Source: a virus (lineage: Duplodnaviria; Caudoviricetes). Taken from it: 64,000 bases of DNA. The translations under genes were made by a program, and so were the position numbers. The stretch lies in IMG/VR virus record IMGVR_UViG_3300027255_000165. The stretch is one strand, 5' to 3'. The notes beneath the pieces were generated by a model. The model was not told the DNA's origin. It did no database searches and worked only from the letters and a program-made list of their open reading frames with translations. Positions 1-64,000 of the stretch are shown here, one piece after another. Positions within the stretch are counted from its first letter, which is position 1. Every line of letters begins with the position of its first letter.

Positions 1-1579
1 TGATAACAAAGGTGTTGATCTGGTTTTCTTTGATCACCTGTGATAGAATCTTCAAGATGTTGTAAACACCATCCTGGTCAACAGAACTCAACAATTCGTC
101 AAGGAATAGAAGGTTCAATTGTGGGAATCTGAGTTTTAGGATCTTGATGATGGCAATGATGATAATGAAATCCGCCTTCTTACGTTCACCGGTTGATAGG
201 GTCATTGGGTTAACCTCTTCACCGTGATTGGTAATGATACAATCAAACTTGTCATTGAATCGAATGTGGAACGGAAGGTGCATTGTGTTCGCCATTGCAG
301 CGATGTTGGTGTTCAATCCAGGTAGAATAGTCTTAACCGCTAGATTCTTCACACCGTCTTCACCTAGGATTGATTCAATCAACTCTAAGAACTGATAATC
401 ATTAGAGTGTTTAGACTTATCCTGACTCTTTTGAACCTCTTGGTCTTCAAACTCACGAATTAGGGAGTTCAAGGATTCAAACTGTTCTGATGCCCCAACC
501 GTTTCTTTGATCTTAATCAACTCATTCTTGATTGAACGAATGTTGGTATTCAGGGTTGAAACCTTATCTAAGACCGCACGTTCTTTAACACGAGTATCAT
601 TAATCTTTTGTTTGATTAATTGAACCTCTTGTTCCGCCTTTTGAAGTTGTTCTGGAGTTTCATTAACTCGGTCTTTGTACTCCTTTTTCTTGTGAACGTG
701 AAATTCAGAATCTAAAGGTGCTTCACAAGTTGGACAGGTGTTGTTCTCGTATAGGGACAGTTTTCTCTTCGCAGATTCAAGTTCGTACTTTAGTTTGGTG
801 TAACTTGAGGTCTTGGTTTCAAGATCAGTTTCAAACGTGCCAATCCTGTCAGTGATCTGATCTCTTGCCTCTTCAAGTTTCTTACGATTGTCATCAAACT
901 TTACCAGTTGTGACTTTAATTTTTCAATCTGACCCTTGGACTTTTCATCACTCTCCGCTTGTAATTGATTCAACTTCATTTTAACCTGAACGATTGATTC
1001 TTCAATCTGTCGCAGTTCAGTGTCATACGAATCAATATCCGTCTTTAGGTTCTTACGTTCCTCCTTAACGGTTCGTTGCATGTCGTTCAGGATTGAGAAC
1101 CCAAACATACGGTCAATGATCTGTTTCTTGTCCATTGGGGACATGGTCAAGAAGGATTTAAAGTCGTTGATTGATAGGATAATAATGTTCTTGAATACGT
1201 GATATGGAATTCCATACACCTCTTCTTCAAGATACTCTTGAACTGATCTCTTACCCGCTTTGTCAAACTCAACCCCATTAACTAGGACTGAGAACCTAGA
1301 GGGTGCAAGACCACGTTCAATCTCAATGTCCATCGTACCACACTGAAGTTTGATACGAACCCATAATTCACGGTTAATACGGTTTGGAAGATCTGACATT
1401 CGAACACCTTCAACCTTACCATACAGGGCAAAGATGATTGCATTCGCAATGGTGGTCTTACCGTCACCGTTTTTACCCAGGGTCAAATACAACTCCGCCT
1501 TATCGTCAGAGAATTCAATCTTTTGAACCTTGTTTCCGTAAGATGCGATGTTCTTAAACTCTATCGACTTAATCTTCAT
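1..1579 (-). CDS. gp46: Recombination endonuclease ATPase subunit (T4 gp46 / SbcC / Rad50-like), 3' end cut by the window edge
   Basis: Not in the ORF track; translated by hand. ATG at 1579-1577 overlaps the gp47 stop. MKIKSIEFKNIASYGN, Walker A GKNGDGKTT, zinc-hook CPTC (~725-740), ABC signature LSTGERKK and Walker B LLFLDE near the left edge. The frame stays open to position 1. Confidence 0.93.
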   Translation of the reverse strand, partial: MKIKSIEFKNIASYGNKVQKIEFSDDKAELYLTLGKNGDGKTTIANAIIFALYGKVEGVRMSDLPNRINRELWVRIKLQCGTMDIEIERGLAPSRFSVLVNGVEFDKAGKRSVQEYLEEEVYGIPYHVFKNIIILSINDFKSFLTMSPMDKKQIIDRMFGFSILNDMQRTVKEERKNLKTDIDSYDTELRQIEESIVQVKMKLNQLQAESDEKSKGQIEKLKSQLVKFDDNRKKLEEARDQITDRIGTFETDLETKTSSYTKLKYELESAKRKLSLYENNTCPTCEAPLDSEFHVHKKKEYKDRVNETPEQLQKAEQEVQLIKQKINDTRVKERAVLDKVSTLNTNIRSIKNELIKIKETVGASEQFESLNSLIREFEDQEVQKSQDKSKHSNDYQFLELIESILGEDGVKNLAVKTILPGLNTNIAAMANTMHLPFHIRFNDKFDCIITNHGEEVNPMTLSTGERKKADFIIIIAIIKILKLRFPQLNLLFLDELLSSVDQDGVYNILKILSQVIKENQINTFVI

Positions 1580-2700
1580 CCTTCCTCAGTGTTTACCTCG
1601 TAGTTATAGACACATCTGTCATGTAGATCTTTTAGAGTCTGATGTATCTTTTGTTTCATTTCATCGTCATGAGGTAACCCATCTACGTAGGTTCTGAATA
1701 GGTGTTGGATGTTATAATTTTTGTACTGTCCTTCAATCTCATCCATATCATACAGATCCTTGTCGATGATGTCTTGTTCCTGATAGATGTTGGGTTCGAT
1801 TCGTCGAGCGGACTTTTGAATCTTCTGAATTAGGGTGCCAAGGGATGCAGTCTGTGCAATCGAACTTGGAATGTACAGATCAACAAAGTTATTGTCAATG
1901 TGTTTCTTAAAGTCACCTAGAGTGGTATTGTACAGTGTAGTAATGTTGTACTTTACAAACTTGGGTGAATACTTGTTCTCAAAGAAGGTTTCTTCCATTG
2001 TTGACAAGTCAACCAGGTCAAATCCTTTAGGGTTTCCAGAATCTGAACGGGTTAGTTGGTACGGAGTACCAACCATTCGGAGTTGTCCTTTCTTTTGACG
2101 GTAGTGAATGTGACCTGAATACACTGCGTCATAACGATCAAAGTTTTGAGAGTCAGACCCATGTTCATTCTTAACCTTTGAATTCAATGCAACGCCTCGT
2201 ACTTCTGAGTGACAGAAAACGATGTTAGAGTTAGGAAACTCAGCGAGGGTTTCAGACTCATGATCAACGTCTCTTCTCCATGGCATCAGTAAGATCTTCT
2301 TGTCTAACCACTTATATTCGATCGGGTCTTTATAAACCTGTACACCTGGGATCCACTTGATTGAATCAATCGCAGACACGTCATTAGATTTCTTGGCCCA
2401 AATGTCGTGGTTACCAACAATAACATGTGTAGGTAGAATCTTACCCAGTCTTTCGAACAGGTTGATTGCATAGTGGAGAACCTTTAGGTTGATGGACTGA
2501 CGATTGTCAAATGCATCACCAACCTGAACCAACACATCACCAGGTTGAACGTTCTTTTCAAGGGTTGGAATAAACACCTTATCGTAAAAGTCCTGTTGAA
2601 TTTCCAACCACTCCTGAGAATTGGCACGAACCCCTAAGTGCATATCACCTAGGATCCACACCCTTTTAACGGGTTGTTGAAGTGTTTTCTGATCGATCAT
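1576..2700 (-). CDS. gp47: Recombination endonuclease nuclease subunit (T4 gp47 / SbcD / Mre11 metallophosphoesterase)
   Basis: Motifs GDMHLG, GDAFD, VGNHD and SGHIH; coupled to gp46. Confidence 0.93.
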   Translation of the reverse strand: MIDQKTLQQPVKRVWILGDMHLGVRANSQEWLEIQQDFYDKVFIPTLEKNVQPGDVLVQVGDAFDNRQSINLKVLHYAINLFERLGKILPTHVIVGNHDIWAKKSNDVSAIDSIKWIPGVQVYKDPIEYKWLDKKILLMPWRRDVDHESETLAEFPNSNIVFCHSEVRGVALNSKVKNEHGSDSQNFDRYDAVYSGHIHYRQKKGQLRMVGTPYQLTRSDSGNPKGFDLVDLSTMEETFFENKYSPKFVKYNITTLYNTTLGDFKKHIDNNFVDLYIPSSIAQTASLGTLIQKIQKSARRIEPNIYQEQDIIDKDLYDMDEIEGQYKNYNIQHLFRTYVDGLPHDDEMKQKIHQTLKDLHDRCVYNYEVNTEEG

Positions 2701-3146
2701 TAGAATAATCGGTTAATGTTCTTCTTCTTAAGAATTCCTGTTTTGTTGTCAAGTTCTTCAATCAAACCCTCCTTAAAGGTGTTTGATAGGGAATTATAGA
2801 ACTTGGTTGGGTGAACGTTAAAGTAATCGCATAACTCAGAAAAGATTTCAATTCTAGAGTGGTTACGTACAAGTTCTCCTTCAATGTAATCATAAACGCT
2901 ATTGATGTCGTTCTTCTTCAACTTACGTGAATCTGAGAACTCGTCTAGATCATTAAAGGTTTTGAATCGTGAAGATTCAATTAGAGCGTGAATCTTTTCC
3001 TGTAGGATTCGCTGTTGAATCTTTTCTTCTTCAGGTCGATCATCAGTCCATTGTGGACTGAGGTTAAAGGTCATGGAGCCATCCAATTCGAATTCAGTTG
3101 ATTCGAAGTTGTTGTCAAATATTTTATCGTGTCTTTCGCGTGACAT
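2700..3146 (-). CDS. Hypothetical protein; C-terminal half resembles T4-like late-transcription coactivator gp33
   Basis: 148-aa ORF. The C-terminal pattern ELCDYFNV...LSNTFKEGLIEE...LKKKNINRLF recalls gp33 family spacing, by eye only. Confidence 0.4.
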   Translation of the reverse strand: MSRERHDKIFDNNFESTEFELDGSMTFNLSPQWTDDRPEEEKIQQRILQEKIHALIESSRFKTFNDLDEFSDSRKLKKNDINSVYDYIEGELVRNHSRIEIFSELCDYFNVHPTKFYNSLSNTFKEGLIEELDNKTGILKKKNINRLF

Positions 3147-3149
3147 ATC

Positions 3150-4463
3150 TTATAGTGTATGTATGTTTGAACCGGTGATGTCCTCGGTTTCGTTTAGTCT
3201 CATCATATTATAGTTGATTATCAACCTACATTTTGTACCCTTACCTTCACCATCTCTGATCTTTAGGATTTTCAACCAGTACTCAAAGTTCGCTCGCATC
3301 AAATCATCTTGAATAATACCCAACATTACATCTGCAGTGTGTGATAGACCTGCAGATTCCGCAACGTCAGACATTGAGATGTCAGATGCATTATATCCTG
3401 AACGCGTGATCTGTGTCGCTGTAACAATTAGCCAATTGTTACGAACTCCCATTGCACGAAGATCTTCAGCGATCTGTTTGATTTTCAGATAGGTGTTCTC
3501 CGAGTTTGGATTTCTGTAATTTGAAAGAATGTTAATGTAGTCAATTACGATTACATTTAGTTTTACTTTCTTTTCTTCTTCAACTTGTTTGAGGTACGAT
3601 TCAATATCGAGAACCGTCGCCTGTGAAGTTGGAAACTGTTTAACGAATAGATTTCCAGGAGGAGTTAGACCATTACCAACAGTTTCCAATCTACGTTGAA
3701 TGTAGTCCTTATTCTTTGACTTTTCCTGGTACTCGTTGATTGGAATTGATAGAAGGTTTGAACCAATACGTTTTACAAACTTATGGTCCGCCATTTCTGC
3801 AGTAATGACCGCAGTGTTGTGACCCATTTTAACAGCGGTTGCAGCATCATTCGCTAGAAAGATTGACTTACCGATGTTTTGTTCACCAACGTAAACAATT
3901 AAGTTACCACCTCTATCATATCCACCGCCAAGAAGACGGTCAATAAAGTTGTAACCCGAACTTACCTTTTCAGTTTCTTTTTGATCGTGGGCATTAGGGT
4001 CAAAGAAGTCTAGACCCAGGTTAGAATCAAAGTTAATTGAGTTACGGTCATTGATTAGACCTTTAAACTTATTGACTAAAGCATCAACGTTTTCAGGTGT
4101 AACTGTAGTGGTCTTAATGAACTCGATTGAATCTGCGAGAGATTCATTGAAGTTGCGCCATTTGATCCAAGACTCTGCGGTTGAGGTCAACCATTCGTCA
4201 TCGTATTCATGTAGATTGACATCATAGATGAGGTCAATCATTTCATCACTTACCTTTTCTTTTTGCTTTGAACTCTTAACGAGTAGCTTCATCTGATCCT
4301 TAGAAGGAGTCTCGTGAAACCGCTCGTAGAACTTGTGAGCTAATTTAGATAAGTGATCAATCTCTTCAGAAGTGTAGAAACCACCCTTGATGGTATCTAA
4401 ATACTTTACCCTCTGTAGAGATAGCTTAAAGAATATCTTTTCAAAATCTTGACCGAACTGCAT
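3150..4463 (-). CDS. gp41: Replicative DnaB-like helicase (T4 gp41-like)
   Basis: Walker A GEQNIGKS, IVIDYINI, VTATQITR, DVAESAGLSHTAD and LKIRDG. Confidence 0.9.
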   Translation of the reverse strand: MQFGQDFEKIFFKLSLQRVKYLDTIKGGFYTSEEIDHLSKLAHKFYERFHETPSKDQMKLLVKSSKQKEKVSDEMIDLIYDVNLHEYDDEWLTSTAESWIKWRNFNESLADSIEFIKTTTVTPENVDALVNKFKGLINDRNSINFDSNLGLDFFDPNAHDQKETEKVSSGYNFIDRLLGGGYDRGGNLIVYVGEQNIGKSIFLANDAATAVKMGHNTAVITAEMADHKFVKRIGSNLLSIPINEYQEKSKNKDYIQRRLETVGNGLTPPGNLFVKQFPTSQATVLDIESYLKQVEEEKKVKLNVIVIDYINILSNYRNPNSENTYLKIKQIAEDLRAMGVRNNWLIVTATQITRSGYNASDISMSDVAESAGLSHTADVMLGIIQDDLMRANFEYWLKILKIRDGEGKGTKCRLIINYNMMRLNETEDITGSNIHTL

Positions 4464-4476
4464 TATTGAGTATATT

Positions 4477-5052
4477 TTAGGCTTCTATACGAAATTGACC
4501 AACTTGTTTACTATATGGTTCATTTTCCCATAGATTAATTGCAATTGCATGTCGAGTTCCACTCGTTACTGGTTTAACTTCATGAACATAATTGCCTGCT
4601 CCAAAGATAATTAATCGATTAGGTTTAGCCTTTACGATCTCAGGTGGAGAGTTCACTCCGTCTGTGTAAATTGCTAATTCTCCACCTTCAAATTCTTGAC
4701 CTGCTGGATAATATACTGTTCCTATTAATGGAATCACAATAGCACCAGTTTTTTCAAACCAAGCTTCATCTTTATCGTAATGATTTCCAAGAATATTTTT
4801 GAATCCTTTTTCTGGATTAGCAGTTTGAATTCCAGTCCAATATTCAAATCCATTGATATTAAAGCTCTCATTGATTGGACAATTATGTCCCCAAATATAT
4901 TCAATCAATCTTTTCTTAATTGTATTAGCTGATGAATCCCACCATCCTCCCCAGTAATAATAAACACCGGGATCGGCAAAAAAAGTTTGATCAGCTGCAA
5001 TATCTTTAAGCAACATTTCATCTTTTACGAAGTTATCAATTACTACAATCAT
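4477..5052 (-). CDS. 2OG-Fe(II) oxygenase (prolyl-4-hydroxylase-like)
   Basis: HYD...GGEL...KPNRLIIF...HEVKPV...R; HxD...H facial triad plus the 2OG-binding Arg. Confidence 0.8.
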   Translation of the reverse strand: MIVVIDNFVKDEMLLKDIAADQTFFADPGVYYYWGGWWDSSANTIKKRLIEYIWGHNCPINESFNINGFEYWTGIQTANPEKGFKNILGNHYDKDEAWFEKTGAIVIPLIGTVYYPAGQEFEGGELAIYTDGVNSPPEIVKAKPNRLIIFGAGNYVHEVKPVTSGTRHAIAINLWENEPYSKQVGQFRIEA

Positions 5053-5354
5053 TCGAATGGATTTATTATAATTTTGTAGGCTTCTTTGCCCGGTTGATCT
5101 TTAGTCTGTTCTAAATAACCTTCTTCTAATAGTTTATTTAGAGATGCATCGATCACTTCTGGTGAAAAGTCTTTGAAGTGATATTGGACTACAGCATGTT
5201 TGGTAAAACTATCCTTATAACGATCTGGATTACGATAGGCCAGATTGATATAGAAATGTAAGATGTCAAAAGGATCTGGATAACTTTCCAGATCCTTTTC
5301 AATCCCTAGGATAAATTTAATTGGGAGACGATCTTCGTTAATCGTTAGCAACAT
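5049..5354 (-). CDS. Hypothetical protein, possible winged-helix domain
   Basis: 101-aa ORF overlapping both neighbours. C-terminal IDASLNKLLEEGYLEQ...YKI is wHTH-like. Confidence 0.5.
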   Translation of the reverse strand: MLLTINEDRLPIKFILGIEKDLESYPDPFDILHFYINLAYRNPDRYKDSFTKHAVVQYHFKDFSPEVIDASLNKLLEEGYLEQTKDQPGKEAYKIIINPFE

Positions 5355-6462
5355 CTTCTAAGATCTCATCAATGTTTATATCTTCGATCTCTTCCATATT
5401 GTAGTTGAAGATCGGTTGAATGTGTGCATCGATTCTCTTTAGAACCTCAGTCGTGAATACCTTATCAGTGAAGAAGTCTTTGTTATCGACTGCTTCGTCA
5501 AGGTGTTCACAAACCCAAGTGCGTGCAGTTTTCTTTAAGATCTTCTCACCGGTCTTAGGATCGATAGTTCCTCGATCGACACCGCAAATATCCCATGATA
5601 CGTAGTTTTCAAGACCAACGTAACGGTTCATGCCTTTAGAGAAGTGCAAGTGAAACTTGATCTTTGAAGGTTTAGCGAAACGGTTCTTGTTAGGTGACGC
5701 AGTAACGATAATACCTGCTTTCTGATCTCCTTCTTTCAATTGTGCCTTGTTCAAGAATAAAACGATTGACGCTGCATATTCAGGACCTGTACCTCCACCT
5801 GCAATTTGAGTTGGGATAAAGGATTGTGATTGATATGTGTGGTTGGTGAACAAGAAAGGAATCTTTAGATCTGCCATCGGAGTCATGATAATTCTAAAGA
5901 TTGACTTTAGAACCTTTGAACGTGTCATATCCGACTTATCAGACCCCGATGCAGCATCGTCAATTTCCTTTGCGGTTGCAAGGTTACCGGCAGAATCAAG
6001 AATAATTAGGATCTTAGGCAATTCTGCGCCTGATGCTTTTGCATCTTGCATTTTCTTGGTGATGCGGGTGACTGAAGTACGGAAATCTTGAACCGTATTA
6101 ACGGGTTGATAGTTAACTTTGTTTGTATCAATGCCAAACTTCTTCATTTGATCTCGATCCACCGCAGCTTCAGAATCATAATAGATGATACTGTAGCCCA
6201 TGTCAATTGCCCTCTTCACCGTGTTCAACATCAAATATGTCTTACCCGTTCCTGAAGGACCAGCAACCGAACATGCTCTATTATTTGGCCATCCGCCAAA
6301 CACAGACCCTGAGATACATGCGTTCAGGTTATAGTTGCCGGTGTCGATCCACTCTGTAACTTCACTAAAAGAAGAGTGTTCCATGATAGAACCTAACGGA
6401 TTGATGTCCTTCAACTCTGCGTTAAGATCTTCAAATGTGAATTCAGTTAATTTCTTCGCCAT
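5338..6462 (-). CDS. uvsX: RecA-like recombinase UvsX
   Basis: Walker A AGPSGTGKT, YYDSEAA, ILDSAGNL and FTNHTY...GGTGPEYAAS. Confidence 0.92.
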   Translation of the reverse strand: MAKKLTEFTFEDLNAELKDINPLGSIMEHSSFSEVTEWIDTGNYNLNACISGSVFGGWPNNRACSVAGPSGTGKTYLMLNTVKRAIDMGYSIIYYDSEAAVDRDQMKKFGIDTNKVNYQPVNTVQDFRTSVTRITKKMQDAKASGAELPKILIILDSAGNLATAKEIDDAASGSDKSDMTRSKVLKSIFRIIMTPMADLKIPFLFTNHTYQSQSFIPTQIAGGGTGPEYAASIVLFLNKAQLKEGDQKAGIIVTASPNKNRFAKPSKIKFHLHFSKGMNRYVGLENYVSWDICGVDRGTIDPKTGEKILKKTARTWVCEHLDEAVDNKDFFTDKVFTTEVLKRIDAHIQPIFNYNMEEIEDINIDEILEDVAND

Positions 6463-6652
6463 TGTTTTCTAGGGTTTGTTGTTCTTTTTCTCGAAGAGCT
6501 TGAAGCTCTGTTAATAGTTTACCTGTCTCGATTTCAATCTTTGACATGTTATCCTGTAGACGATTCAACTCACGGTAAATGAAATCATATCGTTCAACAA
6601 AGAATATTTCGTTTTGTGATAGACCTTCAAGGTCTCTTGGTCTGAGTGCCAT
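6443..6652 (-). CDS. Small coiled-coil hypothetical protein
   Basis: 69-aa ORF with heptad pattern, overlapping the uvsX start. Confidence 0.55.
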   Translation of the reverse strand: MALRPRDLEGLSQNEIFFVERYDFIYRELNRLQDNMSKIEIETGKLLTELQALREKEQQTLENNGEEIN

Positions 6653-6656
6653 ATTT

Positions 6657-6785
6657 TTAGTAAGCTGGACTGTTTTGCTGGATGTAATCCCATACTAGTT
6701 TGCGAACAGATGCTCCAAATTCCATGTCGTTTGGATTTTCAGTGTGAAGTTCAACTAATTGGGTCATGAGTTTATTATCTTCCAT
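6657..6785 (-). CDS. Small hypothetical protein (42 aa, MEDNKLMTQLVELHTENPNDMEFGASVRKLVWDYIQQNSPAY)
   Basis: Translated by hand. Fills the gap, follows an AAAC-N17-TATA motif and carries an NPNDMEFG..VR motif typical of small phage proteins. Confidence 0.6.
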   Translation of the reverse strand: MEDNKLMTQLVELHTENPNDMEFGASVRKLVWDYIQQNSPAY

Positions 6786-6826
6786 GATTAGTGTATTTTA
6801 ATTTATACTACGTGAATGTGTTTTGT

Positions 6827-8035
6827 TTAGAACAAAGAAGTTGAGTAAATTAGATTACGATTAATGGACTGTAATCCAACTGACGTTAACAATCGATTCA
6901 AGGGATCAATGATTGATTTTTCAAACTGTGTTTCGTAATCAACCTGTGGCGCAAATTCATAAGGATGATCTCCTGGAAGGTATGCAAATACGTCTGAAAT
7001 TCCACCTGGATCAATTGCGTGATAGATCTTCAACTTCTCACCATTACCAATCAGTCGATACTTTGATTTGAATTTTTGGTTGTTGTTCAACAAGAAGTTG
7101 TAATATCCTGCAGCCTTTACGTTGGGCGGACACTTTAGACCAAACTGAAATTCAATATGATCATCAACAATATATCTTTCAATGTTATTTGTTCTCTTAT
7201 TGAACGCAATTTCATCGAGCTTGGCCATCTTGAACTGCTTCTTGGCTTCGCTTAAGAATGATGTAAGTTTTTGAAGGGTGTCTGCTGTAGGGCCAGCCTC
7301 TTCATTAAACATAATCTTAAGGGCCTCTGTTAATTTAGCCCTAGCAAACGTAGGAGTAGAGGATTGAATGGTATCAAATCCAATGGTCTTTACTTTACTC
7401 AGTGGCTTATGGCGTTCAGTCGTAGGAATCTTATCATCCCACGCAATATCCTGAATGTACTTTTTCTTACTCATCCAAATGCCAGAGTAGGCCACTGTTT
7501 CTAGCTCAAAAACTAAGAAGTTATCGGTGTTGGCTGCTACTGCATACTTTTCCATTGCTTTAACAATATACTCTTTAATTCTAAAATTGTATACTGCTAG
7601 GATGAATGTATCAATGGTCATCGGTTCTCCTGTCCATTCACATGTTTTATACATCTCATCGAACTGTACGTAGCACGAATCAGTATCAATGTAAATTACA
7701 GATGGGCGGTGGCATTGTCCTTTAACTGTTACGCCGATGTGTTCGTGTAACTTAGTGTCTTTATGCCAAAAATCATGAAAGTACTTATTTAATACTTGTT
7801 CAGAATACAGGATAGCGTTTTGACCCTGTAAGGTAATTGATTCGGCAATATCTAGATTAAAGAAGTGAAACCACTTATTACCAAATGCACCGTAAACTGA
7901 GTTTAGCGTTACCTTAACCGCTTGCTCATAAGCCGTAAACTTGGCGGACTCTTTTTGATAATAGTCCACCAAGCTTTGTAGCTCGTCTTTTCCTAGTCGA
8001 TCTAGGGAAGTATTCTTTAGTTCTTCTAAAGTCAT
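6827..8035 (-). CDS. gp43: Family B DNA polymerase, C-terminal subunit (fingers, palm and thumb; gp43B-like)
   Basis: Motif B KVTLNSVYG, motif C YIDTDS, KKKY; ends IYSTSLF. Lacks the exonuclease domain and motif A. Confidence 0.92.
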   Translation of the reverse strand: MTLEELKNTSLDRLGKDELQSLVDYYQKESAKFTAYEQAVKVTLNSVYGAFGNKWFHFFNLDIAESITLQGQNAILYSEQVLNKYFHDFWHKDTKLHEHIGVTVKGQCHRPSVIYIDTDSCYVQFDEMYKTCEWTGEPMTIDTFILAVYNFRIKEYIVKAMEKYAVAANTDNFLVFELETVAYSGIWMSKKKYIQDIAWDDKIPTTERHKPLSKVKTIGFDTIQSSTPTFARAKLTEALKIMFNEEAGPTADTLQKLTSFLSEAKKQFKMAKLDEIAFNKRTNNIERYIVDDHIEFQFGLKCPPNVKAAGYYNFLLNNNQKFKSKYRLIGNGEKLKIYHAIDPGGISDVFAYLPGDHPYEFAPQVDYETQFEKSIIDPLNRLLTSVGLQSINRNLIYSTSLF

Positions 8036-8784
8036 TATTCAGCCGTTTGACAAGTAGCAATCGTCAACAATGTGTTAGAGTCATTAGACTTCATAACAAC
8101 CTTATTTGCTGATACGTAAACTGCGTACTCTTCACGGTCTAGAAGATTCAAATACTTTTTGTAAAGGGTTGCAGAAGCTGATTGACCATTGTACTCTGAA
8201 CCTGCTTGATAGTTATAAGTCTTACCTTTAACTCGAACACCTTCGCCATTCGCTTTAATTTCAAACGTTTCATCTTTATCAAGATTAAACAGTGACTTGA
8301 TTTTACCAAGTGTGAAAGTGTCAAGCGTAAAATCAAATGCCGACCCTTCACGTGAAAAGATGCCTTCAATTTGAGAATCTGTAAGATCTTTGAAACCAAG
8401 AGAAGGTTCAGAACAAACTAGTGTGATTTCAAGTTCATTATTGAAAATCTTCATTGTAGATGATACATAGTCTTCTTCGTTCTCGATCAATTCGATCTCT
8501 GCTGAGATTTGATCTGAACCAAACATCTTAATTGCTTCAAGAACTTTGTTAGCGTCAAAGAAAGCAACTTTGATTTCCTTACCTTCAGGAAGATCACCAT
8601 CGACAGTGAACAACTCTGAAATTGGCTGTGAATGCATTTTAACTGCATCACGTTGTGGTAGATAAACCGCAGATTGAATGTTACCGTTACGCAACTTGAA
8701 GTACAGGAATGAATCGATTGACTTCAGGCGATTAACGAACTCTACGAATTGGTTCTGATCTACGCGATTGATTTGAATTTTCAT
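8035..8784 (-). CDS. gp45: Probable sliding clamp (gp45-like)
   Basis: 249 aa with an alternating beta/alpha pattern of clamp size. Its stop overlaps the polymerase start (TAATG). No diagnostic motif, so the call is mostly from size and context. Confidence 0.65.
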   Translation of the reverse strand: MKIQINRVDQNQFVEFVNRLKSIDSFLYFKLRNGNIQSAVYLPQRDAVKMHSQPISELFTVDGDLPEGKEIKVAFFDANKVLEAIKMFGSDQISAEIELIENEEDYVSSTMKIFNNELEITLVCSEPSLGFKDLTDSQIEGIFSREGSAFDFTLDTFTLGKIKSLFNLDKDETFEIKANGEGVRVKGKTYNYQAGSEYNGQSASATLYKKYLNLLDREEYAVYVSANKVVMKSNDSNTLLTIATCQTAE

Positions 8785-8844
8785 GCTTAATTATTTTCGT
8801 TTAGTTATTGTATAGTAAAATTGGTAATTTGTTTCACATAAAAA

Positions 8845-8863
8845 AACCCGCTCAAAGCGGGTT
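8845..8863 (-). terminator. Rho-independent terminator after nrdA
   Basis: AACCCGCT-3nt-AGCGGGTT stem followed by a T-run on the minus strand. Confidence 0.85.
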
Positions 8864-8874
8864 CTTAAATAATG

Positions 8875-10674
8875 CTATCCATCACAACTTAAGCAGTCAA
8901 TCATTGCTCGTTGAGCAATATCTCCTCTTAGCACTGATTCTGTTCGCATGTAGTATAATGTCTTAACGCCTTGCTTATATGCCTCTAGGTGAACTTGATT
9001 GATGTACTTGGGTTCAGCCTCGTTAGGGAAGGCAAGGTTAAGTGAAACCGCTTGGTCAATGTATTGTTGACGAATACCAGCTTGACGAACTAATTCCATT
9101 TGATTGATTTCCTTAAAGGTCAAAAATACATCTTTGAATGGAACCCACTTGTCTTTTTCAATTTCAGAAAGTTTATCATATTCCTTTTGATTGATGTATG
9201 TGAATTTCTCACCTTCTTTGGCGTACCACTTGTCAAGAGATTCTACTCCTTGAACCGATCCACCATCTATCAAAATTTGATCCCAAACTTCTTTAGAGTT
9301 TAGTTTGATCATGTTCAGTGCCGTGTCAAGGGTTGGGTTCTTGCGAATGAATGTACCTTTTGCAGTTTGCTCGGTGAAAACGTTGGCAGCCCATGGCTCA
9401 ATACCCGCTGATACGTTTCCTGACAGTTTTGAATTTGAAACTGTTGGGGCAATGGCACGAAGGTGTGTATTTCTCATACCTGTTCCAACACACCACAGTG
9501 GCTCGCCATACACTTTTGCCATGTCTCGTGAAGCTCGTTCCGATTCAATCTTAATTTGAGAGAAGATCTTACGTGTTTCAAATTGTGCGCCCATTGCGTC
9601 AAATGCAATACCTCTTTCTTGTAGGTACGTATGCCATCCAAGAACTCCAAGACCCAGTGCTCGACCTTTTTCAGCTGAACGAACAGAGTTCTCGAAGCCA
9701 CGCATGTATTTTGCACGTGTGATAAACTCTTCTAGGACGCCGTCTAGGAACCATGTTGCAGTGTAAACCAGATCAGTGTCCTTCCACTCGTCGTATTTTG
9801 CAAGGTTGATTGAAGACAAACAACAAACGAATGAGTGGTTCTCGTCAGTATGAAGAGTAATCTCAGAACAAATGTTGGTCATAAAAACCTTTAACTGATT
9901 GTTCTTGTAAGCATCTGGATTTTGACGGTTAACGTTACCTTTAAACATGATGTAAGGCTCGCCGGTCGTTCTACGCTTACGAAGAACTGCAGCCCATCGT
10001 TTACGGGCTTCCTTGTCTCCTTGTTCAAGCTTCATCATAAATGAATCTGAGACAACAACACATTGGTGCATATTTAGAGATTGACGATTAACGTCTCCTT
10101 TGGGTTCTCTAATTTCTAGCCACTCCCAAAAGTCACCGTGCTCGATATCGATATTAACTGATGCTGCACCTCGACGAACTGAACCCTGATTTGTCGCTAG
10201 AATCGATGAATCGTAGATCTTAATAAAAGGAACTACGCCATCTGACGTACCGTTCTGTGAAATGTTCGAACCTGCAGGACGAATCATATTAACTCCAATT
10301 CCAACTCCGCCACCGTGTTTTGCAAGTAGCATCATTTCAAGATTCTTGTTACCAATCTCTTGAATTGAATCGCCTACATCAATACCAAAACATGAAATTG
10401 GTAGACCTCTTTCGGTTCCAGTGTTTGAGAAAACTGGAGTTGCTAGGTTCAACCAACCCTTCCACATGTAATCAAAGAATTTACTAGCCAAATCAGGCTT
10501 ACGTAATCTCTTTGCTACAGTGGTAGCAACTCTCCAATATGCATCCTTTGGTGTTTCACCTTCTAAAAGATAACCTTTAGATACTGTTTTAACGTAAACT
10601 TCAGTGTTGGCCCATATTGGAAAGTCAACTCCAACTTCCCATCCTAAAAATTCACCATGATTAATTTCTTCCAT
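8875..10674 (-). CDS. nrdA: Class I ribonucleotide reductase alpha subunit, short form without ATP-cone
   Basis: PISCF, GGGVG, TNICSEI, GLGVLG, APTVSNS, KTLYY and C-terminal CLSCDG. Confidence 0.95.
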   Translation of the reverse strand: MEEINHGEFLGWEVGVDFPIWANTEVYVKTVSKGYLLEGETPKDAYWRVATTVAKRLRKPDLASKFFDYMWKGWLNLATPVFSNTGTERGLPISCFGIDVGDSIQEIGNKNLEMMLLAKHGGGVGIGVNMIRPAGSNISQNGTSDGVVPFIKIYDSSILATNQGSVRRGAASVNIDIEHGDFWEWLEIREPKGDVNRQSLNMHQCVVVSDSFMMKLEQGDKEARKRWAAVLRKRRTTGEPYIMFKGNVNRQNPDAYKNNQLKVFMTNICSEITLHTDENHSFVCCLSSINLAKYDEWKDTDLVYTATWFLDGVLEEFITRAKYMRGFENSVRSAEKGRALGLGVLGWHTYLQERGIAFDAMGAQFETRKIFSQIKIESERASRDMAKVYGEPLWCVGTGMRNTHLRAIAPTVSNSKLSGNVSAGIEPWAANVFTEQTAKGTFIRKNPTLDTALNMIKLNSKEVWDQILIDGGSVQGVESLDKWYAKEGEKFTYINQKEYDKLSEIEKDKWVPFKDVFLTFKEINQMELVRQAGIRQQYIDQAVSLNLAFPNEAEPKYINQVHLEAYKQGVKTLYYMRTESVLRGDIAQRAMIDCLSCDG

Positions 10675-10717
10675 TCTATAATTCTTATGTACTTTATACC
10701 GCTAGATTCAAATCTGT

Positions 10718-11728
10718 TTAAGAAAACAAATCGTCTTCATCCCAGTTTTCATCTTCACCAGCCTTTGAGTAATCCGTAGGGCGTACTGCGAAGAAGTCTG
10801 TATGCGTATGCCCGCCTGTTAAGTGATAGAACCAATCAAGTTCTGCGGCTGCTGATTCATCAAACTTAAAGATAGATTCATAACCAATTTCATTGAGCTT
10901 TTCATTGGCTCTTTTCTTGATGAACTCTTTTAAGTCTGATGCATTTAGATTTTCTAGATCGCCAGCTTCAAAAATCTTATCGATGTAATTCATTTCCATT
11001 TCGACCATAAGATGTGCAGCTTCTTCAACCTGTGATTGTACTGCATTTCTTAGGTCTGGATACTCTTCACACATTTGACGGAACAATTGACATCCCATTT
11101 TTGAGTGAAGAGATTCATCTCTAACTGACCATTTCATTTGCTGACCAATACCCTTTAAAAGGTTTCTCATTTGAAACGAGTATAGAACCGCAAATGAAGA
11201 ATATAGAGCTACTCCTTCGGCAAAGGCTGAAAAAATAGCCAATGAACGAGCAACGTCTTTTCGAGCTTCCGCTGACCTAGCCAAATCTTCATGGGTGTAA
11301 TCCGCTGTAGTACCCATCAAGAACTCAAAACGTGCAGCTGTTGAAGGCTCATGTAAGAATGCCTTAAAATCCTCAAGGCCTAATGTTTCGTTTAGATATG
11401 AATACGCTGTTGCATGGATGGTTTCTTGCGAACCAAACATCATTGCCATTTGCTTAATTTCATGTTTAGGGAACCAATTGGTTACCATGCCGGTCCAATA
11501 ATCAGAAACTGCACATTCAGTCTGTGCAAACCCCAATAAAATGTTACCGACCAAATTCTTTTCAGATGCTGAAAGATTTTCATTCCAATCTTTCACGTCG
11601 CCTTGCATCGAAATCTCCGTATGAAGCCAAAAGGCCTGTGCTTGTTTTAGCCATCCCTCTGTGTAATAAATTGGATATTCAAAGGGCTTAAATTCTATTC
11701 TTTCTTTAAATAATTGAGATTTTGACAT
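10718..11728 (-). CDS. nrdB: Class I ribonucleotide reductase beta subunit
   Basis: FW...E, QTECAV, ETIHATAY (radical Tyr), EGVALYSSF, DESLH and DFF. Confidence 0.95.
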   Translation of the reverse strand: MSKSQLFKERIEFKPFEYPIYYTEGWLKQAQAFWLHTEISMQGDVKDWNENLSASEKNLVGNILLGFAQTECAVSDYWTGMVTNWFPKHEIKQMAMMFGSQETIHATAYSYLNETLGLEDFKAFLHEPSTAARFEFLMGTTADYTHEDLARSAEARKDVARSLAIFSAFAEGVALYSSFAVLYSFQMRNLLKGIGQQMKWSVRDESLHSKMGCQLFRQMCEEYPDLRNAVQSQVEEAAHLMVEMEMNYIDKIFEAGDLENLNASDLKEFIKKRANEKLNEIGYESIFKFDESAAAELDWFYHLTGGHTHTDFFAVRPTDYSKAGEDENWDEDDLFS

Positions 11729-11773
11729 TTTTTAAAAAACGTATTTTTTTTACTATTGCTATTAGACGACAAA

Positions 11774-11804
11774 GGGTCCTTAATTCATTAGAACTGATGG
11801 ACCC
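11774..11804 (-). other. Hairpin in the nrdB 5' leader
   Basis: GGGTCC/GGACCC outer stem with an inner AGTTC/GAATT stem, in the 144-bp intergenic region. Confidence 0.5.
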
Positions 11805-11872
11805 GGGGTGTAACTTTACGATACATTGTATATATCATGGCTGTTACGAGGGGCTCTAAATATAATAACTGA

Positions 11873-13276
11873 TTAAAATCCTTTTAGTACCTTTTTAGCT
11901 TCTTCAGCTTTAGTGAAATACTCGTAAGATTTTGCCTTATATTCTTTACGCTGTGTGTAAAGATCTGAAAGAATTTGCTTCAATATTGAATCTTTCTTAT
12001 CGTACACAACTCCGTTAACACAGACGATTTCATCTTCATTCTTTCGTCTTTCAGGAATCTCAGACTTTGGAATGATTTCTTTATATGAGTCAGGTGAGAT
12101 GTTAAACTGTCGCATGATTGAGGGGTACAGTGAAGCAAAGTCAAATGCAGATACACCTTGATAGAAACCAACAACCGGTTCTTTAACATAAGCACCAGCA
12201 TATTGGCCATCCTTTGAACCTTCATCTCTTTGTTCTGATCCAATTCTCTTATTAAGGGCTGACATCTTACGTGCAATCAGAGCTTCCGTTACAGCAACTG
12301 GTGATGCAGCTTTATAGAGAGGCATCTTGGTGATTGAAGCCAGGGTCAATAGAACTTCCATTGACTTAAGCTGTTGATCTATATAATAGACTAGACATGA
12401 GTCAACTACGTTATAGAATACGTATTTTGTAAAGTCATTCTCGTAAAGGTCCTGTAAGGATCCATTATACTTGATCTTATTTGTCTTCAGTACTTGACCA
12501 GATACATAATCCAAAGCATTAGATTCTTTTACCTTGACCGTGCGATCGTACTTATCATACAATTGCATGTAATCTAAGATGCCGATGTGCAGCGGTCTAG
12601 AATCATTCTTATCAAGTGATTGAGTCATTGAGGCTTCTTTGATGTCAATCTGGAGACGCTTACATCGGTTAACGATATATTGCCAGTCATAGTTGATAAA
12701 GTTCCAGCCCGTCATCATCGGAAACTTAGGTAAGAACCGATAAATGAATGTTGCCACCATGTCATGTTCATTCTTAAACTGACGGTATTCAAAGGTCCAA
12801 TCCTGATCGAATTGTTTGAAGTATTCATTAGTGTCAGCTTCGATTTTCTTAACTTTTTCAAGAGAAAGTTCTTCTAATCCAAGAACAATGGCCTTACGTT
12901 CTGGCGTAATGATTGAGAATGTTAGGATTCGTGATTTGGCTTCTTCAGCTTTAGGGAAACCATCTACGATCTCGGTTTCAATATCGACAAAGTATGTACG
13001 AGGAAGATTGTATGCAAAGATTTCTTCTTTGTCTCGTTCGGGTAAATTGTCTAAGTAATAGATCAAAGAGAACTTATTGAACTGGCGAGCAGGACCCAAC
13101 TTGATAGGACGACCGTCCCAGTTTGTCAAGGTCTCATGTTTATAACGATCCATTGGATCGGTGATGTACCAGTTCTTAAATTGCTCAACAGGGTAGCGCT
13201 TGAAATTAACCTTGCCTTCCTTGTCGTAATATGAAATAATGACTTCTTTGTCTCTTTGTTCTACGTCTAATAACAT
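11873..13276 (-). CDS. gp43: Family B DNA polymerase, N-terminal subunit (3'-5' exonuclease plus motif A; gp43A-like)
   Basis: ExoI VDIET, ExoII GWNFINYD, ExoIII YNVVD, GAYVKEP and motif A DFASLYPSI. Ends after the first fingers helix. Confidence 0.92.
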   Translation of the reverse strand: MLLDVEQRDKEVIISYYDKEGKVNFKRYPVEQFKNWYITDPMDRYKHETLTNWDGRPIKLGPARQFNKFSLIYYLDNLPERDKEEIFAYNLPRTYFVDIETEIVDGFPKAEEAKSRILTFSIITPERKAIVLGLEELSLEKVKKIEADTNEYFKQFDQDWTFEYRQFKNEHDMVATFIYRFLPKFPMMTGWNFINYDWQYIVNRCKRLQIDIKEASMTQSLDKNDSRPLHIGILDYMQLYDKYDRTVKVKESNALDYVSGQVLKTNKIKYNGSLQDLYENDFTKYVFYNVVDSCLVYYIDQQLKSMEVLLTLASITKMPLYKAASPVAVTEALIARKMSALNKRIGSEQRDEGSKDGQYAGAYVKEPVVGFYQGVSAFDFASLYPSIMRQFNISPDSYKEIIPKSEIPERRKNEDEIVCVNGVVYDKKDSILKQILSDLYTQRKEYKAKSYEYFTKAEEAKKVLKGF

Positions 13277-13740
13277 TAGTATCCTCGGTTTTGACGATCG
13301 TGATTCTCTGCGTTCTTGGCCATGTAAAGGTTGACTACATCTTTTGAAGTCATACCGATTGAAATTGCGAAATTCATGAAGAAGTGCAAGCCATCAACCC
13401 ACTCATAGTAGAGTTCCAATCGATCTGCTTCACTAAGATCTTCAACTTTCATGTCAACTGCCTTAGCGTTATCCTTCTTCCAGTACTTCCATGCAGCTGA
13501 ACCAATTCCATCGTTAACACCTCCTAGTGAATCGAACATTTCGTTTAGTTCATCACTTAGAGCGTGCTTGTTGACCATCCAAAAGTCTGCAATCTGCTTA
13601 AGGGTCCAACCTGTGAAGTCAAATCCAAGGCGAGCTTGTAATTCTTTTTGCTTGTTGTAGATTAGACCAAAGGTGTCTTCAACGCCTGTGTAGAAATCTT
13701 CTACGTTAAGGTCTGAGCATTTATTATCTGTGTTTGCCAT
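13276..13740 (-). CDS. gp56: dCTPase/dUTPase (T4 gp56-like, dimeric all-alpha family)
   Basis: EWVDGLHFFMN and YMAKNAENHDRQNRGY match the gp56 C-terminal signature (KNAENFxRQxRGY). Confidence 0.85.
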   Translation of the reverse strand: MANTDNKCSDLNVEDFYTGVEDTFGLIYNKQKELQARLGFDFTGWTLKQIADFWMVNKHALSDELNEMFDSLGGVNDGIGSAAWKYWKKDNAKAVDMKVEDLSEADRLELYYEWVDGLHFFMNFAISIGMTSKDVVNLYMAKNAENHDRQNRGY

Positions 13741-13751
13741 ATATCTTGTAC

Positions 13752-14972
13752 TTAGAAAAGTGAATTTGTTTGTAAAGTAATTGGCTTTTCTGTTTGTCTT
13801 TTATTAACACTTGCGATAGCATTGAACAAATCAGTGTTAACAACTTCAGGTGCATTGTGCAATTTAGCTAGACGGAATGAATTCTGTCTGAATTCATCTC
13901 GACGCTTGTGATCAGCTGCCAATTCTAGAATCTGAGGAATTGAAGCTTCAACGTTATTCTTATCAACGAAGATTGCAAAATCTTTTAGTTGACTGAAAGG
14001 AACCCCTTCAGTACGGTGAATAACGTGATCTCCCCAGTGTTTATCAAACAAAGGAATGGTACCTGCTGCAATTACCTCGCACATTGCATACTCAATCATT
14101 GAGCCGTAAAGGCGTTCGGGTAGGTTAAAGAATTCTGCACCAAACATTGAGTTTGACAACTCACCCATACCTTCAGCTAGATTATAAGGACCGTAAATGT
14201 AGACCTTATCAGTGAGTTGAGGATATGTGACTGGATTCTTCGTGTCATGGACTTCAAATACATCTTGACGTGGAGTGCGATCATCGTTCAAGAACATTGG
14301 TAGGGCACCAATAGAACGTTCAACGCCTCGAGCTTCAGTTACCACGTCTTCATTTTTCAAAAGGTTCATCAAATCAAACATTCTGAATGGATCCTTAAAT
14401 CCAGCGAAACGACCAAAGTAAGTGATTCTTCGAGTCTGCTTTTCAGCTGATTTCCAAACAGGCTTCCAAGCATCGTAATCGTAAGGATTGAGATTCATCT
14501 CAATCAATGGAGTGTTTGGAGCGTGCTCACGCATTTTGTTTGCGAAGTTAGATGTCAACGAGTAATTGAACATTGCATCCATTTGACTCATGATCTCCCA
14601 ATAGCGATGGTTCTTATTAAGATTCGCCATGTTGTGGTCAAGGCAGTTACCAACCTTTACTGGTTTGGTTAGACCATATACACAATGTTCGATAAAGTCT
14701 TCGTTAAATTCATCACCTACTGATTTGTGAGGGAATGAAGTGTAATAGACCACATCACATTCGTTCAATTCTTTAGCGACCTTAGGAATGTCTTTGCGCT
14801 TAAAGTTAGTTGCAATAATGTCAGTTGACTTGTGACGAGGCCACATCTTTTCTGTTGCTGCGTAAATGGTTGCTTCGTGACCTTCTTTAATCAACCAGTT
14901 GTAAAATTCAATGGTGTGGCGAGTCAATCCACATCCTTCTACTCCTTTAGCTAGTACTAATGCTATCTTCAT
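13752..14972 (-). CDS. agt: DNA alpha-glucosyltransferase-like GT-B glycosyltransferase
   Basis: N-terminus MKIALVLAKGVEGCGLTRHTIEFYNWLIKEGHE parallels T4 AGT MRICIFMARGLEGCGVTKFSLEQRDWFIKNGHE. Also YFGRFAGFKD, GVERS and EYAMCEVIAAGTIPLF, with similar length (406 aa). Confidence 0.85.
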   Translation of the reverse strand: MKIALVLAKGVEGCGLTRHTIEFYNWLIKEGHEATIYAATEKMWPRHKSTDIIATNFKRKDIPKVAKELNECDVVYYTSFPHKSVGDEFNEDFIEHCVYGLTKPVKVGNCLDHNMANLNKNHRYWEIMSQMDAMFNYSLTSNFANKMREHAPNTPLIEMNLNPYDYDAWKPVWKSAEKQTRRITYFGRFAGFKDPFRMFDLMNLLKNEDVVTEARGVERSIGALPMFLNDDRTPRQDVFEVHDTKNPVTYPQLTDKVYIYGPYNLAEGMGELSNSMFGAEFFNLPERLYGSMIEYAMCEVIAAGTIPLFDKHWGDHVIHRTEGVPFSQLKDFAIFVDKNNVEASIPQILELAADHKRRDEFRQNSFRLAKLHNAPEVVNTDLFNAIASVNKRQTEKPITLQTNSLF

Positions 14973-15015
14973 TTTAAGAAACGTTTAGTTATTTTATACA
15001 CGAAGTGGGATTTGT

Positions 15016-15498
15016 TTAATCCCACCAGTATCTTATGTTATGTTCAATCATTCTCCACAGGATGTCATGGGCTCGTTTGGTTTTATATGCAGTTATTTTC
15101 ATCTGCTCTGACCAAATTTGCATGATCTCTTCGTTGTGTTGATCATCAACTGCCTTTTCCCATCTAATGTCAAGAGAATACATGCCAGTTGCTTTGTTTT
15201 CAATAAACTCAAACTTTTGCTCGCCGTATATCTTTTCCATCATGACTGCCATTTCGTCATTATACTTTTCATCATATACAATGTCCATTAGTTTGATGAC
15301 AGTTCTAATTCTAGAAGCTTGATGAAGAGAATCACGACGATAAGATTTAGAAGATTCAAAGAACTTGGCCTGACGTTCAAGTTGGTGCTTGAATAATTCT
15401 ACTGAGTAACGGAAATCAAAGTCATAACCCTTCCAAATCATGGGTAGAAAGTCGATGACACGTTGTATTCTTCTAAAAATATCTTTAATCATTTTCAT
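15016..15498 (-). CDS. Conserved-type phage hypothetical protein
   Basis: 160-aa helical ORF with W..YDFDF and a C-terminal WWD. Confidence 0.6.
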   Translation of the reverse strand: MKMIKDIFRRIQRVIDFLPMIWKGYDFDFRYSVELFKHQLERQAKFFESSKSYRRDSLHQASRIRTVIKLMDIVYDEKYNDEMAVMMEKIYGEQKFEFIENKATGMYSLDIRWEKAVDDQHNEEIMQIWSEQMKITAYKTKRAHDILWRMIEHNIRYWWD

Positions 15499-15697
15499 AT
15501 TTTATTTCAAGATTTCCAGCTATTTGATACGCTTCGGCCAGTTTGTCGTTAGCCTCGTCAATTAGCGTTTGAATGTCTTTATTCAACTTAGCAACTGGAT
15601 GCTGAGTCAAATTGTTTTCAATCACCATCATAATGACGCTCAATCGATCTGTCATTTCATGATAGTGAAACTCATCAAGTTTAGGCATTCTAGCCAT
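15485..15697 (-). CDS. Hypothetical protein
   Basis: 70-aa ORF (LDEFHYHE..DR) overlapping both neighbours. Confidence 0.6.
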   Translation of the reverse strand: MARMPKLDEFHYHEMTDRLSVIMMVIENNLTQHPVAKLNKDIQTLIDEANDKLAEAYQIAGNLEIKYEND

Positions 15698-16056
15698 TAC
15701 ATTGCAGGGCCTACAGGTGATGTACGAGGCTTTGGAGTGGTATTGATTTTGATCAATACTTCAAACACGTCTTCTCCGCACTCGAATTTGACATACTCTC
15801 TTGAGTTTTCAACCACACTTGTAATCAATGGGCTTGTATATGCAGCTGAGTTTTTTACCTGTGCTTTTTTCAAGTTTGCTAGATCTAATGAATTAATATC
15901 TGCAACCTCGAGTTCGAGCGCCATTGCATAATTTAGGGCTGGATTGGTTTCAATTCTCTTACCAACTTTGTCTTTAGCCGTGTAAGAAATCCAGTTTAAT
16001 TTGTCTGCGGTCATAAATTCTTGACCGTTCTTTTTGATTGTGAAGTTAGCTTCCAT
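15697..16056 (-). CDS. Hypothetical protein
   Basis: 119-aa ORF in the tightly packed minus-strand operon. Confidence 0.6.
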   Translation of the reverse strand: MEANFTIKKNGQEFMTADKLNWISYTAKDKVGKRIETNPALNYAMALELEVADINSLDLANLKKAQVKNSAAYTSPLITSVVENSREYVKFECGEDVFEVLIKINTTPKPRTSPVGPAM

Positions 16057-16222
16057 GTCCTTTGATATGTGATAGTTTTTCGACCATTGAATTTATTCTT
16101 CGTTTATACGCTTCAGCCTTTTCAGTGTAACCGTTTTCGATGGCTCGATTGTAGCGCTTTTGAAGTTGGTGTAGTTTGTGACCTAACCTTTTAGATTCAA
16201 AATGTTCGATAATTCTTTTCAT
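16046..16222 (-). CDS. Small basic helical hypothetical protein (58 aa, MKRIIEHFESKRLGHKLHQLQKRYNRAIENG...)
   Basis: Translated by hand; start overlaps the upstream stop (TAATG). Confidence 0.6.
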   Translation of the reverse strand: MKRIIEHFESKRLGHKLHQLQKRYNRAIENGYTEKAEAYKRRINSMVEKLSHIKGHGS

Positions 16223-16392
16223 TACTCCGTTTTTAAGTCGTCTAATTTAACATAGACTGGTTCATTTCCATGGTTTTCAAATACCACATCAACGAATATA
16301 ACGTTATAAAACTCGTAGAAATCCTTGATGGATCCACGTCCAAATTTTGGATGGTGGACTTGGGTTCCTTTACTCAGTAATTGGGTACTCAT
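16222..16392 (-). CDS. Small SH3/Tudor-like protein (56 aa; DUF3553 / PcrA C-terminal-like)
   Basis: Translated by hand: MSTQLLSKGTQVHHPKFGRGSIKDFYEFYNVIFVDVVFENHGNEPVYVKLDDLKTE, with a G..V.HP.FG.G.I...V.F pattern. Confidence 0.6.
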   Translation of the reverse strand: MSTQLLSKGTQVHHPKFGRGSIKDFYEFYNVIFVDVVFENHGNEPVYVKLDDLKTE

Positions 16393-16663
16393 TCTTCTCG
16401 TTGATGTAGTTTTCTAAACCTTGAATATAACCAACCGCATCTAAGAGATTATCGCGCTTGTGATTGTAGCTTTCACGTGAAAACTTAAGAGCGATTAGAG
16501 CCATGTACATTTCACGACCGGTAACATTTAAACCTGTCATGCCGTTGAAGACCATCGCTGCACGATCCATGCCTTCAGAGAAGGGGCCATACATGCGATC
16601 TTTTTCTTCTGAACGATTATTAATAAGCTCGTGAGCTTCTAGTGCAATTGATTTGTTTTCCAT
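16370..16663 (-). CDS. DUF6378-like all-alpha protein (possible nucleotide pyrophosphohydrolase fold)
   Basis: R...YG.F....A..F......M.ALIALKFSR....RDNLLDAVGY pattern. Confidence 0.6.
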   Translation of the reverse strand: MENKSIALEAHELINNRSEEKDRMYGPFSEGMDRAAMVFNGMTGLNVTGREMYMALIALKFSRESYNHKRDNLLDAVGYIQGLENYINEKNEYPITE

Positions 16664-16678
16664 ATAGATTATACGTAA

Positions 16679-17368
16679 TTAAAGGTGTTTAGTTTCATTG
16701 ACCCACTCGGGTTTTCCATTGGCGAGACCCATGATCTTGATGTGCTTGCCGCCTGCAATTCTCTTGGTCTTTTCAATTGCCTCTCTGTGAGTTCGAGCCC
16801 ACACGCAACAAACGAAATCTTGTCTTTTACTCCACGCTGATTGCATTTCACGCTCATCTTCGTAGTGTAAGTAATAGACCACAGTTGCTTTGGGTTCGTT
16901 TTGCTCTCGTTCAATCTTTTCAACCTCTTGACGAGCCCAATCGATGTACCAGTTCAAAACGTGATCTTCCGGATCAACTGAATAATCATACAGCTGGAAG
17001 ATCTTCCATGAATCGAGGGCGTACTTACCAACTCCTGTTAAATCTCCCAACCGATCCACAGGGATGGTGACAGGATCTTTGAAAGTGTCTGTTAATTCGA
17101 GCCACTCGCGGCTAAATTGTTTCCATTGTTTAGCTCGTCGATTATAGAATCCAAGAGATCGAATGATTTCAATGATCTCTTCATCTGATGCAAACATCAA
17201 TTCCTCAGGCGTTGGAAATCGATCAAAGAAGTTATACCGTACTTTTTCTACCTGTTTGTAGTTGGTTTGATTCAACATCATACAGACGATCATCATCTGC
17301 CATGGGTTGTCTCTAAGTTGTTCTTGGCGGGTGTTCCAGGGTGATGTCTCAAGCCTGATTCTCAGCAT
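16679..17368 (-). CDS. HhH-GPD DNA glycosylase, MBD4-like (G:T/G:U mismatch)
   Basis: SPWNTRQEQLRDNPWQMMIVCMMLNQT, FPTPE, SLGFYNRRAK, LTGVGKYALDSWKIF and PEDHVLNWYIDW closely follow MBD4 catalytic-domain motifs. No 4Fe-4S cysteines. Confidence 0.85.
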   Translation of the reverse strand: MLRIRLETSPWNTRQEQLRDNPWQMMIVCMMLNQTNYKQVEKVRYNFFDRFPTPEELMFASDEEIIEIIRSLGFYNRRAKQWKQFSREWLELTDTFKDPVTIPVDRLGDLTGVGKYALDSWKIFQLYDYSVDPEDHVLNWYIDWARQEVEKIEREQNEPKATVVYYLHYEDEREMQSAWSKRQDFVCCVWARTHREAIEKTKRIAGGKHIKIMGLANGKPEWVNETKHL

Positions 17369-17645
17369 CGTCTTCCTTTTTAAGATCTTCTAACTTCTTT
17401 TTCTCGGCTTCAACTTTATTTTCTAAGTCTTCAACTGTTGTTCCATTAAAAAGGGTTAGAATGACTGAATAGATTACCAATGGCCAAACCAAAATCATGT
17501 ATAGTCTTTCAGCCGTAGTGTATCGATTCTTTTCGTAGGTTTCTTCATCAACTACATTGCGAATGTTGTAATGCATTAGATCCATCAATAGTGAAAAGAA
17601 GATGCCTAGGCCAAGGTAGATTTGTGCGTATGTTAGAATACTCAT
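17349..17645 (-). CDS. Small membrane protein
   Basis: Two hydrophobic segments (IYLGLGIFFSLLM and LYMILVWPLVIYSVILTLF). Confidence 0.6.
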   Translation of the reverse strand: MSILTYAQIYLGLGIFFSLLMDLMHYNIRNVVDEETYEKNRYTTAERLYMILVWPLVIYSVILTLFNGTTVEDLENKVEAEKKKLEDLKKEDDAENQA

Positions 17646-17658
17646 AGAATAGAGATAA

Positions 17659-17683
17659 GAAGAGCGGCACTAGGCCGCTCTTC
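17659..17683 (-). terminator. Stem-loop, probable terminator after the DUF932-like gene
   Basis: GAAGAGCGGC-5nt-GCCGCTCTTC perfect 10-bp stem; the T-tract is weak. Confidence 0.65.
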
Positions 17684-17691
17684 AATTAGAA

Positions 17692-18825
17692 TTAGTTGAG
17701 CAATTCTCCAACTTGGGTTCCAAAACCGGAGAAGGGAGATCGAACCTGATTGCCAAGGTTCCAATCTTTACCAAGAATGTTACCGGCTTGAACCATCAAG
17801 CGAGTACCATCGTGTGCTTGTACACCTTCAACGATGTCTTGACCGTGAGTTGCAAAGTGAGTGACTCCGTTAACGATAGACCAGATAGATTGGTCAGTTG
17901 TTGCGTTAGCAAGTTCTTTAGAGTTCAACTCGCTAGTTGAAACTCCAGCACGAGAGTAAGCTAATTCATTTTGTGCCAAAGGAATCCAGTTGTCTGCACG
18001 ATCACCTGCACCTGCATCTTTAATCAACTTGTGAGCCCATTGCATTTCCTTCAAAGAAGCTGCAGTGTTCTTGGCCTTCTTAACCAATGAGTCAAACTCA
18101 GTTGGCATGAATTGGCGCTTAGCAAGATCACGAAGGTACTCGTTGAACTTTTCCATTGAATCAGCTGTCAATGAAGTCAAGTTGTAAGTGTCAGCTGCCA
18201 TTGAGGTGGTCAAGCCATTAGTACACCACATACGATTTACGTAAGGAGATACTTGAAAACCCGTGATAGGTGAGTTCTTAAGAGTGATACCCGCTTGGAA
18301 CACTTCTGTTTCATCACCAGGAACAGCCCATGAAGCATTAGGATTGAATGCATTGATGGTAATGATACCAGTTCCAGGATCAGTTGTCCAGTTTACTACT
18401 CCAAACTTACCGCGATCAATGATCTCTTCTGCATTCTCAATGAACTGAGAGTTTGAGATCAACTCGTTAGAATGTTTGGTAAAGTTGACAATCAACTTAG
18501 AAACTGGATTCAAAACCAAAGTGATTTGGCTTAAGTTACCGCGGTTAGAAGCCATAGCGTTCTTAACCGTGTTGATGAATTGAGCTTTAGCTTCAGCATT
18601 GAACAGTCGTTCAAAGCGATCAGCAAATTGCTTGCTCATTCCAATGATTTTCATCAAGGACTTGAAAGCACCATTAGTGATTCCAATGCGGTGACCTTGA
18701 TACTCGATCGTCTTTTCGTCGATCAATTTGATGTCTCGAACTGGCACAGTCTTACGAAGAGCTTGTGCATTCAGTGATTCCTCTTTCCGCGTGAGGATTG
18801 CGTCGTTAGATAGTGTTGCTACCAT
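17692..18825 (-). CDS. DUF932-like domain protein
   Basis: 377 aa with an RMWCTNG motif (R.xC.NG hallmark of DUF932). Confidence 0.6.
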   Translation of the reverse strand: MVATLSNDAILTRKEESLNAQALRKTVPVRDIKLIDEKTIEYQGHRIGITNGAFKSLMKIIGMSKQFADRFERLFNAEAKAQFINTVKNAMASNRGNLSQITLVLNPVSKLIVNFTKHSNELISNSQFIENAEEIIDRGKFGVVNWTTDPGTGIITINAFNPNASWAVPGDETEVFQAGITLKNSPITGFQVSPYVNRMWCTNGLTTSMAADTYNLTSLTADSMEKFNEYLRDLAKRQFMPTEFDSLVKKAKNTAASLKEMQWAHKLIKDAGAGDRADNWIPLAQNELAYSRAGVSTSELNSKELANATTDQSIWSIVNGVTHFATHGQDIVEGVQAHDGTRLMVQAGNILGKDWNLGNQVRSPFSGFGTQVGELLN

Positions 18826-18856
18826 GGTTTTAATTTATTTTAGGTTTAGATTATAT

Positions 18857-19063
18857 TTATTTACTTGATTTTGTTTCAAAAGACATTGTGAGAGACGCGA
18901 TACCGACCATTCCAAGAAGGGCGGCGGTAAAGAGTTCGTTAATGGGGTCAGCGAAGTGAATGAATTCCTGAACGGAACCTTTCATTAAGCCAGCTACGAT
19001 CAGAAAACTGAGAGCTGAAACGGCGAGAGATTTGAGATTTACTTTCATAGTGTCTATTACCAA
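18857..19063 (-). CDS. Small two-TM membrane protein
   Basis: 68 aa with two hydrophobic helices; the likely start is MKVNLK. Confidence 0.55.
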   Translation of the reverse strand: MVIDTMKVNLKSLAVSALSFLIVAGLMKGSVQEFIHFADPINELFTAALLGMVGIASLTMSFETKSSK

Positions 19064-19075
19064 TTGTTATAAGTA

Positions 19076-19135
19076 AATATAACCAATAAATCTGACCCGA
19101 AAAAACTTTTTGTGAAAAAAGTGCAACTTTTTTTC
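19076..19135 (-). promoter_or_regulatory. Putative early, host-RNAP promoter with upstream A/T tracts
   Basis: Minus strand AAAAAAAGTTGCACTTTTTTCACAAAAAGTTTTTTCGGGTCAGATTTATTGGTTATATTTAC. TATATTTA resembles the Bacteroidota -7 box TAnnTTTG. The core is nearly duplicated at 29062-29090. Confidence 0.55.
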
Positions 19136-19177
19136 GAATAGATAGCTCATAAACCCAAATAACACACTTATGTAGAA

Positions 19178-19321
19178 ATGGCAAAAGCAAGTGCATCAGT
19201 AATGTCTCTTGACAAACCTAAAAGAAAGAGACCGGGCGTTCACGCTAAAAAGAAGAACTCTGTTCACAAGACGGGTAAAAACTACAAGAAGAAGAACAGA
19301 GGCCAAGGTGGTCGTCGCTAA
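19178..19321 (+). CDS. Small highly basic protein (47 aa), the only plus-strand gene found
   Basis: Translated by hand: MAKASASVMSLDKPKRKRPGVHAKKKNSVHKTGKNYKKKNRGQGGRR. Sits in an otherwise empty gap and converges on the thyA terminator. Confidence 0.7.
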   Translation: MAKASASVMSLDKPKRKRPGVHAKKKNSVHKTGKNYKKKNRGQGGRR

Positions 19322-19330
19322 GCCCTAAAA

Positions 19331-19350
19331 AAGCCTGATCTCTCAGGCTT
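19331..19350 (-). terminator. Terminator after thyA, between convergent genes
   Basis: AAGCCTGA-4nt-TCAGGCTT with a T-run on the minus strand. Confidence 0.75.
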
Positions 19351-19366
19351 ATTCTAGTGTGTTAAG

Positions 19367-20419
19367 TTAATTACTTAACGGTGCTTTGATTTGCTCATGA
19401 CATTGATATTCGAACAATCGAATATGGTCATGTGTCAAATCCTCTATTTTGCCAGAGATTGGCATGTCAACTGTGACGTATGGTAAGTCAAATGGCTCAC
19501 GTCTAATTTGCTGACTTGCCTGTGAAAGGTGATTGAGATACAAATGAGTATCTCCCAAACTTCCAATCAATTCATCTGGGATCATGTTAACGGCCTTACC
19601 AAGGATGGTAAGTAGAAGTCCGTACGACGCGATATTAAATGGTAGACCCAAGAACGTGTCAACTGAGCGTTGATTCCACATCAATGAAATCTTACGGCGA
19701 GGAAAATCTCTTTCATCAAGATCTTCATGTTCTAGGTTAACTGCATAATAATCATTGTGCCCGATTGATTCAGCCCAGCGCGATCTACGCTCTTTAATAC
19801 TCATTTCGGTGGTGTAAACTTGAAACCCATAGTGACACGGTGGAAGAACCATATTAGGCAACTGCTCAACGTTCCATGCATTAACCATCAATCTGCGAGA
19901 ATCTGGATTAGTCTTCAAGTCGTCAATCAACTGTTGGATCTGATCTATGCCTGGTTTTCTTTTGGTTTGAGTGCCTAAAATGTAATTGGTTTCATATTGA
20001 CTGCCCCATTCACGCCACTGATTACCATAGATTGGTCCTAACTCACCGTTTATTTCAGCAAATTGTTCATTGGTTTTGATAAGTTCAATGAACTCATCCA
20101 TAGACATTTGATTATTAGTCCTACTTTTGTATGCTTTATATGCATCACCGTTCCAAATGTTGCACCCATTTTCAACGAGGAACTTGATGTTAGTATCTCC
20201 CCGAAGGAACCATAGCAGTTCAGTCACCATTGTTTTCCACGCCATCTTTTTAGTGGTCAACAATGGAAATCCAGTTCGCATGTCGTGGCGAACCTGCCTT
20301 CCAAACAAGCTCTTTGTTCCAGTGCCGGTTCTGTCTTCTTTGATCTTACCGTTTTGAACGATATCGCTCAACAGTTTTTGATAGTCTAAATCTAACCAAT
20401 TTGTCATCATTTTACCCAA
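19367..20419 (-). CDS. thyA: Thymidylate synthase ThyA
   Basis: DRTGTGT, ELLWFLRG, GPIYG.QWR, SRR, catalytic LPPCH, QRSVD and PFNIASY (Asn specifies dUMP). The true start may be the ATG at 20410 or 20407. Confidence 0.95.
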   Translation of the reverse strand: MGKMMTNWLDLDYQKLLSDIVQNGKIKEDRTGTGTKSLFGRQVRHDMRTGFPLLTTKKMAWKTMVTELLWFLRGDTNIKFLVENGCNIWNGDAYKAYKSRTNNQMSMDEFIELIKTNEQFAEINGELGPIYGNQWREWGSQYETNYILGTQTKRKPGIDQIQQLIDDLKTNPDSRRLMVNAWNVEQLPNMVLPPCHYGFQVYTTEMSIKERRSRWAESIGHNDYYAVNLEHEDLDERDFPRRKISLMWNQRSVDTFLGLPFNIASYGLLLTILGKAVNMIPDELIGSLGDTHLYLNHLSQASQQIRREPFDLPYVTVDMPISGKIEDLTHDHIRLFEYQCHEQIKAPLSN

Positions 20420-20559
20420 TCTTGAAATGCTAGTTCGTACGATTCAACTCTTTCGATTCCTTCTTCCATGAATTTTTTAGCGGTTTCAATCACCTCTAGA
20501 CGAAGGCCGTATGCATCAGCCTCCATTAGAATTTCTTCAATTTGATTTTCAGCACCCAT
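20407..20559 (-). CDS. Small hypothetical protein (50 aa, MGAENQIEEILMEADAYGLRLEVIETAKKFMEEG...)
   Basis: Translated by hand; both ends overlap the neighbouring start and stop codons. Confidence 0.6.
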   Translation of the reverse strand: MGAENQIEEILMEADAYGLRLEVIETAKKFMEEGIERVESYELAFQDWVK

Positions 20560-20771
20560 TAACTTAAAAGTTTTTTTGCGGTTGAAAGTTCAGCCATCAA
20601 CGTATACATGTGCCATTCATGGTCATAGTTTTCGTCTTCTTTAACAAAAGATAATTCCATGTCAATATATTGTTGCATCACGGACTCTGCAACCGCCAAT
20701 TGAGTCATGTTTTCACATGACCGAATAGTGTTCAGGGCCTTTAAAAAATAGAGTTGTTGATTGACTGCCAT
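20559..20771 (-). CDS. Hypothetical protein
   Basis: 70-aa ORF downstream of an AAAC-N17-TATA motif. Confidence 0.55.
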   Translation of the reverse strand: MAVNQQLYFLKALNTIRSCENMTQLAVAESVMQQYIDMELSFVKEDENYDHEWHMYTLMAELSTAKKLLS

Positions 20772-20806
20772 GTAATTTATATCGCAGTCGTGAGGAAAGT
20801 TTCAGA

Positions 20807-21367
20807 TTAATTGTTAGCAATGCCAATAATTTGACGAACCTTGCTAAGCATATTTCCTTTTTCGATCATTTCTTGATCTGGAATGGGAACTGAGCCCTTT
20901 TCATAATCTCCACCGCCAACAGATTCTTCTTCTGGTTGATCAGGTGAAAATGCCTTTAATTGTTTTTCAACAATGAATTCCTCCATTGTCATTAAGAGTT
21001 TACGTCTCTTTTTCTTTTTCTTACGATACTCTTCCTTAGCATCGCCTTGGCCGGCAGGTACATCTCCTGAACCATCGGAGCCGGCATCGGGTAAAACAGG
21101 GTCTCCCATCCCACCCAACATACCTGGACCAAGATTCGATAAAGACGCTCCACCCAACGTGCTGAACATCGTATCTTCCTTAACCTCTGGAAGACCTTCA
21201 TGGCTTGTTTCTGCAAAATCTTTAAGTTGTTTAAGTGTCATACTGTCTACTAGATCTGACACCTTATTTCTGTAAGTCGCGTCAACGTCTGAAAGTTGCA
21301 TATCGCCCTTCTTGACGGCGTATGCAACTCCCATTAAACGTTGTTGTGATTTACTAGTGCTTGGCAT
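20807..21367 (-). CDS. DUF3008-like N-terminal domain protein with a low-complexity linker
   Basis: MPSTSKSQQRLMGVAYAVKKG...LKDFAETSHEGLPE matches the DUF3008 pattern. Internal LMTMEEFIVE motif. Confidence 0.65.
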   Translation of the reverse strand: MPSTSKSQQRLMGVAYAVKKGDMQLSDVDATYRNKVSDLVDSMTLKQLKDFAETSHEGLPEVKEDTMFSTLGGASLSNLGPGMLGGMGDPVLPDAGSDGSGDVPAGQGDAKEEYRKKKKKRRKLLMTMEEFIVEKQLKAFSPDQPEEESVGGGDYEKGSVPIPDQEMIEKGNMLSKVRQIIGIANN

Positions 21368-21393
21368 TTTAATAGCTCTATATTGTTTAGAGA

Positions 21394-22086
21394 TTAGACT
21401 CTAACGCCAGCAACTTTTGCCAATTCTCTTAACTTAGCTTGAGCTTGTTGAAATTTAGAAAATACTTCGTCGTATGTCTTTTTACGAGCTGCAACTTCAT
21501 CGCAACCCTTTTTAAGATCTTTACAAGTCTCTTTTACACCTTGTAATGCTGATCCTGCTTTCATAAAAGCTTTTCTTGATGATTTATATTCACCTTTAGC
21601 AAAAGAATATAGCGCTAACATATCCGATGACATTTTATCCTCTAACTTATCGCATTTAGCAATCACCTTTTCTGCAACTGCATCTGCTTTCGTCTCCTCT
21701 GCTTCGTCTCTCTCTTTCAAAGATTTCATCAAATTTTTCTTATCTGATGGAACGTGTTGCAACATTGCAGACCATTTAGAAGATTGATAACTCAATTCTC
21801 CAATAATTTGAATTGTTTTTGCAACAACTGGTCTAACTTTCTCTTGATCTTTGTCTTTATCACCACCTTTAAGCTTTTCTAATTCAGCTTCTAGATCTAG
21901 TTTGTTACCGTCTAGATCATTTAGGCGAAGTTCAGCCTCATCTTCATCAAAGTCGCCATTGTCCATAGCGTCTTGAACATCTTCCATTTCTTTTTCGATG
22001 TCCTGCAATTCTGCTTGAATCTCTTTAATTCTCTTCTCGTTAGAAGCTTCGAAGATGAATTGTTCAAATAGTTTTACGTGTTTCAT
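21394..22086 (-). CDS. Putative internal head protein, coiled-coil
   Basis: N-terminus MKHVKLFEQFIFE (CTS-like); TATAAATA immediately precedes the ATG. Confidence 0.6.
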   Translation of the reverse strand: MKHVKLFEQFIFEASNEKRIKEIQAELQDIEKEMEDVQDAMDNGDFDEDEAELRLNDLDGNKLDLEAELEKLKGGDKDKDQEKVRPVVAKTIQIIGELSYQSSKWSAMLQHVPSDKKNLMKSLKERDEAEETKADAVAEKVIAKCDKLEDKMSSDMLALYSFAKGEYKSSRKAFMKAGSALQGVKETCKDLKKGCDEVAARKKTYDEVFSKFQQAQAKLRELAKVAGVRV

Positions 22087-22124
22087 TATTTATAGATATG
22101 TTTAATCTTTAGTTGGTTTAATGA

Positions 22125-23132
22125 TTACCAAGCGTAATCCATGTCATTTACTTTTTTAACCTTGTCTTTAATGCTCTTAGCGTAGGTAGAAGCTTCTCTT
22201 GTGTAGTATTTACTACCTTCAGGATTTTTAGCATCGTTAGTGTATCTAACATAACTTTGATACATGTCAAGTATATTAGAAATAACGTTAGCGGCATCTC
22301 TCATAGAGATTTCGCGACCTTTCTTGTCGGTGCCAATGATCATTGACTCGTATCTACCCGCAGTCTTATTCTTAAGAGCGCTTTGAATATGTCCAGTTAC
22401 AGTTTCAATTGCCTTTTCAACCATACCGTCAATATCATCGCTGGCTGCTCTAGTTGCAAGAATCATTTTGTATCTGTTCATGTTCTCCTGTTTGAATTCC
22501 TTATCTGTCATGAATGCTGTTGCGCCTGCTTTAGCAGCTGATCTGCTAGCTTTTTGATCTGCAGCGCTTGGAAGAATAGATGGATCAAACATTAGAACTC
22601 TATCTGAAACCTCAGAAATTCTCTTGATGTTTGATAGACCTGAAGCACCATAACCAGAATGTTGCTTGTCAATGCCTATAGATGAAGCTTCTTTACCGTA
22701 TTTACCGGCATTCTTTAGTTTTGGTTCGTAAGGAGCTGATCTATTCCATCCTCTAGTGTAATCCATTGCAAACATTTCATTTTTACCATTTGCAATGGCC
22801 AAAAGAGTGTTACCTGGAATAGTACCGTAACCGGTGTATTTAGATTGACTGTGATCAGCGTATGGGTTTCCTTTCTCATTATCGGAGATATAGAAAAAGA
22901 TAGCGTTAGGGTGAGCTTTGGTCTTATAAGCCTCAGCTGGGTGTAGTTCAACCACTTGATCGTCAGTAATTTCATCTAGCTTAACCTTAGTGAAATTATA
23001 AACTGCTTTCATTATGTCCTTCCTAGCCGAAGATAGGCCAAGAATAGAAGCCAACTTTGAAGACTTGAATGCTTCGTTAACCTCTAATGACTCATTAACA
23101 AAGCTTTCGAATGTTGTGTGAATCTTATTCAT
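22125..23132 (-). CDS. Putative internal head protein
   Basis: N-terminus MNKIHTTFESFVNESLEVNEA. Confidence 0.55.
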   Translation of the reverse strand: MNKIHTTFESFVNESLEVNEAFKSSKLASILGLSSARKDIMKAVYNFTKVKLDEITDDQVVELHPAEAYKTKAHPNAIFFYISDNEKGNPYADHSQSKYTGYGTIPGNTLLAIANGKNEMFAMDYTRGWNRSAPYEPKLKNAGKYGKEASSIGIDKQHSGYGASGLSNIKRISEVSDRVLMFDPSILPSAADQKASRSAAKAGATAFMTDKEFKQENMNRYKMILATRAASDDIDGMVEKAIETVTGHIQSALKNKTAGRYESMIIGTDKKGREISMRDAANVISNILDMYQSYVRYTNDAKNPEGSKYYTREASTYAKSIKDKVKKVNDMDYAW

Positions 23133-24144
23133 TTTCGTTTACTGTTTTAATTTTAGATAGGATTCTCTGGCCGTACTTCGACAGTGAGATACCATCTTCT
23201 GAAACGTTGAAGTAGTGACGATTTGATTTCGCCCATCTTCTAGAAGCAGTAGAGAATTCCTTAATGATTGTTTCAAATTCTTCAGTCGTTACTTTACCGT
23301 CTGCAATTGCTTCGATGATCTTGTCTCTGACTGGACCAAACTTAGATACTGTGATCTGTGGATAGTTGTCAGTGTAACGTCTTTTTAGAGTGATTTTACC
23401 TTCGGTGATTTGTTCACCTTCTAGGATTACGATAGATGTAAGGCCACCCTTTGTGAATGAATCAACGTCCATTTTGAACTCGTGACCCATGATTTCGCTA
23501 AACATCTTAATCATGCCATAACCTTCAAGGGAAGATGGAGACATGTACGATGACATGTTCATTTGGAAACCACCTTTAACTTTAGAGATTCTTTTCAGAG
23601 CTTTATCAAAGCCAACCTCACTGAACACTTGTTGCATCGCATATCTGATGTCTTCCATGTTGTAACCTTTAGCTTCGTCAATTTCGCCTTCAATCTCAAC
23701 TTCGTTTTCTAGAGATTCTGGTACGCCCATTGCAAATTTGCTTAGATCTGGTTCGTAGTCCATACCAAAGCCGTATCTTACGTAATTAGCGCCTTGAGTA
23801 TCAACGAAAACACATTGACCGTAGTAGTCCTTAAGTTCACCTTGTTCGTGATTCAACCAAAGAATAAAGATCGTTTCAGTAGGTGTGTTTGCAAAATTAG
23901 CATAGATTCCTTTTGGTGCCATTTTACCCCAAACATCCTTAGATGTATAAACTGGAATGTGGGTTAGGTCTAGTTCTTTTTGCTGTGCGTCTTTCAGCTG
24001 AACAGCGTTTGAACCAAAAAGATCAGATGTGTAAGCTGGCTTTCTCTCAATGTTTCTACCACCATAAGTTTTGAACAGGGTATAAGCCTGATCTTCGTTG
24101 TAGAATTCATTTAAGAATGTTCCAAATGACTCAAATACTCTCAT
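23125..24144 (-). CDS. Putative internal head protein, modular
   Basis: N-terminus MRVFESFGTFLNE. Internal acidic junctions IDE/A and ITE/G precede distinct modules. Confidence 0.55.
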   Translation of the reverse strand: MRVFESFGTFLNEFYNEDQAYTLFKTYGGRNIERKPAYTSDLFGSNAVQLKDAQQKELDLTHIPVYTSKDVWGKMAPKGIYANFANTPTETIFILWLNHEQGELKDYYGQCVFVDTQGANYVRYGFGMDYEPDLSKFAMGVPESLENEVEIEGEIDEAKGYNMEDIRYAMQQVFSEVGFDKALKRISKVKGGFQMNMSSYMSPSSLEGYGMIKMFSEIMGHEFKMDVDSFTKGGLTSIVILEGEQITEGKITLKRRYTDNYPQITVSKFGPVRDKIIEAIADGKVTTEEFETIIKEFSTASRRWAKSNRHYFNVSEDGISLSKYGQRILSKIKTVNENE

Positions 24145-24182
24145 TTTTAAGTGTTGTCTTTTTTAATATCTTATTTTATATA

Positions 24183-25361
24183 TTACGCATCTTCTCTTAC
24201 TCTTAGTAGGGCTCCTGACATACCAAAGATGGCTTCTTTACCAGCTCCGTATTGTGATGCAATATCGGTTCCTTGAACCTTCTTCAACCCTGAAGTAATG
24301 TTCATTGCCTCTTTTCTAAAGACAACGAATTTCATTTTAGCGTATTTCTTTTCAACATTTGCAAGACCATCATTGATGTCTTTAACTAGCGATTCAACGC
24401 CTGCTCTAACATATTCGTTCTTTGCAAGCATTCTGTATAGTGCTTCTTCGTTTGAAACGTCAGCCATATTAACTTGCTTAATGATCTTAAATTTACCTGC
24501 TTTAATATCTGCTTCCTTTGCGGGTTCGATAATAAAAGACATGTTTGGATTACCGGGTGAAGTTGATTTCACCTCAATGATATCGTATCCTGTAGACCTA
24601 TTCGCTAATTGCTCTTTTGCAATCTTAATGAAATCAATCACAGAGCTAATAAGTTCTTTTGATACTTCACCTCTAGAAAAATCAGAAGCTGCTGATTTAC
24701 CTTCACCTCTTGAATTTACGGTCGCAGCTGCATTGAAGATTTCAGGGTGCATATCTTTTAGACCTGGAATTGCAACAATCTCTTCTGTGATTTCGGCAAC
24801 GTGTCTCATTTTTCTCAACCATACGAATTGAGAAGCTGCACCTGCATTACCCAATCTGAATGGAGAATGAGAGTCAGCGTATGACTTAACTTCGTATTGT
24901 CCTTTTTCATTGTGTGTTACGTCAAAGGATTCTCCGCCGCCTGAGATTCTAACACCATCAACCACCCAAGCCAACCACAATTCACCAGGACCAATACCCT
25001 TTGATTGCGTATTGAATAGACCATTTGAGAACGAAGATGAATTAACTTCTTTAAGATAGTTAGGCTGTAGGGCCTCAAGGCTCGAATACTTTCCAAGTCC
25101 TTCAACGAAGATTGCAAGATCCTTACCTGACAGGGAATTAAGTGTCTTAATCATGTCGGCAAAAGGTGAACCTCCTGTCCTTTGTAGGTTTTGAAGGTAC
25201 TTATCAAATTGTGCCTTCTTAGAAGAAACCGCTTTAGTAAGAGCAGGGTTCTTAATTCCGTATGCTGTGTATTCTTCAGTCTCGTTGATCAGCTGAAGTT
25301 CTCTTGCAAAATTAGATCTAATTAAATTACTCATTGCTAAACTTGTTGATGAACTGTTCAA
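24183..25361 (-). CDS. Hypothetical protein with a PD-(D/E)xK nuclease-like motif
   Basis: GIGPGELWL...GGGESFDV-x7-YEVKSY; the likely start is Met10. Confidence 0.5.
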   Translation of the reverse strand: MNSSSTSLAMSNLIRSNFARELQLINETEEYTAYGIKNPALTKAVSSKKAQFDKYLQNLQRTGGSPFADMIKTLNSLSGKDLAIFVEGLGKYSSLEALQPNYLKEVNSSSFSNGLFNTQSKGIGPGELWLAWVVDGVRISGGGESFDVTHNEKGQYEVKSYADSHSPFRLGNAGAASQFVWLRKMRHVAEITEEIVAIPGLKDMHPEIFNAAATVNSRGEGKSAASDFSRGEVSKELISSVIDFIKIAKEQLANRSTGYDIIEVKSTSPGNPNMSFIIEPAKEADIKAGKFKIIKQVNMADVSNEEALYRMLAKNEYVRAGVESLVKDINDGLANVEKKYAKMKFVVFRKEAMNITSGLKKVQGTDIASQYGAGKEAIFGMSGALLRVREDA

Positions 25362-27192
25362 AGGTCATCAATTCTTCATTTACTTTTGACTCCGCAGCTG
25401 TCATAGCTTTTAAAAGCTCAGACTGTAGAACTGGGTACATTCCGTGAAGTGACTTTGGTGTCATTCTTTGAAACTCTGTCTTATTATCGGACATCATTGC
25501 GTTTCTAACCGCAGTTGCTGAGATGTCATCATCTGTTCTGTGAATTTCATGCATACCAAACTCAGGTAGAACGTTCAATTGTTCTCTGTACGTTTCTTTG
25601 TATGCCTGTGAAGAGTAAGCTGCCATTCTATCTGTACCTGTACCCCATAAGACTGGTTCGTACTTAGGTCTTAACTCATTGAATAGGGCGTCAATTGCAG
25701 CGAATGGAACAACAATAATATCTTTTAGGAACTTGTATTCCCTTTGAACTGCCTTAAACATTTTCATTTGCATTGCCTCGTCATAAGGTCTTTTGAATGC
25801 ATCTTCCTTTTTAGCCGTCTTTGACTTAACTAGGAATACTACAACTGGTAGGCCGTTCTGATCATGTAGAGACTGAAGAACTTTAGCGTGACCTAGAGTA
25901 AAAGGTTGGAATCTGCCAACAAACATATTTACTTTTTGTTTACCATGTTCTAGGGTCTTAACCTTTAGGGCTTCATTAACTTCTCCTTCTGGAGCATCTT
26001 CCTGAATTGAAGACCACTTCTTAAATGATGTAAAGTCCATTACGTCGTTCTCTTCTAATTTTGCGTCAATCTGCTCGTAAATCTTATCGATGATCTCGTT
26101 TAGCTGTGCAACCATGTCCTCGGTTAGAATATCACTTGCCTTCTCTCTTTTATTTCTAAAAGAAGATAAAACAATTTTGAAAAGCTCAGATAGGATTGGG
26201 TTGTTGACGTATTTTAAGGTTTGTTCGTTTTTCAAAAACGCGGTGTTTAGATTAAAGGCTTCATTCTTTGCGAAATCAGCTGTCTCAAACTTAACACCAA
26301 TATATTTTGCGGCATTAGCCTTAATGTAATCGTTAAATGATTCAGACATGATTTCTATAAATCTTCTGTCTTTCTTTTCTTCAACTAGTTTGTATTGTGA
26401 AAAATCATGGTTTGTGAAGTATTCAATAACGTCTACCATTGTGATTTGATAAACATCAGAAGACTTTCTTTCTGTTTCTTCATTCTTTCTTCTATAATCT
26501 TCTAGCTTGAAAGACTTCATTGATTTGCCATCAACAAACGAAACAACTAAACCATCAATTTCTTCATTAACTGATTCATTCAGCGCAGTTCTAGACATGC
26601 CTGAATTAAAAATGTTATAGATGTCTCTGGTGAATGAACGATTTTCGTATACTTTTTCAAATTCATTATCGTTCATTTCTAGAATTTTGATCAATTGCTC
26701 CTTCTGGAACATCGTCAGCATGCCTTCGAAGATCACAGGTGGCTTTTGAACATCAAGTTTCTTTGCCCACTTGTTTAGGACCTCAGTGTCTCTAATCACC
26801 TTAGAAACCCTGCCTGATTCGTTAAGAACCTGGATATGCGTTAGAATTAAATTATTCTTAGGAAGAAGAGCGTACTTAAAATTTGGAGTTTCATTTTCAA
26901 TCAGATAATCAAAACCAAACTTCCAATCCTTCGGCATGTCGCTCTTCATTTCATCACCTAAACCTTGAAAGTGACGAATAGCATTTTCATAAAATCTAAC
27001 GATAGTACGATCTACAATATCCATAGCTCTTTCAGAACCTGATTTGTAGTACTTGTTGGTTAGATCATCTCTTCTGACGTGAAATGATGAAGCAGCGATC
27101 TTCTCAACAGCGTGAACCTTTTGGGTTAACATTGCCATGAAGTTTTCGCGATTCGTATCGTTGAAGTGATCTCTAAGTTTAGGTAGTGCCAT
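25327..27192 (-). CDS. Fusion of a degenerate RNA-ligase-fold domain and a C-terminal HxGH nucleotidyltransferase (phage cytidylyltransferase-like)
   Basis: N-terminal VEKIAASS, FGFDY, PPVIFEG, IDGLVV and FKL. C-terminal VGRFQPFTLGH, GTDR and ISATAVR. Confidence 0.7.
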   Translation of the reverse strand: MALPKLRDHFNDTNRENFMAMLTQKVHAVEKIAASSFHVRRDDLTNKYYKSGSERAMDIVDRTIVRFYENAIRHFQGLGDEMKSDMPKDWKFGFDYLIENETPNFKYALLPKNNLILTHIQVLNESGRVSKVIRDTEVLNKWAKKLDVQKPPVIFEGMLTMFQKEQLIKILEMNDNEFEKVYENRSFTRDIYNIFNSGMSRTALNESVNEEIDGLVVSFVDGKSMKSFKLEDYRRKNEETERKSSDVYQITMVDVIEYFTNHDFSQYKLVEEKKDRRFIEIMSESFNDYIKANAAKYIGVKFETADFAKNEAFNLNTAFLKNEQTLKYVNNPILSELFKIVLSSFRNKREKASDILTEDMVAQLNEIIDKIYEQIDAKLEENDVMDFTSFKKWSSIQEDAPEGEVNEALKVKTLEHGKQKVNMFVGRFQPFTLGHAKVLQSLHDQNGLPVVVFLVKSKTAKKEDAFKRPYDEAMQMKMFKAVQREYKFLKDIIVVPFAAIDALFNELRPKYEPVLWGTGTDRMAAYSSQAYKETYREQLNVLPEFGMHEIHRTDDDISATAVRNAMMSDNKTEFQRMTPKSLHGMYPVLQSELLKAMTAAESKVNEELMTFEQFINKFSNE

Positions 27193-27194
27193 TT

Positions 27195-28484
27195 TTATCT
27201 TCCGTATTTAATAATACCCATTAGCTGGTTGATTGCAGCAAAGGTGCCAGTTAGCTTATATATTTTACCCTTATACTTGAACACTAGACCTTCAGAAGGA
27301 ATGATTGAATCAATTCCACCAATTCTTGAAAGTCTGTCAAGTTCAGCTTCAACCTTTTGAATTTGCTTAACGTCTCCGCCTTTCTTAATCTTACCCGCCT
27401 CTGTTCTAATCTGATTGTGAAGTCTTTGCATTTCCTGATCAGGTGAAGCAGCCAAGAAGTTTGAAGCATTCTTTAGAACCTCAGAACCAAACTCTAGGAA
27501 AAGATCTTCAAATGGTCTAATGTTTTCTTTGTATTTCTTACCAGCATCCATCTTATCGTATTGCTTGATCTTATCCATACCTGCAGCGTCAACGAGTTTG
27601 GCCATGGCTCTAAAGTCCATGCCTTGTTTGTTGTTATAGGCCCATCTCTGAAGAAGACCTTCTTTTACGTCTTGTGTAAGGTTAGGGAATGAAGCATCGA
27701 TCTCTTCTCTCCACCACATTTCATGATAACGTGAAACCTCGTCTGAATCAGAAAGCTTGTAACGATTCTTAAGGTCTTCAATCTTCTTCATGAAATAAGG
27801 TAGCTTGGCAGAAAAGTCTTGGTGCTTTCTCAGAACAAGAACCTGTGGAGGAATGATCGTGAATGTTTTACCAATGTGAGCATTAACGTCTTGTAGAATC
27901 TTTGTAAGCTCTTTAGCTGCTCCAGGACCAGACTCACCAGTAATGTTTCCGTTACCGTCAGTGTATTTAATTCCGTGGAACTGAATTACATCTTTATCGT
28001 AATTGATGACATTAGAGTTACCCGAAAAGATTAACTCCATATTCATGAAGTTCTTACCGCCGTCAAAGTATTTTTCTTGTGAATCTGACTTCAATTTGCC
28101 TAGGGCTGAAGCTAAATCATTAGCTGCCATAGTAAATGTCTTACGAACTCCCTCTGAAGGGTGATCAGCAAACATTGAAGTAACTCCACTAAGGTCCAAT
28201 GGGTTTTTCAACTGACCTGCATTTCTTGCAAACATTGTAACGCCATCTTTAACTGTTGCAAAGATGTTTTGACCATCTGTTTTTTCAGTTGGATCTTCTT
28301 CGAAGTTCAATTCTCCCTTTAGACCTGCTTCAATCATGGCTTTAAAGTCGCCAAACGTTAGATCTTTGTCATCAAACGGATGTGACATGTGACCAGCAGC
28401 ACCACCCTCTAAAACGAGGTCAGAGCCGGCCAAGCTTTGACCTGCTCTTTCAACGATGAATTGGTTATAAGTTAATAATTTCAT
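27195..28484 (-). CDS. Ligase-fold nucleotidyltransferase (DUF6267-like)
   Basis: GGAAGHMSHPFD, motif I TEKTDGQN, NMELIF, SEGLVFK and YKLTG. N-terminus MKLLTYNQFIVE. Confidence 0.7.
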   Translation of the reverse strand: MKLLTYNQFIVERAGQSLAGSDLVLEGGAAGHMSHPFDDKDLTFGDFKAMIEAGLKGELNFEEDPTEKTDGQNIFATVKDGVTMFARNAGQLKNPLDLSGVTSMFADHPSEGVRKTFTMAANDLASALGKLKSDSQEKYFDGGKNFMNMELIFSGNSNVINYDKDVIQFHGIKYTDGNGNITGESGPGAAKELTKILQDVNAHIGKTFTIIPPQVLVLRKHQDFSAKLPYFMKKIEDLKNRYKLSDSDEVSRYHEMWWREEIDASFPNLTQDVKEGLLQRWAYNNKQGMDFRAMAKLVDAAGMDKIKQYDKMDAGKKYKENIRPFEDLFLEFGSEVLKNASNFLAASPDQEMQRLHNQIRTEAGKIKKGGDVKQIQKVEAELDRLSRIGGIDSIIPSEGLVFKYKGKIYKLTGTFAAINQLMGIIKYGR

Positions 28485-28765
28485 TAGATTTTATCTTGAA
28501 ATACTATTTTACCGGTAGCATCTTCAAGTGTGAAATGATAACCGGACGTTGGGTAACGCTTTTTAAGAGTTGTCCAGTTCGCTGGAACGGCGTCGGGAAT
28601 GTTAATTACTTCCTGATGAATGACTGCTCCAACCTGGGCGCCTTTAGCGTGAACTACTAGTGTCACTGGGAAGGCAGCATCTTTCAATGATTTCTTAATC
28701 TTTGAGAAAGATACTTCTTCATTAACAAATGCTTCGTACAATTTTACGCGTTTCATAGTGACCAT
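28484..28765 (-). CDS. Small putative internal head protein
   Basis: MKRVKLYEAFVNEE N-terminus. Confidence 0.55.
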   Translation of the reverse strand: MVTMKRVKLYEAFVNEEVSFSKIKKSLKDAAFPVTLVVHAKGAQVGAVIHQEVINIPDAVPANWTTLKKRYPTSGYHFTLEDATGKIVFQDKI

Positions 28766-29055
28766 GGGTGATTTTTAGCAACAAACTTTTTACCGTGAAT
28801 AAGGCCTAGAACATCTCTGTCCTTTTCACTGTGTTGTAATTTGAATGTATCGTGATCATATTTCCAATGAGCCTCTTTAGAACCTTTACGAAAACCGTAT
28901 GTCATATCCTGCTTCTTGTCATAAGATACCATGTTATCAGGGTGAAGCTCCTTGTATGATTCAACAAATTTGTTGTACTCATAAGGAGTCATCTGATTAT
29001 AGGTCATGAAAATACCTTCAGAGATGAACTGTTCATATAGTTTAACGTGTTTCAT
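28753..29055 (-). CDS. Small putative internal head protein
   Basis: MKHVKLYEQFISEG N-terminus. Confidence 0.55.
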   Translation of the reverse strand: MKHVKLYEQFISEGIFMTYNQMTPYEYNKFVESYKELHPDNMVSYDKKQDMTYGFRKGSKEAHWKYDHDTFKLQHSEKDRDVLGLIHGKKFVAKNHPWSL

Positions 29056-29070
29056 AGGGCTAATATAACC

Positions 29071-29099
29071 AAAAAAACCGACCCGGAAAAATCCGGGTC
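29071..29099 (-). terminator. Terminator after the 616-aa gene, overlapping a promoter-like element
   Basis: GACCCGGA-4nt-TCCGGGTC followed by GGTTTTTTT on the minus strand. Confidence 0.75.
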
Positions 29100-29108
29100 A
29101 GATTATTT

Positions 29109-30959
29109 TTATCCTTTAGCGATCTTTGCAAGCTCTTTAGCAACGTTCTTTGCTTCAGCGCCTTTTAGACCACCTTCTGTTTGAACAAGATTGAATAGCT
29201 CGTCTTCTGACATTGATTGAAGTTCAGACTCAGAGTGCTTACCTTTCTTTAGATCAACTAGAGACACATAAAGTTCCATTGCCTTTTGCTCGTCCTTAGC
29301 TGCCTCTTCGACCTTGTAAGTCTTACCATCGAATTCAAACTCTTCTTCGCCAGCTTCTTTAGCCTTTCTTACTGCGTCACCGAAAGCATTGCCTTCTTCA
29401 ACTTCATCAGACTCGCGAACTGGAACAATACCTAGTTTGCTAGATGCTTTGCCAAGGTTGTTTTCAACTGCTTCAACGTTTTTAATGATATTCTGAATGG
29501 CCTTTCTCCAAGCTGCGTCGGTTGTTTCTTCAGCTAGATCATTTAGCTTTGCGTATAGATCTTCAATTAGACCGCCGACTTCGTCGTAAATATCTACTTC
29601 AGCTTCATATACTTTTGATTCTTTAATGTATTCTGCTAAGTCTTCGTCACACCATCCATAATCACAATCTGCTAATACAGTTTCAAGGTCTTTTCTCTTA
29701 CCTTGCATTAAGATAACTGGGTGACCACCTGCTGGACCGTCCATTTGCTTGTTAATAATTTTAACATTATTCTTCTTTAAGAATTTTAAGAAGTCTTTAT
29801 TGTCTGGATCCATTGCGTCCATTTCAACTTCTGCTTCGAATAATTGCTCATTCTCTTCATTGACTACTGCTTCAAAAGCTGGAACAAGATCTCTATCTCC
29901 ATAAAGGTCGATCATGTACCACTTGCCGTCTCTTTCGTCATAAAGGTATGCATATTCTGCACCATTAGCGTCAGCGTCGTTGATATACTTCTTCAAATTC
30001 TTAACTGAACCCTTAAGAGGTGTCATAGAGTTTTTATCGTTATAGAACTTAATCTTATTGATGTCAGCCTCTAGACCTGAATTATCTCCCTTTGTGATAA
30101 CTGCATCAACATCAGAACCAGATTTGTAACCTTTCTTAATAACTGGCAACATGTGTTCTGGGTAAGAATCGTAGTGAGTGTATACTGATGCAATCTCGCC
30201 TGACTTATAAATCTTACCGAATTGGCCTCTTGTACCTTCTTCAATGATTTGCTCTAGAGAGTTTAGGTTAACTGACTCGTTAAGATTGAATTTTGTGATA
30301 GCGTTAAGAAGCTTATCAGCCGCGTCATTTTCACCAATTTCTTTTAGGTAATCTACTGTGCCGTTAGCGATTGCATAACCGTCCCACTTAGCAGCGTTAG
30401 CGATGTCTGAATAAACTTGACCTTGGCCCTTTGCTCTCGATGCAGAACCGATTGCCTTTGACGTAACGATTTCTTGGTGAAAGTTAGCATCTTCCATTGC
30501 ATCAGCGTAAACCCTAGCGATTGCATTTAGTTCTTTAACGCCTGACTTTTTCCAAGCATTGACTACTGAACTACGCTCTCTTTTGCCTTCGTTAACTTCT
30601 TCGGTTTCCTTTGCTTCCTCTGTCTCAGATTCTTTCAAAGTGATTGGGTATTTCTTACCGTTCCATTCGAACTCTTTTTTACCCTCTCTTTTTGCCTTTG
30701 AAGCAGCGAAAATGAAAGCTCTACCTTCAGCAATTCCAGCCTCTTCTTCGTTTAGATCGAATAGTTCGGCGGTGAAAGCCTCTAACTGATCTTCTGTAAG
30801 TTCAGAAGCTCTAGTTACGTTATATTTCTTCAGAAGCCCATTAAATGAAGCGGCCGCTTCACCTCTTGAAACTTCTTTTTGTTGGTTCTCGGCCTCTTCT
30901 CTAAGCTGTGTTTTTAGCGTAGAAAATGACTTGAAATTTTGAATACGTTCCATTTGCAA
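29109..30959 (-). CDS. Modular, polyprotein-like putative head protein
   Basis: 616 aa with modules separated by xxE junctions and an internal repeat AF..A..KAK..G..EFE(W/F).GK.Y. Confidence 0.6.
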   Translation of the reverse strand: MQMERIQNFKSFSTLKTQLREEAENQQKEVSRGEAAASFNGLLKKYNVTRASELTEDQLEAFTAELFDLNEEEAGIAEGRAFIFAASKAKREGKKEFEWNGKKYPITLKESETEEAKETEEVNEGKRERSSVVNAWKKSGVKELNAIARVYADAMEDANFHQEIVTSKAIGSASRAKGQGQVYSDIANAAKWDGYAIANGTVDYLKEIGENDAADKLLNAITKFNLNESVNLNSLEQIIEEGTRGQFGKIYKSGEIASVYTHYDSYPEHMLPVIKKGYKSGSDVDAVITKGDNSGLEADINKIKFYNDKNSMTPLKGSVKNLKKYINDADANGAEYAYLYDERDGKWYMIDLYGDRDLVPAFEAVVNEENEQLFEAEVEMDAMDPDNKDFLKFLKKNNVKIINKQMDGPAGGHPVILMQGKRKDLETVLADCDYGWCDEDLAEYIKESKVYEAEVDIYDEVGGLIEDLYAKLNDLAEETTDAAWRKAIQNIIKNVEAVENNLGKASSKLGIVPVRESDEVEEGNAFGDAVRKAKEAGEEEFEFDGKTYKVEEAAKDEQKAMELYVSLVDLKKGKHSESELQSMSEDELFNLVQTEGGLKGAEAKNVAKELAKIAKG

Positions 30960-30994
30960 ATGATTATGTATTTTTGTAGTATGTTATCTTAAGA

Positions 30995-32503
30995 CTATAT
31001 ATCACCCTCAAAGGTTACCCTTTTAATTTCATATCTAAACTTTTCTTGTCTATAGATCTTTTGGCGGGCAATACCGTGTTTATATAGGTAGTTGTGATGG
31101 CCTTCGTATGTAATATCGTCAACGAAGTCAATGATATTTACAGCATCCTTTGATTCATGTTGTCTAAGGCCACGACCAATTGACTGTCTAATAATGATCT
31201 CGGATTTGAAAGACTCGGTGAAAAAGATGTTGTGAATCTTTTTAATTGAGATACCTGTCGAGAACGTTCCATAAGACGCGACGATGATAATGTCATCACC
31301 TTGTTCCATCTTCTTTTTATATTCTTCTCTAATATCCTTATCAGTTCCTCCATCAACATAGTAGACTGCCTTGTTACTTCTTCTACGAAGTTCTTCGTAT
31401 AGTCTTTTACCGTGTTCAATTCTATGGAATAGCACAAGTGAGTTGTTTGGAATCTTAGCGATTACTTTACTAATAAAGTTTAATCTTCCAGGTGATTGTA
31501 TAATGTAGTTTTGTTCAAGCTGAAATACGTCTTTATTTTCGTATCTGTTTGTTGACAATTCCATAAACGCCTTACGTGCTGTTTCTGGTGCGTAATTCAT
31601 TTCAATTACTTTCACATTACACTTTGCAATATGACCTTCATCTTGTAAAAAAGCGGCCTTAACCTCAGTGATAAGAGGTCCAGTATGTGACATTAAGGTT
31701 AAACGATCTAGTGTGTTATCCTTTGGAATAGTACCTGATAAACCAAACCTATAGGTCGCGTTTTCACACTTCTGTAGAATGGTTTTGATTGAGGCTGATT
31801 TGGCCTTGTGCGTTTCATCGACAATCACACAATCAAACTGTTCAAAGAAGTCTTTTCCCTTTTTAACTAGCGATTGATATGTTCCTATAACAATGTTTCT
31901 AGAGTCTTTAATCTTTTGACCAGCATAAACTTGCTGAATCATCATTTGAATTCTATTCTCGTAATTGTATTCTCCAAAGTCCTCAGTTGCTTGAACAACC
32001 AGGGATACGTTAGGTACGATAAACAAAATCTTTTTTGCCTTTTGTTTCTCTAGCATATATGCAACTGCCATGAAAGAAATCATTGTCTTACCGGCTGATG
32101 TAGCAAGCTCAGATAGAGAGCGTCTGAATTTTAGAATGTTAAATGCGGCTTCTATTTGATAGTCCCTTGGAGTCATTTCTGATCTTTCAAAAAACTCAAG
32201 AGACCATTCTTCGAATCCTTCTGATGTTATGTCTCTGTCAAACAGCCGAGTAATGCCATTGATCTTAAGCTCATAGTTGTAGCTCTTACAGATCTTCATC
32301 ACTTCTTGCCATAAACCGGAAGGAATCCACTTATCGTCTTTTACATACGAGATGTAACCGTCCCAAACACCCCTTTTAACTAGGGGGTTGAAACGCCAAC
32401 CCTCGATTCGACGAGTCATCGATATGTTCAACTGCTCAAGTTCAAGATCAGTTGCCTGATCAATTCTTAAGAACTGAGCGTTGTCAGTTAAAGTTAGCTC
32501 CAC
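30995..32503 (-). CDS. uvsW: SF2 DNA helicase UvsW
   Basis: PRDYQ, ATSAGKT, VDETH, GLSGT, ASYGTFSTGISI and QSIGRGLR. Confidence 0.93.
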   Translation of the reverse strand: MELTLTDNAQFLRIDQATDLELEQLNISMTRRIEGWRFNPLVKRGVWDGYISYVKDDKWIPSGLWQEVMKICKSYNYELKINGITRLFDRDITSEGFEEWSLEFFERSEMTPRDYQIEAAFNILKFRRSLSELATSAGKTMISFMAVAYMLEKQKAKKILFIVPNVSLVVQATEDFGEYNYENRIQMMIQQVYAGQKIKDSRNIVIGTYQSLVKKGKDFFEQFDCVIVDETHKAKSASIKTILQKCENATYRFGLSGTIPKDNTLDRLTLMSHTGPLITEVKAAFLQDEGHIAKCNVKVIEMNYAPETARKAFMELSTNRYENKDVFQLEQNYIIQSPGRLNFISKVIAKIPNNSLVLFHRIEHGKRLYEELRRRSNKAVYYVDGGTDKDIREEYKKKMEQGDDIIIVASYGTFSTGISIKKIHNIFFTESFKSEIIIRQSIGRGLRQHESKDAVNIIDFVDDITYEGHHNYLYKHGIARQKIYRQEKFRYEIKRVTFEGDI

Positions 32504-32532
32504 TCATTGGTTGAGCATTTTTATTCTCGCAA

Positions 32533-32961
32533 TTACAGACCGTTCAACTGTAATTTATTGCGAACGGCCCAACTCATATTGTCTAGAGTCTTAACCGATT
32601 CACGCATGAAATCCATCTGTGTTTCTAATAGGGATAGAATCATGCTCTCATCTGACATATCGGCTTTTAAGAACGATTCCCTTTGTTTGTCAGTGAGTTT
32701 ATAATCATATTCGTAATACTTGATGAAAGACTCTTTATAAGTCTTTGACAGTTTACGTTCCTGTTCCTTGATCTTGATGTTCAGTTGTGCTATCTGTTCA
32801 ATGATGATTTGGCGATAAGATGGAATTGTCACCATTGCATCATTTAAGTCATCAACATTCTTAAAGGCCTTTGCAAGCTCTCTAATCTTTGAAGTCCATT
32901 CTGATCGCTGATTTCCAAGGTACTGATCAACTTGTACTATTTTGTTTTTCTCTACTTGCAT
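32533..32961 (-). CDS. uvsY: Recombination mediator UvsY-like
   Basis: 142-aa helical protein directly upstream of uvsW, with a C-terminal L...DF....VKTL....WAVRN pattern. Confidence 0.65.
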   Translation of the reverse strand: MQVEKNKIVQVDQYLGNQRSEWTSKIRELAKAFKNVDDLNDAMVTIPSYRQIIIEQIAQLNIKIKEQERKLSKTYKESFIKYYEYDYKLTDKQRESFLKADMSDESMILSLLETQMDFMRESVKTLDNMSWAVRNKLQLNGL

Positions 32962-32970
32962 TGGTTACAT

Positions 32971-33180
32971 TTAAAAAAGTTGACCTTTGTTGTTTTTCAA
33001 CGGGGTCCATGGATTTGCAGTTAACTTCTTTTTCATCTTTGGCGTGCTAAATTCTAATCCTACCTCGCTAAATGAAATATCGATTTGATCGAAATCAATC
33101 AACGCTTTCATGTTTTTGCGACCATCGTGGTCTTCGTGAAACTGGTCAAGTTCCTTTTCCATCCAATCAAAACTAATCAT
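32971..33180 (-). CDS. Hypothetical protein ending in KGQLF
   Basis: 69-aa ORF overlapping the primase stop. Confidence 0.55.
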   Translation of the reverse strand: MISFDWMEKELDQFHEDHDGRKNMKALIDFDQIDISFSEVGLEFSTPKMKKKLTANPWTPLKNNKGQLF

Positions 33181-34259
33181 ACGTACAAGGCATCTAAACG
33201 TGAATCTGTAAAATACTGATTGATTTTGCTTAGAGGTGAGGTGTTCTTAATTTCAAAACACTTCTTAACCAGATCGTTTAAATCCTTTATACTATCTGAA
33301 TATATATTCATTTTCGTATCGTCTAGGAATTTAGACCACATGAAAACCTGTTTACCCTTCTTTAGTTTCTCTAACATCTTCTTTTTACCCGTTTCGTCAT
33401 TATCAAACATGTAACGGATTGTTGGAATCTCGTCTAGCTCGGTAGTTGAACGACCAGCCGTTGCAAGAGCAATCGAATTGCTCATAAACTTTGCGTCAAG
33501 AGGTCCTTCAAACACTGTTACTGGACGACCCATATCAGCGTACATTAGACCAAACAGAGTTGATAGTTTATTAACGGCAATGACATCATCTCCTTCAACT
33601 GGAAATGGACGATTCATTTCTTCATACAATTTTTCAAGATCATACGTCAAATACTTTGATCGTGCATTCTTGCCTAATTGACGACTTTGACAACTTAAGA
33701 TTTTGCCGTCAGGTGTCTTGTTTAGAATCCACAATCTTTTGCCCATATCTGAAAAAAGAAAGTCATCGATGTGACGATGTAACAATCTTCCTCTTAGATA
33801 GAACCATGCAAAATCGCCAGGTTGAATAGATTTGGCCTTAAAGAAGGCCTTGAAATCCTGTACGGGTATTGCAAGTTTTATTGCATTATTATAAACCGAA
33901 TGCTGAAGAGTTTGAATGTCTTTAACGTCAATCTTCTTTTCCCTAATGTATTCGATGATTTGAACTGTTTCATCAGTTGAACCTGCTCGTAAACCATGAT
34001 CCTTTAAGAATGTATTCAGATCAGTGTGATGACTACAATTATAACAGTGAAACTGAAGAGTATCCCAAAAAAGATTACCTCTCTTTTTGGTATGATCCTC
34101 TGTGGAATCCCCACAATAAGGACATGCCAGGTTCAAACGACCTGACATTTCCTTAATCATTTGTTTGGGAGAGGCAGAGTGGTTTTCTACAACCACCTGC
34201 TTCACCAAACTTCTGATTTTTTGCTTTAAATCTTCTGATAAATTAGATGTCGAGGTCAT
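33177..34259 (-). CDS. gp61: DNA primase (T4 gp61-like)
   Basis: Zn finger CPYCGDS...HCYNC; TOPRIM VFEGPLDA and MFDND. Confidence 0.9.
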   Translation of the reverse strand: MTSTSNLSEDLKQKIRSLVKQVVVENHSASPKQMIKEMSGRLNLACPYCGDSTEDHTKKRGNLFWDTLQFHCYNCSHHTDLNTFLKDHGLRAGSTDETVQIIEYIREKKIDVKDIQTLQHSVYNNAIKLAIPVQDFKAFFKAKSIQPGDFAWFYLRGRLLHRHIDDFLFSDMGKRLWILNKTPDGKILSCQSRQLGKNARSKYLTYDLEKLYEEMNRPFPVEGDDVIAVNKLSTLFGLMYADMGRPVTVFEGPLDAKFMSNSIALATAGRSTTELDEIPTIRYMFDNDETGKKKMLEKLKKGKQVFMWSKFLDDTKMNIYSDSIKDLNDLVKKCFEIKNTSPLSKINQYFTDSRLDALYV

Positions 34260-35166
34260 TCAAGAATGATTCCAAGTCATCATCATCGCTCACCTTAGCA
34301 GTGCTTCCTGCTGGTTCTGAAGATACATTATCCAAGTCGAACGCAGCTTCTACTTCAGGAGTATATGCTTTCTTTGCAACGGGAGCTGATTTTGAAGTCA
34401 CAGCTGTCATTGCTTCGCTTGGGTTAACGTATTGACCAAGTACTGAATTTACAAAGTCACGTGTTTGATCGTCCCATACTTTGTATTCATATACTTCTAG
34501 CTTTGGAGCCTTATCCAATTCAGTCTTGATGGATGCCATCGCTTCCTTGGTACGTTCAGCTGCTTTACCATCTACGATAACTGCAGATCGAGAAGAAGAG
34601 AACTTAGACTTATCATAGTTGTTGTACTCGCCTTGGCGTGTAATAATCAACTCGAAGTTCTTACCTTCAAACAAGTCAAATACTTGAGTTGACTCGCCGA
34701 ATGAAGGCTTCAATTCCTCATCAATCTTTTCTTTGATCTTGTAACCAAATTTGAAGATCATGTATTGACCTTCTAGCTCAGGACGTTGTGGATCCTTGAT
34801 GATTTTAATGAGCGAATAGTACTGCTCACGGCGCTTTAGCTTTTCAGACATCTTGCGATCAACGGCTGAGTCTGATTTGCGAAGGCGAAAGAATGCATCC
34901 TGAATTGGACACTTTTCACCGACTGATGCAGGTGAATCGATCAAACGACCAGTGCCAGAGGCGTCAGTCATCCAATGGACATACTTGCGAACCAGTGATT
35001 TACGTGGGTTTTCAGGGTTTGGTACGAAGCGAATAAGTGCTTTGTAAGTACCGTCTTTACCGTCATCTGCGGTAGGTTTGTAGATAACCTCTTCTCGTGT
35101 GTTTGAGGCTGTCTCGTGTGTGTCTACGTCTGAGACACTCAGATTAAAAATGTCAAAATCTGCCAT
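34243..35166 (-). CDS. gp32: Single-stranded DNA-binding protein (T4 gp32-like)
   Basis: ALIRFVP, HW...CPI, FKFGYKIKEKI, DLFEGKNF and an acidic tail DDDDLESFLNDLDI. Confidence 0.88.
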   Translation of the reverse strand: MADFDIFNLSVSDVDTHETASNTREEVIYKPTADDGKDGTYKALIRFVPNPENPRKSLVRKYVHWMTDASGTGRLIDSPASVGEKCPIQDAFFRLRKSDSAVDRKMSEKLKRREQYYSLIKIIKDPQRPELEGQYMIFKFGYKIKEKIDEELKPSFGESTQVFDLFEGKNFELIITRQGEYNNYDKSKFSSSRSAVIVDGKAAERTKEAMASIKTELDKAPKLEVYEYKVWDDQTRDFVNSVLGQYVNPSEAMTAVTSKSAPVAKKAYTPEVEAAFDLDNVSSEPAGSTAKVSDDDDLESFLNDLDI

Positions 35167-35275
35167 GTTTCCTTTAAAAATTGTTAAACTTAAATTATCC
35201 CGTTAATGTGTCTTTTAGAGAAACTTTAACAATACTTATATCTACAAACCTAAGTTTGTTTCATAAGCATAGAAA

Positions 35276-35461
35276 TTACTTACTCCCGTTTGTCTCGTGT
35301 ACCGTACCGTCAGGTGCATGATATCCCGTGTCGCTAATCTTGACATAACCTGTCTTAGCTATGAAGGCTTCTGCTTCATCTTGTGTGATTAGCTTATAAT
35401 TGAGCATGCTGTCGACTATGTATAGCAGACGAAAGAACTCTACGGAAGTTAGTGTTTTCAT
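35276..35461 (-). CDS. Small hypothetical protein
   Basis: 61-aa ORF directly after a GATATATA motif. Confidence 0.5.
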   Translation of the reverse strand: MKTLTSVEFFRLLYIVDSMLNYKLITQDEAEAFIAKTGYVKISDTGYHAPDGTVHETNGSK

Positions 35462-35568
35462 ATTCTATATATCCCGCCCGTAGAGATTTGTTTACACCAA
35501 ACTTATTATCTGATTATATTTAATGGTCTCTGAAACAATCGGGCCCAGGAAGCATAGAAGGATTGGTT

Positions 35569-36204
35569 CTAATCCTGGGTTGAAGGTTGCAACGACAGTA
35601 AATACATTAAGAGGAAGGCAGCGTCAACCAAGTCATCTAAAGGTTTCACTAGTTTTTTCTCATCACGAAAGGGTTGACAAAAAGAATGAAATTCAGAGGA
35701 CTGAAAGGAGTCACTGTCAACAAATGCTTTCCACATCGCTTCTTTGTTCATGTTACCTTTGCCAGCAAACTTCTTGATTGCGGTTGGAGCAATAACGTCA
35801 AGGTCTTCAACGATTAAGGTTTCAATCAATTTACATTTAAGGATTGATGCAGCTGCTTGAAGATCCAGTAGTGAATTGGTACCAAATCTAGAAGTACCAT
35901 AAGAAGCACCCTCAAAATAAATCCTGTAAGGTTTAGATGGATCAGTGTGCTCAATGATCATTGCCATTAGATTTTCGGCAATGTTAATATGTCGATTAAC
36001 TCTAGTGAGTTCGTGTTTAGAAATATCAGGTTCGTCTTGAAAAACAAGACTAACGTCCGATAGCTTGGCCATCTCTTGTTGAGCGGCTTTATCCTTCTTT
36101 GTAGATTTTGTAGAATTTAGGTATGAAATCCAATGAGGTTTCCCATCCTTTAAAACACAAACACCTGGAGAATTAATAGAAAAGTCGATTCCGACGTAGT
36201 TCAT
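35569..36204 (-). CDS. RuvC-like Holliday junction resolvase
   Basis: GIDFSINSPG, YFEG, PTAIKKFAGKGNMNKEAM and DDLVDA. Confidence 0.8.
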   Translation of the reverse strand: MNYVGIDFSINSPGVCVLKDGKPHWISYLNSTKSTKKDKAAQQEMAKLSDVSLVFQDEPDISKHELTRVNRHINIAENLMAMIIEHTDPSKPYRIYFEGASYGTSRFGTNSLLDLQAAASILKCKLIETLIVEDLDVIAPTAIKKFAGKGNMNKEAMWKAFVDSDSFQSSEFHSFCQPFRDEKKLVKPLDDLVDAAFLLMYLLSLQPSTQD

Positions 36205-36575
36205 TAGAACATGTTTTTACCAAGACTTGCACCTAGAGCGGCGCCGACAAGTCTTGAAGTTAATAGATCGTACATCAAGCCCTTTTCAATACCAAGCGTC
36301 TTAGCCAGAAGTTTACCAACAGATTTACCAAGTGCAAAACCAGTTAGACCTCCTAAAATAGAACCCAGAACACCTTCATTCGTAAGTTCAACGTTAAACT
36401 TATCGATATCGTACGTACCGTCTTCGTTTTTATATTCAGCAAGAAATGCGTCAACAGCTGCGTCAACTCTTTCTTCGAGTTCGTCAGTCCATTCAGATTG
36501 CAATGACTCGTTAAGGGCATTCAATTCTGCCTCTGTAACGTTCTGTGCTTCAAGATATTCGATAAAAGTTCTCAT
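36204..36575 (-). CDS. CTS-like protein with a C-terminal glycine-zipper hydrophobic hairpin
   Basis: MRTFIEYLE N-terminus; C-terminal GVLGSILGGLTGFALGKSVG...LVGAALGASLG. Confidence 0.6.
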   Translation of the reverse strand: MRTFIEYLEAQNVTEAELNALNESLQSEWTDELEERVDAAVDAFLAEYKNEDGTYDIDKFNVELTNEGVLGSILGGLTGFALGKSVGKLLAKTLGIEKGLMYDLLTSRLVGAALGASLGKNMF

Positions 36576-36585
36576 ACTCTATATA

Positions 36586-37137
36586 TTAGTCTAATTCGTT
36601 AATCAAATTAAATTTGTTATAATAGAACCCACAATCAAACGTAGTGAATTCAGCAACATTCTGACTCATGTTTAATGATAGCTCATTGATACTGTTGTAA
36701 ATTGGCTTCTCAAAAACGGCGCTCATCACATGAAGACCCTCCGAATCTAGGATCTGAAGTTTCAAATCGTCAGTATAAGATTCTTTATTGTCACGGTTAT
36801 AATAGTACAATAGAGTGTCCGTCATAATCCAATAATTAATGAAACCATCAAGGAGTTGCATAGTTACAGTGAACTGCCTTGTGACTAGATTTTGAATTGG
36901 AATCAAACCACGCTTATAAGTAACGGTACCATCGTTAGGTGATTGTTCAACTGGATCGAAGGTTACACCTGGAATTGATATGCCTTGAATTGCATAGTTA
37001 ATGTAATCAATAGGTTCAGTGATCAAGTTACCTGGCATCCTATTCAAATAAGGACGGTACTTATCAGCCACCTCCTTAGGAATGAAGTTTCTTGGAAACT
37101 TAAAGTTGTATAAATTACTACGTGAATTTAAGATCAT
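36586..37137 (-). CDS. Tail tube / tube terminator family protein (gp3/gp19-like)
   Basis: QGISIPG, FTVT..L.DGFINYW, LQILDS and F...F.Y..F pattern. Confidence 0.65.
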   Translation of the reverse strand: MILNSRSNLYNFKFPRNFIPKEVADKYRPYLNRMPGNLITEPIDYINYAIQGISIPGVTFDPVEQSPNDGTVTYKRGLIPIQNLVTRQFTVTMQLLDGFINYWIMTDTLLYYYNRDNKESYTDDLKLQILDSEGLHVMSAVFEKPIYNSINELSLNMSQNVAEFTTFDCGFYYNKFNLINELD

Positions 37138-39155
37138 ATCACACTGTAAGTTCCGTGGTGAACTAATGTTTTAGTGCTACCATTCATAATAGAAATGGTG
37201 TATGTTACCGGGGCAGTTGATGCATTCTGCAACGACTTAGCAGTGGTAGCCTGATCTTGAGTTACTTTAAACATTACTTCTCCTTGGCTCAAATCAACAT
37301 CATCATAATTCATTTGATTTTCTATAGTTGCTCCAGAAATATCTAGAATAACTTTATCAGCACCTTCAAGCGAGATTGCAATCAAACTATCTCCATCCTT
37401 CTTAGCAATTTTGAATTTGATGAAGTTATCGTATGGACTAAGCATGAGATTTGATTGACCATCTGCGAAATAAGTTATTTCTGAAGAGTCAATAACTTCA
37501 TTATCTATTATAGTGACGTTAGTTGAACCCGTAACGATGTTCATTCTTTCAATAAATGTTGGAACGAATCTAACTTGTGTTTGAGGAAGAGCGTTTAAAT
37601 TAGATGAAATCTCTCTACTTTCCAATACGTTTGGTAGAGTATTATAAATCTTGAACAATCTATTTGAGGAAGGTAGGTTAACCTTTCTTAGTGATTTGCC
37701 ATACTTTCCAATCTCATAAGATGTGAATGAAGCTCTCTTAACAATTTGAGAATTATTCTTTTCATTATAAATTCTCAAAGTGTAGTCAATATTATATGCT
37801 ACAGCATTAGAAGAGTTCTGAATTACTGGTCTAAATGGAATTGACTGATCAAAGTTTTCTGCTTGAACAATTGACATCTCATACGTCTTATCAAAGAAAG
37901 ATGCAATCTGCTCATAAACTGAAATGTCATGGAAAACAGTGATGTCATCTCCTTGAGTTTGAATTCTACCATTAATGTAATTATCAAACTCAACAATTGA
38001 ACCGTTAATTGCACCGTACATTTCAAAGTAATCTCCATCAGAAGCTGGTTGTAGTACTGCCGTTATATTAGCATACTCATCTTCTCTAGAAAGAGTTAGA
38101 GTTACTTCTTCGCCCGTGTTAATGTAATCGAATCCTGTTGAAGTTTCAAATGAATCGATTAACTTATATGTAATCTCATAGTTAGCTGTAGGATCTACTG
38201 CATCAGCCCCAGTTCCAAAGAACCAATTCGCAAAACCAGGATCCATATTAACTAGTGATGGAATCTTAACCTCAATGAACTTTGAGTAAAGTGTTTCACC
38301 AATAATAAATGGCTTTGGGTTTTGAATCTCAAATGAAGATGAATTCAAATAAACGATTGAAGTAAAATATGATCTAACTCCAGAAACTCTAGGCGCTGCA
38401 ACTTGGAAAAGGAAACCCTGATACCCTCTGGCAGCGAATGAATAACCCGATTTAAGGTGAAGTCTTACTGTATCGTATGTAATTGTATTAGATGGAATAT
38501 CTACTGCATCTGCTTGGTCAATAGTGGTTGAATCATCACCTGTCCAATCAACGTTATTATCAATGTAATTGTTAGTTGAATCTAGTAAAGCGTATTTTGA
38601 ACCAGCTGTATCTGCCGAAACTGCTTGGTATCTTTCAACTTGACCAACTCCGGTTTTAATATCATTACCTGTTTCCTCATCGGCCGTTGCGTACAAAGGA
38701 TTTGCGGTATTTTGAACAGTGATTTTACCACCGATGAAATCATCGTATGTGTATTGATAGATTCCATTCACAGTTGGCGTGAATGTTAGAACTGAACCTA
38801 AAAGAATGGCTGAACCGCCACCTGAAATAGTGAATAGCGTAGGATCTGCTAATGTTGCTAGGTTAAACTTATACGTCTTACCATTTTCGAGCGTTAATGG
38901 TCTAGCTGCGAAGTTTTCAACTAATACATAAGCACCTGATGTCGTAATATCAAAGTTAACAACATTAGAACCTAACTCGTGAATCAAATGACGAGTACCT
39001 GATATAGAAGTAGTAGTATTTAATGCCTTAACATGAGAACCATTATCATCAATTTCAATCTGATAGTTCGCAATAGTGGCGACAGTTTGATCGTGATAAA
39101 TGAACTCTAATAGAACATCCTGATCTAATCTAGCGTATTTTGATGATTGTGCCAT
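37134..39155 (-). CDS. Virion structural protein, unassigned
   Basis: 673 aa, beta-rich and T/S/N-rich, in the tail cluster. Confidence 0.55.
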   Translation of the reverse strand: MAQSSKYARLDQDVLLEFIYHDQTVATIANYQIEIDDNGSHVKALNTTTSISGTRHLIHELGSNVVNFDITTSGAYVLVENFAARPLTLENGKTYKFNLATLADPTLFTISGGGSAILLGSVLTFTPTVNGIYQYTYDDFIGGKITVQNTANPLYATADEETGNDIKTGVGQVERYQAVSADTAGSKYALLDSTNNYIDNNVDWTGDDSTTIDQADAVDIPSNTITYDTVRLHLKSGYSFAARGYQGFLFQVAAPRVSGVRSYFTSIVYLNSSSFEIQNPKPFIIGETLYSKFIEVKIPSLVNMDPGFANWFFGTGADAVDPTANYEITYKLIDSFETSTGFDYINTGEEVTLTLSREDEYANITAVLQPASDGDYFEMYGAINGSIVEFDNYINGRIQTQGDDITVFHDISVYEQIASFFDKTYEMSIVQAENFDQSIPFRPVIQNSSNAVAYNIDYTLRIYNEKNNSQIVKRASFTSYEIGKYGKSLRKVNLPSSNRLFKIYNTLPNVLESREISSNLNALPQTQVRFVPTFIERMNIVTGSTNVTIIDNEVIDSSEITYFADGQSNLMLSPYDNFIKFKIAKKDGDSLIAISLEGADKVILDISGATIENQMNYDDVDLSQGEVMFKVTQDQATTAKSLQNASTAPVTYTISIMNGSTKTLVHHGTYSVI

Positions 39156-39171
39156 TTACTTTTTAATTTCT

Positions 39172-39933
39172 TTAGAACTGTAGCCATTTAGGTGACCAGC
39201 CCAACATAATACCAACGGTTGGAGTTACTGCAAGTCCAGTGGTACCGTTAGGAACAACTCCTAATCCGATTCCTGCACTTATGTTCCATCTACTTTTCTT
39301 TTGGTATGTATTCAAATCTTTATTTACAAGTTCAATTCCTTGAATATCGAAATTGTCAAATGGATATTTTGTAGCAAGCTTTAGAGACTTAACGCCTTTA
39401 ATATCTTCAACGGCCATCCATAATCTGATGCTTTGGTCAAGTGTGATAGTACCATTGACGGTTGAATCTTGAATCTTTCCAGTTACTTTTATATTTCTAT
39501 AACTTCCATCTCCATAGTCCTGATTATCAGATAAGATAAATGTTGAATCTGGCATTAGAGTTCCGTTAGCTAAAATACTATCTTTATCTCTTAATTCAGC
39601 TCTCAATAAAGAGTTAACATTCTTAAGATTTCTATTAAGGCTTAAAGATGAAACATAATCCTTGGTTAGCTTTGCATTAGCATTCTTTAATCCTTCAGCT
39701 GAGATTTGATAAGTTTTGATTTCAGCCTCCAAGAATCCTTTTCTATTCTTATAAACTTCAACAGTATCGTTAGCTGCTGCAATGTTAGCGTTAGACGCGT
39801 TTAATTCAACTGTGATTTCATCAATCTTTTGATTAAGCGTAGCGTTGCGGCTGCATTGTCCAAGCAGAAGAAGAACAACAATCACCAATCCGATGAAAGT
39901 TAAATTGTCTCTATTAAAGTCAAACTTAATCAT
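39172..39933 (-). CDS. Membrane-anchored coiled-coil protein, spanin-like
   Basis: N-terminal hydrophobic helix ending LLGQC, then a coiled coil and a C-terminal amphipathic beta hairpin (RWNISAGIGLG...GIMLGWSPKWLQF). Confidence 0.5.
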   Translation of the reverse strand: MIKFDFNRDNLTFIGLVIVVLLLLGQCSRNATLNQKIDEITVELNASNANIAAANDTVEVYKNRKGFLEAEIKTYQISAEGLKNANAKLTKDYVSSLSLNRNLKNVNSLLRAELRDKDSILANGTLMPDSTFILSDNQDYGDGSYRNIKVTGKIQDSTVNGTITLDQSIRLWMAVEDIKGVKSLKLATKYPFDNFDIQGIELVNKDLNTYQKKSRWNISAGIGLGVVPNGTTGLAVTPTVGIMLGWSPKWLQF

Positions 39934-39938
39934 CTTAA

Positions 39939-41255
39939 TTATCCTCCTACTGGTCCTCCGCCTAAAGAACCTGTGTAATATTGTAGGTTTGCGTTTCCAA
40001 GATAGATCATGAAACCCACTACTGCAGATCTCGGTGAAATGTCGTTATTTGCTGCCACTGAAGTTCCAGAAGTACTTGTCTGTAATTGCCCATCTGATGA
40101 AGAAACATAAGGAACATATTTACTAGTTGTACCGGTTGCTACTTGAGCGTATTGATAACCGGATCCATTGGCAACGTTATTAATGCTGTGATTGTGTTGA
40201 CCCGTTGTAATAGATTTAGTCTGTAGATTATCAACGTCATTGGTGCCAAAATATCCAGCAACTGATGTATTAGATGCAATACCTGATCCAACTGCTGCCG
40301 AATTAACGTCAGTTGAAACGCCTGCAAATGAAAGTGGAGATCCAACGTAACCAATTGGATAACGCTCTCTCATATCTGGTGTCTCAAAAGAGGTTGAACC
40401 AGTCACCCATGTTTTACCATAACAATAGTACCAACCTTCCCATGAACCGGTTCCTCTACCTACATAGTCATAATCGCCAACAGCGGGGTATGTACCAGTC
40501 CAGTTAACATTAGAATCTAATACAAATTTAGATACCATTACAATAGTACCAATCGGAACCGCGGTGGTTAAAGTAGCCCATGAAGCATTACCTGAAGCGT
40601 CAGATTTCAAATATCTGTTAGCCGCAGCACCTGAAGTTATCTTAAGGCTAGAATTTAATACTATTGCAGAATCAAACGTAGACGTTACAGCTCCTAAATT
40701 AACCTTGTTAACGCCACCTGACTTCAGAATTAGGTTTTCGCCATTAAATGTATAAATGTAGTCACCAGAACCTAGAGGTGATTTGTTGAAATTCAAAGTG
40801 AAATTGCCACCAGATTGACGAGACTCTACATCAACATAATAGGCTGAACCCATGTCTGCTAATCTCAAAGAGCCTGAAAGTCTACTATATAGTTTCAAAG
40901 GAACTTCATCTCCTAAATCTTCTGGAGAATCACCTGGCACAGTAAGGCTACCCAATATTATTGCAGCAGGAGAACCGTGTAATGCATCTGAAACCGGAGA
41001 TAATGAATAATAATCACTACTGTATTCTTCTCTAACAAAATAATCCGTTGCCGTTCCAGGTTCACCTTTAATACCTTGGGAACCAGTGTCACCTTTTTCA
41101 CCTTTAGCACCCTGTGGACCCACGTCACCTTTAGAACCGGTTAAGCCGATTGGGCCACCACCGTTTGCAACGATCTGGTCAAAGTTGTAATTAATCTTGT
41201 CCAGCTGGATGTTAGATGAATCTCCACTGAAAAGTTCTTTAATATTAATAGCCAT
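39939..41255 (-). CDS. Tail fiber protein with a collagen-like segment and a tail-collar domain
   Basis: 12 GXY triplets; VPIGTIVM...WYYCYG...TPDMRERYPIG collar motif. Confidence 0.75.
   Translation of the reverse strand: MAINIKELFSGDSSNIQLDKINYNFDQIVANGGGPIGLTGSKGDVGPQGAKGEKGDTGSQGIKGEPGTATDYFVREEYSSDYYSLSPVSDALHGSPAAIILGSLTVPGDSPEDLGDEVPLKLYSRLSGSLRLADMGSAYYVDVESRQSGGNFTLNFNKSPLGSGDYIYTFNGENLILKSGGVNKVNLGAVTSTFDSAIVLNSSLKITSGAAANRYLKSDASGNASWATLTTAVPIGTIVMVSKFVLDSNVNWTGTYPAVGDYDYVGRGTGSWEGWYYCYGKTWVTGSTSFETPDMRERYPIGYVGSPLSFAGVSTDVNSAAVGSGIASNTSVAGYFGTNDVDNLQTKSITTGQHNHSINNVANGSGYQYAQVATGTTSKYVPYVSSSDGQLQTSTSGTSVAANNDISPRSAVVGFMIYLGNANLQYYTGSLGGGPVGG
41049..41156 (-). repeat. Collagen-like (Gly-X-Y)12 coding repeat
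   Basis: GPIGLTGSKGDVGPQGAKGEKGDTGSQGIKGEPGTA. Confidence 0.9.
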
Positions 41256-41256
41256 T

Positions 41257-44200
41257 TTAGCTGCTTATTTTTACGTATACGTAGAACTGGTGTCTAAACC
41301 CAGGCCTTTTGTTATATATTAGTCTCACATTCAGAGGATGGTTAGGATCATACTCAACCCTAAAACTCTTTTCTTCTGGAATGTTAGTGTCTAAAATCTG
41401 TTGTAAAGAATCTGCACTTAATAGTTCAGATTGATTAATTGTCTTAGAAGGATTATTCCACAGTCTGACCTGTTCAATACCCATCAACTTCAATAGGTTA
41501 ACCTCGATGTATTCTTTAATATCATCGTTTAAGGTACTTTTATCACCGTAAGATTGTGCAACATCAACGTATTTTAGAAGACTTCTACCTGCACCGTCAA
41601 GTGTTAGAATTTCTGTAACACGGTTTTTTAAGTACAGGTCAATCCATACGTTTGATGAATCTTCCCACATTACAACGTCACCGTTATAATTGTTTAGTCT
41701 TTTGATATTCTGTAACTCTTCAAAGGCATTACCTCTTCTAATAGCATTAAAAGAAGTTAGGTCATAAGAGTCTTTAGGTAGGTTCAGGGTTGATGCTAGG
41801 AATGAACTCTCTTCGTATGCAGATAGAGTACCAAATACAAACTGTCTTGAAGACTGAGTGTCGTTGTTAACATAAAATCCATCTTCCCATGAAGATCTGA
41901 ATACGTTAAAGTCTCTTTTATCAATTGCAACCTCGTTAATTAGAGGATACGCTGGAGCACCATCACCCGATTGAGATAGTTTCAAAATACCATCGGCCTT
42001 GTCAGGATTTATTTTGTGGAAATAATAGTCCTTGATCAAACCATAATAGTCACTTCCTAGGTTAGCGTAAGAACCAAATGCAATACCTAAACGGTTAAAT
42101 CTGTCGTAAACTAATTTTTGTCTTTCGTCAGATGTTGTTGTAAGGGTTTGATTTAGTTTGTGATTCTTATAAATGTCAGTGAACCACGCCACCTTTCTCA
42201 TCAGGGGACTGTAATCTCCTCCCATTCTTAGAAGGTTAACGTTAACTGGTGTAGATAGTTCGGTGTTAATGTATCCAACCAATCCGCTCGAAACCTTGTA
42301 ACTCTTAGGTTTGTTTGGGTCTGCTTCAACTCTTAACTTAGACTTCTTAACGAAATCATTACCGTCTTCAATGTTAATGATAAAACGATTAGGTAGAATT
42401 GAACCGTCTTCTTCAACTGTGATGTATTCAATTCTTTCAGTGTCGTTCACATTTACCAGACCAGAAATGTAATTGATACCCGCCGCTTCAAAGGTAGATG
42501 TCGCTAGGTTATAACCACCCTGTAGGTATTGATAAGTAATAGAAGACGAAGTAACAATTGAAGATAGTGAAAGTTCAATTGAACTCGTTATATCAAAAAT
42601 GGTACCCGTAGAACTTGTTTCAACAACAATTCTATTATCTCCTAGTACGTCAACCACTTGTAGATTAAACGTATAACCGGCGTAAACAAATTGAATTTCG
42701 CCATAACCTCCACTAGGCCCAACTTGAATTTCACGATTGAAGAAGGTACCCTCTCCATAAACAGTTGTGTTTGTACCTGTAGTTTGTGCTGTTTCCCAAT
42801 CTAAATACCCAGAAACGTTTGAAGATACGTAGGTGGTAGGCGATGCATTAATAAAGTGATTAACCTCATATAACATCTTATGATTAACATAGGTTAATAG
42901 TTCGTCCGAAGAATTAATCTCAACATAGAACGTAACATTTTTCCACTTCTTGTTTTGAATAACCTTATATGAAACGGAATCTTCTGATTGTTGACCGTTA
43001 TAATTTAAGACTGCAGAAAACTTATATCCGTTAAAGTCAGAATTCGTTAATAGATTTCTCGGGTTAGTCTCAGTAAATTCTTTACGTGAGTAAAACTTAA
43101 TCTTTAGACCACGGAACATAGTTTCCGCTGGTGAAATAGAAGTACCCTTAATGACACTAGACCACTTTTTTGATAGAACTGTTGGAACCCAATCACTATT
43201 AATCTGAATACCTTCATACGTAAACAGTCTGTCAAACCAATTATCGTTAACATCTTGTAGATTAGACGCAGTTAGATTGATTGTTTCGTCAGGTTGTAAG
43301 TAACTGTAAAAACTTCTAATCACATTTCCCATTCCCGCTTGGGTTTGTGGAACACTAGTGTATTGTGGGTATTTGTAAAGATAGAACCATTCGTGAGTCA
43401 TTGACTGTGGAACTCTTCCAGTGACTGTGATGTCAGGCGAAAAGTTGGTTTTTCCAAATGATTCAGACGTTGATAGGAAATAAGGTTTGTCCTTAGAGTT
43501 AACCGAATCTTTATAGACCCACTTATTAATGGTAGGTACAACTCTCGATAGTGTTGAAGTTGAAGTCAGGTAGTTCTCTTTTAATCTATCGTATTCAGAG
43601 TTAATGTTAACTACACCACTTCCAAACGCCGTTACTGCATTATTAATACCCTCTAATTGTTTAAAATAAGTTGGATACGTTGTCGCAGTATAGGTCAGTG
43701 AATCGTTAAAGTGAACGGGATTAACTTGTGTATCGTAATCTTCGTACTGTAATTCTTTTGGATCGTTATTATCGGTTGAATTAAAGTTAAAATCAAAGTC
43801 CACAAAATCAAACATTTCAAACTTACCCCAGTCAATATATGAATCTACGTATAGATTAAATGATGTATCAAATAAGAGTTCAGGTCGTGTCTTTGACGCT
43901 GATAAACAAACGCGATATAAATTAGAGTAGTAAGGATCTTTAACAATGTCAATGATCTTATAGAAATCACCAGTCTTAACCCTGATGTAAGTGTTAGTGT
44001 CAATATCTCCAACCTCAGTCTCGCTAATCAAGAACCCAATACCTGAGTTTGAACCACCGATCGGATAGTAAACGTTCCAATCTGTGTAAACAGAATTGTC
44101 AAGTCCTAGTTTCTTGGTTACGTTATCAAACTCACCAACCTCAATCTCAAATGGATCTAAGGCATTAGTTGAGTGTGAACCAAAGAACGATCTGTATAGT

Positions 44201-45672
44201 CTGTTACCAATTGAGTTGTGTTCAATAATCAGAGATGAACCGTTTCTCGTAACTCTAAGTGGATTATCTTGAATGTTATTGATCGCTTGTAGAATAGAAT
44301 GTGCAATCTGTTGAAGAGTACCCTGATTCGAGAACCTTTGACCCTGAACTCCACCTGCGGGTATTGAACCGTCTGCAGTAATTGTAAAGTAGTTCTCGTC
44401 TCCGATGGTGTTCCACTCTCCTTTGTTTGCGATGACCCATCTTTCACCATTCAGTGGAATGTCAATCACGTTCAACTTAATAAAGTCCTTTAAGGCGGGC
44501 ACTGCACCTTCAACTTGCAGGGTCTCTGGTTTCTGTATCTTACCGGTCACCTGGGTGTCATCTGACATTCCCGCTACCTTCAGTTCTAGTGATCCAGTAC
44601 TGGTGTTCAAAACATTATAGAACACTCCTCTGTTCTTGACCCACTGTAAGACAGGAAACCCTAAATCGTCATTAGGTAACATTGAAATTGGAGTCAATGA
44701 AGTACCGGTTAGATCATATTCGGTTTCAACAGTTGACGCTAGAACTTTTAAGATACCTTTACGAATTGAACCCGCTTGGAACTTACCTTCAGTATGTGCC
44801 TTAACGTAAAATCCAACATAACGATGTACGTCATAAGGTCTTGCACTTGCATCATCAAAGATGAACTCTAGGTTTAGAAGGTTTGCGCAAACCATTGTGT
44901 TGCGTTTGAAACCCTCGGTGATGTATTGATTATTTAATATTTCTTGACGATCGGTGACCGCAAAATCTTCAAAGATGTATTCTCCCTTAGATGTGAAACC
45001 GCCTTTAACTAGGTCAATACCATTCCAAGATGTTTTCTCATCTTTCTCAAACGATACCGTTAATGGAGAAGATGGAAACTTAGGGTCATTGATGTAGGTG
45101 TTAATGTAATCACCTAATTTTGAACCTTGTCTTAGGTCAAATGTTTTGATCAACTCAGCGTTGTTCAACATCTGCATCACTCGACTGTTGATACCGTCGT
45201 ACGTGTCAGTTAATCCAACCTGGGATACTGGTTCGTTAATTCTATAAATGACAAAGTATTCGGGTAGATCAGTGTCTAACCAAATCGGAGCAAAGAATCT
45301 GATGTTATCTTCATATAACTTTGAGTCATTTAGCCTACTACCATACTGGTATTGTTCCTCGTACTGTTTGTTATAATCCCTGAAAACGGACATATTTGAG
45401 TCCCTGTTCCAAACTTCATATACTTTATCAAGTGGAGTATTCTTGTAAAACTGCGCAAGGTCATACGCATAGTTACCTTTTGAATCCAACGGAAACTTTT
45501 TGTACCTCTGATTAGAGAGTACTCTGTTTGCGTCGATACTGTCAAGGTATAGTTCCCCGTCAGAATCTACAACCAACTTCACATTAGAAGTCAGGTGTGG
45601 ATTCGTTCTTAAAACGACCTGTGATTTGTTTTCGACTGAATTCGAATTTACGTCAAAGTTAATGCTAGCCAT
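41257..45672 (-). CDS. Large virion structural (baseplate/tail) protein
   Basis: 1471-aa ORF in the tail cluster with a GATATATA motif upstream; no catalytic motif recognised. Confidence 0.6.
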   Translation of the reverse strand: MASINFDVNSNSVENKSQVVLRTNPHLTSNVKLVVDSDGELYLDSIDANRVLSNQRYKKFPLDSKGNYAYDLAQFYKNTPLDKVYEVWNRDSNMSVFRDYNKQYEEQYQYGSRLNDSKLYEDNIRFFAPIWLDTDLPEYFVIYRINEPVSQVGLTDTYDGINSRVMQMLNNAELIKTFDLRQGSKLGDYINTYINDPKFPSSPLTVSFEKDEKTSWNGIDLVKGGFTSKGEYIFEDFAVTDRQEILNNQYITEGFKRNTMVCANLLNLEFIFDDASARPYDVHRYVGFYVKAHTEGKFQAGSIRKGILKVLASTVETEYDLTGTSLTPISMLPNDDLGFPVLQWVKNRGVFYNVLNTSTGSLELKVAGMSDDTQVTGKIQKPETLQVEGAVPALKDFIKLNVIDIPLNGERWVIANKGEWNTIGDENYFTITADGSIPAGGVQGQRFSNQGTLQQIAHSILQAINNIQDNPLRVTRNGSSLIIEHNSIGNRLYRSFFGSHSTNALDPFEIEVGEFDNVTKKLGLDNSVYTDWNVYYPIGGSNSGIGFLISETEVGDIDTNTYIRVKTGDFYKIIDIVKDPYYSNLYRVCLSASKTRPELLFDTSFNLYVDSYIDWGKFEMFDFVDFDFNFNSTDNNDPKELQYEDYDTQVNPVHFNDSLTYTATTYPTYFKQLEGINNAVTAFGSGVVNINSEYDRLKENYLTSTSTLSRVVPTINKWVYKDSVNSKDKPYFLSTSESFGKTNFSPDITVTGRVPQSMTHEWFYLYKYPQYTSVPQTQAGMGNVIRSFYSYLQPDETINLTASNLQDVNDNWFDRLFTYEGIQINSDWVPTVLSKKWSSVIKGTSISPAETMFRGLKIKFYSRKEFTETNPRNLLTNSDFNGYKFSAVLNYNGQQSEDSVSYKVIQNKKWKNVTFYVEINSSDELLTYVNHKMLYEVNHFINASPTTYVSSNVSGYLDWETAQTTGTNTTVYGEGTFFNREIQVGPSGGYGEIQFVYAGYTFNLQVVDVLGDNRIVVETSSTGTIFDITSSIELSLSSIVTSSSITYQYLQGGYNLATSTFEAAGINYISGLVNVNDTERIEYITVEEDGSILPNRFIINIEDGNDFVKKSKLRVEADPNKPKSYKVSSGLVGYINTELSTPVNVNLLRMGGDYSPLMRKVAWFTDIYKNHKLNQTLTTTSDERQKLVYDRFNRLGIAFGSYANLGSDYYGLIKDYYFHKINPDKADGILKLSQSGDGAPAYPLINEVAIDKRDFNVFRSSWEDGFYVNNDTQSSRQFVFGTLSAYEESSFLASTLNLPKDSYDLTSFNAIRRGNAFEELQNIKRLNNYNGDVVMWEDSSNVWIDLYLKNRVTEILTLDGAGRSLLKYVDVAQSYGDKSTLNDDIKEYIEVNLLKLMGIEQVRLWNNPSKTINQSELLSADSLQQILDTNIPEEKSFRVEYDPNHPLNVRLIYNKRPGFRHQFYVYVKISS

Positions 45673-45732
45673 TAAACTGTTAATATGTTATTAAGCGCTT
45701 GAGGTATATATCAACCACCTAATAACACCAGC

Positions 45733-48700
45733 TTAGGCCTTATACTTGGCGAATACCTCTAAGTCGATGTGGAACTCGTTAGATTGAGAATCAAAAATGT
45801 CAATACCAATTCTCTTAGAGTAACTAATGTTACTCAATGACGTAGAAGAAATACCACCAACATGTCCACTTGCTGAATCCGAAGTACCGGCATAGTCAGT
45901 CATTCTGTACTGGAAGATAATGTCAACCGATACTGAAGAATTACCTGAAATTTCTCTAACACCTTGGTTATTATCTGCATCAACAGATAGTGATGAAATC
46001 GATAGAGGAGACATGAATAAGTATGCACCGCATGATTTTCCACCCAATAGGTATTGATCATTAGGTTCAAACGACATTTTTACTGTTCTAGACAAAATAG
46101 AATCGTAATAAAACGCAGTCTGTTGATTGCCATTTAATTCATTGGCTCTCTTAGTTGAGGTCTTAGACTGGACAAATCTACCGTTTCCGTATACTGCGTT
46201 CGTACCTGTCCATGAAGAACCTGCCAATTCAGGGTGATTGATGTGGAGGAATAAACCGCTGTCATAGTTAGATGACAGGCCAGCTCCTACAATGTCAATG
46301 CTTGATGGAACTCCAGCAAGATCGTATGTACCGTCAAATACATAACCGGATCCTGAAAGACCGTTATCGGTCTTAAGTTGATTTACGTTAGTTAGCTCGT
46401 ACTCATAATCTATTTGCGAAGAATTATAAGTTGATGTCCATGTTGGATCGATGTCATCGGTTGCATATAGGATTGCGTCAGCCGAAACATTCTTGTATCT
46501 AGAATAAACGTATTGCCCTCTTAGTTGTGCAGATTGATATGGTGAATCATTAAAGTATGATAAGTTAGTGTCAACGCCACTCATGTTTTGGTACTGAGTA
46601 GGTACCAAATCGTATTTGCCATTGTTAGTGTAAAAACTATCACTAGCAATTTCAGTAGCTGGCGTAGTACCAGGACTAACACCGAAACCATTATACGTTA
46701 AAGGATCTGTACCCGAGTTAAATGTTGGAAGGGCTCTGTTACCTATTAATCTTGAAATAAGTTCAAGTTTTGTAGCTTTACTATTTTCAAGAATTAACTT
46801 GAACGTCTTAGTAACAATGTGACCTTTTTTAATTTGAAGATCTTTAATTTCATCGGTGTAATATCCTGCAAATACCTGAGTAACTGCATTGTTTTGAATA
46901 ACCTGTGAAGCTCCATCCTCGAATTCAAGTCTAATAGATAGTTCGCCTTTAACTCCTTCAATTTGTGCTTTTAAAGAATCAATTTCCTGTTGCATTGCAA
47001 TCAACTTATCCATTAATGAAATTGGAGATTGTTCTGGGCTTAGGAAGCCTGACGCAATTGAAGAAGCTTCATGTGAATAGTATTTTTCATTGACCTGGAA
47101 AGAGTCTGCGATGTGAGTGTAGAATCCTTTAGATTCCAACTCATCCATCATTCTAACTAATGCAATCTCTTGAGTACTAGTATCGACAATAGTAGTTACA
47201 GCTTGAGATGCTTGTGTTCCAGTTGGAAATTCAATTCTAGTTACGTCTGACCAATCAGACTCTACAGGATTTGCAGGCCATCCAGCCTCAGAAACAGACT
47301 TAATTCTAACTTCAACAACTTCACCCTCTTGAATAGCAATATCAAGCTGATTGATGTTAATTGCTTGACCGTCTTCAACGTTCTCAAGATCCCAATAGTA
47401 TTTACCAGTTGTTTCGTCCTTGACTCTTTTTCTAACAGGCGTTAGAATTTCGTTCCAGTTTGAAAACACAGCGGTCTTATTCTTATCCCTGTCTGAGAAT
47501 TCAATCTGAGAAACCGCAGATGGGTTTCCATCAGTTGAAAGGTATCTGTACTGTACTTTAAATTGTACAATCTCTTGTGGCATTGTTTCAGCCGCAAGTT
47601 TAGCAGTAGGAATAGACCAGAAACCTCTAACTCTGTATTTAGGAGTAATGGACTTAACTGAAGAAGAATTAGAAGTAGCAACAATTTCATTAACCAAAGA
47701 AGTATACAATTTAGATTCTGCAGATCTTTGGTTTAGGGCTGTAGCTAGTTCATTCTTTTCTCTATCTTTAGCAACGAGAGTTGGATACTTAGAAGTGGAA
47801 AGTTTTGATCTTCTTGAAGAAATATCATCATCAAGTCTTTTAATGTTTTCTTCAGCAGCAACCTTGTTGGAATTCAATTTTTTAATCTTATTGAATGCAT
47901 CGTTCTCAGTTAGATGTGTATTAATCTGAACGACTTTGAAGTTATTAGCTTCTAGAGTTGGTGCATCAGGTGTAACACCGAGTGTTGCTGGAGGAATAGA
48001 ATCGTCCTTAAGAGCTTTGATCATTTGACCAAAGTCAGCAACTTCTTTCTTATAATATTGTGAAAGAGTTTGAACCTGACCATTTGGTAAAGTGATTAGC
48101 AAATCGTTAGTATAGAACGCAGCACCTGGTGACCATGTCTCAGCTTCTAAATTTGAATCTGGATCAACAGGCTTAATGAATACTATAACTCTTTCATCAA
48201 AACCAACGTTAATGTCAATAGCATTATACGCTTCTTTGTTCTTGTAAATCTTTAACTGAGCAGCTCCAACCAAAATAGGCTCGTAACCTTCAATTAATAG
48301 AAGTTCTGCTTCAAGAGTATCAGAGCTTAGAGCAACTACTCTATACTTTGTCGAGGCGCTGCCTGAGTTAACTAATAACTCATCTCCAACCTTAAGAAGT
48401 TCAGTATCGTTTAGATTCTTATTAGAATCAGAATATGTAAACTTGTTAAGAGAGTAAAGCTTAACGCTCTTAGTAATAGATACACCGTCAACTACTACGT
48501 TTCTTTGAATAGTACGAACTTTAGATACGTCAAATGCACCAAAGTATTGTGTTGATCTAACTGGAGCATCAATAACCTCTTCGTCAACGTTGTAAGCAAC
48601 GTTATTTGTTTCAAGTAGAGAAACAAGGCTGTTAATTTCTAGGGCGTCTGAACCTTTAACGGTCTGATCAAACCACTCCGCTGAAGCAGGGGCTTGAGAG

Positions 48701-49167
48701 TCGATCAAATATCTTTTAATTTTGATCTTTTCGGTATCCGCTGGAACCTGACCCGCTACGTCTAACTTAATAGTAAGAAGTGGATTTAAGAAAGATTCAA
48801 AGAAATAGTTTGACTTGGTAGAAAATTCAGTAGGAACCGCAACGGTTGAAACTGCTTTTGCAGGTGTCTTAAGCTTAGACTTTTGAATCTGTCTAAACGT
48901 ACCGTCTTTCATTCTAACGGCAGCATCTCCTTGACCCAACCCTGAAAGTGATTTCATGTTAGTATCAAGTCTTTCAATTTCACGCTTTAGATAACCAAAT
49001 GCAGGAACTTGAACCGTCTTAAGAGCTCCATTCTCATCGAATAAATCGATAGTAACCGTCTGCTTATCGGTTGTGATCGCTTCGGAAATCTTCTCATAAG
49101 TTTCCAAAGAGTTCTGGTTCATTTCCAGAAACTGTCTAATGATTTGCGAAATGCTGTTATTTGCCAT
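45733..49167 (-). CDS. Large virion structural (baseplate/tail) protein with coiled coils
   Basis: 1144 aa with two coiled-coil segments and beta-rich regions. Confidence 0.6.
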   Translation of the reverse strand: MANNSISQIIRQFLEMNQNSLETYEKISEAITTDKQTVTIDLFDENGALKTVQVPAFGYLKREIERLDTNMKSLSGLGQGDAAVRMKDGTFRQIQKSKLKTPAKAVSTVAVPTEFSTKSNYFFESFLNPLLTIKLDVAGQVPADTEKIKIKRYLIDSQAPASAEWFDQTVKGSDALEINSLVSLLETNNVAYNVDEEVIDAPVRSTQYFGAFDVSKVRTIQRNVVVDGVSITKSVKLYSLNKFTYSDSNKNLNDTELLKVGDELLVNSGSASTKYRVVALSSDTLEAELLLIEGYEPILVGAAQLKIYKNKEAYNAIDINVGFDERVIVFIKPVDPDSNLEAETWSPGAAFYTNDLLITLPNGQVQTLSQYYKKEVADFGQMIKALKDDSIPPATLGVTPDAPTLEANNFKVVQINTHLTENDAFNKIKKLNSNKVAAEENIKRLDDDISSRRSKLSTSKYPTLVAKDREKNELATALNQRSAESKLYTSLVNEIVATSNSSSVKSITPKYRVRGFWSIPTAKLAAETMPQEIVQFKVQYRYLSTDGNPSAVSQIEFSDRDKNKTAVFSNWNEILTPVRKRVKDETTGKYYWDLENVEDGQAININQLDIAIQEGEVVEVRIKSVSEAGWPANPVESDWSDVTRIEFPTGTQASQAVTTIVDTSTQEIALVRMMDELESKGFYTHIADSFQVNEKYYSHEASSIASGFLSPEQSPISLMDKLIAMQQEIDSLKAQIEGVKGELSIRLEFEDGASQVIQNNAVTQVFAGYYTDEIKDLQIKKGHIVTKTFKLILENSKATKLELISRLIGNRALPTFNSGTDPLTYNGFGVSPGTTPATEIASDSFYTNNGKYDLVPTQYQNMSGVDTNLSYFNDSPYQSAQLRGQYVYSRYKNVSADAILYATDDIDPTWTSTYNSSQIDYEYELTNVNQLKTDNGLSGSGYVFDGTYDLAGVPSSIDIVGAGLSSNYDSGLFLHINHPELAGSSWTGTNAVYGNGRFVQSKTSTKRANELNGNQQTAFYYDSILSRTVKMSFEPNDQYLLGGKSCGAYLFMSPLSISSLSVDADNNQGVREISGNSSVSVDIIFQYRMTDYAGTSDSASGHVGGISSTSLSNISYSKRIGIDIFDSQSNEFHIDLEVFAKYKA

Positions 49168-49168
49168 C

Positions 49169-51055
49169 TTATCTTAGGACGTCTGTTACAAACGTTAGGT
49201 TTACTTTATCAGTGCACACCAGTTCAATGTAAGGTTTCTTGCTGATTAAACTGCCATAGGCAACTTGAGCAACTTGTTCCCAATTACCTGAGATCTTGGT
49301 GTAGAAGTTTATGTTATTACCATCCATTTCAATGTTAGAATTGAAAGCAAGCTTTACAACTTGTCCATCGTTCCAACCTGAAAGAGTTGTATCAATGTAT
49401 ATATTGACATCATTATCGGCAGCTCCAGAGGAAGTTGTCACTCTTAGCATATTTGAGAATGGTTTTAGTCTGCAATATAAACCGTATGTCGTCGCATCAG
49501 ATGGATCGTATGTAGATATTTTAGTTCCCATTACGCTAGCTAAATTGCTCCATTGAAAAGCCTGAAGAAGTTGGTAACCATTGTTAGAGTTAATAACTTT
49601 AATCTTATTAGGGGTCGACTTATCGATGGCCATTCCGTTACCGGCTGCAATTACGTCAGTGTTATACTGAACCTCGGTCGGAATAGTACCGTCTACAATG
49701 TGATTAATTCTTCTATTGATTTCAGTAATCATGTTCAATAGAGATGCTTCATCTGCATAATTCAAAGATGCATTTTCAACCTGTTGTTGAAGTGAAGCAA
49801 TTTGAGCTGACATTTCTTGAGCATCTTCAGAAGAAAGAACCATGTTTTCCATGGTATCCAATCTTCTAACAATACCCGCATATCTGTCATTAGCCTGAAG
49901 AAGTAACTTAGTTGCATTCTCTAGGACAGATGTGGTGTCAAAGAATAGGTCCATTGAGAACGTTGTAAAGTCGTTGATTGAGTTCTCAACGCCAACGTTA
50001 TCAAGTGATGTGTTGTATTTGATGTTAAGCTTTAGAGAATAAGCATTACCATTCAAACCGGTAACGGAATTTGGCTTATACTTATTTAGTTCTCTGATCT
50101 TACCATCTTTAAAGTTATCGAGCAAAAGAATACCATAGAGATTTGTTGCTCTATTGGCAGGATTTGATTGCGAATACAGATCGTAATAAACTAGAACGGC
50201 GTTGAATTGGAAGTTACCACCTCTTTGAGAGAAATCATGAAGTGTATTAATTGAAGAGTTAACATTTACTGCATAGTAATTTTGCTCTTCCCAATCAATT
50301 CCAACAGCCGGCAATGTGTTAGTATTAACGTCGTATTCTGTTGATGCATCGTGCAAAGCGTTGATGCTAAACGCTGTCTCAGGGTGAGACGTTCTACCAT
50401 TAATCAGACCGTTGCTGTGAGGATACACTGTAAGACTTGTGGTGTTATATGTTCCATCTTTCAATAGAACTGTTGGTGTGTAACCAACAGATGTAGGAAC
50501 GTTAATAAACACCTCTTGGTAAGTGTTAGCCGCGTAATTCTTATCGTTAATTACGTCTACAGTACCAAGATATTTAATGATTCTAGTGTAATCTGTACCT
50601 GTTCCGGAAGCAGTGTCTTCTTCAATGTATCTTGCGATAGTTGAGATTGCTTCTGACGCAGTAGCAGTTCTAATTCTAATTGCACCAACGGCAGAAAGAA
50701 ACTTAAAGAAAATCTTTTCTGCGTCTGATTGATAGATTGTTGGATCAAAATCATCATCGTTTCTGATGATTTCTTCTAGGTTCAACGCGTAGTTTTGAAA
50801 AGCTTCAGACCAGCTTTGATTGTCATTTGCCGATGGTGTCCATGATCCAGCACCTTCATACAGATTAGTGTAATCGATGGTGTTTAGGCCATTAACTGGA
50901 GCTGTTACATCTGGAAGATCTAACAATGCATAGTGTGAGAATTCAAATTTTAAATCAGGATCACCCTGTGCTCTGGTTAAATCCCTAGCCGCAGAAGCAA
51001 ATGCAAACATTGTTCCGCCTTGTTCTTGAACCGTTCTTACTAATGGTGTTGCCAT
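49169..51055 (-). CDS. Virion structural (baseplate) protein
   Basis: 628 aa with a coiled coil near the C-terminus, in the tail cluster. Confidence 0.55.
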   Translation of the reverse strand: MATPLVRTVQEQGGTMFAFASAARDLTRAQGDPDLKFEFSHYALLDLPDVTAPVNGLNTIDYTNLYEGAGSWTPSANDNQSWSEAFQNYALNLEEIIRNDDDFDPTIYQSDAEKIFFKFLSAVGAIRIRTATASEAISTIARYIEEDTASGTGTDYTRIIKYLGTVDVINDKNYAANTYQEVFINVPTSVGYTPTVLLKDGTYNTTSLTVYPHSNGLINGRTSHPETAFSINALHDASTEYDVNTNTLPAVGIDWEEQNYYAVNVNSSINTLHDFSQRGGNFQFNAVLVYYDLYSQSNPANRATNLYGILLLDNFKDGKIRELNKYKPNSVTGLNGNAYSLKLNIKYNTSLDNVGVENSINDFTTFSMDLFFDTTSVLENATKLLLQANDRYAGIVRRLDTMENMVLSSEDAQEMSAQIASLQQQVENASLNYADEASLLNMITEINRRINHIVDGTIPTEVQYNTDVIAAGNGMAIDKSTPNKIKVINSNNGYQLLQAFQWSNLASVMGTKISTYDPSDATTYGLYCRLKPFSNMLRVTTSSGAADNDVNIYIDTTLSGWNDGQVVKLAFNSNIEMDGNNINFYTKISGNWEQVAQVAYGSLISKKPYIELVCTDKVNLTFVTDVLR

Positions 51056-51075
51056 CTATCCTGATCTATTGATTA

Positions 51076-51630
51076 TTAAATTGTAATTGTTGCGTTGAAT
51101 GAAGATACAATGTACCACATTGTACCAACAAATCTTAGGGTTAGAGTACCGAACTCTGCAATTTCAACTGCAGCGGTTGGACCCGCGATGTTAGTGTTAT
51201 CAATGTAAACTGTTCCACCGTCAGCCACTAACGTAATTTCTTGACCATTGTCTCCAATGTTTAGAGTTACGGGGTTTGCAGCTGTTGTAGAATCAATTAC
51301 ATAAATAGTACCAACAAATGAGTTAGCAGCAGGAAGCGCTGAAGCAGCTGTAACATCGTAAGAAACTGCGCCATTGAAAGAGATTGCTCCATCAACGTCA
51401 GTATCAGATGTTAGAGTGTTGCCTGTTGTGGCGAACTCAGCCGCATTGCCTGCATCAACTAATAGAGTTTCGACTCCAGCGTCAATAACGCCAGTCAAGT
51501 TACCAGTTGAAGGGTCAAGCAACGTAGTTACCTGTGCCAATTCATCATTAATTGCAGTGAAATTGTCGTTCAAAGTTACTCTTGACGCTGAAAGGCTGTC
51601 TGTACCTTGAATTGTTGTGATGATTGCCAT
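51076..51630 (-). CDS. Small baseplate/fiber-associated protein
   Basis: N-terminal DSL...RVTLNDNF helix similar to the 438-aa fiber N-terminus (D....DKINYNF). Confidence 0.55.
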   Translation of the reverse strand: MAIITTIQGTDSLSASRVTLNDNFTAINDELAQVTTLLDPSTGNLTGVIDAGVETLLVDAGNAAEFATTGNTLTSDTDVDGAISFNGAVSYDVTAASALPAANSFVGTIYVIDSTTAANPVTLNIGDNGQEITLVADGGTVYIDNTNIAGPTAAVEIAEFGTLTLRFVGTMWYIVSSFNATITI

Positions 51631-51645
51631 TTTGCTCGTTTATAT

Positions 51646-54345
51646 TTATTTAATTGTTAAAGCGTTTTTCACTAAAGTATTAGTGTTTCCATTAACATCA
51701 GTAACTTCGAGTTCAAGGGTGTAATCACCTTTGTCCTCGAAGAGATATGTTAACCACTTATTACTGTAGTATATATCAGACATCGATGTACTGTTATTTC
51801 GTATCGTCCATCTGTATTTATTCTTTCCAGGCATCATTGATTTGTCTGCACTGAAAGTCATGTGAGTTAGTAGTTCAATTTCAGCATATGCTTCTGCAAT
51901 CTGAATATCATTGAATGTTGGATTATATGGCGTGTAATTAACTTTACCAGTAATTGTTACTGAACCAACCGAAGCTACCGCTTCATACACATCTTCAAAA
52001 TCGTATCTATTAGAATAATCCTTGCCGACCGCTAAAATGTATTTACAATAATCAATACCATTGGAAATTATTCCATCACCATCAACGTCTTTAAATACAG
52101 GATTATATGTAAATTTAGATAGAATTGGATCAGTCGATGCGTTCAAATCATTTGCAGCTGATTGCCATGCTGGAATATCGGTAGGATCAGTCAAATCAAC
52201 TGTAAATACATAAGTGCTATATTCGTACTGGTATGTCTGATAGTTAAAGTGTTCAATAGTAAATGAAGAACCTGGATCAGCATTTTCAATTTTGAATGAC
52301 GCAGTTAGGTCAGAACCGACTCTAGTTGCATCCCACCATGTGTGTTTACCGTCATTCCATTCATGTTTTCTAAGGTTTCTCCAGAAGTATGGACCTGGGG
52401 TTTCACCAAACCCGGTGGTTGATGAAGTGTCAACGTATCTTCTAACAGTTGAGAAGTTAACGCCTTGACTGTCATCGTTAACATAGTTCGCTCTATCTAA
52501 AGTCAAGTACAGTGTACCAATTTCTTGGTCAACAGTGTCGTTGTTTTGTTGTGGGAAACCCCATGAACCTCCTGCAACACCCCACTTAAAGTTTGAAGAT
52601 TGCCAATCATAGTACTCTCTGTCCATCCACCTGTACATGCCGTAAATCTCAAGTGACTTCATCTTAGCATGAATAGAGTTAGGATATGTCTCATTAGATA
52701 CATGGTTGAATAGATTAGTGTGTTCAATCTTAACATCATAAGATCCTTCATAAGGTAGAGCAATCGCTACCTTTAACATATCTGCAGTTTCACCTGTTAA
52801 AACCTGTGACCAACCCTTAGGACCTGTAATTGTCCAAGTCGTTTCATACACATCTCTCTTCCACCAGTTGTTCCAAGTCAGGTAAGTTACTGCGTCAGCA
52901 TCAATCCAAGTGAACTCAGCGTCTTCCCATGTATCAGGGAAGGACTTACACTCCAACTGAACCGGAGCTCCCACTGGAATATCTTCAAAAGATTCTTGGA
53001 ACGTTGATCTATTTAATTCGTAGTAATTGGTATAGAAGTCTTCAGTATCAGAATATAGGGCTGACATATCAACATCTGACAGTGATGAAAAGTCTTGTGT
53101 TTTACCAGTGTAAAGATCTGAAACCAATCTCAAATCCTCAATAAAAGGTTCTGTCTGGTGAATCTCAATCTTTGGGTCAACACCCGCTACGATAGTATCG
53201 ATTGGATTCTGATTGTTCCAAATGTTGGTATTATATGAATAGAAGAAGTCCGCTTCACCAATGATGTCAATGATCTTGGCATTCAGTGGAAGGTACTCTC
53301 TTTGTAGTTTGTTCTTAAGACCGTATAACTTGATTAGAACTTCGTCAGCGGTGAAGTCAAAAACTTCATCAACCTGTGGAGTGTCCCACTGATCAAAGTT
53401 ACCGTTAGGTGTGTTCAACTTATAGTACAGTCCAAAACGTGAAGTCTTTTTGTATGAAGATGAAGGTAGTTGAATACCCTTTAGTTTGTTAGATACGTAA
53501 GAACCTTTTGACGAAGATGGAATTTCAAACGCCTTTAGTTTACCAAACATTGGTGATCTATCGTCAACCACCAACCAATACTCCTTTAGTGTTAGATTGT
53601 TATATCCAAAGAATTTAATAGCGTTAATCAGCGCCTTATATGTACCAATGAACGGTTTAATGTTTGATAGTTCAAGTAGAAGTTCCTTTCTCTTACGGTT
53701 TAAGAGTTTCCAGTCAGTACCGACCTCGTTAATGTCATGATCTTTGAATAGGAATTGATCCGCAGTTGAAAGTGTTGCGCCAAAGTTTGAAAGTAGAACA
53801 CCCAGTCTTTCGTCCTCTCCAACTGTTTCACCGTAAAAGTGGATGATAGCGACCACGTGGTCGTCAATAGTGTCAATCAAATATAGGTCTCTACGATGTG
53901 AATCATCGCGTTCTGAGTTCAGAGCGACGTTAACCTGTAAAGCGTCTTTAGCGTATGAAGTTCCAAGGGTGTGAATACCTGATGAAGTTGAAACCGCAAC
54001 TGAGTTTGGTTGAGGATCTAAGATCTGAGAAGTTAGAGTTTCAACGTAAGGATCACCATCAACCAACTTAACACCAACCAAATTAATGTCCTTTGAAGAC
54101 TGATACCAATCTCTCCACTCCAACTTAAATTGAGAACCAATGTTAGACCCGACTGGTTTAACCAATACAGAAGCGCCAAGGGAGTTGTACGCCTCTTCTA
54201 GGATGAACAGGGACACTGACTCATATAATCCAGTAGATACCTCATCCATGTGAATGTATCCCTCAAACACTTCTGATGTGCTGTCGTATTCCAACTGCAC
54301 TTCATAGTTTGTACCATTAAAGAATCTTAGTCCTGAGTATCTCAT
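51646..54345 (-). CDS. Baseplate wedge-like protein with C-terminal PKD/Ig-like domains
   Basis: 899 aa. IKPFIGTYKALINAIKFFG; Ig-like segments EGSYDVKIE and KGDYTLELEVTDVNG. Confidence 0.6.
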   Translation of the reverse strand: MRYSGLRFFNGTNYEVQLEYDSTSEVFEGYIHMDEVSTGLYESVSLFILEEAYNSLGASVLVKPVGSNIGSQFKLEWRDWYQSSKDINLVGVKLVDGDPYVETLTSQILDPQPNSVAVSTSSGIHTLGTSYAKDALQVNVALNSERDDSHRRDLYLIDTIDDHVVAIIHFYGETVGEDERLGVLLSNFGATLSTADQFLFKDHDINEVGTDWKLLNRKRKELLLELSNIKPFIGTYKALINAIKFFGYNNLTLKEYWLVVDDRSPMFGKLKAFEIPSSSKGSYVSNKLKGIQLPSSSYKKTSRFGLYYKLNTPNGNFDQWDTPQVDEVFDFTADEVLIKLYGLKNKLQREYLPLNAKIIDIIGEADFFYSYNTNIWNNQNPIDTIVAGVDPKIEIHQTEPFIEDLRLVSDLYTGKTQDFSSLSDVDMSALYSDTEDFYTNYYELNRSTFQESFEDIPVGAPVQLECKSFPDTWEDAEFTWIDADAVTYLTWNNWWKRDVYETTWTITGPKGWSQVLTGETADMLKVAIALPYEGSYDVKIEHTNLFNHVSNETYPNSIHAKMKSLEIYGMYRWMDREYYDWQSSNFKWGVAGGSWGFPQQNNDTVDQEIGTLYLTLDRANYVNDDSQGVNFSTVRRYVDTSSTTGFGETPGPYFWRNLRKHEWNDGKHTWWDATRVGSDLTASFKIENADPGSSFTIEHFNYQTYQYEYSTYVFTVDLTDPTDIPAWQSAANDLNASTDPILSKFTYNPVFKDVDGDGIISNGIDYCKYILAVGKDYSNRYDFEDVYEAVASVGSVTITGKVNYTPYNPTFNDIQIAEAYAEIELLTHMTFSADKSMMPGKNKYRWTIRNNSTSMSDIYYSNKWLTYLFEDKGDYTLELEVTDVNGNTNTLVKNALTIK

Positions 54346-54617
54346 TACTTAACTTTCAAATAATCTTTTGGCATTGCAAATGCCTTAAACAGTTTTAGTT
54401 GTGTTACCGCTCTTGTTGAAGTAACAAACATGTCTTGAATGAACTCAATGAAATCTTTCATTGTTTCCTTTCTTTGAATGTGAGGTGATAGACCCTTGGT
54501 CATAAGGTCGTATGAATAGTCCCTACCTTCATTCAGTTTATAATCGTTGGCACTCTTGGTTATGTTATACTTTTTACCAAGCTTGTACTTATAAAGGTCT
54601 TTGTATAGATCGCTCAT
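54345..54617 (-). CDS. Small baseplate-cluster protein
   Basis: 90-aa ORF coupled to both neighbours. Confidence 0.55.
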   Translation of the reverse strand: MSDLYKDLYKYKLGKKYNITKSANDYKLNEGRDYSYDLMTKGLSPHIQRKETMKDFIEFIQDMFVTSTRAVTQLKLFKAFAMPKDYLKVK

Positions 54618-56446
54618 TAGATTGACTTTCTATTTGCTGCCTGAATTTGAGTGAAGACAGTTCTTGGAATTGGTTTAGCAAAGCTTACTGAAAGCGCAGC
54701 TGCTTCTCCAATCTTAGCATCATCGGCAATTGTTGAACCTGTTCTATCAGCCCATCCACCTCTAAACATCGCAACGTCTTCTTTACTCAGTGCAATATCT
54801 CCAAATTCATCTAGACCAGTGATAGACATTCTAACGTCAGCTGGAATTCCATCAGTGGCATTAAAGGTAATAGTGTTTGAAGTTACAGTTTTCTTAAAGA
54901 ATAGAATTCTGTTCTTACCATTGCCAACATCTTCTAGAACGGGGGTTTGTGGAGTGATAGTTGTCTGTGTTACTGTGTATGATCCTGTTCTTAGAGCGTC
55001 TTCTTCTGACTTAGATAGAAACTGAACGTTAACTGAGTCAATGCCATCGACTCCTTCTAGAAGGGCGACAATGTCAGACTTAGGCAATCTATCTCTTCTA
55101 GTGATAGACATTAAATACGTTGAAATCTTTCTTCTGATTTCAGCTAGAAGTTGAATTTCGTCAAATCCTTCAAAGTGACGAACCCAAATGTTCATAGCAT
55201 ACATTTTTGGCTTTGGATCAACGAATGAGATCTCAGTCGTTACCATCTGCTTACCTGATAACTCAATTGCTTCTCTAATGCCCTCAAGTTCAGATTGTGT
55301 AAAAAAGAATTCTTCGGTTGGAACGGAGAAATAATCTTGATTTGACTTTAGTTTTGACTTAACGTCAGGGAGAAGGAAAAGATAGATGATATTATCGTCA
55401 TCTAAATATTGATCATCAGTCTGTGAATATGCATCAACATAAGAGAACATATTGTATCTTGCTAGGAAGTGTTCGTAATTGTCTGGAGTTGCAAGTACAA
55501 ATGACTTAGATGTAAGAGGCGCAATTAGTTTTGTAAATTCAATTGATTCAGGATCTGCTCCCATTTTAGGAGAGGCGGTACTTCTGATTTCCAATAGATT
55601 ATTAAGGTCGTATTCATTTCCTAATGCATCATATCCTGGATCAACAAACTTATATGAAATATCAGGTGAATCGCCCAGATTTCCAGATCTGCCATTGGTT
55701 TTAATGTAATTAACTTCGATTACCGCACCGTTGTTAGGAATCTGTCCAAAGTTACCATTACCAAAGAATAAATCAATACCACCGGTGATACCAGTCTTAA
55801 TAACTACTCCCTTTGTAGAAGCGTTCATGTCATATAGAGATTCATATACTGTCCATTTCTCACCATTAACTGCAACGTCGACAATATCGTGGGCTGTAAC
55901 ACCTCCGGTTTGAATGTTAAAAGTTTGAAAAGGTTCACCTGACCCTGTGACATTCTGTGCTTGGGTTTCACCCTGAACGACAGGAACTTTAATATATCCT
56001 GCTAGGCCTTTTGAAATGCTAATTAAATCGGTCGAAGATCTTAATAAGTAAATTAAAGAGTTGTTATTAGATCTAATCTGAGAATTGGAATTAATATAAA
56101 GGGTATTTCCTGCAATTTCAGATTGCATACCCGGCTTCCATGTTATTTCAATCTCTCCCATCGCAGCAAATCCTCTAGTAGGATCATGGCCAGCCAATCT
56201 AGCTAGTCCATAGATGGATTCAGGCTGTTGAGCCGTGATAATGTTTTGTTCAACAGTCGCGTCTTCAATGTAATAGAAGATCATGTTAGTAAGCTCTGAC
56301 GCTACTTTAACCATCTGAGAAAACGGAGATGCAGTTGTGAAAATGCTTTCAGCATTACCGTAAACCCTGCTCAAATAGGTTCTAACGTCCTGTTGAATCT
56401 GTGTAACTGCAACTCTAGCAGTGTCAAGAAAATTGAATTGGGCCAT
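54617..56446 (-). CDS. gp6: Baseplate wedge subunit (gp6 / baseplate J-like)
   Basis: LARLAGHDP..G.AA, FFGNGNFGQIP, ESIEFTK.IAP...VLATPDNY; follows gp25. Confidence 0.75.
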   Translation of the reverse strand: MAQFNFLDTARVAVTQIQQDVRTYLSRVYGNAESIFTTASPFSQMVKVASELTNMIFYYIEDATVEQNIITAQQPESIYGLARLAGHDPTRGFAAMGEIEITWKPGMQSEIAGNTLYINSNSQIRSNNNSLIYLLRSSTDLISISKGLAGYIKVPVVQGETQAQNVTGSGEPFQTFNIQTGGVTAHDIVDVAVNGEKWTVYESLYDMNASTKGVVIKTGITGGIDLFFGNGNFGQIPNNGAVIEVNYIKTNGRSGNLGDSPDISYKFVDPGYDALGNEYDLNNLLEIRSTASPKMGADPESIEFTKLIAPLTSKSFVLATPDNYEHFLARYNMFSYVDAYSQTDDQYLDDDNIIYLFLLPDVKSKLKSNQDYFSVPTEEFFFTQSELEGIREAIELSGKQMVTTEISFVDPKPKMYAMNIWVRHFEGFDEIQLLAEIRRKISTYLMSITRRDRLPKSDIVALLEGVDGIDSVNVQFLSKSEEDALRTGSYTVTQTTITPQTPVLEDVGNGKNRILFFKKTVTSNTITFNATDGIPADVRMSITGLDEFGDIALSKEDVAMFRGGWADRTGSTIADDAKIGEAAALSVSFAKPIPRTVFTQIQAANRKSI

Positions 56447-56458
56447 GTCAGACGTTTA

Positions 56459-56815
56459 TTAGTTTACATACACTTGAACTTGATACTTCGAGTTAAGTGT
56501 AATGTTTATTTCTGCAATATCTCTAACGGTTCCCTTATAAAAAGAAACATTAGTCGATACTCTATATTTTCCAGCCAGTGGTACATATCTTTGAATTTGA
56601 TCCTCAATGGTTGAAGTAACCATACTCTCATTGTAATTAAGAGTGTATATCAAATCTTCAAGATTTGCTCCAAAATCTGGTTCGCCAAGAACATCACCTT
56701 TTCTAGTGAACAGAATAGTTTCAATCTGCGTGATGACCTTTGAGATCTCACTCTCAGAATGAACCTTATATGGATCGTAGTTTGGATCTCCTTCTGCTCT
56801 TACGTAAAATTCCAT
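56459..56815 (-). CDS. gp25: Baseplate wedge subunit gp25-like
   Basis: ILFTRKGDVLGEPDFGANL...IEDQIQRYVP. Confidence 0.85.
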   Translation of the reverse strand: MEFYVRAEGDPNYDPYKVHSESEISKVITQIETILFTRKGDVLGEPDFGANLEDLIYTLNYNESMVTSTIEDQIQRYVPLAGKYRVSTNVSFYKGTVRDIAEINITLNSKYQVQVYVN

Positions 56816-56835
56816 GGCTATCTTTATATATCACA

Positions 56836-57672
56836 TTACGAGTGCATCATCCAGTCGGTGCCCTCATCATTTTTGATTTCTTCAATCACTTTATCTAATT
56901 CATCCTGCCCCATTGACTGAATAATGTCAGCGTTAATCGTAATGCCACCTGGAAGATTGTAACCAAAAATAGCTAATTTCTGACCTAGTGAAATCATAAC
57001 CTTTGCGGCCACGTATCTGAAGAAGATTTCATCTGCAAATAATGCACAGTCTGGAAGAGTTTCGTAAATCTCTAGAACGACGGGTTTAGTTGGTGTTTGA
57101 CCTGTAAATTTCAATTCATGTGTCTGCTGTGAATAGTGGAAAGACAATGGGTTTTCAAGAATCTGACGAGCCATGTCAAAGAAAGATTCGTTAATTACAA
57201 AGTACTGTAAGTTTTCTGCACCTGCAACAATTGATGCACCACCTGAATAAAGAGAACCAAACAGTGCTCTTTGAACGTCAAAGTCACCTGTTGTGAAAGT
57301 GATAGCAGAACCTGCACCGTATCTTGAACCAATTTCAGCAACGGCATAAACAGCATACACTTCGTTTCCTCCTGTTGCAGGATTCTCTTTAGGTAGTGTT
57401 AATGATCTACGTCTTCTGAAGTGATCAGTGTCAAACACCTCAACTGGAATGTACAAGAAGTTCTCAGTCACTGAGTACTCATACGTTTTGTAAAACCACT
57501 TCTTTGCACGCTTAATGATGTTATACACCTCCGACTTAGGTAGGTTCATAGGAATCATACATGCACCTGTAACATGACTTCCGATTTCGTCAATGAAATC
57601 GTTTAGGCAATTAGAATCGTAATCTGGTGGGGTGGTTAGATTGTCTAAATCACCAATAAAAATATCACCCAT
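56836..57672 (-). CDS. gp13: Neck / head-completion protein (gp13-like)
   Basis: RYVAAKVMISLGQKLAIFGYNLPGGITINADII resembles gp13 QWG.NL.KF...LPGG..LNG. Confidence 0.7.
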   Translation of the reverse strand: MGDIFIGDLDNLTTPPDYDSNCLNDFIDEIGSHVTGACMIPMNLPKSEVYNIIKRAKKWFYKTYEYSVTENFLYIPVEVFDTDHFRRRRSLTLPKENPATGGNEVYAVYAVAEIGSRYGAGSAITFTTGDFDVQRALFGSLYSGGASIVAGAENLQYFVINESFFDMARQILENPLSFHYSQQTHELKFTGQTPTKPVVLEIYETLPDCALFADEIFFRYVAAKVMISLGQKLAIFGYNLPGGITINADIIQSMGQDELDKVIEEIKNDEGTDWMMHS

Positions 57673-57676
57673 TTCT

Positions 57677-58969
57677 TTAGTTTATTTTTTTAGAGTTTAT
57701 CACCTCGGTCTTATCAAACTTGGCGAACTTCTCGCTATATTTACCCTCTCTAAAAATACCACCCGACATAGTACCTTTAAAAACACTGTCGGTTCCAAAT
57801 ACATAGCAGTTATTTAGAGTGCAACTGTTATGAGTGTAGCATGATTGAACCTTTGACCCATCAACCTGAGTCGACTGGTAAAGATTACTTCGCTGAATAT
57901 CAGATCCATTAATTTGGCATCTGTAAAAATCGCTTAAGATTGCTTCGCCTCTAAACTTGCAATCTACGAATTCATAACCCTCCAAACCATGGGCTCCTAA
58001 GAAAACACCATCTTTAACCTGAACCCTTGAACGATCAGTGTCGTAGTTAATATGACCCTCTGACATTCCACCCTCTGAAATAAGTTTTACAACTTGGGTT
58101 TTAATGTTAGACCAGAACATGTCAATAGTTTCACCGTGGTTCTGAAGATCAAGAGTAAAATCAATCTTTTGAAAATTCTTAAAGTTACGATGATCCTTGT
58201 AAAGGTCGTAAATCTTTTTCATGTTTGACATGATTCTTCTTAACTCAAGGCGATTAAGCTCTGTTAAATCAGGATTCTTACATGTGTTCCAGAGTTGAAT
58301 TAGAAAACTGTCAAGTAAATGAAGAATTGTTGAAGTCTTCTTTTCATAATCTTTACCGCCCAGGTATCTAAATTCTAGGTACCCTTTCTCCTGTTTTAAG
58401 AAGTTAACACCATAATACTTGGTGTCTGGATATTTAAACTGCATTTTAGAGATGTGATTTTCATCAAAGTTAAACAGCTCATTCTTAGGCAGAACGTACT
58501 TGATTGACTTGGCGTAAACAAGATCTCTACGTTCAGGAAAGTGTTTATACACCTGTTCTTCTTTAAAGTCCAAGATGAACTTTAAAGTGTTCATGTGAGT
58601 GATAAAGTTTGAACCCACAATCTTTTTGTCAAACGATACATTAAGGTGAATACCCGCTCTATCAGTAGTGTGACCGTTTTCCGAGATCCAATGTAACATC
58701 TTAATGATGATCAGTCTGGCATCAGGATACGGCAATGCACCAGTCACCATCTCAATGAGACCGGCACCACCTGACATATCAGGCTCCAACTTAAACACCT
58801 TATCGGACGGTTGAAAATCTGAGTGAGCCTTTTCTTCTACCTGAATCTTACGACCCAGATATTCACCGACCATCTCAGCTGTTTTTTCAACACTGTGATT
58901 CGAGTAAAACTCAAATTCAATGCCGCAAAATGAATGAAGGAGTATATCCTTGTTTGCTTCGTTTAACAT
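57677..58969 (-). CDS. Putative amidoligase (COOH-NH2 ligase) with a C-terminal beta-helix
   Basis: GIEFEF, LEPDMS...IEMVT, RAGIHLNVS, KYYGVN and LEFRYLG. Repetitive C-terminus. Confidence 0.75.
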   Translation of the reverse strand: MLNEANKDILLHSFCGIEFEFYSNHSVEKTAEMVGEYLGRKIQVEEKAHSDFQPSDKVFKLEPDMSGGAGLIEMVTGALPYPDARLIIIKMLHWISENGHTTDRAGIHLNVSFDKKIVGSNFITHMNTLKFILDFKEEQVYKHFPERRDLVYAKSIKYVLPKNELFNFDENHISKMQFKYPDTKYYGVNFLKQEKGYLEFRYLGGKDYEKKTSTILHLLDSFLIQLWNTCKNPDLTELNRLELRRIMSNMKKIYDLYKDHRNFKNFQKIDFTLDLQNHGETIDMFWSNIKTQVVKLISEGGMSEGHINYDTDRSRVQVKDGVFLGAHGLEGYEFVDCKFRGEAILSDFYRCQINGSDIQRSNLYQSTQVDGSKVQSCYTHNSCTLNNCYVFGTDSVFKGTMSGGIFREGKYSEKFAKFDKTEVINSKKIN

Positions 58970-59031
58970 GCAGTAGACACTATCTTACTATTTAAGTTTA
59001 TATATCTACCGCACCGGGTAGCGGTTTAGAC

Positions 59032-59063
59032 ACAAGCTCAGTTACCGAAATAACTGAGCTTGT
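59032..59063. other. Perfect 13-bp inverted repeat (hairpin)
   Basis: ACAAGCTCAGTTA-CCGAAA-TAACTGAGCTTGT; the minus-strand loop contains TTCG. Confidence 0.85.
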
Positions 59064-59094
59064 AACTAAGTAGTAATTAAGTAGTAACTAAGAA
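59063..59094. repeat. Three tandem 11-bp repeats
   Basis: TAACTAAGTAG TAATTAAGTAG TAACTAAGAA. Confidence 0.75.
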
Positions 59095-60441
59095 TTATGC
59101 ACCGATAACTCTCAAGAATACTTTCTTGGTATCTTCATCAACCTTAGTAACCTCTACTACAATTTCCTGACCCTTTTGGAAAGTGTCTCTCAATACTGTA
59201 CCTTCTGGGAACTCAGAGATGTGTGCCATACCTACCACTGAACCGTGAACGGCGATGAATAAACCGTAATCTTTAATTGATCTGATGGTAGCGTTTTCAA
59301 CCAGCGTCGGTAACTTTAAACCTTTAGTGAATTCTTCCCATGAGTTATCAACCTTCATCTCAGACTTTTCCTTTTGAGTCAAGATGATCTTTTCGTTACT
59401 GACAATTTCTTTGATTTTGAAGGTAACTTCATCACCAGGATTTACAGTACCATTTTTGTGAGAATTGAATAACTCAGGTGATAGGTCATTAACGTGAATC
59501 ATACCCGTCAAACATGTATTAAATTCAACGAATACACCGTATTTTGCAGTACCTGTTACGTTACCTTTAATTTCAGAATCGATATTAGCTTGTAGGTTTT
59601 CAATTTCTCTAGGAATCATTGCCTGTAAGTATTTTCGGTGAGAAACCACGATTGTACCTCTCTTAGACGAGAATGAATCAGGTACCACGTACATCTGAGC
59701 ACCGACAATTGAACTAAAGTCATGCAGTTTATTAATACCCGCAAGTGAACCGGGCATAAAACATTGGATACCTTGAACGAGTACAAGGTAACCTCCACCC
59801 GGGATCATCTCTTTAATAGTACCTAGGTATGCTGTATCTCCATCGTCAGCTGCTTGTCTAAGTTCTGCAAACACCTTTTGTTTAGTTCCTTCAGTGATAG
59901 AAGCAACTGCGTATTCTCTAACGTCAGTTTTATCACTTAAAACTTTTACAGCAACTTCGTCTCCAGGTCTAACGTCTGCAATAACGTCTCTATCTTCTCT
60001 TGACAAATCAATGTACAACATTTCACGATAATTAATATCGACTGTTGCCCATTTTTCACTCATCGAGTGGATTCTTCCAACTTCAACAGCACCTACGGTT
60101 AATTCAGAGATACCGTCGTCAAATTGAACGGTAGACAATAAATTATACATTTCTTGAGCATAAGGCTCGTGACAGTACACCACGTCTTTGTGGGAACCTG
60201 TCTTAATCTTAGTGTTGGGTTTGAGTTTTCGGTTGTAATAAGACTCGTATCTGTCCCAATCAAATTCTCCAGTTGGAGTTAAGAATTCGTCTGTAGATGA
60301 ATCAAATTCATCAAGGTTGACTTCTACCTCTTCTTTTTCAACTTCAGTTACCTCTACTTTAATTTGTTTTTTGTTAGAGTTTTCTTGAAGTCTTCTTCGC
60401 TTTTGAGTACCATTATTGGTACCGTTGTTTTGATTTGTCAT
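59095..60441 (-). CDS. rpsA: Ribosomal protein bS1 homolog (four S1 domains)
   Basis: Successive S1 repeats: VGRIHSM..KWATVDIN; GTIKEMIPGGGYLV...FMPGS...VVSHRK; GNVTGTAKYGVFVEF...GMIHVNDLS; SIKDYGLFIAV...GMAHISEF. Confidence 0.82.
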   Translation of the reverse strand: MTNQNNGTNNGTQKRRRLQENSNKKQIKVEVTEVEKEEVEVNLDEFDSSTDEFLTPTGEFDWDRYESYYNRKLKPNTKIKTGSHKDVVYCHEPYAQEMYNLLSTVQFDDGISELTVGAVEVGRIHSMSEKWATVDINYREMLYIDLSREDRDVIADVRPGDEVAVKVLSDKTDVREYAVASITEGTKQKVFAELRQAADDGDTAYLGTIKEMIPGGGYLVLVQGIQCFMPGSLAGINKLHDFSSIVGAQMYVVPDSFSSKRGTIVVSHRKYLQAMIPREIENLQANIDSEIKGNVTGTAKYGVFVEFNTCLTGMIHVNDLSPELFNSHKNGTVNPGDEVTFKIKEIVSNEKIILTQKEKSEMKVDNSWEEFTKGLKLPTLVENATIRSIKDYGLFIAVHGSVVGMAHISEFPEGTVLRDTFQKGQEIVVEVTKVDEDTKKVFLRVIGA

Positions 60442-60481
60442 TTATGTTTAATTTAAAGGTGTAAAATACTAATTATATAAC

Positions 60482-60946
60482 TCACTTCTTTTTATAGCGG
60501 TCGTCTCCCTTGACAATAGCACCTGCAACAGCCCTATCAACTGCTTTTCCAAGCGCTTGCATAAGAGTTAGTGTGAGAGCATGGGATAAATTTGCTACGT
60601 TATTAATACCGTCGGCTTTTGCCTTTTCATTCGCGGCTTGAATGTCGGGATTATTGTCTTTGGTTTTCGTCTTTTTAATCGTATCCATGCCGAAGGCAGA
60701 TGAAATAGCCTTGTACCAATCGAGAGGAGCGTCGCCGTAGATAGGGTTGGCCTTTAGTTGTTCCCTATACAATTTATCTCTGTCAGTGGTCTTTTTAGGA
60801 TTAGGTTGTGATCCGCCTCCTTTTTGGCCGCCTCCACCGCCTCCACCGCCAGTATTTGCAGCGTTATCGGTGTTCATGTTATTGCCACCGCCGCCATCGG
60901 TTGCATTTCCGACTCCCGTGTTGTTTGTATCTTTACCGTCAGCCAT
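60482..60946 (-). CDS. Gly/Asn-rich hypothetical protein following gp5
   Basis: 154 aa with poly-Gly runs, then a helical C-terminus. Confidence 0.55.
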   Translation of the reverse strand: MADGKDTNNTGVGNATDGGGGNNMNTDNAANTGGGGGGGGQKGGGSQPNPKKTTDRDKLYREQLKANPIYGDAPLDWYKAISSAFGMDTIKKTKTKDNNPDIQAANEKAKADGINNVANLSHALTLTLMQALGKAVDRAVAGAIVKGDDRYKKK

Positions 60947-60947
60947 C

Positions 60948-61700
60948 TTAGTTAACTTTTACCTTTGTTGATTTGGTAGGTGGAATCTTAGCAGCAATAA
61001 CGGGAATTGAAGAAGTCAAATTCGTAGCCGCAGTTGCAGCTGCTGTAGCAGCGGTCCCCAACGGCACTGCAAGCGGAGCAGCACTCAAAATAGGAAGTGA
61101 GGCTGCCGCAACACCTGCCGATGCGAGAGCTGTCATGTTTGTTGATAGATTGGTTAGATCAATTGCTAGCTTTTGCAACGTGTTCTTAATTTCGTTAAGG
61201 GCATCTTCATTTTTATCACCTAACACGGCAGGTTCTTCTGAACCTCCACCCATTCCAACGAGATGCAATAGATCAGCGGCCTGAAATAGGCCTTCACCGG
61301 CTGAACCAATCAACTTAACACCCTCTGATGAGTTCCAATACAGTTGCATTCTCGATGGGTCATAGAAAAGTGAGACCACTCCCATTGCACCATTCGCAGA
61401 TACCATGTCTGAAACTTCTTGACGTGCCTTAGCCTGAAAGAAATAAACTGGAGTGTATAAGTTTCCGTTATCAAATCTAACAGAAACAATGTCACCTACG
61501 GCTGGAACCGCAAATTGACCATGTGAATCATTAGAACCGCAAAGGGCCCATGGAAGATCTTCATCAGGAATTAGATCAAACTTACCAAAAATGCGTATCC
61601 TACAACGGCCCTGATTTGATGGATCTTCGTTATTAACGATTTCTCCTAACCAGTGCGAATCTCTTAAATTATCTTGAAAAAGCTCTTTAATAGAGTCCAT
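60948..61700 (-). CDS. gp5: Baseplate hub / spike protein with gp5 N-terminal OB-fold
   Basis: WLGEIVNNEDPSNQGRCRIRIFG...LPWA...VPAVGDIVSVRFDNGNLYTPVYF; no lysozyme domain. Confidence 0.8.
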   Translation of the reverse strand: MDSIKELFQDNLRDSHWLGEIVNNEDPSNQGRCRIRIFGKFDLIPDEDLPWALCGSNDSHGQFAVPAVGDIVSVRFDNGNLYTPVYFFQAKARQEVSDMVSANGAMGVVSLFYDPSRMQLYWNSSEGVKLIGSAGEGLFQAADLLHLVGMGGGSEEPAVLGDKNEDALNEIKNTLQKLAIDLTNLSTNMTALASAGVAAASLPILSAAPLAVPLGTAATAAATAATNLTSSIPVIAAKIPPTKSTKVKVN

Positions 61701-62881
61701 TATTCGTAGTTGTTTCCAAGGTTAGACTTCGTGTTAGCTGCTTCGTTTAGATTATTTATCATTGGAAATATGGAAGCAATCGAACCCTGTCTTAATGCCG
61801 CTCCGACGGTGGCACCTTCAGCTCCGAATATGTTTGTCACAATTGACTGTTTAAAGGAAGTTGCGGCATCTTTTGCAATGGCCTCACTCTGTCCAAATAT
61901 GTTATCTACAGCTCCTCCTAAACCGCCTGCATAGCTGTCAACTTGATTAATGGCCTGTTGATATGCCTGTTCAAGATCACTACCATATACGTTGACAGGC
62001 TTGCTAATAGCGTTTAGTGGATTATTCTCTCTAATAGCACCTGTTAAACTGTCAATTGCACTGTTAGTTATTTGACCAACGTCCTGCGACAATCTATCAC
62101 CGACACCCTGGATTTTAGTTCTAGCGTCACTATCACTGCTTACGCCTAAATCACCTGTACTTTCTGTCATCAACCCCTGTAAATATGAAGTTGCAGTTTT
62201 CTTAATAGTTTCGTAACTAATTTCAATCTTAGGTGAAGGGCTTTCAGGCGCTGCGTTGCTTAATGTTTCAAATGTTTCTTTAGCAGACTTAATATTGAAC
62301 TCGCAGAAATTAAATTCATACTGAAACAACGGCTTAAAGTCACCTGATATTTCAGCGTTCTTTGTTTCAGATCCAAGCAAACCCTTTTTGAATTCTGTGT
62401 TAATGTCTCTAATCTCAGAAACCATAATCCACATTCTAAATCCTCTAATATTCTTTGGTAGAACCTGGGTCCATGCTGCAAAATCATAAACCGAATCCCT
62501 ATATAAATCCATCAAACCAGAAATTGCAAGATTGATTGATTCATTGCAAGTGATAGTTAGTTTGGCCTCATCACCTCCCCAATAAGGCTCAGTCATGTTA
62601 TAGTCTAAAACCCTTGTCATTCCATCTAATGAAACCCAATACCATGGCATTTCACGATTAATCAAGAGCATGGTATCAACAAATCTTTCAAGCTTATCGG
62701 CTCTTTCAGTTTCTTTATAATGCTCTCTTAGAGTTTTAACGGCAATATCTTTATTAAAAAGAGGAGACGTAGTATCAAATAAAATTGTAAAGCTCAAATA
62801 CGTAGGATCTTGATAAGGGTTCTTTGAACTCTTACCTAGTAATCCTTTTCTAAATTGTATTTGATTTGTACCAGTTGCCAT
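61700..62881 (-). CDS. Baseplate / tail-tube initiator-like protein (gp48/gp54 family candidate)
   Basis: DPTYLSFTILFD, LTITCNESI and YEFNFCEF tube-fold patterns; position between hub and spike. Confidence 0.5.
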   Translation of the reverse strand: MATGTNQIQFRKGLLGKSSKNPYQDPTYLSFTILFDTTSPLFNKDIAVKTLREHYKETERADKLERFVDTMLLINREMPWYWVSLDGMTRVLDYNMTEPYWGGDEAKLTITCNESINLAISGLMDLYRDSVYDFAAWTQVLPKNIRGFRMWIMVSEIRDINTEFKKGLLGSETKNAEISGDFKPLFQYEFNFCEFNIKSAKETFETLSNAAPESPSPKIEISYETIKKTATSYLQGLMTESTGDLGVSSDSDARTKIQGVGDRLSQDVGQITNSAIDSLTGAIRENNPLNAISKPVNVYGSDLEQAYQQAINQVDSYAGGLGGAVDNIFGQSEAIAKDAATSFKQSIVTNIFGAEGATVGAALRQGSIASIFPMINNLNEAANTKSNLGNNYE

Positions 62882-62891
62882 ATCCTATATA

Positions 62892-64000
62892 TTAGTTTCC
62901 TGCAGGGGCTGTCATTTTCTCAACAACCTGTTGTCTAACTGGCCATTCTTTTCTAGATAAATGAAGAACCTGATTGATTCCATCTTCACCATTATACTTA
63001 TATTCGATTCCCATGATAACGTAATATCCAGTTAGAAATTCATCGACTTTAAAAGCTTCCGCTTGATTATCGTCCTCAGTCTTGGTTTGATTCTTACCGG
63101 ATTCCATCTGTTCTTGCTTCACTTCGAAACCAGCCTCTTCTGCCTTTTCATTTTCAGTATTAGCTACCGCGTTACTAGTGTTAGAGTAATTATAAATGGT
63201 AACTGGAATCTTCATGTATCGATACAACGCAGGGTTATTGGTTGACAACTCGACTATTAACTTCATCTTATCTAATTCAACCATATTTTGAACATTATTA
63301 ATAGATGAATAGGCATAGTTTAAATGAACGTTATCCGCAGAGTGTTGCATTCCAATGTACTTATGCTTGACAATAGTACCATATTCATCTTCCTTTGAAG
63401 TTTGATTACCCTTTAAAGGTACTTCGTTGTCTTTAATCGTGGAACTAACTAAGGATTCAACATCAAACTCAAGAAGCTTTCCGCCCTCTTCATTCATATC
63501 AAAATACTGCAAGGTTCTCTTGTATCCATTTTCAAGAGCTACCTGAGTTGACATGTTAATTAGGTTATATGAGACAATGTGGGTTGCCGTACCTTCTACA
63601 TTGTGGTGATTCGTTAAAATTAATTCAGCCTTGTTTTCAGCTGAACCTTCCTTTGGATCTTCTTTTCTTTCATCAAACAGGGTTGCTGAAATAAGTTCAT
63701 CCATTTCAACTTCTTCTTCAGAATTGAAAACCTTTTGAACGTCAACAAAGTTTACGTAATAATATGGATCAATGGAATAGGTTTGAAAAGTTTCATCTGA
63801 AATGTAAGAGTGCAAAACAGTCTTATCTAATAATTCATACTTAGATTGAAATGCCGCAATTCTTACCATTTGATCGTCTGTTGCGTCTACATTAGTCGCA
63901 ACCCCTAACTTCATATCTTTAGCGATTGAAATGACATGGTCATACGAGTTTCCTAAACCGTAACTTTTGCAACTGTCATTATAAAATTCTGGAATCTTTG
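62892..64000 (-). CDS. Baseplate hub protein (gp27-like), 5' end beyond the window
   Basis: The frame stays open from 63914 to the window edge (..KIPEFYNDSCKSYGLGNSYDHVISIAKDM..). C-terminal TGYYVIMGIEYKY...LHLSRKEW is typical of hub proteins. Confidence 0.6.
   Translation of the reverse strand, partial: KIPEFYNDSCKSYGLGNSYDHVISIAKDMKLGVATNVDATDDQMVRIAAFQSKYELLDKTVLHSYISDETFQTYSIDPYYYVNFVDVQKVFNSEEEVEMDELISATLFDERKEDPKEGSAENKAELILTNHHNVEGTATHIVSYNLINMSTQVALENGYKRTLQYFDMNEEGGKLLEFDVESLVSSTIKDNEVPLKGNQTSKEDEYGTIVKHKYIGMQHSADNVHLNYAYSSINNVQNMVELDKMKLIVELSTNNPALYRYMKIPVTIYNYSNTSNAVANTENEKAEEAGFEVKQEQMESGKNQTKTEDDNQAEAFKVDEFLTGYYVIMGIEYKYNGEDGINQVLHLSRKEWPVRQQVVEKMTAPAGN

What the first reader, a model, noticed from the sequence alone, without database searches (positions are those of the whole stretch)
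59095..60441. Phage-encoded ribosomal protein bS1 homolog inside the virion gene cluster
Seen: four S1 repeats, an acidic N-terminal region with EFDWDRYE and a VVSHRK motif. As I recall, these resemble Bacteroidota RpsA (DFNWDAYE and VVSHK). The gene lies between baseplate and neck genes. Known: bS1 recruits mRNAs through AU-rich leaders independently of Shine-Dalgarno pairing, and ribosomal protein genes including S1 have been reported in huge phages. Inference: a truncated 4-domain bS1 (host protein about 6 domains) could re-specify ribosomes toward the A/T-rich leaders of late phage mRNAs.
Basis: partly seen in the sequence, partly recalled or inferred. Interest (0 to 1): 0.8.

Follow-up and report, generated by a model that had tools for sequence, protein, structure and literature searches.

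The report
Phage four-domain ribosomal protein S1 copy
A large marine phage carries a shortened copy of bacterial ribosomal protein S1 that keeps the parts used to dock on the ribosome of Bacteroidia hosts; such phage S1 genes were reported in 2020, so this is a well-supported example of a known kind, not a new one.

Summary
ORF 59095-60441 (-) encodes a 448-aa protein with four OB/S1 domains, an acidic N-terminal region, EFDWDRYE and VVSHRK. It lies between a gp5-like baseplate hub gene and a gp13-like neck gene.

- **Homology:** best sequence and fold matches are all ribosomal bS1, not Tex, PNPase or CvfB. Domain 2 matches only bS1 domain 2.
- **Family:** it belongs to a large, coherent group of about 370-450-aa phage proteins. 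This group includes the "possible rpS1" of a published 462-kb huge phage with the same gene order.
- **Origin:** two host-type signatures point to Bacteroidota. The F-D/N-W helix occurs in 26/30 Bacteroidia RpsA and 0/53 others. The SH[KR] end of domain 2 is the second.
- **Docking:** a 2026 cryo-EM study shows the F-N-W helix anchors Flavobacterium bS1 on the 30S subunit. A predicted complex of the phage N-terminus with F. johnsoniae uS2 passed its controls (0.63 vs 0.42) and reproduces the E. coli bS1-uS2 contacts.
- **Context:** genes here lack Shine-Dalgarno sites, and the gene has a late-type promoter-like motif.

Most likely it is a late-made substitute or supplement for host bS1. Re-specification toward phage mRNAs is untested. 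The scan's first readers noted the same family in six other genomes. Verdict: new member of a known kind.

The parts
59095..60441 (-). Whole gene for the 448-aa phage bS1 homologue (P0001), stop codon included
   Evidence: ORF list and translation; Pfam S1; NCBIfam rpsA models; bS1 chains are the best PDB matches by sequence and by fold
60292..60441 (-). Residues 1-50: disordered N-terminal extension. It has a basic KKRxR-type patch followed by an acidic stretch; this part is phage-specific
   Evidence: pLDDT below 50 for residues 1-50; consensus 'KKRxRI' in the 30-sequence alignment
60238..60270 (-). Residues 58-68, helix 1 with G-E-F-D-W-D-R-Y-E. It is the counterpart of the F-N-W helix of Bacteroidia bS1 that sits on the 30S subunit
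   Evidence: Helix 62-68 in the model; F60 invariant and E59, D61, W62 at least 90% conserved; motif in 26/30 Bacteroidia RpsA and 0/53 other cellular S1; alignment; cryo-EM of F. johnsoniae 30S places FLANFNWHNF against uS8 (PMC13000457)
60133..60168 (-). Residues 92-103, helix 2 (P-Y-A-Q-E-M-Y-N-L). It is the counterpart of the E. coli bS1 N-terminal helix (S-F-A-Q-L-F) that stacks on uS2
   Evidence: Helix 95-102; A95 and Q96 invariant; residues 94, 95, 97, 98, 101 and 105 contact uS2 in the predicted complex; E. coli contacts Phe5, Phe9, Gln7 and Glu10 with uS2 (PMC10123108)
59890..60093 (-). Residues 117-184, OB domain 1 (degenerate S1 fold, docking domain). The loop Y138-R139-E140 is aligned with Lys43 of E. 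coli bS1
   Evidence: Model; Y138 and R139 invariant; alignment of R139 with K43; R139 has the lowest-error contacts with uS2 residues 204-207
59632..59835 (-). Residues 203-270, OB domain 2. It is the most conserved domain, is specific to bS1 domain 2 and ends in VVSHRK
   Evidence: Long runs of invariant residues at 212-271; local alignment score 89 to E. coli D2 against at most 32 to any other E. coli domain; SH[KR] signature
59368..59580 (-). Residues 288-358, domain 3: canonical RNA-binding S1 domain
   Evidence: Best Pfam S1 stretch 286-355; invariant G293, V295, G302, F304, G313 and H316
59104..59313 (-). Residues 377-446, domain 4: canonical RNA-binding S1 domain. The protein ends two residues later, with no further domains
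   Evidence: Second Pfam stretch; GSP13- and PNPase-type S1 matches at 383-443; invariant G393, F395, G404, H407 and S409
60473..60481 (-). GTTATATAA, 31 nt upstream of the ATG (its TATATAA core begins at -38). It is a one-mismatch copy of the GATATATA late-type promoter-like motif
   Evidence: Sequence. Relatives have GATATATA at -35 (L003) and -44 (L082) and GGTATATAA at about -59 (TATATAA core at -57, L001) before their S1 genes. There are 7 GATATATA in the window, all on the coding strand, against 2.2 expected
59032..59063 (-). Perfect 13-bp hairpin 32 nt after the stop codon, with no U-tract. The next gene's GATATATA follows at 58999-59006
   Evidence: Sequence; fold of the downstream region, -32.7 kcal/mol; motif positions
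60948..61700 (-). Upstream neighbour (one small gene between): gp5-type baseplate hub/spike OB-domain protein
   Evidence: Pfam Phage_base_V; PHROG baseplate hub families; same position in relatives
57677..58969 (-). Downstream neighbour: 430-aa Amidoligase_2-like protein, conserved next to the S1 gene in distant relatives
   Evidence: Faint PF12224 in relatives; Atlas clusters with Amidoligase_2 in 14-19% of members, score 0.97; tblastn synteny
56836..57672 (-). gp13-type neck protein gene
   Evidence: PHROG head-tail adaptor; PF26809 Phage_T4_gp13 in the orthologues

Best explanation
The gene encodes a phage-lineage copy of ribosomal protein bS1. It probably descends from a Bacteroidota (most likely Bacteroidia) rpsA gene and now forms its own fast-evolving family of four-domain proteins in large T4-like phages.

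Proposed mechanism:
1. Two short N-terminal helices and the Arg139 loop of domain 1 dock the protein on the 30S subunit. Docking occurs at the site that host bS1 uses (uS2, with uS8 nearby).
2. Domain 2 and the two canonical S1 domains then hold single-stranded, A-rich mRNA leaders near the mRNA channel.
3. The protein is made with the late structural genes.
4. It replaces or supplements the loosely bound host bS1, so that Shine-Dalgarno-less phage mRNAs keep being initiated efficiently.

What is shown: homology to bS1, domain order, conservation of the docking elements, host-type signatures, conserved gene position and absence of Shine-Dalgarno sites.

What is inferred: actual 30S binding, late timing, and any preference for phage over host mRNAs.
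For: **Homology**
- rpsA models give E 1e-38 to 1e-20; TIGR00717 aligns residues 113-443 with model positions 15-340 of 516.
- E. coli bS1 is the best solved relative. bS1 chains take Foldseek ranks 1-9, with E down to 4.5e-24.
- Domain 2 matches only bS1 D2.

**Family**
- More than 1000 homologues were found.
- All short four-domain proteins, including huge phages LR756500 and LR756501, lie on one side of a split with 100% support.

**Bacteroidota origin**
- The F-D/N-W helix occurs in 26/30 Bacteroidia RpsA against 0/53 others.
- SH[KR] ends domain 2.
- The AU test does not reject a phage+Bacteroidia clade; the constrained tree is 5.1 lnL units better, p 0.553.

**Docking**
- F. johnsoniae cryo-EM shows bS1 residues 4-40, including FLANFNWHNF, bound to uS2 and uS8 (PMC13000457).
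- The predicted complex of residues 52-205 with F. johnsoniae uS2 scored 0.63 against 0.42 for the best control. This mark was reached by 51 of 78 solved complexes and 2 of 108 mismatched pairs. The runs agree in at least 78% of contacts, and the partner's pLDDT is at least 70.
- The contacts (helix 2, and R139 into uS2 residues 204-207) mirror E. coli Phe5/Phe9 and Lys43 (PMC10123108).
- 6 of 12 conserved positions in residues 90-181 lie in the predicted interface, p 0.02.

**Sufficiency of four domains**
- E. coli S1 lacking D5-D6 supports near-normal growth, and D1-D3 keep the 30S-dependent activities (PMC3858243).

**Context**
- Only 6 of 58 genes have a Shine-Dalgarno-like 4-mer, which equals background, and their leaders are A-rich.
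- A late-type motif lies upstream here and in relatives.
- The gene order is conserved from 38% to 100% identity and in a 462-kb huge phage.
Against: - Scores are far below the curated rpsA cut-offs (about 120-130 bits against 370-920).
- The family sits on a long branch. In the unconstrained tree it falls outside all bacterial RpsA.
- Domain 1 is very diverged, with local score 27-37 to cellular D1.
- The Arg139 position is not conserved across the wider phage family, and only 19 of 73 wider-family members keep the F-x-W helix.
- The complex prediction can pass from memory of solved bS1-uS2 structures, and one control reached 0.42.
- A multiple alignment put helix 2 in a register two residues off the structural one.
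- Late expression is unusual for a take-over factor.
- There is no biochemical evidence, and the host is inferred, not known.
Confidence: 0.55

Rival explanations
1. It is a free RNA chaperone or mRNA-protecting protein that works off the ribosome. It would use its two canonical S1 domains to bind A/U-rich phage RNAs, for example to shield them from host RNases or to serve a phage RNA-processing enzyme, as host S1 does for T4 RegB and Q-beta replicase.
For: - Domains 3 and 4 are canonical S1 domains.
- bS1 has known extraribosomal roles with phages (PMC13157829).
- Al-Shayeb et al. left open a role 'on or off the ribosome'.
- Domain 1 is strongly diverged.
Against: The parts conserved best are the non-RNA-binding docking elements: helix 1, helix 2, the Y-R-E loop and domain 2. 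They carry host-lineage-specific ribosome-anchor signatures. The predicted uS2 interface passed its controls.
Confidence: 0.2
2. It is a competitive blocker. It occupies the bS1 site on uS2 and thereby shuts off host translation that needs full-length six-domain bS1, without itself promoting initiation.
For: It has the same docking evidence as the main explanation. It lacks two C-terminal domains that the host protein has. Some late genes of this genome were noted by other first readers as possibly leaderless (unchecked).
Against: It keeps two intact RNA-binding domains under strong conservation. E. coli D1-D4 is functional, not inhibitory (PMC3858243). Phage genes here mostly have A-rich leaders that would themselves need S1-type recruitment.
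Confidence: 0.1
3. It is a virion component. Either it is a structural OB-fold part of the baseplate/neck, or it is a packaged protein delivered with the DNA that acts on host ribosomes at the very start of infection.
For: The gene holds a fixed position inside the baseplate/neck module over deep divergence. It has a late-type promoter motif. It carries a phage-specific disordered N-terminal extension.
Against: There is no similarity to any known virion protein (PHROGs: no hit). A purely structural role would not explain conserved RNA-binding residues and ribosome-anchor motifs. Phage bS21 genes also sit among structural genes without being structural (PMC9723584).
Confidence: 0.1

Closest known systems
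Ribosomal protein bS1 (RpsA) of class Bacteroidia, e.g. Flavobacterium johnsoniae bS1 (591 aa)
   Same: - Helix-loop-helix N-terminus with the F-D/N-W motif.
- Degenerate D1 and bS1-specific D2 ending in VVSH[KR].
- Canonical S1 domains after D2.
- Predicted docking on uS2.
- Acts in a system without Shine-Dalgarno pairing.

   Different: - Four domains instead of six.
- About 25 extra residues between the two helices.
- A 50-residue disordered basic/acidic extension.
- Arg instead of Lys at the loop tip.
- Scores about 100-127 bits to the phage profile and far below rpsA cut-offs.
- Separated by a long branch.

'Possible rpS1' genes of huge phages (Al-Shayeb et al. 2020, e.g. LR756500.1) and of Lak megaphages
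   Same: Same protein family. LR756500.1 is 35% identical and has the same neighbours: unk340, unk393, gp5 hub, S1, amidoligase-like, gp13. These phages also have few Shine-Dalgarno sites and predicted Bacteroidetes hosts.
   Different: That paper reported the genes without showing that they are 'true' rpS1. The docking motifs, the Bacteroidia-specific helix, the family's extent and the conserved baseplate position were not described in the text read. The Lak and LR756501 copies lack this gene neighbourhood within 9 kb.
Phage-encoded bS21 of Bacteroidetes-infecting phages (Chen et al. 2022)
   Same: A small-subunit initiation protein of host type, encoded among structural genes and transcribed late. 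It is proposed to substitute for the host protein on Bacteroidetes ribosomes. bS21 stabilises the bS1 N-terminus on the F. johnsoniae 30S.
   Different: It is a different protein. No bS21 homologue was found in this 64-kb window; the rest of the genome could not be searched.
bS1 of Microcystis jumbo phage PhiMa05 (2026)
   Same: A phage-encoded bS1 homologue.
   Different: PhiMa05's copy groups with a specific cellular lineage (Vampirovibrio-like) as a recent acquisition, along with five other ribosomal proteins. The present family is an old, phage-only clade.
Four-domain S1 of Firmicutes and Actinobacteria
   Same: Four S1 domains and a length of about 390 aa.
   Different: There is no F-x-W helix and no SH[KR] signature. 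The Clostridia S1 sequences included in the tree (IspH-S1 fusion type) fall with cellular RpsA, not with the phage family. True four-domain Firmicutes or Actinobacteria S1 was not sampled as named rows.

Membership tests
Ribosomal protein bS1 (RpsA; TIGR00717 / PRK06299 equivalogs) | Tandem S1/OB domains, colinear with the bS1 domain order | tested here: met
   TIGR00717 aligns residues 113-443 with model positions 15-340 of 516. E. coli-type bS1 chain 9qqq_V aligns query 155-444 with its residues 60-345. The model has four OB domains.
Ribosomal protein bS1 (RpsA; TIGR00717 / PRK06299 equivalogs) | Score above the curated whole-protein cut-off of an rpsA equivalog model | tested here: not met
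   The best scores are 130 bits against a cut-off of 524, and 121 against 577. Partly expected, since two domains are missing, but domains 1-4 are also strongly diverged.
Ribosomal protein bS1 (RpsA; TIGR00717 / PRK06299 equivalogs) | bS1-specific, non-canonical domain 2 | tested here: met
   Phage D2 scores 89 to E. coli D2 and at most 32 to D1 and D3-D6. It scores 76 to Flavobacterium-type D2.
Ribosomal protein bS1 (RpsA; TIGR00717 / PRK06299 equivalogs) | N-terminal helix and domain-1 loop that anchor the protein on uS2 | tested here: inconclusive
   Helix 2 (Y-A-Q-E-M) and R139 align with E. coli F-A-Q-L-F and K43. They form the interface of a predicted complex that passed its controls (0.63 against 0.42). 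This is in silico only and may reflect memory of solved complexes.
Ribosomal protein bS1 (RpsA; TIGR00717 / PRK06299 equivalogs) | Physical presence on the 30S subunit | not testable with these tools
   Needs co-sedimentation, competition or cryo-EM experiments.
Ribosomal protein bS1 (RpsA; TIGR00717 / PRK06299 equivalogs) | Branches within cellular RpsA | tested here: inconclusive
   In the free tree the phage family is one side of a 100% supported split against all cellular RpsA. A tree holding phage+Bacteroidia together is not rejected and is slightly better (p-AU 0.553).
Bacteroidia-type bS1 | F-[DN]-W helix upstream of domain 1 (30S contact in F. johnsoniae) | tested here: met
   The motif sits at residues 60-62. 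It occurs in 26/30 Bacteroidia RpsA, 0/25 other Bacteroidota, 0/28 other long S1 and 119/123 of the window's clade. Its structural role is described in PMC13000457.
Bacteroidia-type bS1 | Six S1 domains, about 590-600 aa | tested here: not met
   The phage protein has 448 aa and four domains. Host-type proteins have open frames of 587-765 aa and cover the rpsA model to position 514. The FCB group always has six domains (PMC6705787).
Huge-phage four-domain S1 family (no formal name) | About 370-450 aa, four domains, in the clade that includes LR756500 and LR756501; encoded on phage contigs | tested here: met
   Single-stretch scores are 174-665 bits for short proteins against at most 147 for cellular ones. 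Supported by the tree and by baseplate genes next to four independent members.
Non-ribosomal S1-domain proteins (CvfD/GSP13/Ygs, PNPase, RNase R/II, Tex, NusA, CvfB) | Best match to one of these families, with their accessory domains | tested here: not met
   These families match only one domain, at E 4e-19 to 2e-5 and below all rpsA models. By fold, CvfB-like 3go5 is at rank 10, and PNPase, RNase R and NusA have E above 1e-4. No catalytic or accessory domain is present.

The most novel reading that the evidence does not exclude
The phage S1 is a specificity subunit rather than a spare part. Its double anchor (Bacteroidia-type F-D-W helix plus uS2 helix and Arg loop) and its basic N-terminal extension would let it displace the loosely bound host bS1. 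Its two RNA-binding domains would then favour the short, A-rich or leaderless late phage leaders. Ribosomes would thus be reprogrammed late in infection, or at the very start if the protein is packaged in the virion, given its fixed place in the baseplate/neck module.
Probability: 0.25. Interest if true: 0.75.

Novelty: new member of a known kind. Interest (0 to 1): 0.48.

Why it matters
Phage-encoded ribosomal proteins blur the line between viruses and cells. For S1, the original report said true rpS1 could not be told from other S1-domain proteins.

This analysis adds three things:
- The huge-phage S1 genes form one coherent family.
- The family keeps the ribosome-docking elements of host-type bS1, including a Bacteroidia-specific helix whose role on the 30S subunit was seen by cryo-EM only in 2026.
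- The gene sits in a fixed place among late structural genes.

Because purified F. johnsoniae ribosomes, bS1 and initiation assays now exist, the question becomes directly testable: does a phage S1 bind host ribosomes, and does it change which mRNAs they start on? The answer bears on how translation starts without Shine-Dalgarno pairing.

Tried and rejected
- **Own genome:** the window's assembly is not held. The nearest record, G001, is a 20-kb fragment without the gene, so the rest of the genome could not be searched for bS21, initiation factors or similar genes.
- **PHROGs:** no family matched the protein.
- **Megablast:** the 10-kb region found nothing among phage records.
- **Genome-contig scan:** it returned only phage-like contigs binned into MAGs, including a Flavobacteriaceae MAG and an 'Erysipelotrichaceae' rumen MAG, and single-domain matches. 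It returned no cellular RpsA. Cellular RpsA was fetched by family search instead.
- **Free tree:** the quick tree put the phage family outside all bacteria. I do not read this as a pre-bacterial origin, because the AU test shows the placement is not resolved.
- **Full-sequence scores:** these suggested some long cellular proteins were close. Single-stretch scores showed this was repeat summation.
- **Helix 2 register:** MAFFT aligned helix 2 two residues off the Y-A-Q = F-A-Q register. The predicted contacts fit the latter, so the register remains uncertain.
- **Domain identity:** D3 and D4 could not be assigned uniquely to E. coli D3-D5.
- **bS21:** tblastn of a Flavobacterium-type bS21 against the window gave nothing (best E 0.46).
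- **Metatranscriptomes:** contigs from estuary and salt-marsh runs lie on the gene at 97-100% identity. The runs were chosen with this gene and DNA carry-over cannot be excluded, so I treat this only as weak evidence of transcription.
- **Promoter and terminator scans:** sigma-70-type and terminator scans gave no enrichment.
Full report
**1. The observation**

The window has an ATG-started ORF at 59095-60441 on the minus strand, encoding 448 aa.
- Pfam finds the S1 domain (E 1.3e-20), with two stretches above threshold.
- An AlphaFold2 model built on 30 homologues has mean pLDDT 75.7. It shows a disordered N-terminus (1-50) and two short helices (62-68, 95-102).
- The model then has four OB domains, at 119-181, 205-267, 290-355 and 379-445. 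The protein ends directly after the fourth.
They are conserved; F60 and V265-R269 are invariant in the 30-sequence alignment.
- The N-terminal 50 residues hold a basic patch (consensus KKRxRI) followed by an acidic run.

**2. Surroundings**
- 57 of 58 long ORFs in the window are on the minus strand.
- In transcription order the neighbourhood is:
  - two unknown proteins (340 and 393 aa);
  - a gp5-type hub with the Phage_base_V OB domain;
  - a 154-aa Gly-rich protein;
  - the S1 gene;
  - a 430-aa Amidoligase_2-like protein;
  - a gp13-type neck protein;
  - gp25-type and gp6-type baseplate proteins.
- The same order is found around homologues at 63%, 46% and about 38% identity. A fourth, more rearranged contig keeps S1 near gp6, gp25 and the amidoligase-like gene.
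- The same order is also present in the published 462-kb huge phage LR756500.1.

**3. Is it bS1 or just an S1-domain protein?**
- The eleven best NCBIfam hits are all rpsA models (E 8e-38 to 5e-20) and are colinear. TIGR00717 aligns residues 113-443 with model positions 15-340 of 516.
- Single-domain families (CvfD/GSP13, PNPase, RNase R, IF2-alpha) follow with weaker, one-domain matches.
- E. coli bS1 chains head the PDB sequence search (2e-32).
- bS1 chains in ribosome complexes take Foldseek ranks 1-9 (E down to 4.5e-24). CvfB-like 3go5 is at rank 10, and PNPase, RNase R and NusA are above 1e-4.
- Domain by domain, phage D2 scores 89 against E. coli D2 and at most 32 against any other domain. 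D2 is the bS1-specific, non-canonical domain, so this is diagnostic.
- Phage D3 and D4 are canonical S1 domains and resemble E. coli D3, D4 and D5 about equally. Whether D5-D6 were cut off or an internal domain was lost cannot be told.
- The protein scores far below the curated rpsA cut-offs (about 120-130 bits against 370-920). It is a diverged relative, not an equivalog.

**4. The family**
- A word-indexed search found 1259 homologues. The top 120 are 405-452 aa long and 46-100% identical, from marine and other metagenomes.
- An exhaustive profile search showed many further clusters of about 340-420-aa four-domain proteins.
- With single colinear stretches, all short proteins score 174-665 bits. 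No six-domain cellular protein exceeds 147, and Bacteroidia RpsA score 97-143 (most 100-127).
- In a 128-row tree, the 73 short proteins lie on one side of a 100% supported split from 55 cellular RpsA. The 73 include the window's clade, LR756500 and LR756501.
- Four members checked lie next to baseplate genes on phage-like contigs.
- The nearest named phage records are the huge phages of Al-Shayeb et al. (30-35% identity) and the Lak Prevotella megaphages (30%).

**5. Origin and host**
- The F-[DN]-W motif upstream of domain 1 is found in 26 of 30 Bacteroidia RpsA. It is found in 0 of 25 RpsA from other Bacteroidota classes and 0 of 28 other long cellular S1.
- The same motif is in 119 of 123 proteins of the window's clade and 19 of 73 of the wider phage family. 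One Bacteroidia RpsA reads L-S-P-T-G-E-F-N-W-D-A-Y-E-S, against the phage's L-T-P-T-G-E-F-D-W-D-R-Y-E-S.
- The end of domain 2 is S-H-K in 31/31 Bacteroidia and S-H-[KR] in 30/30 other Bacteroidota. It is mostly S-R-[RK] elsewhere (3 of 40 S-H-[KR]). It is S-H-[RK] in 28 of the 32 phage-family proteins where the site was located.
- The free tree places the phage family outside all bacterial RpsA on a long branch. An AU test does not reject a tree holding the phage family and Bacteroidia RpsA together; that tree is 5.1 log-likelihood units better, p-AU 0.553.
- I read this as an old capture of a Bacteroidota, probably Bacteroidia, rpsA, followed by domain loss and fast divergence.
- The host is most likely a marine member of the Bacteroidia, for these reasons:
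  - the DNA is held in marine metagenome runs;
  - a 46%-identical relative sits on a contig binned into a Flavobacteriaceae MAG that also has its own normal RpsA;
  - genes in the window have no Shine-Dalgarno enrichment (6 of 58 against 8.8% background) and A-rich leaders, as in Bacteroidia (PMC7797042).

**6. Docking on the ribosome**
- In E. coli, bS1 is anchored on uS2 in four ways (PMC10123108):
  - Phe5/Phe9 of the N-terminal helix stack on uS2 Phe32;
  - Gln7 and Glu10 add contacts;
  - Lys43 at the tip of loop 2 enters the uS2 pocket Asp188/Asn203/Asp204/Asp205;
  - Phe79 stacks on uS2 His18.
- In F. johnsoniae 30S subunits, bS1 residues 4-40 form a helix-loop-helix associated with uS2 and uS8. 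The helix FLANFNWHNF was placed against uS8 (PMC13000457).
- The phage protein has both elements. Helix 1 (G-E-F-D-W-D-R-Y-E) aligns with the F-N-W helix. Helix 2 (P-Y-A-Q-E-M-Y-N-L, with A95 and Q96 invariant) aligns with the E. coli S-F-A-Q-L-F helix.
- About 25 extra residues lie between the two helices. The loop Y138-R139-E140 (Y and R invariant) aligns with L42-K43-S44.
- A predicted complex of residues 52-205 with F. johnsoniae uS2 (Swiss-Prot RS2_FLAJ1) supports binding.
  - The score was 0.63 in all three runs; the best of three controls was 0.42.
  - That mark was reached by 51 of 78 solved complexes and 2 of 108 mismatched pairs.
  - The runs agree in at least 78% of contacts, and the partner's pLDDT is at least 70.
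- The interface uses residues 94, 95, 97, 98, 101 and 105 of helix 2, and 125-126, 133, 135, 138-141, 143 and 176-177 of D1. R139 has the lowest-error contacts, to uS2 204-207. This is the E. coli mode.
- Because such complexes are solved, the pass shows likeness, not that this copy binds.
- Six of the twelve conserved positions in residues 90-181 lie in the predicted interface (hypergeometric p 0.02).
- Against this, the Arg is not kept across the wider family, and D1 as a whole is very diverged.

**7. Function**
- E. coli S1 without D5-D6 supports nearly normal growth, and D1-D3 keep mRNA binding, 30S binding and unwinding (PMC3858243). A four-domain protein can therefore do the job.
- In F. 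johnsoniae, bS1 is loosely bound and sub-stoichiometric, and it stimulates initiation on SD-less mRNAs. An exchangeable site exists.
- Expression is probably late.
  - The gene is preceded by GTTATATAA (60481-60473), a one-mismatch copy of GATATATA.
  - GATATATA occurs seven times in the window, always on the coding strand, against 2.2 expected.
  - Relatives have GATATATA at -35 and -44, and GGTATATAA at about -59 (core at -57), before their S1 genes.
  - A perfect 13-bp hairpin follows the stop codon, then the next gene's own GATATATA.
- This parallels phage bS21 of Bacteroidetes phages, which sits among structural genes and is transcribed late (PMC9723584).
- Short contigs from estuary and salt-marsh metatranscriptomes lie on the gene. 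This is weak evidence only.
- My best reading (0.55) is a late-made protein that takes or shares the bS1 site and keeps SD-less phage mRNAs initiating.
- Whether it prefers phage leaders is not addressed by any result here.
- The rivals are an off-ribosome RNA chaperone (0.2), a site blocker (0.1) and a virion or packaged protein (0.1).

**8. Novelty**
- Al-Shayeb et al. (PMC7162821) reported S1 among the ribosomal proteins of huge phages. They noted proteins 'with up to six' S1 domains and a correlation with missing Shine-Dalgarno sites. They also said that true rpS1 is hard to confirm.
- Mizuno et al. set S1-domain hits aside for the same reason. PhiMa05 carries a recently acquired bS1.
- The present gene is an orthologue, by sequence and gene order, of one of the huge-phage genes. 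It is therefore a new member of a known kind.
- New here are:
  - the delimitation of the family;
  - the two Bacteroidota signatures;
  - the match of helix 1 to a ribosome contact seen by cryo-EM in 2026;
  - the predicted uS2 interface;
  - the conserved late and structural context.
- First-stage notes of this scan describe the same family in six other genomes. They are unchecked and were not used as evidence.

Noticed in passing
window 57677-58969 (-): A 430-aa protein with faint Amidoligase_2 (PF12224) similarity lies directly after the S1 gene. It stays next to or near S1 in relatives down to about 28-42% identity, including huge phage LR756500.1. Whether it acts on S1, on ribosomes or on virion proteins is unknown.
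   Followed up: partly
window 11829, 30996, 35466, 45705, 51770, 56825, 58999 (all - strand): GATATATA occurs 7 times against 2.2 expected, always on the coding strand. Where checked (56825-56832 and 58999-59006) it lies in intergenic DNA 8-30 nt before a start codon. It resembles a T4-type late promoter (TATAAATA).
   Followed up: partly
window 59032-59063 (-): A perfect 13-bp hairpin with a 6-nt loop lies 32 nt after the S1 stop codon and has no U-tract. Relatives also have a hairpin or a GATATATA motif in this spacer.
   Followed up: partly
window 60482-60946 (-): A 154-aa protein with long Gly/Asn runs sits between the hub gene and S1. The gene at this position varies greatly among relatives (137, 367 or 610 aa).
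   Followed up: no
L004 / G002 contig C26; L005 / G003 contig C23: Phage-like contigs with the S1-baseplate block are binned into a Flavobacteriaceae MAG, which also has its own RpsA, and into a rumen 'Erysipelotrichaceae' MAG. These are either host links or mis-binning.
   Followed up: no
window 60400-60441 (-), residues 1-15: A conserved basic N-terminal patch (consensus KKRxRI) precedes the acidic stretch. It recalls the basic N-terminal extensions reported for phage bS21.
   Followed up: no
window 1-64000: 57 of 58 long ORFs are on the minus strand. Upstream regions are A-rich and G-poor, with no Shine-Dalgarno enrichment.
   Followed up: yes
window 54000-64000: Short contigs of four estuary and salt-marsh metatranscriptome runs match S1, the amidoligase-like gene and hub genes at 95-100% identity.
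   Followed up: partly
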